Assembly: GCA_965612795.1 (NCBI GenBank)
Contig: CBFDTI010000036.1
Coordinates: forward strand, 1-12,176
Direction of reading: 5' to 3'
Length of the DNA stretch: 12,176 nt
Origin: an uncultured bacterium
Lineage (GTDB): Bacteria > Hydrothermota > UBA3073 > NMUJ01
Every line of letters begins with the position of its first letter. The stretch's first letter is position 1. Shown piece after piece: positions 1 through 12,176 of this stretch. The notes below the pieces were generated by a model that was given only the letters and a program-made list of their open reading frames with translations, had not been told where the DNA came from and ran no database searches. The position numbers and the translations under genes are program-made.

Positions 1-833
1 AACCTATCTATATCCTTACGTGACATCTGACGGCCCATCAACTTCAATATTCGGGTGGATACATGTTGTATAGGGATATGCAAGTAAGATGCAAGCTTGG
101 GATGATCGTTTACAAGCTTTACGAGTTCAACTGTTACATCAGTTGGATGCACGTATAGAAGCCGTAATAGATATAAGCCTGGCAATTCAGCTAATCGTTC
201 CACCAACTGCAACAGATGTGGTCTCCCATACAAGTCCTCTCCATAGGATGTGAGGTCCTGTGCTACAAGTATGATTTCCCTGACACCAGACTCTATAAGT
301 TGTGTCGCCTCATGTATTATGGAGTTTATGGGTTTGCTCCTTAACTTACCTTTTATCTGTGGTATGGTGCAGAAAGTGCAGTCACGGTTGCATCCCCTGG
401 ATATCTCAATATATGCGTATGGATAAGTATCTAACCGCTTTCTGGGCAAATAATCGTAACGCGTAACCGTATGTAGGGGTAACACTGGGGGTGTATCACC
501 ATAAAGTATAGCATTGAATATACCCTTGAGATCTTCCTGGCTGGTTGCTATAATGTTTGTGTTATGGTTGAAGGGGTTGCAGCCGTATCTTTCGGGTAAA
601 CAACCGGTTACTATTATTTTCTTGTGTGGATACTTTTGACGTAAGGTATGTATTCTTTCACGTGACTCAAGTTCGGCATCCTTTATGAATGCACAGGTGT
701 TGATTATCAACACATCCGCTATTTGGGGTGAATCCACAACTTTTAATCCTTTAGTTTCGAGATAATGGGCGATTATTTCACTACCTACGATGTTACGTGG
801 ACACCCCAATGTCTCAATGTATACGCGTATCAC
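1..833 (-). CDS. rimO: Ribosomal protein S12 methylthiotransferase RimO (radical SAM), truncated by the window edge
   Basis: Absent from the ORF track; translated by hand. GTG at 833-831 gives [14 protein letters not shown] (LGCxxN), then [23 protein letters not shown], radical-[23 protein letters not shown] (CxxxCxxC), [20 protein letters not shown] and YLHIPIQH. LGCPxN, AQD and RLLY favour RimO over MiaB/MtaB. Overlaps the gyrA 3' end by 20 nt. Confidence 0.88.
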
Positions 834-3219
834 CTGAGTTATGGAGGGCTACAACCTTAATGACTTTATCGTCTTCGTTAAGCCTTATCACACGTGTACC
901 ACGGGTGGCTCTACCCTGGATGGTAAGTTGCGTTATATCCATACGTATGATGTAACCACGTTCGGTGAGCACAAAGATATGATCGCCAGGATACACGAGC
1001 TCACCACCACCTACTTCTCCCTTTATTCCTATTATGCCCTGACCACCGCGGTGCATCTTACGGTAATCTTTCACTGGAGTAAGTTTACCATACCCGTGTT
1101 GCGTGAGTAGGAGTAGGTAACCGTCCTCGCTATGTGAGACAAGGCCTAACTTCACGGAGTCACCTTCCCTGAGCCGTATCCCACGTACACCATGGGCGTA
1201 ACGGCTGAGGTTACGTAATTCGCTGCTGTCGAAACGTACAACTTTACCGTGGGTGGTTACTATCAAGAGATCATCACCCTCTTTGAATGGTACCACCGCG
1301 CATAATGTATCATCCGGCTGTACCCGTATGCCGATTATGCCGCTACGGGTGATGTTGTTGAATGCCTCTATCGGGACACGCTTCACCAACCCACGTTGTG
1401 TCACGAGTAACAGTTGGTATCCATCTTTTGGATAGGGGAATATTGCGATGATGTTTTCTTCTTTACCGATATTAAGTAGTTGAGCGATGGGTTTGCCACG
1501 TCCACCTTTGCTGGTAAGCGGTATTTCATATGTGTTTATAGCGTAAGCCTTACCCTTATCGGTAAATATAAGGAGACGGCCGAGTGAGAACGCGACCGTA
1601 CCTGTAATCGTACGGTCTTCTACGGTGAGCTCTATGCCACGTGCACCTTTGCCGCCACGTTGTTGTTCTTTATACTCGTCGAGCGGTGTACGTTTAATGT
1701 ACCCTCTACGGGTGACGGTTACAAACTCGTAACGTTTGGGGATTAGATCTTCGATATTGAATTCGTGTGATGCTTCTGTTATCTTAGTACGTCGTGCGTC
1801 TGCATATTTTTTGCGTATATCCAATAGCTCTTTTTTCACCTCCTGCATGATGTTAGCTCTTGATGCGAGTATCTCTCTGTAGCGGGTAATTTCGAGCTGC
1901 AACTGCTGCAGTTCGTTGTCTAACTTTTCGCGTTCAAGATGGGTTAATCTAGCTAATCGCATTTCCAAAATTGCATGTGTCTGTTTGGGGGTGAGGTTAA
2001 ACCTCTCTCCCAACGTCTTCTCTGCGGTGGCAATATCGGGAGCTCCTTTTATTATGGAGACTACTTCGTCGATATGATCAAGTGCGATACGTAAACCCTC
2101 AACAATGTGTAACCTATCTTCTGCTTTCTTTAGATCGTGTTGGGTGCGACGTTTCACCACATCATGACGATGTTCGAGGAAATCTGTCAATATCTCCTTC
2201 AACGTGTATAGATGGGGTACGTTGTTTCTGAGTGCCAACAGGATTATGCCGTAAGTGGTTTGTAGCGGTGTGTGCATGTATAACTTGTTAAGCACAATTT
2301 CGGGTTCAATATCCTTGCGTAGCTCGATGGCTACGCGGATACCTTCGCGGTCGGATTCGTCCCTTATGTCGATGATACCCTCTATTACCTTGTTTTTGAC
2401 CAGCTCCGCTATGCGTTCGATGAGCAACGCTTTGTTTATCTGATAAGGGATCTCGCGTATGTAGATGTAATTTTTGCGTTTATCGGTGACGATTTCAGTT
2501 TTACCACGTAGGATGATCTTACCCTTACCGGTTTTGTATGCCTGTAGTATACCGGATGTACCTATAATTTCGCCACCCGTTGGGAAGTCGGGCCCTTTAA
2601 TGTAGTGGGTTAGATCTTCAATGGTTAGCTCTGGGTTATCGATAAGCGCTACAAGTGCATCTATGACTTCACCTAAATTATGTGGTGGTATGTTTGTGGC
2701 CATACCCACAGCAATACCAGAGGCACCGTTTATCAGCAGGTTCGGTATTTTGGCAGGCAAGACCTGTGGCTCTTGGAGCTTACCGTCGAAGTTCGGCATA
2801 AATGGTACGGTATCTTTTTCGATGTCACGTAGCATCTCCTCGGCTATTTCGCTCAACCGTGCCTCGGTGTATCGGTACGCGGCGGGTGCGTCACCGTCGA
2901 CCGACCCGAAGTTGCCCTGCCCCTGTACTAAAGGGTAACGTAGTGAGAAATCCTGTGCCATACGGACGAGTGCATCGTATACAGCCATATCGCCATGTGG
3001 ATGGTACTTGCCGAGTACCTCGCCGATGATGGTGGCCGACTTTTTGAATGGCCTATTATGTAACAGGCCTAACCCCCACATAGCGTAGAGGATACGGCGG
3101 TGGACGGGTTTCAACCCATCACGTGCATCGGGTAGAGCACGCCCTATTATTACGCTCATGGCGTAGCTGAGGTAAGAGCGCTGCATCTCATCTTCTATAG
3201 GAACATATTCTATTGCCAT
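814..3219 (-). CDS. gyrA: DNA gyrase subunit A
   Basis: [22 protein letters not shown], catalytic AAYRY (Tyr117), [14 protein letters not shown], beta-pinwheel C-terminal repeats and a GyrA-box QQRGGKG (nt 1645-1665), which separates GyrA from ParC. Confidence 0.97.
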
Positions 3220-3227
3220 CTTATTTT

Positions 3228-3255
3228 AAGATAAAGCGAAATCCTTATAAGTCAA
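3228..3255 (-). promoter_or_regulatory. Putative sigma70 promoter of gyrA (TTGACT-N16-TATCTT)
   Basis: -35 TTGACT at 3255-3250 and -10 TATCTT at 3233-3228 in the 58-bp holB-gyrA gap; the ATG follows 8 nt after the -10; closely matches the element upstream of gyrB. Confidence 0.7.
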
Positions 3256-3277
3256 CAATTTAGGTGCGATAATGGGA

Positions 3278-4191
3278 TCATAAAGTGAGCGAGATGTAGT
3301 ACCATAATAGGTCGGGAGCTACATTATATTTCAAGTGTGAGTGCACTTGTTCGCAGAGTTTGATACCTTTAAGCAACCGATCAGTATCCCATGTACGTAA
3401 CTCGTCTGGTATGGGTGTGACACGTTTAACCCCATACTTTGTGAGTAACGCTGTACGAAGTAGTGACTCGACAGCATGTAGGAAATCGTCCAGCTCAATA
3501 CTGAGGTTATTAAGTAGCTTAAGGCGATCGCTTTTGGGCGAGATGAGAAATTTTGTTGCCAATGCTTCCTTTTCTTGTTGCTTACCTTCTATTATGTTTA
3601 ATGCGCGGGTGAGGCTACCTTCGGCACGTTCCACGATGAGTTTGAGCTCCTTCTCATGTAGGGGATAGTGGGTGCGAAGGTAGGTTGTGAGTTCGTGTTT
3701 TTCGATACGTCGGAATGGTATCTTGCGGGTACGTGACTTTATGGTGTCGGGTAACATATCTTCGCGTGAAGTTATAAGTATAAACGAAGTGCGTTCGGGG
3801 GGTTCCTCCAGTAGCTTGAGTAATGCGTTGGCTGCTTCCTGTGTCATTGTGTGTGCATCATCTATTATAAAGAACCTATGTGCTAAGCTGCTTAGGTAAG
3901 AAGCTTCTTCTTTGAGGTTACGAATTTGGTCAATGTGTATTGTACCTTTATCAGTAGGTGTCACGAGTACGACGTCGAGCGTTAGACCATCATCTATGAG
4001 CTTCGATATGCGGTGACCTGCCTCTTGGGGTAACCGATGGGTATTGACCAATTTAGCAAACTCCATGGCTAAGGTGCGTTTACCGACATGATCGGGACCG
4101 GTAAACAGATATGCGGTGGCTATTCTATCGGCTTGTATATCGCTGATAAGCATCTTCTTCGCAAGTTTATGGCCTACGACATTAGTGAATG

Positions 4192-4204
<13 letters not shown>
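3278..4204 (-). CDS. holB: DNA polymerase III subunit delta' (clamp loader)
   Basis: AYLFTGPDHVGK, IHIDQIR, IIDDAHTMTQEAANALLKLLEEPP and LPDTIKSRT. The 308-aa length and DDAH-M motif fit delta' rather than DnaX. Confidence 0.9.
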
Positions 4205-7147
<2,943 letters not shown>

Positions 7148-7227
7148 GTAAAATCATGTGTTAGGTTAAAGTGAAGGGGTACGTTCGACGGATGGATGAA
7201 CGTCAATCTATGGAATTTCCTGTTTTA

Positions 7228-7241
7228 TGTAAGCGCTTGTA
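7228..7241. promoter_or_regulatory. LacI-family/cre-like operator candidate TGTAAGCGCTTGTA
   Basis: Perfect AAGCGCTT core; 12/14 match to the symmetric cre-type sequence TGTAAGCGCTTACA; intergenic position. Confidence 0.35.
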
Positions 7242-7346
7242 GGGAAACTTCTGTACGGATCAAGATGATGTTATATATACAAAATGCTGGCACAGATGGG
7301 ATAGACTTAGAGGTTATAACCACTTTGGGGCTCGGTTATTTCCATA

Positions 7347-7373
7347 TTGACACACACTCTGGGTGGTTATTTT
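7347..7373 (+). promoter_or_regulatory. Putative promoter of the HD-leuCD-citDE-citF operon (TTGACA-N15-TATTTT)
   Basis: Consensus -35 TTGACA at 7347-7352 and TATTTT at 7368-7373, in the same GTTATTTTAT context as the gyrB -10. The spacer is only 15 bp. Confidence 0.5.
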
Positions 7374-7386
7374 ATCAACGCCAGAG

Positions 7387-7965
7387 ATGAAGCAAGTTAG
7401 CCTAAAAGAGAAAATCAAAGCATTATTTCGTAAGCAGTTGGAGCTCATCAGTGACCCCGCTTTACGTGATAAGGTAGTAAATGTGTGGGTAAACGCCATG
7501 AAGCTGGGTGGTTGGGCGGTTGACGATCTGGAGAATATACCGTTCACGTTGTTGGTTGATACCCAAGGTGTGAGCTTGATCGATCACACCATAGCGGTGA
7601 CCGAATCCGCGTATAGTATGGCGATCGCTATGCGTGAAACCTACGAGCGTGCGGGCTTCAAGCTAAACCTCGATTGGCTTGTAGCGGGTGCGTTGCTACA
7701 TGATGTAGGTAAGCTGCTGGAGATCGAGCAGTCCGGCACCTCGTATCGCAAATCCTATCGTGGCAAATGTTTACGTCATCCCATGTGGGGTGCTGTATTG
7801 GCGGCACAGGAGGGGCTACCTGATGAAGTGTGCAACATCATCGCTTACCACTCACGTGAGGGTGAAGGTAACCCCATTCGAATTGAAACCATCCTCATAC
7901 GGCATGCAGATTTTGCGTGTTTCGATCCTTTCGCCTTACGTGCAAAGAGTATGTTGGTGGAGTGA
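7387..7965 (+). CDS. HD-domain (HDIG-type) metal-dependent phosphohydrolase
   Basis: LIDHT...GALLHDVGK...RHP...IIAYH...RHAD gives the full H..HD..H..H..D pattern. ATG 7387 is preferred because the GTG at 7363 lies inside the putative promoter. The stop overlaps the next start (TGATG). Confidence 0.88.
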   Translation: MKQVSLKEKIKALFRKQLELISDPALRDKVVNVWVNAMKLGGWAVDDLENIPFTLLVDTQGVSLIDHTIAVTESAYSMAIAMRETYERAGFKLNLDWLVAGALLHDVGKLLEIEQSGTSYRKSYRGKCLRHPMWGAVLAAQEGLPDEVCNIIAYHSREGEGNPIRIETILIRHADFACFDPFALRAKSMLVE

Positions 7966-9761
7966 TGGGCCACACTATTATCGAAAAGATTATCGCCCGC
8001 CATTGTGGTAAACAGGTGCAACCCGGTGATATTGTTGATATGTTTATCGATACCCGGGTAGCACGTGACTTCGGTGGTGCCAATGTAGTCAAGCATCTCG
8101 AAACCCATGGCTTGGAGATCGACGACCCACAACGTACGTTCTTTACGTTTGATTGTAACCCAACAGGTTCGGATCAGAACTATGCTACTAACCAACATAT
8201 CTGTCGCGTATTTGCACGCAAACATGGTATCAAAGTCTACGACATAAATGCTGGTATAGGTACACATATTGCGATCGATGAAGGGTTGGTATCACCTGGT
8301 GATACGTTTGTATCCACGGATTCACACGCCAACATCGTTGGCGCTATAGGGGCATTGGGTCAGGGTATGGGCGATCTTGACATCGCATACGCGTTTGCTA
8401 AGGGGAGAGTATGGTTCAAGGTACCACCAACAATCAAGCTGATACTCAAAGGTAAACCACCTGCTAACGTAACTCCTAAGGATATAACGCTATTCCTTGT
8501 CAAACATTTTGGTGCATCGGGACTGCTGGGTTATGCGTGCGAAGTTTATGGCGACATAGTGGATGAACTCACCCTATCCGCACGTATCACGATAGCGTCG
8601 ATGGCTACCGAGATGAGTGCTATAGCTATGCTTTTTGCACCCAACAAACAGATACTGGAGTATTGTCGTAATGTAGCACAACGTGGGTTCACCCCAGTCT
8701 ATGCGGATGAAGATGCCAAGTACGAGGATGTCGTAACCCTGGATATATCCAGATTGGAACCCCTAATCGCGCAACCCGGTCGTCCCGACAATGTGGTACC
8801 AGTAGCTGAAGTGCAGGGTAAAAAGATCGATTCGGTATTCATCGGTTCGTGTACCAACGGCAGATACGAGGATATGGTGCAGGTAGCTAAAATACTGGAA
8901 GGTAGGAAAGTAGCCCCTGGTGTGGTGCTAAAGATAGTGCCATCAACCGATAAGATCTGGTATCGGTGTCTCGAAACTGGCATCTTTAAGATATTCAAAT
9001 CCGCAGGTGCGCTCATCGGTAACGCCGGGTGTGCGGGTTGTGCTGCGGGTCAGATCGGTCAAAACGGTCCAGGCGAAGTAACCGTAAGCACTGGTAACCG
9101 CAACTTCCCCGGCAAACAAGGTAAAGGTGAGGTATGGCTTACATCGCCAGCGACAGCTGCTGCATCTGCGGTTGCTGGATATATCACCACTGCTGATAAG
9201 ATACCCGACAAACCCGCAATCTTTATTGTACCGAAACCTAAACCTATTCCCAAAGCACGTTGTGAGGTAGGTGAACGTCCCACCCGCATACGTGGTAGAG
9301 TATGGGTGATACCTATCGACAACATCGACACCGATATGATATATCACAACCGCTACCTTACGGTGACCGATGTCAATCAGATGGGCCAGTACGCGTTTAG
9401 CAACCTACCAGGGTGGCAGGATTTACACAAAAAGGTGCAACCCGGTGACATAATTGTCACTGGTAGGAATTTCGGTTGCGGTAGCTCACGTCAACATGCG
9501 GTTGATTGCTTCCGTGCATTGAGGTTAGGTGCTATAATCGCAAAGTCGTTCGCCCCAATATATGAACGTAATGCGATAAATTCAGGCTTACCAATAATGG
9601 TGGCAGATCTCGACAACCTCAACTTAAAGGATGGTGATGAGCTTGAAATCGATTTCGTCACCGGTGAAATACGTAAGGTAGCCACTGGTGAAACCGTGCA
9701 TGGGGTGCCATTCTCTGAAATACAGTTATCAATTTACAAACGTGGTGGGTTGCTACCTTAA
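7965..9761 (+). CDS. Fused large+small subunit aconitase-family hydro-lyase (3-isopropylmalate dehydratase/homoaconitase-like), substrate unknown
   Basis: 598 aa from ATG 7965. LeuC-like part: MGHTIIEKI, TDSH, GSCTN (C296), CAGC (C356/C359), STGNRNF, SPATAAASA. Pro/Lys-rich linker, then LeuD-like part: GRVW, DNIDTD, GRNFGCGSSR, IAKSFAPIYERNAINSGLP, GGLL. Confidence 0.88.
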   Translation: MGHTIIEKIIARHCGKQVQPGDIVDMFIDTRVARDFGGANVVKHLETHGLEIDDPQRTFFTFDCNPTGSDQNYATNQHICRVFARKHGIKVYDINAGIGTHIAIDEGLVSPGDTFVSTDSHANIVGAIGALGQGMGDLDIAYAFAKGRVWFKVPPTIKLILKGKPPANVTPKDITLFLVKHFGASGLLGYACEVYGDIVDELTLSARITIASMATEMSAIAMLFAPNKQILEYCRNVAQRGFTPVYADEDAKYEDVVTLDISRLEPLIAQPGRPDNVVPVAEVQGKKIDSVFIGSCTNGRYEDMVQVAKILEGRKVAPGVVLKIVPSTDKIWYRCLETGIFKIFKSAGALIGNAGCAGCAAGQIGQNGPGEVTVSTGNRNFPGKQGKGEVWLTSPATAAASAVAGYITTADKIPDKPAIFIVPKPKPIPKARCEVGERPTRIRGRVWVIPIDNIDTDMIYHNRYLTVTDVNQMGQYAFSNLPGWQDLHKKVQPGDIIVTGRNFGCGSSRQHAVDCFRALRLGAIIAKSFAPIYERNAINSGLPIMVADLDNLNLKDGDELEIDFVTGEIRKVATGETVHGVPFSEIQLSIYKRGGLLP

Positions 9762-9781
9762 CACAAAAGTAACCAAAATTT

Positions 9782-9786
9782 GGAGG
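9782..9786 (+). promoter_or_regulatory. Shine-Dalgarno GGAGG of the citD-citE fusion
   Basis: GGAGG 4 nt upstream of ATG 9791. Confidence 0.7.
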
Positions 9787-9790
9787 CAAT

Positions 9791-10975
9791 ATGGAGGTTG
9801 CAGAAGTAGGTAGACGTGGCCCTGACATACGGGCAGATTGTTTCGTACATTTTGAGCTCAGACCCAGTGGTGGGTTGGATATCGAACTCAAAAGCAAAGT
9901 GGAATCGATGTATGGCGATTCCATACGTGGGTTGGTGACCGATATGTTGGAATATTTTGGTATCAAAAACGCATACATATATCTTGAGGATTATCGTGCA
10001 TTCCCGTGGGTATTGATGGCACGTATCGAGGCAGCGATCAAAAAATGTCTACCCGATATCGAGCTGGAATACCTACCTGATATGTTGCCACAAAACCTAT
10101 ACAAGAAGCCACGTGATACGTTTAGACGTACGCGGTTGTATGTACCGGGTGACCAACCTCGGCTTATCATCAACTGTGGGCTTTATAAACCCGATGGTAT
10201 AGTGCTCGACCTCGAAGATAGTGTAGCACCCGACCATAAGTTTGGTGCACGCTTCATGGTACGTAACGCATTACGGGCAGTTGACCTAATGGGTGCAGAA
10301 CGTATGGTACGTATCAACCAGTTACCTAATGGGTTGGACGACCTACCGTATGTGGTACCACATAACCTACATACGGTGTTGATACCCAAATGTGAATCCG
10401 GTGACCAGGTTCGACAGGTTGCCGATAAGGTTGATACATTGCGTAAGCAACACAAAATAGAAGATGAGATATACCTCATACCGATTATTGAGAGTGCAAT
10501 GGGTGTGATCAACGCATACGAGATAGCGAGTGCATCCCCACATGTGGTAGCATTAGCGGTGGGGTTGGAGGACCTAACCGCTGACATAGGGGCTGAACGT
10601 ACCAAAGAGGGTACGGAAACGTTGTTTGCACGTCAACAGATAGTTATCGCTGCACGTGCTGCTGGTGTACAGCCGCTCGATACGGTATATTCGGATGTCG
10701 AGGATTACGAAGGTTTACGTGCAAGCGTACGTGAAGCCAAACGTATGGGGTTTGAAGGCAAGGGATGTATCCACCCACTACAGGTTAGGGTGATACATGA
10801 GGAGTTCATGCCAACCCCTGAAGAGGTTGAAAAAGCACACCGTATAGTTGAGGCGATGGAGGAAGCCAAACGCAAAGGGTTGGGCGTGGTAGCACTTGGT
10901 ACGAAGATGATCGATCCACCCGTCGTCAAACGTGCACTTAGGGTGTTGAAGCTAAAGGAATTGTCCGAGAAATGA
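9791..10975 (+). CDS. citE: Citrate lyase gamma (ACP/CitD-like) - beta (citryl-CoA/ACP lyase, CitE) fusion protein
   Basis: aa 1-87 resemble CitD (IELKSKVESMYGDSIR, LEDYRAFPWVLMARIEAA). aa ~112-394 are CitE/HpcH family (RRTRLYVPG, DLEDSV, VRIN, IIESA, GLEDL, GFEGKGCIHP, MIDPP). Confidence 0.88.
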   Translation: MEVAEVGRRGPDIRADCFVHFELRPSGGLDIELKSKVESMYGDSIRGLVTDMLEYFGIKNAYIYLEDYRAFPWVLMARIEAAIKKCLPDIELEYLPDMLPQNLYKKPRDTFRRTRLYVPGDQPRLIINCGLYKPDGIVLDLEDSVAPDHKFGARFMVRNALRAVDLMGAERMVRINQLPNGLDDLPYVVPHNLHTVLIPKCESGDQVRQVADKVDTLRKQHKIEDEIYLIPIIESAMGVINAYEIASASPHVVALAVGLEDLTADIGAERTKEGTETLFARQQIVIAARAAGVQPLDTVYSDVEDYEGLRASVREAKRMGFEGKGCIHPLQVRVIHEEFMPTPEEVEKAHRIVEAMEEAKRKGLGVVALGTKMIDPPVVKRALRVLKLKELSEK

Positions 10976-10982
10976 GATAACC

Positions 10983-10989
10983 AGGAGGT
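10983..10989 (+). promoter_or_regulatory. Shine-Dalgarno AGGAGGT of citF
   Basis: AGGAGGT just upstream of ATG 10993. Confidence 0.75.
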
Positions 10990-10992
10990 TTT

Positions 10993-12176
10993 ATGGGCGG
11001 TAAAATCAACGCCGCTGGTAGATGGGTACCTGATGAGATTAACGGTAAACCTGTGATACCGTTTCAAGGTGTCGGCAAATATATACCAAAAGGTAGGAAA
11101 GCAGCACCTCCCATCGTAAGTTGTGCGAATTACCCTAAGGATGGAAACAAAGTTGTTAAATCACTACGCGAGGCGCTCGAACTCTGTGGCTTACGTGATG
11201 GTATGACGATAACGACACATCACCACTTCCGTAATGGTGATAAGCTTGCTAATAAATTGTTCGATATCATTGCTGAAATGGGGGTTAAGGACCTGGTATG
11301 GTACCCCAGTGCTGCATTCCCGTGTCATGAACCTATCATCAAGCATCTCAAGAGTGGTGTGATACATCATATCGAGGGTAGCCTTAATGGACCTTTGGGT
11401 GAGTTCTGCACATATGGTGGTATGCGTGGACAAGGTGTGTTACGTTCGCATGGTGGACGCTATCGTGCGATACAGGATGGTGAAGTACATGTTGACATAG
11501 CAATGATAGCTGCACCGACAGCTGATCCGTTCGGTAATGCCAACGCCCTATACGGTAAGTCGGCGTGTGGACTGCTGGGGTTTGCGCTCGCTGATGCACA
11601 GTACGCGGATAAGGTGATCATAGTGACTGATAATCTGGTACCATTCCCATGCATACCGTGGCAGATACATGGTAACTGGGTAGACTACGTGGTGGTGATG
11701 GACGATATCGGTGACCCCAGCAAGATCGTATCCGGTACCACTGTTATTACACGTAGCCCGGCAAGGTTGTTGATCGCTGAGTACACGGCAAGGTTTATCA
11801 AAGAGGCTGGCATAATGCGGGACGGGTTCTCGTTTCAAGCGGGTGCCGGCGGTACATCGCTCGCGTTTATACCGTATCTTAAGAAATACATGAAAGAGGC
11901 CGGTATCAAAGCACGTTGGGTACGTGGTGGTAGCACAAAGTATCTGGTGGAACTGCTCGAGGAGGGGCTTACGGACTACATACTGGATGGACAGACGTTC
12001 GACCTACATGGGGTGCGTTCGATGCGCGATAACCCCAACCACGTATGGACGTCACCGTTTACAAGCTACAACTACCACGGTAAGGGTAACTTTGCATCTA
12101 TGGTGGATGTGGTGGTACTGGGTGCCACTGAAGTGGATGTTAACTTCAACGCTAACGTGGTGACACACTCAGATGG
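10993..12176 (+). CDS. citF: Citrate lyase alpha chain (citrate CoA/ACP transferase), truncated by the window edge
   Basis: Absent from the ORF track; translated by hand. MGGKINAAGRWVP..., GLRDGMTITTHHHFRNGD, LRSHGGR, ADPFGNAN, GFSFQAGAGG, LDGQTFD and DVVVLGATEVDVNFNANVVTHSD are CitF signatures. Confidence 0.92.
   Translation, partial: MGGKINAAGRWVPDEINGKPVIPFQGVGKYIPKGRKAAPPIVSCANYPKDGNKVVKSLREALELCGLRDGMTITTHHHFRNGDKLANKLFDIIAEMGVKDLVWYPSAAFPCHEPIIKHLKSGVIHHIEGSLNGPLGEFCTYGGMRGQGVLRSHGGRYRAIQDGEVHVDIAMIAAPTADPFGNANALYGKSACGLLGFALADAQYADKVIIVTDNLVPFPCIPWQIHGNWVDYVVVMDDIGDPSKIVSGTTVITRSPARLLIAEYTARFIKEAGIMRDGFSFQAGAGGTSLAFIPYLKKYMKEAGIKARWVRGGSTKYLVELLEEGLTDYILDGQTFDLHGVRSMRDNPNHVWTSPFTSYNYHGKGNFASMVDVVVLGATEVDVNFNANVVTHSD

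Follow-up and report, generated by a model that had tools for sequence, protein, structure and literature searches.

The four genes at the 3′ end of the DNA analysed here (the window, an entire contig of 12,176 nt from an uncultured bacterium) belong to an enzyme set that is widespread in uncultured anaerobes and for which we found no published study. Their gene anatomy, residue changes, missing maturation genes and conserved neighbourhoods were observed directly. The window's genes are the visible half of a conserved module, in which an HD protein and an altered aconitase-family fusion (AcnX) are joined by an IDH-like dehydrogenase (IsoDH_A), by a LeuCD-type hydro-lyase of normal make-up (LeuCD_A) and by an enzyme for citrate cleavage. 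Comparisons of sequence suggest, with a probability that we put at about one half, that it links 2-oxoglutarate, isocitrate and citrate and closes with a CoA-dependent, carrier-independent cleavage of citrate to oxaloacetate and acetate. If so, it could serve a redox-sparing fermentation of glutamate/2-oxoglutarate or provide a reductive TCA branch with its citrate-cleaving step.

A four-gene locus and its conserved neighbourhood

ORF calling confirmed four co-oriented genes on the plus strand with spacings of -1, 29 and 17 nt, as the sequence-only reading had described. They encode, in order, an HD-domain protein (7387..7965, 192 aa; PF01966), AcnX, a fused LeuC-LeuD-like Fe-S protein (7965..9761, 598 aa; LeuC-like residues 1 to ~410 and LeuD-like residues ~441-598; PF00330 + PF00694), a CitD-CitE fusion (9791..10975, 394 aa; ACP-like residues 1 to ~95 and a CitE/HpcH-type lyase at ~111-390; PF06857 + PF03328) and the first 394 aa of a CitF-type citrate CoA-transferase (10993..12176; PF04223), whose reading frame (10993-12174+) runs past the contig end at 12176. 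No second CitF piece was found elsewhere in the source assembly (128 contigs, 99.5% complete, a 1.4-Mb genome, G000). The TGA of the HD gene and the ATG of AcnX overlap by one base; ribosome sites are GGTGGAG 5′ of 7965 and of the GGAGG type 5′ of 9791 and 10993. The HD gene could alternatively start at an open GTG (7363), although the alignment of orthologues favours the ATG at 7387. The operon is divergent from gyrB (minus strand); in the spacer that parts them (7103..7386) the frequency of promoter-like sites does not exceed that of shuffled sequence, and 7000-7500 gave no Rfam match. The sequence of related strains departs from the window upstream of ~7341, and contigs from 4 sequencing runs have loose ends at 7338-7347. 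RNA-library contigs span HD/AcnX/CitDE and CitDE/CitF, and one extends 594 nt beyond 12176; DNA can occur in such libraries, and we take these bridging contigs as only a weak hint in favour of the reading given below.

AcnX relatives occur in at least 500 species and more than 10 phyla, and neighbours were counted in 80 loci kept from different species. An HD orthologue lies directly 5′ of AcnX in 34 of these loci, an adjacency kept across phyla, archaea included; LeuC_A (of the normal LeuCD) is a neighbour in 45 and IsoDH_A in 23. A citrate-cleaving-type gene is found in 33 loci; CitDE is a neighbour in 21, CitF in 22, CitDE/CitF in 24, an ACL-like gene in 12 and a 2-oxoacid:ferredoxin oxidoreductase (OFOR) in 5. 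The order HD-AcnX-(LeuC-LeuD)-CitDE-CitF is seen in G007, G009, G013, G016 and G017, while G023 has two loci, IsoDH-HD-AcnX and LeuC-LeuD-CitDE-CitF. An Ignavibacteriae MAG (L050) carries OFOR-IsoDH_A-HD-AcnX-LeuCD_A-CitDE-CitF in one run, and L054 and L061 keep that order but end in AclB-AclA-like genes. Because the same neighbours recur across phyla, the four-gene arrangement is far beyond chance. The grouping proposed from the window also recurs in other genomes: among 41 searched relatives, 10 have a close fused AcnX, all 10 of those have CitDE, and gene order is kept across phyla. As a conserved unit the four genes therefore stand, but they do not make up the whole of it: the full unit adds the normal LeuCD and the IDH-like dehydrogenase, which in the source genome lie on other contigs (C43/C65 and C43, respectively). 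That the pathway is undescribed also holds, in that a literature search found no published description of the AcnX/HD module, save for the CitE/CitD fusion with CitF (PMC3362086).

AcnX and the HD protein

The best solved matches of AcnX are enzymes of Methanocaldococcus jannaschii (E = 7.6e-84 for the large part and 3.2e-35 for the small part). With the isopropylmalate/citramalate isomerase (4KP1/4NQY large, 3VBA small) and homoaconitase (4KP2, 2PKP) of that organism it shares fold family, cluster cysteines (C296, C356 and C359), D-S-H triad and GSSR. Unlike them, it is a single chain in which Cys64 (8154-8156, motif D63-C64) sits at the catalytic His of the family's D-H pair (aconitase Asp100-His101), Lys384 (9114-9116) replaces the family Arg of NRNFxGR to give NRNFPGK, S212-M-A-T-E stands in place of N-M-x-x-E, and R34-D-F-G in place of H/Q-D-x-T (H-D-x-T in the M. 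jannaschii enzymes); its specificity loop reads HNRYLTVTD as against YLV-YT and YLRTT. These features are common among 72 full-length homologues: FTFDCNP is present in 66 and NRNFxGK in 70, and the catalytic-His position holds Cys in 66, Thr in 4 and Leu in 1, while one homologue gave no motif match. In 32 sequences from across phyla that are 58-68% identical, nothing varies in the cluster cysteines, in the D-S-H triad or in the Ser and Arg of the small domain's GSSR.

AcnX scores below the equivalog models of LeuC/LeuD type (LEU2, 324.4 vs a cut-off of 610.65; HacA_Meth, 303.7 vs 550; leuC, 200.3 vs 560.25; leud, 118.2 vs 245.85) and of aconitate hydratase (NF005558, 334.5 vs 612; TIGR01342, 306.9 vs 719; the AcnA and AcnB models far under), and above only the subfamily models NF001614 (419.7 vs 385) and TIGR01343 (397 vs 385.7). 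We rejected an ordinary leucine or lysine enzyme because AcnX has other residues at the catalytic His and Arg positions and reaches no equivalog cut-off; in addition, G007 and G009 carry AcnX and have no LeuA-type synthase at all. The sequence-only reading was thus correct in seeing something other than a routine biosynthetic LeuCD, and the altered key residues it noted in both fusions are real (D63-C64, K384, S212 and R34 in AcnX, Arg14-Ala15 in the CitD domain).

Loss of the general acid His is what might be expected if AcnX and the HD protein were not pathway enzymes but, by analogy with aconitase/IRP1 moonlighting, a sensor or regulator, or else a cluster-repair pair, leaving the whole isomerisation to LeuCD_A. 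M. jannaschii-type LeuCD/HACN enzymes do catalyse both half-reactions, and in 17 of the 80 loci, several of them short, AcnX has none of the tallied partners (HD, LeuC_A, CitDE/CitF, IsoDH_A). We nevertheless consider such a role unlikely: the invariance of cluster cysteines, triad and GSSR is a pattern typical of a constrained enzyme, and AcnX lies within operons, with metabolic genes on either side.

AcnX is probably not the sole maker of the acid, but one of two aconitase-family enzymes that split an isomerisation. Two-enzyme isomerisations are established in this superfamily: in fungi and Thermus, aconitase makes homoisocitrate from homocitrate jointly with homoaconitase, and AcnD, PrpF and AcnB act together in the methylcitrate cycle. 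There, as proposed here, two hydro-lyases, or a hydro-lyase and a small helper, share one hydroxyl shift, and such sharing would explain why AcnX, the HD protein and a normal LeuCD travel together. We know of no HD-fold helper in those systems, and of no dehydratase in either of them without the catalytic His. The earlier suggestion that the hydratase makes a citrate-like acid is therefore retained as regards an aconitase-family enzyme in an isomerisation, but the step is probably shared with a second enzyme of the family. PF00330 matches nothing but AcnX and LeuC_A in G007, G009 and G041 (reached via L054), so any aconitase activity there must be theirs.

The HD protein had been called a non-canonical hydrolase, a description that its metal ligands contradict: H67, H105-D106, H131, H155 and D175 (H...HD...H...H...D) are all in place, and the sole ligand that varies among orthologues, which were found by profile search in 25 of the 41 relatives, is the His of the HD dyad. 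By fold and ligands it is a member of the HD-domain metal-dependent phosphohydrolase superfamily (PF01966, 57.2 bits vs a cut-off of 22), with a putative enzymatic activity. An AF2 model (pLDDT 96) matched HD folds only, the closest solved one being the YhaM HD domain (TMq 0.63, 18% identity); a profile search gave no PDB sequence match, and no NCBIfam equivalog cut-off was reached.

Proposed citrate cleavage without carrier maturation genes

The window's homologues of CitD, CitE and CitF stand in the D-E-F order of the E. coli/Klebsiella citCDEFXG locus (EC 4.1.3.6; partial 2.8.3.10, 4.1.3.34), and the chemistry is probably shared as well, with CoA/thiol transfer to citrate followed by retro-Claisen cleavage. 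Unlike in the canonical lyase, CitD is here fused to CitE, and where the canonical locus has citC, citT and the dpiAB regulators, aconitase-family and HD genes stand here. Both parts of the fusion fall below their equivalog cut-offs (gamma, TIGR01608, 42.6 vs 63.5; beta, the citE model TIGR01588, 269.7 vs 443.4), the latter matching only the broad PF03328. The CitF match to PF04223 (352 bits) covers positions 2-345 of the 466 in the profile; against TIGR01584 (cut-off 501.45) the window's cut copy scores 387.7 and the full-length G007 orthologue 505.7. Full orthologues have 514-527 aa.

In an alignment without gaps, anchored on Gly10 and Asp16, Arg14-Ala15 of the CitD domain (9830-9835) falls on Ser14-Gly15 of E. 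coli CitD. Ser14 is the serine that carries 2'-(5''-phosphoribosyl)-3'-dephospho-CoA in E. coli and Klebsiella. The RADC motif, which has no serine, recurs in the four closest CitDE protein clusters (P0001-P0004, 70-99% identity), and the gene is therefore maintained without it. Further afield, a serine beside the conserved Asp is present in 113 of 120 database relatives and in 20 of 20 locus copies; judging from these sequences, the carrier may in most relatives still be loadable by some enzyme other than the known ones.

The absence of citC, citG and citX, first remarked for the visible part of the locus, extends to the complete window, to all 80 loci and, for CitG, CitX and CitC matches over cut-off (PF01874, PF03802 and PF08218), to the 99.5%-complete source genome and four relatives (0 of 5 genomes; the E. 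coli control was positive). The contig does stop inside citF, and an assembly of 128 contigs might leave these genes on unassembled DNA, in which case the locus would be a normal citrate-fermentation lyase whose neighbours, a LeuCD for leucine/lysine and an HD hydrolase with a housekeeping task, have no connection with it. We regard this as very improbable and largely refuted: besides the missing maturation genes, 12 of 14 relatives' loci have no cit-related gene after CitF, the carrier serine is missing, AcnX has neither the catalytic His nor the Arg and stays under every equivalog cut-off, and the HD-AcnX pair is held together across phyla and in archaea. The ACP-like domain has no serine at either candidate position and the genome no CitC, CitG or CitX, which must leave the lyase dependent on free CoA thioesters, with acetyl-CoA as a catalytic participant. 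Isolated alpha and beta subunits of citrate lyase act in vitro with acetyl-CoA and citryl-CoA.

The architecture itself is not new, a CitE/CitD fusion with CitF (IALB_1147/IALB_1146) having been published for Ignavibacterium album and proposed as an ATP-independent citrate lyase that possibly closes the reverse TCA cycle (PMC3362086). The I. album protein (P0052) has the same fusion and aligns with 98% of the window's query at 62% identity; unlike the window's protein, which has Ala, it keeps Ser before the conserved Asp, in the motif IRSDC. The whole module is present in an Ignavibacteriae MAG (L050). The passages of that paper on citrate lyase make no mention of an aconitase-family partner, an HD gene or missing maturation genes, and "aconitase" and "aconitate" occur 0 times in its main text.

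Substrate and direction

In the pathway that we favour, IsoDH_A (C43) would form isocitrate from 2-oxoglutarate, CO2 and NAD(P)H, LeuCD_A (C43/C65) would convert isocitrate to cis-aconitate, and AcnX, together with the HD protein, would convert cis-aconitate to citrate. CitF would then turn citrate and acetyl-CoA into citryl-CoA and acetate, and the CitE part of CitDE would cleave citryl-CoA to oxaloacetate and acetyl-CoA, a net reaction without ATP in which cleavage would be favoured. Substrates, reaction direction, the division of half-reactions between AcnX and LeuCD_A, and the roles of AcnX and HD are all what we infer. The cleaving step would take the place that ATP-citrate lyase, or citryl-CoA synthetase plus citryl-CoA lyase, has in the reductive TCA cycle, and ACL-like genes (CoA_binding + Ligase_CoA + Citrate_synt) replace CitDE/CitF beside IsoDH-HD-AcnX-LeuCD in 12 of the 80 loci; unlike ATP-citrate lyase, the window's version would use no ATP and release acetate, not acetyl-CoA. 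We counted for this reading the conservation of the module, its TCA context (ACL-like genes, OFOR), the sole PF00330 genes, the lack of CitG/X/C and the citF equivalog score of the G007 orthologue; against it we counted a second canonical-looking enzyme set, the Ile of IsoDH_A, a LeuD_A loop without Arg, the serine kept in most relatives and the low equivalog score of CitE.

That second set, in G000 and G016, comprises a synthase and three further proteins, namely a LeuC whose Q-D motif is of aconitase type, an IDH whose S-x-N motif is that for isocitrate, and a LeuD that has an Arg in its specificity loop, all resembling true citrate/isocitrate enzymes; two sets for one substrate would be odd in a 1.4-Mb genome. 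The main rival is one of the same logic with another acid, of homocitrate or citramalate type, the module shortening a different 2-oxo acid by one carbon: from 2-oxoadipate via homoisocitrate and homocitrate to 2-oxoglutarate and acetate (a reverse aminoadipate route, for lysine breakdown), or from 2-oxobutyrate via methylmalate and citramalate to pyruvate and acetate. CitDEF homologues annotated as citrate lyase in clostridial clusters have been assumed to be (S)-citramalate lyase, in the account of those clusters (PMC4682846). IsoDH_A has Ile at Asn115 of isocitrate dehydrogenases (S-P-I-V in 23 of 23 loci), and homoisocitrate dehydrogenases are among its best matches, both to solved structures and in NCBIfam. 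The nearest match of LeuD_A is the small subunit of M. jannaschii isopropylmalate/citramalate isomerase, and the LeuD_A loop, YTYTC, is without the Arg found in the homoaconitase loop YLRT. In G036 CitDE-CitF adjoins an aldehyde dehydrogenase gene, and in G023 there is an aminotransferase gene close to IsoDH-HD-AcnX. AcnX would then be a hydratase with a rebuilt acid/base, existing because CitE/CS-type (Si-face) lyases need the 2-alkylmalate enantiomer opposite to the LeuCD/HACN product, an argument based on textbook stereochemistry. We hold another acid to be possible, though doubtful: Thermus homoisocitrate dehydrogenase, with Ile at the same position, has good activity on isocitrate, the module adjoins ACL-like genes in 12 loci and OFOR in 5, in what is a reductive TCA order, and G007, G009 and G041 have no further aconitase-family gene.

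The module might also run anabolically, CitE joining acetyl-CoA and oxaloacetate and CitF handing CoA to acetate, so that genomes lacking citrate synthase would obtain citrate and, for glutamate synthesis, 2-oxoglutarate. PF00285 citrate synthase is indeed absent from G000, G007, G009 and G023, and an HMGL-type synthase from G007, G009 and G016. [quoted passage not shown] Synthesis from acetate and oxaloacetate would conserve the thioester, and at physiological concentrations the reaction lies far on the cleavage side; the reverse, synthase-like direction that had been left as an option is thus thermodynamically unlikely, and we think an anabolic role quite improbable. Moreover, the synthase of the second set is a citrate synthase cluster in G016, present besides the module, and a LeuA-family synthase beside the S-x-N IDH in G000, and other species pair the module with an ACL-like enzyme.

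The operon and its left flank

Four co-oriented genes run along the plus strand from position 7387 onward with gaps of -1, 29 and 17 nt, just as the sequence-only reading had described them. They encode an HD-domain protein of 192 aa (7387..7965), the 598-aa fusion of a LeuC-like and a LeuD-like part that we call AcnX (7965..9761), the 394-aa CitD–CitE fusion CitDE (9791..10975), and CitF (10993..12176), of which only the first 394 aa are present because the contig end interrupts the gene. Shine-Dalgarno-like sites precede the last three starts. Pfam and NCBIfam confirmed the domains of the operon proteins, and the scores fell short of all equivalog cut-offs, passing only those of broad subfamily models. 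We found no second CitF fragment in the source assembly, G000 (1.42 Mb in 128 contigs, with an estimated completeness of 99.5%), in which the window makes up one entire contig, C36. For the leader (7000-7500), an Rfam scan gave no match, and a scan for promoters and terminators gave results no better than those for shuffled sequences.

The left part of the window is occupied by minus-strand housekeeping genes: a MiaB/RimO-like radical-SAM protein, gyrA, a holB-like gene, an M23 peptidase and gyrB. Within 814-7102 on that strand, the M23 peptidase, which has a long coiled-coil N-terminus, and the holB-like gene lie between gyrB and gyrA; a 152-aa plus-strand ORF at 4382-4840, antisense to the peptidase gene, is probably spurious. 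Contigs that match the operon come from four public runs, two of them DNA runs and two belonging to an RNA library; their sequence turns unrelated just upstream of ~7341 (7338-7347), and because contigs of several runs diverge from the window there, we regard the gyrB/operon junction as strain-variable. Two contigs of a marine-sediment RNA library overlap the operon: one of 3,054 nt, from a strain with 96% identity, spans 7341-10193 and so takes in HD, AcnX and the beginning of CitDE, and one of 2,008 nt spans 10763-12176 and extends 594 nt beyond. These contigs hint at expression, but DNA carry-over is possible and we do not count them as proof of transcription. The bins at 10330-10669 that are uncovered in X18 have no significance.

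A larger unit around AcnX

The operon in the window is only part of the real unit. In four relatives of the same class as G000 (G007, G009, G013 and G017) the gene order is HD-AcnX-LeuC-LeuD-CitDE-CitF, and in a fifth (G016) it is HD-AcnX-CitDE-CitF; in G023, from another family, IsoDH-HD-AcnX is found at one locus and LeuC-LeuD-CitDE-CitF-CstA at another. A close fused AcnX was found in 10 of the 41 relatives searched, and all 10 also have CitDE, so the co-occurrence on which the sequence-only reading depended was recovered. The HD profile matched in 25 of the 41, usually beside an AcnX-like gene.

When one genome per species was scanned, relatives of AcnX turned up in at least 500 species. 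At the best 80 loci from these species, AcnX is 58-67% identical to ours, and the MAGs are labeled Ignavibacteriae, Zixibacteria, Bacteroidales, Gemmatimonadota, Planctomycetota/Phycisphaerae, Acidobacteriota/Aminicenantes, WOR-3, Eisenbacteria, Fermentibacteria, Krumholzibacteriia, Myxococcota and Thermoplasmatota. Within ~9 kb of AcnX at these best 80 loci, where stop-to-stop ORFs were labeled by phmmer, we counted LeuC_A (the large subunit of a normal LeuCD-type hydro-lyase) at 45, HD at 34, LeuD_A at 28 (other loci have LeuC-like ORFs of ~590 aa, apparently LeuC-LeuD fusions), the IDH-like dehydrogenase IsoDH_A at 23, CitF at 22, CitDE at 21, ATP-citrate lyase (ACL)-like proteins with a citrate-synthase domain at 12, an AraC-type regulator at 7, and AclB-like proteins and the 2-oxoacid:ferredoxin oxidoreductase (OFOR) subunits at 5 each. 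Some citrate-cleaving-type gene is present at 33 of the 80, and none of the four tallied partner classes at 17, several of which are short contigs.

Some gene orders follow the sequence of the reductive TCA branch; for example, L050 reads OFOR-IsoDH-HD-AcnX-LeuCD-CitDE-CitF, and L054 and L061 have the same type of order but end in AclB-AclA-like genes. In Thermoplasmatota MAGs (L108, L115 and L123) the order is HD-CitF-AcnX with a protein of ~260 aa encoded between CitF and AcnX and without CitDE; that protein matches the citrate-synthase-domain part of the ACL-like proteins. At the Bacteroidales loci (e.g. L120, L099, L117 and L128), AcnX is followed by a fused LeuC-LeuD of ~590 aa, the AraC-type regulator lies upstream (7 loci), and the HD profile found no HD gene.

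The altered aconitase-family protein, its HD neighbor and the possible substrates

We compared AcnX with the M. jannaschii isopropylmalate/citramalate isomerase (4KP1/4NQY), E. coli LeuC and the two LeuC paralogues of G000 itself. AcnX retains all three cysteines of the cluster, along with the D-S-H triad and, in its small domain, the GSSR motif. It has D63-C64 where every comparison sequence has D-H, NRNFPGK where they have NRNFxGR, S-M-A-T-E where they have N-M-x-x-E, and R-D-F-G-G in place of the H-D/E-x-T of LeuC and the Q-D-x-T of aconitases. The altered key residues that the sequence-only reading had singled out are real and recur among 72 full-length homologues of different species (FTFDCNP in 66, NRNFxGK in 70); they are family traits rather than accidents. 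As a fourth cluster ligand, Cys64 was set aside since Thr (4 of the 72) or Leu (1 of the 72) can stand at that position. At eight loci from other families of the same phylum (L129-L136), unfused AcnX-like large and small subunits carry NRNFIGK, and the residue after the Asp is Cys, Leu or Thr where the motif search matched, so the clade that lacks the histidine extends beyond the fused form. These genes adjoin HD at 5 of the 8 loci, IsoDH_A at 3 and ACL-like genes at 1.

The HD protein had been called non-canonical, but the one in the window carries the full canonical ligand set; among orthologues the His of the HD dyad varies. Its fold is predicted confidently (pLDDT 96) and is without a close solved or named relative: the HD profile had no match among PDB sequences at E <= 0.01, an HD Atlas look-up returned only generic HD clusters, and the Foldseek matches are generic HD folds, none of which assigns a function. 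A predicted AcnX–HD complex scored 0.00 in two runs with controls not folded, a score that has no bearing on binding.

G000 contains three aconitase-family large parts and two Iso_dh genes. In what we call set A, on contig C43, the IDH-like gene adjoins a LeuC with S-H-E-N. This dehydrogenase and its orthologues share Y-x-S-P-I-V-x-L/M-R, with Ile where E. coli IDH has Asn115 in 23 of 23 locus copies, and the LeuD that relatives pair with set A has a conserved loop, YTYTC, that contains no Arg. In set B, a second Iso_dh with the isocitrate-type S-x-N (contig C38; L042:2651-5315) lies directly upstream of a divergent gene of the LeuA/homocitrate-synthase family, whose best NCBIfam score (160 bits) is far under all cut-offs and which may encode a Re-citrate-synthase-type enzyme; no PF00285 citrate synthase was found in G000. 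The set B LeuC, on C35, has the aconitase-type Q-D motif, and its LeuD, on C15, an Arg-bearing loop. Given these motifs, and given that the counterparts in G016 form one cluster with citrate synthase and malate dehydrogenase, set B resembles the usual oxidative branch that leads to 2-oxoglutarate, and set A, together with HD, AcnX and CitDE-CitF, looks separate from it. In G000, tblastn with the queries used found no malate dehydrogenase, malic enzyme or CstA.

The most economical reading, to which we give a probability of about 0.5, is that the module works on citrate, isocitrate and 2-oxoglutarate. It is favored by the oxidoreductase and ACL-like neighborhoods and by genomes in which the module supplies the sole aconitase-family enzymes: none beyond AcnX and LeuC_A was found in G007, G009 or G041 (the genome reached via L054), and G007 and G009 also gave no citrate synthase or LeuA-type synthase. 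IsoDH_A would reductively carboxylate 2-oxoglutarate, and LeuCD_A and AcnX would divide the hydroxyl shift between them, by analogy with fungi and Thermus, where aconitase and homoaconitase share the steps of the homocitrate hydroxyl shift. The dehydrogenase motifs (S-P-I versus S-x-N) and the LeuD loops leave the substrate assignment ambiguous, and the main rival, which we consider less likely, applies the same logic to another acid, in the homocitrate/2-oxoadipate or citramalate/2-oxobutyrate series. It draws support from the duplicate set B in G000, from the replacement of Asn by Ile in IsoDH_A and from the lack of Arg in the LeuD_A loop. If the acid were a chiral 2-alkylmalate, a normal LeuCD and a CitE/CS lyase of the Si type would need opposite enantiomers, which would give a reason for AcnX; prochiral citrate creates no such need. 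In its treatment of clostridial glutamate-fermentation clusters, one study takes CitDEF homologues as citramalate lyases (PMC4682846).

A lyase that probably lacks the classical arm

In a gapless register anchored on Gly10 and Asp16, the CitD-like domain has Arg14-Ala15 opposite Ser14-Gly15 of E. coli. Ala15 is confined to the window and the clusters closest to it, P0001-P0004 (70-99% identity); Ser at position 15 is kept in 113 of 120 database matches and 20 of 20 locus copies, and at position 14 relatives have Arg, Ala or Ser. Family searches that detected the E. coli control gave no match above cut-off for CitG, CitX or CitC in G000, G007, G009, G016 or G023, which extends to whole genomes the absence first noted in the visible part of the operon, and the best 80 loci contained no match to the E. 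coli proteins. At 12 of 14 relatives' loci, CitF comes after CitDE (or CitD plus CitE), and the genes beyond it are unrelated (e.g. dnaE, CstA and AAA_33).

Since the serine is absent and CitG, CitX and CitC were not found, the lyase of G000 cannot carry the classical arm, and the thioesters must therefore be free ones, with CitF using acetyl-CoA and CitE splitting citryl-CoA, reactions that isolated subunits of classical citrate lyase do catalyze. On the citrate reading, CitDE and CitF would then split the citrate. The net reaction conserves the thioester, and equilibrium data favor cleavage at cellular concentrations, for which reason we rate the anabolic, synthase direction of the module as low in probability.

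As a bolder reading, which we consider less likely than not, we propose that AcnX and HD form a new two-protein hydro-lyase without the catalytic histidine, which would carry out the citrate-side aconitase half-reaction or an enantiomer-specific counterpart of homocitrate or citramalate type; the role of HD would then be other than phosphoester hydrolysis. With LeuCD_A, IsoDH_A and a carrier-free, CitC/G/X-independent CitDE-CitF, it would make up an unrecognized route that, without ATP, shortens a 2-oxo acid to the next lower one and releases acetate. At least 500 bacterial and archaeal species would use this route, either to ferment glutamate or lysine or to end the reductive TCA cycle in a variant way.

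The finding is a variant of the citrate lyase and aconitase families that is widespread, mis-annotated and directly testable. For Ignavibacterium album, a 2012 paper described a CitE/CitD fusion plus CitF as an ATP-independent citrate lyase that might complete a reverse TCA cycle (PMC3362086), and another paper mentions LeuCD/aconitase fusions in Archaea in generic terms only (PMC11237513). Our full-text literature search, which covered few subscription journals, found nothing on the histidine-less AcnX clade or its HD partner, nor any account of these lineages having lost the carrier serine or lacking citC/G/X. If the proposal is true, many uncultured anaerobes (WOR-3-like bacteria, Ignavibacteria, Bacteroidales, Acidobacteriota, Planctomycetota, Thermoplasmatota and others) own a citrate/2-oxoglutarate segment that current annotation labels as leucine-biosynthesis genes plus "citrate lyase", and a branch of fermentation or carbon fixation is missing from the metabolic reconstructions of these groups. 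It would also put the 2012 idea of an ATP-independent citrate lyase closing the reverse TCA cycle to a concrete test, and purified proteins could be used to examine both an enzyme of the aconitase family that is active in the absence of its general-acid histidine and is accompanied by an HD protein, and a citrate lyase without its prosthetic arm and three maturation enzymes.

Three loci have other arrangements around the lyase genes. At L025 (G018:C11, 8429-13032), ~1.8 kb containing two N6/N4 DNA methylase fragments and an uncharacterized ORF separates CitDE from CitF and looks like an insertion into the operon. At L031 and L032 (in G033 and G027), distant CitD-CitE-like fusions (27-29% identity) without CitF adjoin an acetokinase-family gene, a phosphofructokinase and a glycosyltransferase, a context different from that of the AcnX module.

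Follow-up and report, generated by a model that had tools for sequence, protein, structure and literature searches.

The fused aconitase-family gene at 7965..9761 of the window (the whole stretch of 12,176 nucleotides that was analysed) is best explained, as judged from sequence comparison, as encoding a functional [4Fe-4S] hydro-lyase that belongs to a separate, ancient clade in the LeuC/HacA-type aconitase family. The following features were assigned to the gene, its product and its neighbours:

7363..7965, plus strand: HD-domain protein of 200 aa (PF01966, 57 bits)
7965..9761, plus strand: fused aconitase-family gene, 598 aa according to the open reading frame list and the translation
7917, plus strand: alternative GTG start of the aconitase-family gene
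Residues 1-410, about 411-440 and about 441-598 of the 598-aa protein: large-subunit part, linker and small or swivel part
9791..10975, plus strand: CitD-like acyl-carrier domain fused to a CitE-like lyase (PF03328, PF06857)
10993..12174, plus strand: CitF-like citrate CoA-transferase subunit (PF04223), cut by the contig end

Residues of the 598-aa protein were counted from the ATG at 7965, which is likewise the start of the database representative, P0003. An earlier note had given the span as 8064..9494; this covers only residues 34-510 and falls short of the gene, while the motif sites placed inside it were correct. The protein scored 278.1 bits against PF00330 (Aconitase, gathering cut-off 28.7) and 53.5 bits against PF00694 (Aconitase_C, gathering cut-off 22.8). 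It also exceeded the cut-offs of NF001614, a broad subfamily model of the aconitase/3-isopropylmalate dehydratase large subunit family (419.7 versus 385 bits), and of TIGR01343 hacA_fam (397.0 versus 385.7 bits). Scores stayed below the equivalog cut-offs for LeuCD (TIGR02083, 324.4 versus 610.65; TIGR00170, 200.3 versus 560.25) and methanogen HacAB (NF040615, 303.7 versus 550; NF040625, 133.6 versus 230), and below those for fused-type aconitate hydratase (PRK07229 / TIGR01342, 334.5 versus 612 and 306.9 versus 719). The AcnA and AcnB models have cut-offs of 686 to 1287 and gave only 101-118 bits; for AcnD, with a cut-off of 1420, the score was just 83.9 bits. An NCBIfam scan of divergent clade members (P0126, P0127, P0136, P0141, P0144, P0162 and others) returned no equivalog-level name. 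Automated pipelines call members of the clade 3-isopropylmalate dehydratase, and metabolic reconstructions of the host lineages therefore probably place them wrongly in leucine biosynthesis and overlook a step of carbon flow linked with citrate-type cleavage. The protein is confidently predicted to fold as an aconitase-family member, with a pLDDT of 90.2 for the AF2 model and best Foldseek matches to 4KP1, 4KP2 and 3VBA, and also to 7ACN.

The active site was compared with that of 120 close homologues (sequences of at least 64% identity) and with 113 canonical rows. The motifs considered, all on the plus strand, are:

8064..8069: R34-D35, where canonical enzymes have H/Q/N-D
8151..8156: D63-C64, which replaces the Asp-His pair (His101 of mitochondrial aconitase)
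8259..8267: G99-T100-H101 for canonical C-H-Q, with the His shifted one position later
8319..8327: D119-S120-H121, which keeps the Asp165-Ser166-His167 motif that surrounds the free iron
8598..8612: S212-M-A-T-E216, with Ser for the conserved Asn and the Glu kept
8850..9041: C296, C356 and C359, the [4Fe-4S] ligand cysteines, with C-A-G-C for C-G-P-C
9096..9119: N378-R379-N-F-P-G-K384-Q385, with Lys for the conserved Arg (Arg452 position) and Gln for Met
9345..9365: H461-N462-R463-Y-L-T-V467, the small-domain substrate loop, from alignments to 3VBA and 2PKP
9483..9494: S507-S508-R509-Q510, with the serine base and Arg kept and Gln for the invariant Glu

The translation placed each motif of the earlier note where it had been reported, and the residue equivalences drawn there by eye were upheld by HMMER alignments to 4KP1/4NQY, 4KP2 and 3VBA/2PKP and by multiple alignments. 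For E. coli AcnA and AcnB and the C35 paralogue of the same genome, pairwise local alignment left the N-terminal third out of register and only the C-terminal columns were used. The residues that define the superfamily are partly retained. All three cluster cysteines are present, each in 120/120 close homologues, with A357 and G358 being clade-specific. The serine base and Ser-Arg (Ser642-Ser643-Arg644) correspond to S507-S508-R509, which aligns with GSSRE of 3VBA and 2PKP and, together with Q510, occurs in all 120; D119-S120-H121 is equally invariant and is the same in canonical rows. The Asp100-His101 pair is represented by D63-C64, and the equivalents of His147, Asn258 and Arg452 are missing (T100 with a His one residue later, S212 and K384). 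R34, in what we take to be the Gln72-Asp73 region of mitochondrial aconitase, was found in 120/120 close homologues, the canonical rows having H (52%), then N, Q and T. Column 64 held C in 118 and T in 2 of the 120, with H in 93% of canonical rows. T100, H101, S212 and K384 were each present in all 120, the canonical residues being H at column 100 (96%), Q at column 101 (56%), N at column 212 (84%) and R at column 384 (96%), followed by M at column 385 (77%). Glu occupied column 510 in 19/19 canonical fused rows and in all partner small subunits. At columns 64, 100, 212, 384 and 510, the clade residue was seen in 5% or less of the 113 canonical rows, and E. coli LeuC/LeuD has H33, D62-H63, H109, N221, R435 and S84-S85-R86-E87 at the equivalent positions. 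The remodelling extends further than the earlier note had listed: the clade has 42 fixed positions whose residues are rare in other sequences. They include R31, F36, S117, I220 (K elsewhere), S290 (Q elsewhere), V321 (R elsewhere), K323, A357-G358, Q366-N367 and Q385, as well as H461-N462, which stand against P and A/G in other members. The YLTV part of the substrate loop varies among orthologues (YLTI/YLTV/YLAV/YLAI/YLSI) and has YLVY as its counterpart in the M. jannaschii isopropylmalate isomerase (IPMI) and YLRT in the homoaconitase. As the loop has no Arg at the homoaconitase position, recognition of a distal carboxylate by the clade protein is conjectural.

These substitutions are not private to one sequence, since they are jointly fixed in 118-120 of the 120 close homologues. 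Of 150 representatives taken at 50% identity, only members of one group carried the signature, and this group was separated with a branch support of 100 both by FastTree (18 signature-group rows versus 115 canonical) and, as the same split, by IQ-TREE PMSF (18 versus 43 rows). The clade was found in at least 80 species-level genomes, mostly of uncultured organisms from sediment, vents and groundwater, and its hosts belong to at least 10 bacterial phyla and to the Thermoplasmatota. Comparison with a 97%-identical copy yielded a pN/pS of 0.099 over 306 codons, which indicates purifying selection. The earlier suggestion that the substitutions reflect a different, selected function instead of decay is thus borne out by the monophyly of the clade, purifying selection and the confident predicted fold. 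Characterised LeuCD, IPMI and homoaconitase enzymes with the same residues would have contradicted that suggestion; in the alignments, they lack them. The cluster cysteines have been lost in P0128 and P0131, two fused relatives that branch inside the clade. Full-text searches, with most subscription journals outside their coverage, returned no paper on the clade, its signature or the gene module described below, and the available text of PMC11237513 does no more than mention, in general terms, that archaea have fused aconitase-like proteins.

The best sequence matches were the M. jannaschii isopropylmalate/citramalate isomerase (4KP1/4NQY, 3VBA) and homoaconitase (4KP2, 2PKP), with E values of 7.6e-84 and 1e-68. 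These enzymes were also the best fold matches of the AF2 model (TM 0.88-0.89 for the large and 0.87-0.90 for the small part), and they share with the 598-aa protein the three cluster cysteines, Asp-Ser-His, Asn-Arg and Ser-Ser-Arg. However, they consist of two subunits, whereas the 598-aa protein is fused, and they carry H-D, D-H, C-H-Q, N, R and E where the latter has R-D, D-C, G-T-H, S, K and Q. The 598-aa protein stayed under the equivalog cut-offs of this type (LEU2, 324 versus 611; HacA_Meth, 304 versus 550). Mitochondrial aconitase (5ACN/7ACN; E 5e-31) belongs to the same superfamily and has the same domain order, C-terminal swivel domain, cluster ligands and serine base, but it is only 22% identical, and its His101, Asn258 and Arg452 are replaced and its His147 is shifted in the clade. 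In 2-methylcitrate metabolism, AcnD works together with PrpF and AcnB, and there dehydration and rehydration likewise fall to different aconitase-family enzymes. AcnD is an AcnA-like protein of 860 aa, compared with 598 aa for the protein studied here, and no PrpF-like gene was seen in this case. A further functional parallel is found in fungi and Thermus, in which aconitase or Aco2p converts homocitrate to homoaconitate and homoaconitase forms homoisocitrate, and the homocitrate-side enzyme has a Lys in place of an active-site Arg of the standard enzyme (available text of PMC3556520). Two aconitase-family enzymes for one pathway and an Arg-to-Lys change are thus common to that system and the clade. 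According to the same text, Aco2p keeps virtually all other active-site residues described as essential, whereas the clade also replaces the proton-donor His. The Lys of Aco2p appears, from the numbering offset, to lie at another arginine (the Arg580 position) than that of the clade, and the pathway partner is a synthase in the fungal and Thermus system versus a lyase for the clade enzyme.

The TGA stop of the HD gene and the ATG of the aconitase-family gene share one base (sequence 7941-7975), and H75, D114, H139, H163 and D183 of the HD protein were invariant in 41 sequences. The product of 9791..10975 scored 269.7 bits against TIGR01588 (cut-off 443) and 42.6 bits against TIGR01608, and the incomplete product of 10993..12174 scored 387.7 bits against TIGR01584; both CitE and CitF remained under the NCBI citrate-lyase cut-offs. 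Gene context was collected for 79 clade loci from species-representative genomes, 40 of which were well flanked (at least 3 kb upstream and at least 5 kb downstream). A citrate-cleavage-type gene was located near the clade gene in 59/79 loci (33/40 well-flanked), an HD gene beside it in 45 (25), a second, canonical large subunit nearby in 43 (27) and an isocitrate/homoisocitrate-dehydrogenase-like (ICDH-like) gene in 29 (18). CitDE-like fusions occurred in 48/79 and CitF-like genes in 46/79 loci, while seven of the 40 well-flanked loci had no cleavage gene within 8 kb. The cleavage genes are of the citrate-lyase or citryl-CoA type, and the second aconitase pair is LeuCD/HacAB-like. In the genome studied here, a large subunit of this canonical kind, with 542 bits against HacA_Meth (cut-off 550), lies on another contig directly 3' of an ICDH-like gene. 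In many loci the clade gene adjoins a dehydrogenase-like gene and the canonical pair adjoins the lyase. Gene order was rejected as a guide to the half-reaction because both [dehydrogenase][HD][clade gene][pair][lyase] and [dehydrogenase][HD][clade gene][lyase][pair] exist.

The clade is a large and unstudied branch of the family, and its company with citrate-splitting enzymes in many uncultured anaerobes points to an uncharacterised pathway step. Of the catalytic set, the clade keeps the cluster cysteines, the Asp-Ser-His trio at the free iron, the serine base and two arginines that bind substrate. Our tentative assignment, at a little under even confidence, is a [4Fe-4S] hydro-lyase in a two-enzyme isomerisation of citrate or homocitrate, of which it would carry out a single half, probably that of the tertiary alcohol, the choice of half-reaction and of substrate being drawn solely from the gene neighbourhood. 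The clade enzyme would remove water from, or add it to, a 2-hydroxy-tricarboxylic acid, citrate or homocitrate. Next to the lyase it would catalyse the step from citrate or homocitrate to cis-(homo)aconitate, and the canonical pair would take the (homo)isocitrate half; homocitrate is isomerised in this divided manner in fungi and Thermus. Methanogen homoaconitase performs both halves alone, and a partner is therefore not a chemical necessity. The clade enzyme is a concrete candidate for a dedicated dehydratase on the citrate/homocitrate side. With somewhat lower confidence, the clade may provide the hallmark of a pathway module of anaerobes that has spread widely by transfer and is as yet undescribed. 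The module would run a citrate-like chain backwards and would consist of the HD protein, the His-less hydro-lyase, a canonical LeuCD-like hydratase, a (homo)isocitrate-dehydrogenase-like enzyme and a cleavage system of the citrate-lyase or citryl-CoA type. One option for such a module would be the conversion of 2-oxoadipate via homoisocitrate and homocitrate to 2-oxoglutarate and acetate, an oxygen-free end of lysine breakdown; another would be an ATP-free citrate cleavage branch. Aconitase-type dehydration in this module would do without the catalytic His of the family and use another proton donor.

In mitochondrial aconitase, His101 protonates the leaving hydroxyl, and about 20 active-site residues are conserved in all family members other than AcnX (available text of PMC8184944). 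The earlier note had proposed Cys64 as the general acid or as a fourth cluster ligand. This proposal was weakened, because Thr or Leu should not be tolerated at the position of an obligatory ligand or acid: among 37 orthologues with all the other signature residues intact, 2 have Thr, and split sister sequences within the clade have Tyr or Leu. Residue 64, Cys and sometimes Thr, probably only fills space or forms a hydrogen bond. With the histidine lost, its role as proton donor would fall to a different group, for which the shifted His101 and the new His461 of the clade protein are candidates, and the distal carboxylate may now be bound by Arg34. A separate observation counts against the proposed chemistry, namely that a highly conserved proton-donor His is gone and its replacement acid is only a candidate. 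In textbooks, the aconitase family exemplifies how one fixed catalytic apparatus can serve different substrates. The clade would show how far this apparatus can be rebuilt, with the cluster and serine base kept and the proton-donor His replaced along with at least four other supposedly invariant residues.

An unlikely alternative is that the protein is a complete aconitase that interconverts citrate and isocitrate by itself as part of a citrate branch, reductive or fermentative, that leads from 2-oxoglutarate via isocitrate and citrate to oxaloacetate and acetate, the substitutions being a lineage-specific re-solution of the same chemistry. The host genome (99.5% completeness) contains neither an AcnA/AcnB-type gene nor a PF00285 citrate synthase, which would fit this role, as would the 2-oxoglutarate:ferredoxin oxidoreductase, ICDH-like and citryl-CoA synthetase/lyase-like genes found in clusters elsewhere and the 13 loci that have CitDE/CitF with no second aconitase-family gene nearby. 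However, at least 11 of 30 carrier genomes possess a further long aconitase-family gene (frames of 637-968 aa, 344-570 bits) and 14 of the 30 a full-length citrate synthase, so that the clade gene does not simply fill in for a missing aconitase. The canonical pair in 27 of the 40 well-flanked loci and the far too low scores against the aconitate-hydratase models also argue against it.

Rather improbable is a substrate other than a free tricarboxylate, either a citryl-CoA or citryl-ACP thioester from the neighbouring enzymes or a different hydroxy-acid, in which case the new Arg31, Arg34, Lys323, His461 and Asn462 would bind a larger or more polar group. At many of the 42 clade-specific positions, Arg, Lys, Gln, Asn or His has been acquired, enzymes that form citrate acyl-thioesters are constant company, the small-domain loop is devoid of the Arg used for a free distal carboxylate, and CitE and CitF fall below the citrate-lyase cut-offs. 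Yet Arg379 and Arg509, carboxylate binders in aconitase, are kept, and we know of no aconitase-family member that acts on a thioester. It is very improbable that Cys64 is a fourth cluster ligand in a paralogue that is not a hydro-lyase but has a redox, sensing or scaffolding role together with the HD protein or the canonical pair. The Cys does take the place of a His that points at the free iron, and P0128 and P0131 demonstrate that non-catalytic derivatives arise. The Thr, Tyr and Leu variants at position 64 speak against such a ligand, and a non-catalytic protein would have no reason to keep the serine base, Asp-Ser-His and the substrate arginines invariant. Decay or chance in a dying LeuCD copy can be dismissed: nothing beyond the loss of canonical residues favours it, and the 598-codon frame is intact, with a pN/pS of 0.099, a signature fixed across phyla and a confident predicted fold.

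A contig from an RNA library, derived from a strain of about 96% identity, covers the HD gene, the aconitase-family gene and the start of CitDE, which gives a weak hint that the three are co-transcribed. The RNA-library contigs of one run left 2 of 30 bins (10388-10629) uncovered.

The aconitase-family gene is the second of four plus-strand features at the end of the window:

7363-7965, plus strand: HD-domain protein of 200 residues, directly ahead of the aconitase-family gene
7917-9761, plus strand: open reading frame enclosing the aconitase-family gene
9791-10975, plus strand: CitD-CitE fusion, after the aconitase-family gene
10993-12174, plus strand: CitF-like gene after the CitD-CitE fusion, interrupted by the contig end

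The minus strand carries genes that we take, from their translations alone, to be gyrB, an M23-type peptidase gene, holB, gyrA and a MiaB/RimO-like gene. The probable start of the aconitase-family gene is the ATG at position 7965, which overlaps the upstream TGA by one base, is preceded by GGTGGAG and yields 598 residues, the length also found for the database representative P0003. The single chain joins the large-subunit part (PF00330, 278 bits) and the small or swivel part (PF00694, 53.5 bits) of aconitase. Its top NCBIfam models, NF001614 with 419.7 (cut-off 385) and TIGR01343 with 397.0 (cut-off 385.7), describe broad subfamilies, and no equivalog-level match was obtained, as LeuC, HacA, the fused aconitate hydratase PRK07229, AcnA, AcnB and AcnD all scored far under their cut-offs. 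The protein is a member of the aconitase superfamily, yet its active site departs from the features that define each characterised subfamily, and it is best filed as an uncharacterised clade of wide distribution.

HMMER alignments to solved M. jannaschii structures and, for LeuC/LeuD, the annotated E. coli K-12 record were used to compare the active site with characterised relatives. The segment vaRDfgg aligned with mvHDitg of M. jannaschii IPMI and mtHDgtt of its homoaconitase, fDCnp with fDHqv and fDHnv, aSMatE with tNMaiE and cNMaiE, and NRNFpGKqG with NRNFrGRqG and NRNFkGRmG, respectively. In the small part GCGSSRQ stands against GCGSSRE of these structures, and the loop DTDMIYHNRYLTV against DTDAILPARYLVY (IPMI) and DTDAIIPGPYLRT (homoaconitase). 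The E. coli proteins carry H33, D62-H63, H109, N221, R435 and S84-S85-R86-E87 at the signature columns, where the LeuC/HacA-type references of both organisms show canonical residues. The substituted residues described in the earlier note are therefore present, and its numbering of residues and nucleotides holds exactly with 7965 as the starting point. The multiple alignments confirm the proposed one-position shift of a histidine. Every clade row has Thr in column 100 and His in column 101; of the 113 canonical rows, 96% have His in column 100 and 56% have Gln in column 101.

Joint conservation of these changes within a clade was also borne out, and they are not private to this protein. The clade alignment comprised the best 120 matches in a search of 5.8 billion proteins, the window's own protein included, all close to 600 residues long and with identities of 64% or more. 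R34, T100, H101, S212, K384 and Q510 occur in 120 of these 120 best matches, as do the three cluster cysteines, D119-S120-H121 and S507-S508-R509, while C64 occurs in 118 and is Thr in the other two. An exhaustive search of representatives at 50% identity confined the signature to one small group, made up of two full-length fused representatives, fragments and more distant members; the remaining full-length rows are canonical apart from scattered exceptions. The distant members include the fused P0126 (43% identical, Glu at 510) and several split large subunits in which residue 64 is Cys (P0136, P0162), Tyr (P0141, P0144) or Leu (P0127). In a FastTree phylogeny of 133 large-subunit sequences, 18 signature rows are split off by a branch with a support of 100, and the identical split was recovered (SH-aLRT 100) by IQ-TREE PMSF from 61 rows, for which 32 canonical rows were drawn at random from 104 and all others were kept. 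When every second of the 120 clade sequences (60 rows) was compared with the 113 canonical rows, 42 positions were fixed in the clade and present in at most 5% elsewhere, so that the remodelling is broader than first listed. Among them are R31, F36, S117, I220 (Lys in 75% of canonical rows), S290 (canonical Gln), V321 (canonical Arg in 82%) with K323, A357-G358, Q366-N367, Q385 and H461-N462. Two fused relatives nested within the clade, P0128 and P0131, have lost the cluster cysteines (e.g. Phe at 296 and 359) as well as the Asp-Ser-His motif and are probably non-catalytic derivatives.

The view that the gene encodes a functional enzyme whose chemistry or substrate has changed, rather than a decaying copy, is supported by selection and fold. 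Against a 97%-identical partial copy (locus L007), 28 synonymous and 9 non-synonymous differences were counted over 306 codons (pN/pS 0.099). An AlphaFold2 model built with 37 orthologues reached a mean pLDDT of 90.2 and a pTM of 0.83, with a disordered linker at 429-434 and somewhat lower confidence at about 61-70, the loop with D63-C64, and at 121-130 after the Asp-Ser-His motif. Foldseek matched the model to 4KP1, 4KP2 and 4NQY (TM 0.88-0.89 on the target) and to mitochondrial aconitase, and its small part to 3VBA. A contig of about 96% identity from a metatranscriptomic library spans the HD gene and the studied gene and runs into CitDE; as DNA carry-over is possible, it gives a weak hint of transcription.

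All components of an aconitase-type hydro-lyase are invariant: the trio of Cys ligands that leaves an iron of the cluster free, the Asp-Ser-His set surrounding this iron, the Glu partner, the base serine, Arg379 and Arg509. In mitochondrial aconitase, according to PMC8184944, Ser642 is the base, the cluster serves as Lewis acid and His101 gives a proton to the hydroxyl. Because the hydro-lyase parts are retained and the equivalent of His101 is replaced, the protein is read as a hydro-lyase with a changed proton donor, and the reaction would proceed with another donor in place of the family histidine. The earlier suggestion that Cys64 acts as general acid or fourth cluster ligand is weakened: Thr is found at this position in orthologues that otherwise carry the full signature, and Tyr or Leu in sister sequences, which makes an essential acid or obligatory ligand unlikely. 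The displaced His101 and the new small-domain His461 are candidate donors.

The gene neighbourhood was compared across 80 related loci from species-representative genomes, all MAGs, at 58-73% identity plus one copy at 97%; their ORFs were clustered and the cluster representatives named with NCBIfam. The recurrent order begins with 2-oxoacid:ferredoxin oxidoreductase alpha and beta-gamma genes, a 393-residue isocitrate/homoisocitrate-dehydrogenase-like gene, the HD gene and the studied gene, continues with a canonical LeuC/HacA-like large and small subunit (at times fused) and ends with either CitDE and CitF or a succinyl-CoA-ligase-beta-like and a citryl-CoA-lyase-like gene. Of the 79 loci in which the studied gene was recognised, 59 include a cleavage-type gene, 45 the HD gene, 43 a second large subunit, 29 the dehydrogenase-like gene and 10 the oxidoreductase; for the 40 loci whose flanks reach at least 3 kb upstream and at least 5 kb downstream the numbers are 33, 25, 27, 18 and 7. 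These counts are lower bounds, because fragmented ORFs were missed by the clustering. In L021, L035, L042, L049 and L066 aspartate-aminotransferase-like and histidine-ammonia-lyase-family genes replace the dehydrogenase and HD genes upstream, in L049 and L066 immediately before the aconitase-family gene.

In the FastTree phylogeny the partner large subunits cluster together, with support, inside the canonical sequences. The partner small subunits (loci L009-L086) retain canonical GSSRE. At the place of YLVY in IPMI and YLRT in homoaconitase they share a near-invariant loop, PGKYTYTC, which appears to be a second specificity signature of the module. The HD protein, through its TGATG overlap, is translationally coupled to the aconitase-family gene. 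It keeps H75, D114, H139, H163 and D183 in 41 of 41 aligned orthologues, the HD-dyad histidine (H113) being replaced by Ile, Ala or Val in a subgroup (for example L010, L057 and L083); in L010 and L083 this loss accompanies a fused second partner.

Cleavage enzymes are the constant companions and the isocitrate/homoisocitrate-type beta-decarboxylating dehydrogenase is a frequent one (29 of 79 loci). Since these companions cleave citrate or a close analogue by a thioester route or decarboxylate, the substrate would lie among the 2-hydroxy-tricarboxylates. The second canonical pair suggests, by analogy, a division of labour between two enzymes: in fungi and Thermus, homoaconitase only interconverts homoaconitate and homoisocitrate and aconitase forms homoaconitate from homocitrate (PMC3556520). 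The same paper describes yeast Aco2p, on the homocitrate side, in which an active-site Arg is Lys and reversion increased aconitate activity 116-fold. By numbering offset this Lys occupies the Arg580 position, a different Arg from that changed here, so the likeness is one of principle only. The window is contig C36 of a genome of 1.42 Mb that is 99.5% complete. This genome places the studied gene beside the lyase and a canonical large subunit beside the dehydrogenase, an arrangement consistent with the studied enzyme carrying out the tertiary-alcohol half; gene orders at other loci do not decide which half-reaction it performs.

Two canonical large subunits were found elsewhere in this genome, one on contig C35 and one on C43, the latter directly after an ICDH-like gene (HacA_Meth, 542 bits vs 550), together with lone small subunits on C65 and C15. 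Searches of the 99.5% complete genome found no AcnA/AcnB-type gene, no citrate synthase (PF00285) and no CitG (PF01874). CitG produces the prosthetic group of the citrate-lyase carrier, and the CitD-CitE lyase may operate without the classical group. At C38:1277-5318 (L091) an aminotransferase gene is grouped with another ICDH-like gene, encoding 414 aa, and with a divergent 468-aa isopropylmalate/homocitrate-synthase-like gene for which every model fell far under its cut-off; the group may represent a Re-citrate-synthase-type or homocitrate-type branch.

Chances are about even that the substrate is citrate, for which the partner systems (CitDEF and citryl-CoA synthetase/lyase-like) are known and which agrees with the lack of another aconitase in this genome. 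Homocitrate or another analogue is about equally probable. At least 11 of 30 gene-bearing genomes also contain a further long aconitase-family gene, and 14 of the 30 encode a full-length citrate synthase, so that the module does not replace an absent aconitase. Methanogen homoisocitrate-dehydrogenase and homoaconitase models give the best matches to the dehydrogenase-like and canonical hydratase genes, and CitE and CitF stay under the NCBI citrate-lyase cut-offs. An AlaDH/PNT-like gene, a saccharopine dehydrogenase (PF03435 and PF16653, 278 bits) and an aldehyde dehydrogenase lie in a row at C30:16-4321 (L095), a set that corresponds to the saccharopine route of lysine breakdown and would supply 2-aminoadipate. 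The same contig also carries a 2-oxoacid:ferredoxin oxidoreductase (10184-12659, minus strand).

Among 40 sampled relatives of the same phylum, seven have a full-length copy (63-69% identity), one a contig-cut copy (97%) and some others a version that is split or more distantly related. Overall, no full-length relative comes closer than a Zixiibacteriota MAG protein at 73%, above the copies of the same lineage. By this distribution and these identities the gene is patchy in its own lineage and cross-phylum similarity equals that within the phylum, a pattern that points to horizontal spread of the module or very strong constraint, and suggests that the module has moved horizontally. The locus titles name bacteria of WOR-3, Zixiibacteriota, Aminicenantes, Gemmatimonadota, KSB1, Phycisphaerae/Planctomycetota, Eisenbacteria, Stahlbacteria, Cloacimonadota, Bacteroidota, Ignavibacteriota and Myxococcota, and archaea of the Thermoplasmatota.

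Follow-up and report, generated by a model that had tools for sequence, protein, structure and literature searches.

Can a citrate-lyase acyl carrier still serve its enzyme when the residue expected to hold its cofactor is missing? Citrate lyase works with an acyl carrier that bears a unique covalent CoA-like arm, and three helper enzymes are required. The window, the whole stretch of 12,176 nucleotides analysed here, encodes a carrier-like domain fused to a lyase, and the original prediction held that this domain probably could not be loaded. The fusion gene has the following features.

9782 to 9786, + strand: GGAGG ribosome-binding site of the fusion gene (read from the sequence)
9791 to 10975, + strand: CitD-CitE fusion gene (P0001), 394 aa (open reading frame and translation; Pfam PF06857 and PF03328)
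9791 to 10051, + strand: CitD-like (citrate lyase ACP family) domain, residues 1–87 (PF06857, AF2 model)
9830 to 9838, + strand: codons of R14-A15-D16, cgg gca gat (sequence, MAFFT alignment, HMM coordinates)
9989 to 10000, + strand: D67-Y68-R69-A70, aligned with D-K-G-A of E. coli CitD (MAFFT alignment)
10127 to 10777, + strand: CitE-type HpcH/HpaI C-C lyase domain, residues 113–329 (PF03328, 183.5 bits)

The translation of the reading frame at 9791–10975 on the + strand begins MEVAEVGRRGPDIRADCFVHFELRPSGG. Since no start codon intervenes between the in-frame TAA upstream (9770–9772) and position 9791, and GGAGG stands at 9782–9786, the ATG at 9791 is the sole possible start of the gene. The AF2 model of the whole fusion protein has a mean pLDDT of 94.5 and a pTM of 0.92. 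The letters RADC and DYRA recur in a genome of the same genus (L101) and in a 99% identical protein (P0005), and RADC is further present in P0006, P0007, P0008 and L003; these letters are therefore not a sequencing slip.

The N-terminal domain is homologous to CitD, as the original prediction had it. PF06857 matches residues 16–85 of the fusion protein (E = 5.3e-13; 49.5 bits against a cut-off of 25.1), and the whole-genome scan gives 52.5 bits at 9833–10045. Scores on the curated equivalog models lie below the cut-offs (TIGR01608, 42.6–45.3 against 63.5; PRK13253, 44.7–47.4 against 65), and E. coli CitD reaches 100.3 and 143.7 on the same two models. In the AF2 model the domain adopts a beta-beta-beta-alpha-beta-alpha arrangement, with strands at residues 3–7, 16–23, 29–35 and 61–68, helices at residues 38–55 and 72–86, and a block-mean pLDDT of at least 91 throughout. 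A phmmer search of the PDB sequences with the domain alone returned no carrier, just chance matches to designed beta-trefoils. HMM coordinates place E. coli CitD 1–94 at profile positions 1–94 and window residues 14–91 at positions 14–91; as the MAFFT alignment concurs on this register, R14 stands at E. coli Ser14, which we take to be the prosthetic-group attachment site, and A15 at E. coli Gly15. The first serine of the fusion protein is S26. The sequence details that had been singled out earlier, namely R14-A15-D16, the lack of a serine before residue 26 and the replacement of DKGA by DYRA, are all borne out, the first two by sequence, alignment and HMM register and the last by the alignment of D67–A70. 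Residues 1–87 are confirmed as a CitD homologue with arginine at the Ser14 position.

The absence of Ser14 is common to the fusion family and is not peculiar to the window gene. Across 199 family rows, position 14 is occupied by R in 131, A in 35, S in 21, G in 6, K in 4, and T and P in one each, that is, by a basic residue (Arg or Lys) in 135. The conserved serine of the family is found at position 15 (S in 189 rows, A in 9, G in one), which is occupied by glycine in E. coli. The window falls in an eight-row clade with serine at neither position, and Gly69 is replaced in this clade only (G in 193 rows, S in 4 and R in 2; six non-Gly rows of 199). None of 25 hand-picked genomes of the same phylum has Ser14, and 12 have no serine at 14 or 15, the residues there being K-G, K-A, K-Q, P-F, R-V, N-L or R-A. 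CitE and CitF adjoin the CitD-like domain, by Pfam, in four hand-picked same-phylum genomes, two of which (L098 and L100) lack serine at both positions. Stand-alone CitD-like relatives have lysine at position 14. The fusion is spread over many phyla, with at least 587 species-level genomes recovered in a pattern scan.

Two residues next to position 14 were considered as replacements for the missing serine. Cys17 as a direct acyl-carrying thiol was rejected, as this is a core-packing position: it follows the hydrophobic periodicity of the strand (V19, F21, L23), and same-phylum relatives of the RSD type have V, I, A or L there; the cysteine is found in 198 of the 199 rows, yet E. coli has Val17. 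Ser15 is an unlikely shifted attachment site; it aligns with E. coli Gly15, and the position is G, A, Q, F, V or L in other subfamilies.

The cofactor of classical CitD is 2'-(5''-phosphoribosyl)-3'-dephospho-CoA, and the genome appears to lack the enzymes that would make, attach or acetylate it. The assembly is 99.48% complete in 128 contigs, and its sole PF06857 domain, by whole-genome scan, is that of the fusion protein. No profile match to CitG (PF01874, CitG/MdcB) or CitX was found in it, the E. coli control being positive for both, and none to MdcG, for which the search is weak (the MdcG control exceeded the cut-off in 0 of 14 genomes). CitC gave a single sub-threshold signal (13.8 bits, E = 0.027, contig C53), and tblastn with E. 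coli CitC, CitX and CitG returned nothing at E ≤ 1e-3. A second, true CitD encoded elsewhere, which had been offered as a way out, is therefore rejected: there is one PF06857 domain only, no CitG, CitX or MdcG, and no CitC above threshold.

The same holds across the family. Among 50 fusion-bearing genomes of other phyla, one of them a closed 5.04-Mb chromosome (L059), none yielded CitG, CitX or above-cut-off CitC, and neither CitG nor CitX was found in any of 64 genomes of the same phylum that have a CitD-like domain; these are HMM scans of mostly incomplete metagenome bins, to which an unrelated loading system would be invisible, with E. coli as a control that was positive for CitG and CitX in every search and is the only positive control for CitX. 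Two candidates for a substitute helper were set aside. The neighbouring HD-domain protein as a loading enzyme is unsupported, Pfam, NCBIfam and Atlas assigning generic HD or HDIG only. An ASKHA 'acetokinase-like' gene, which adjoins CitF in some relatives, was considered as a CitC substitute; this genome has two homologues (contigs C69 and C1), both with unrelated surroundings, and citF is not followed by one on contig C73.

The lyase part of the fusion resembles enzymes that act on free CoA esters. Its barrel and C-terminal helices extend to residue 394, and E142, D143, R174, E234 and D261 show no variation across 82 sequences, as expected of an HpcH/HpaI barrel. On the citE equivalog TIGR01588 it reaches 269.7, short of the 443.4 cut-off. 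Among solved structures its best relative is human CLYBL (PDB entry 5vxc; sequence E = 2.3e-48), which Foldseek recovers at E = 5.3e-25 with a TM-score of 0.90 on the target. The closest solved relatives (CLYBL, malyl-CoA lyases and citramalyl-CoA lyase) all use free CoA esters. The transferase partner is encoded directly downstream.

10993 to 12174, + strand: CitF (citrate lyase alpha, CoA-transferase family II), first 394 aa, with the contig end inside the gene (PF04223, 352.1 bits)

AGGAGG (10983–10988) precedes the CitF ATG at 10993, and CitF residues 488–521 were found at the start of contig C73. The window CitF is 86% identical to that of L003; against the citF equivalog cut-off of 501.45, the partial window protein scores 387.7 and the full-length L003 protein 506.9. 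CitF-family ('family II') CoA transferases have carrier proteins as natural partners and accept CoA esters in vitro, according to parts of a published account (PMC9813914).

Complex prediction supports the earlier suggestion that the domain may be a scaffold docking CitE to CitF, a role that the model makes plausible. As the window CitF is incomplete, the pair modelled was the Ser-less CitD domain and CitF of L003, the closest complete relative. The pair reached a median score of 0.61, with the best control at 0.00; among solved complexes 116 out of 157 attain the mark used, and among mismatched pairs 2 out of 215, a calibration that is only approximate here because the model was built on its own alignments, and the pair may pass through its likeness to solved carrier-transferase complexes. 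Contact agreement between runs was at least 92% and partner pLDDT at least 85. The modelled interface takes in the former cofactor loop (the equivalents of window R14, A15 and R69–P72), and L003 residues 70–73, corresponding to window D67–A70, lie within the predicted CitF interface. The clade-specific changes S15A, G69S/R and L71F map to this interface and F73W adjoins it; given these locations, they look like remodelling and not drift.

The reading that we consider fairly probable, from these sequences and models, is that the domain is an unloaded docking module and that CitF and CitE use free CoA thioesters. A carrier domain without the attachment serine, in a genome without the cofactor-loading genes, makes an enzyme that acts on free CoA esters probable; with no loop serine and no enzyme to make, attach or acetylate the cofactor, we infer that the domain bears no covalent CoA-like arm. 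The N-terminal 87 residues would thus be a genuine yet unloadable descendant of the citrate-lyase acyl carrier protein, and the arginine at the Ser14 position and the missing loading genes support the prediction that the domain probably cannot be loaded. It may persist as a folded unit whose task is to hold the fused CitE against CitF, through the face that formerly presented the cofactor. With acetyl-CoA or another acyl-CoA as the donor, CitF would place CoA on a hydroxy-tricarboxylate (citrate, possibly homocitrate), and CitE would cleave the resulting acyl-CoA to acetyl-CoA and a 2-oxoacid; the sequence of steps could also go in reverse. The earlier proposal that the complex yields acetyl-CoA without CitC, CitG or CitX stands as to the helpers, none of which is in the genome, and fails as to the yield, since with acetyl-CoA as the donor the net products would be acetate and an oxoacid. 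This explanation would apply to the whole fusion family, the clade of the window additionally lacking the neighbouring Ser15.

The genes upstream of the fusion bear on the substrate of such an enzyme.

7363 to 7965, + strand: HD-domain protein (PF01966, 57.1 bits)
7965 to 9761, + strand: fused large and small aconitase-family hydratase (P0002 from the ATG at residue 17; PF00330 and PF00694)

The TGA of the HD gene (7963–7965) overlaps the ATG of the hydratase gene (7965–7967). The hydratase passes family-level models only (PRK00402, 419.6 against 385) and no equivalog; of the 80 loci that contain a CitDE relative, 14 have an orthologue of it (56–73% identity). An HD homologue is found in 30 of the 80 loci, 28 of which also have an aconitase-family gene. 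Two metatranscriptome runs of one sample contain contigs about 96% identical to the window, one over 7363–10193 (107 differing letters) and another over 10763–12176 (55); such libraries may contain DNA and the contigs do not show a transcript, so they are not counted as evidence of expression.

A tentative alternative, to which we give rather less than an even chance, keeps the same free-CoA lyase and transferase chemistry and changes the substrate from citrate to homocitrate or another 2-hydroxy-tricarboxylate, in a route that shortens or lengthens 2-oxoacid chains. This concerns the substrate alone and is compatible with a docking role for the domain. Consistent with it are the aconitase-family genes in 43 of 80 loci, an Iso_dh-family gene in L005, the failure of the CitE part at the citE equivalog cut-off, and an Ignavibacteriaceae locus (L014) whose partner passes the homoaconitase equivalog TIGR00139 (858.2 against 529.9) and adjoins a PrpD-like gene. 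However, the hydratase of the window is not of the homoaconitase type (TIGR00139, 242.7 against 529.9), no fused homoaconitase-type gene is found in its genome, no lysine-catabolic gene lies within the window, and CitF of L003 narrowly exceeds the citF cut-off. The genome also has no PF00285 citrate synthase, which would fit a role in citrate metabolism. Judged by sequence alone, the neighbouring genes may suit either citrate or a homocitrate-like substrate, and either direction of the reaction.

An unlikely extension of the free-CoA chemistry would make the domain a non-covalent CoA handler: the basic residue 14 would grip a phosphate of a free acyl-CoA, and the domain, docked on CitF by way of the loop that contains this residue, would hand the intermediate to the fused CitE without its release.

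It is less likely still that the domain remains a covalent carrier, with a different residue as the attachment point or with loading enzymes that have no relation to CitG, CitX and MdcG and might add 4'-phosphopantetheine, for instance; most members would then use Ser15, and the clade of the window some other residue. The domain is under constraint, its old cofactor face docks on CitF in the model, and Ser15 is kept in 189 of 199 rows, unexpectedly strong conservation for a residue without a chemical role, such that it may bear an unknown modification in most members that was lost in the clade of the window. S35 is invariant, E. coli included; in canonical CitD, however, it is presumably not the attachment site, and its conservation there as well indicates a probably structural residue. 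Against a covalent carrier, neither the genome of the window nor any of 114 others yielded a precursor synthase or transferase, the 12 of 25 hand-picked same-phylum genomes noted above have serine at neither 14 nor 15, and a scan of five neighbourhoods revealed no recurrent transferase-like gene.

That the domain is a decaying, functionless relic, on which CitE and CitF do not depend, is very improbable. The serine has been lost, as has the conserved Gly69 in the clade of the window, and the scores fall under the curated CitD cut-offs. However, Ser-less pairs are 45–68% identical over the CitD part and Ser-Ser pairs of similar CitE divergence average 46–61%; with the Ser-less members as conserved as the Ser-bearing ones, the domain is not decaying. 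It is kept in 120 of 120 relatives among the matches listed and in 80 of 80 loci, its fold is predicted with high confidence and binding to CitF is predicted, and the clade-specific changes lie on or beside the modelled interface. There is hardly any chance that a normal CitD with citC, citG and citX sits in an unassembled part of the genome, for although the assembly is fragmented and the contig of the window ends inside citF, completeness is 99.48% and these genes are absent from all 114 other genomes too, the closed chromosome included.

Among known systems, the classical citrate (pro-3S)-lyase of E. coli (citCDEFXG, L087) and Klebsiella pneumoniae shares the three protein families with the window, and its operon likewise places the carrier first, then the beta lyase and the alpha transferase. 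In the window the carrier is fused to the lyase, Ser14 is replaced by arginine and the genome lacks CitC, CitX and CitG; the CitE and CitD parts score under the equivalog cut-offs, whereas the L003 CitF passes its own, and the accompanying genes encode an HD protein and a hydratase of the aconitase family, where the classical operon has a citrate carrier and regulators. Human CLYBL, malyl-CoA lyase, (S)-citramalyl-CoA lyase and Mycobacterium tuberculosis CitE resemble the lyase part and need no carrier; unlike the window protein, these free-CoA-ester lyases have neither a CitD domain nor a CitF partner. MdcC, the carrier of malonate decarboxylase, is presumably loaded by MdcB and MdcG, whereas no homologue of CitG/MdcB (PF01874) or MdcG was found in the genome of the window. 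MdcC and MdcA pair the same PF06857 carrier family with a family II transferase, as described in part of PMC9813914.

Within the openly accessible literature covered, no paper on the missing Ser14 or the missing citC, citG and citX in the fused family was found, nor any open paper giving Ser14 as the attachment site. The closest description dates from 2012, when the CitD-CitE fusion and CitF of Ignavibacterium album (IALB_1147 and IALB_1146) were reported and, in the accessible portions of that paper (PMC3362086), treated as an ordinary ATP-independent citrate lyase, with no mention there of the missing Ser14 or loading genes. The I. album protein (P0056) shows 62% identity at 98% query coverage and is likewise fused, with CitF adjacent; Ser15 (RSDC) is retained in it and in most of the family, while the window protein has Ala15 and Arg69.

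A large, multi-phylum family has thus kept three protein modules while losing the attachment serine and every helper gene. The proposal that it uses free CoA esters is directly testable, since cultured members exist (Ignavibacterium album and Melioribacter roseus), and the clade of the window, with serine at neither 14 nor 15, offers the cleanest natural control for a dispensable loop serine. Should the family prove to use free CoA esters, the labels 'citrate lyase ACP' and 'citrate lyase' would stand for a different kind of enzyme in thousands of database entries, and reconstructions that invoke these genes for citrate fermentation or a reverse TCA cycle in Ignavibacteria, Aminicenantes, WOR-3, Cloacimonadota and other groups would need re-examination. 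Were the domain in addition a CoA handler, it would be a natural case of a swinging-arm covalent carrier that has reverted to a soluble cofactor; many uncultured anaerobes would gain an ATP-independent, thioester-conserving cleavage or synthesis of citrate or homocitrate, and the genome-based reading of their TCA-type pathways would change.

The 394-residue CitD-CitE fusion protein of the window (P0001) contains an N-terminal CitD-like carrier domain (PF06857, residues 16–85; 49.5 bits against a Pfam cut-off of 25.1) followed by an HpcH/HpaI lyase domain (residues 113–329; 183.5 bits). The carrier domain falls below the curated CitD cut-off (42.6–45.3 against 63.5). Its N-terminus reads MEVAEVGRRGPDIRADCFVHFELRPSGG, and the earliest serine is S26. 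MAFFT alignment with the reference CitD, taken from the citCDEFXG region of E. coli K-12, places R14 at Ser14, which we take to be the prosthetic-group attachment site, and A15 at Gly15, with D67-Y68-R69-A70 in the place of D-K-G-A. The HMM coordinates give the same register at positions 14 and 15, E. coli CitD residues 1–94 corresponding to profile positions 1–94 and window residues 14–91 to positions 14–91. The RADC and DYRA letters recur in the same-genus genome L101 and in the 99%-identical relative P0005, and are therefore not an error. The cofactor loop thus has no loadable serine, as the original prediction of a CitD domain without the prosthetic-group serine had proposed.

The fusion gene belongs to a tight operon of four plus-strand genes in the window, which also holds ordinary genes on the minus strand.

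Genes of the window
7363–7965, plus strand: HD-domain gene, first of the operon
ATG at 7965–7967, plus strand: fused large and small aconitase-family hydratase, its start overlapping the HD-gene TGA
9791–10975, plus strand: CitD-CitE fusion gene (394 aa), with GGAGG in front
10993 to the contig end, plus strand: citF, incomplete, with AGGAGG in front
Minus strand: rimO, gyrA, holB, an M23 peptidase gene and gyrB

One base is shared between the HD-gene stop codon and the hydratase start codon (TGATG, 7963–7967), an overlap that suggests translational coupling of the two proteins. The genome (G000; 1.42 Mb, 128 contigs, 99.48% complete) includes the entire window as contig C36 (12,176 bases). 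The final 34 residues of CitF (488–521, by likeness to L003, the closest complete relative) are encoded at positions 1–105 of contig C73, and approximately 90 citF codons fall in the assembly gap between the two contigs. Next on C73, after this 3′ citF end, come a gene for a hybrid-cluster (Prismane) protein and ABC transporter genes.

Fusion of the two domains is already published: the 2012 genome paper on Ignavibacterium album describes IALB_1147 as a CitE and CitD fusion adjoining CitF, and suggests either citrate fermentation or a reverse TCA cycle of an unconventional kind (PMC3362086). Both domains are present in all 120 listed relatives of P0001 (54–99% identical, 390–450 aa), which include I. 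album JCM 16511 and bins labelled Aminicenantes, WOR-3 and Aerophobetes. At least 587 relatives were confirmed among the 600 pattern matches listed from species-level genomes. Among the best 80 of these, drawn from many phyla, 69 loci have CitF no more than 3 kb downstream on the same strand, 43 contain an aconitase-family gene, 30 an HD homologue, and 28 the HD and hydratase pair.

An alignment of the family comprises 199 rows, of which 187 are distinct in the lyase part.

Residues at five carrier-domain positions in the 199 rows
Position 14: R 131, A 35, S 21, G 6, K 4, T 1, P 1
Position 15: S 189, A 9, G 1
Position 16: D 197
Position 17: C 198
Position 69: G 193, S 4, R 2

In approximately 90% of the family, the canonical attachment position thus carries a residue other than serine. 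The conserved serine of the family lies at position 15, one past the canonical site, where E. coli has glycine; it is present in 78 of the 80 loci, the exceptions being L003 (RADC) and the Stahlbacteria-labelled bin L009 (AADC). In a FastTree phylogeny of the lyase part alone, the window's clade (support 98) consists of six rows, P0001, P0005, P0006, P0007, P0008 and L003, which are identical with the six non-glycine rows at position 69. Its sister (support 75) comprises the relative P0015 (AGDC) and L009, so the eight rows without serine at position 14 or 15 may reflect a single loss. Relatives P0016 and P0023 (TSADC) represent a second, separate change in which Ser14 is kept. N-termini were also compared from 25 same-phylum genomes, hand-picked for family spread, 20 of them placed by eye on the conserved aspartate. 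None has serine at position 14, 13 have it at position 15, and 12 have it at neither (pairs K-G, K-A, K-Q, P-F, R-V, N-L and R-A); three of the 25 are stand-alone carriers of 87–90 aa, followed by CitE and CitF. Outside the fusion family position 15 therefore varies freely, evidence against an attachment site there.

The genes for carrier loading are likewise undetected. A whole-genome profile scan of G000 found a single PF06857 domain, that of the window, which rules against the alternative of a second true CitD encoded elsewhere. Profile searches of this genome found no CitG, CitX or MdcG (the control for the MdcG model being weak) and for CitC only a sub-threshold match of 13.8 bits (E 0.027), and the CitC, CitX and CitG proteins of E. 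coli, used as tblastn queries, gave no match at E ≤ 1e-3. These searches show a genome apparently devoid of carrier-loading genes. Among 50 of the 80 fusion-carrying genomes, picked for longer contigs and taxon spread and including a closed 5.04-Mb chromosome (L059), none yielded CitG, CitX or a CitC above cut-off (six weak CitC matches of 19.6–24.8 bits against 262). PF06857 occurs in 65 of the 272 genomes of the phylum, G000 counted, and neither CitG nor CitX was found in the other 64. In both surveys CitG and CitX were recovered from the E. coli control, and the CitG model also matched in four archaea and thus reaches distant relatives.

The carrier domain is nevertheless conserved and appears to be still in use. 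Serine-less pairs are 45–68% identical in the carrier part at 67–80% lyase-part identity, and Ser-Ser pairs in the same bands average 46–61%; the two are equally alike, giving no sign of relaxed constraint. The AlphaFold2 model of P0001 (82 sequences; mean pLDDT 94.5, pTM 0.92) has strands at residues 3–7, 16–23, 29–35 and 61–68 and helices at 38–55 and 72–86, with R14 and A15 in loop 8–15. A complex was modelled from the L003 carrier domain (residues 1–100, also RADC) and full-length L003 CitF. Scores were 0.43, 0.64 and 0.61 (median 0.61, against 0.00 for the best of three controls), with at least 92% contact agreement between runs and partner pLDDT of at least 85. Of 157 solved complexes, 116 pass the mark used, as do 2 of 215 mismatched pairs; with our own alignments this calibration is rough, and a pass may also reflect likeness to solved carrier–transferase complexes. 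The model supports, without showing, the predicted binding to CitF. The interface involves L003 residues 15–16, 37–38, 40–42, 44–45 and 70–73 (R14, A15, the start of helix 1 and R69–P72 in window numbering) and CitF residues 397–398, 426–428 and 487–496, including the invariant D398 and the RDRIP motif. The clade-specific changes S15A, G69S/R and L71F lie on this interface, and F73W adjoins it. As modelled, the carrier domain would dock on CitF via its old cofactor face.

The surroundings of the operon vary among relatives. In the Ignavibacteriaceae locus L014 (4436–12867), the genes encode, in this order, CstA, HD, a homoaconitase-type hydratase (TIGR00139, 858 bits), a PrpD-like protein, CitDE and CitF. 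The metabolic genes are interrupted by two 23S-rRNA-intervening-sequence-protein genes and a Phd/YoeB toxin–antitoxin pair. In L009 (11240–13048), two DNA-methylase gene fragments and an ORF separate CitDE from CitF. The L003 neighbourhood is acyl-CoA-rich, with genes for enoyl-CoA hydratase, biotin carboxylase and a biotin carrier upstream (34–3339) and for thiolase and 3-hydroxyacyl-CoA dehydrogenase downstream (10960–13054). In four other same-phylum genomes, a gene of approximately 351 aa that weakly matches the Acetokinase family (ASKHA; 43–68 bits) lies directly 3′ of CitF, and the upstream carrier, stand-alone or fused, also lacks Ser14.

ASKHA-like genes
L097, 4277–5332
L098, 3724–4788, minus strand
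L099, 3700–4758 and 2649–3731, minus strand
L100, 4812–5867, minus strand

G000 has two homologues of these genes (50–55% identical), one on contig C69 and the other on C1; their contexts are unrelated.

The operon could supply or consume citrate, because a whole-genome profile search of G000 found no PF00285 citrate synthase, the genome has two Iso_dh-family genes, one adjoined by an HMGL-like synthase gene, and L003 CitF narrowly exceeds the citF equivalog cut-off (506.9 against 501.45). Against citrate, the lyase part of P0001 falls below the citE equivalog cut-off, the conserved gene partners are aconitase-family isomerases, and the Ignavibacteriaceae partner, adjoining the PrpD-like gene, scores 858.2 on the homoaconitase equivalog, above its cut-off of 529.9. 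The hydratase of the window itself does not belong to this homoaconitase type, and the window has no lysine genes. The HMGL-like synthase is a single gene (468 aa; only approximately 160 bits to the isopropylmalate, homocitrate and citramalate synthase models) between the IDH-like Iso_dh gene and a YggS gene, with a divergent aminotransferase gene upstream. No small-subunit gene adjoins either of two LeuC/HacA-like large-subunit genes (C43 and C35; these and the synthase observations concern contigs C38, C43 and C35), and small-subunit-like matches occur on C65 and C15.

Most likely, CitF and CitE would work on free CoA thioesters. Free CoA esters are used by every one of the closest solved relatives of the lyase part (CLYBL, malyl-CoA lyases, citramalyl-CoA lyase and CitE of M. 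tuberculosis), and CitF-family transferases, for which carriers are the natural partners, accept CoA esters in vitro according to a review (PMC9813914). With acetyl-CoA as the donor, a hydroxy-tricarboxylate would be converted to acetate and an oxoacid, and acetyl-CoA would be catalytic; acetyl-CoA as a net product, as originally predicted, would need a different CoA donor. The open literature searched yielded no paper noting that Ser14 has been lost or that citC, citG and citX are missing throughout the family. As far as the sequences indicate, this loss and the missing loading genes are a trait of the family rather than a peculiarity of P0001, and we file the system in the window as a probably carrier-independent version of the citrate-lyase machinery.
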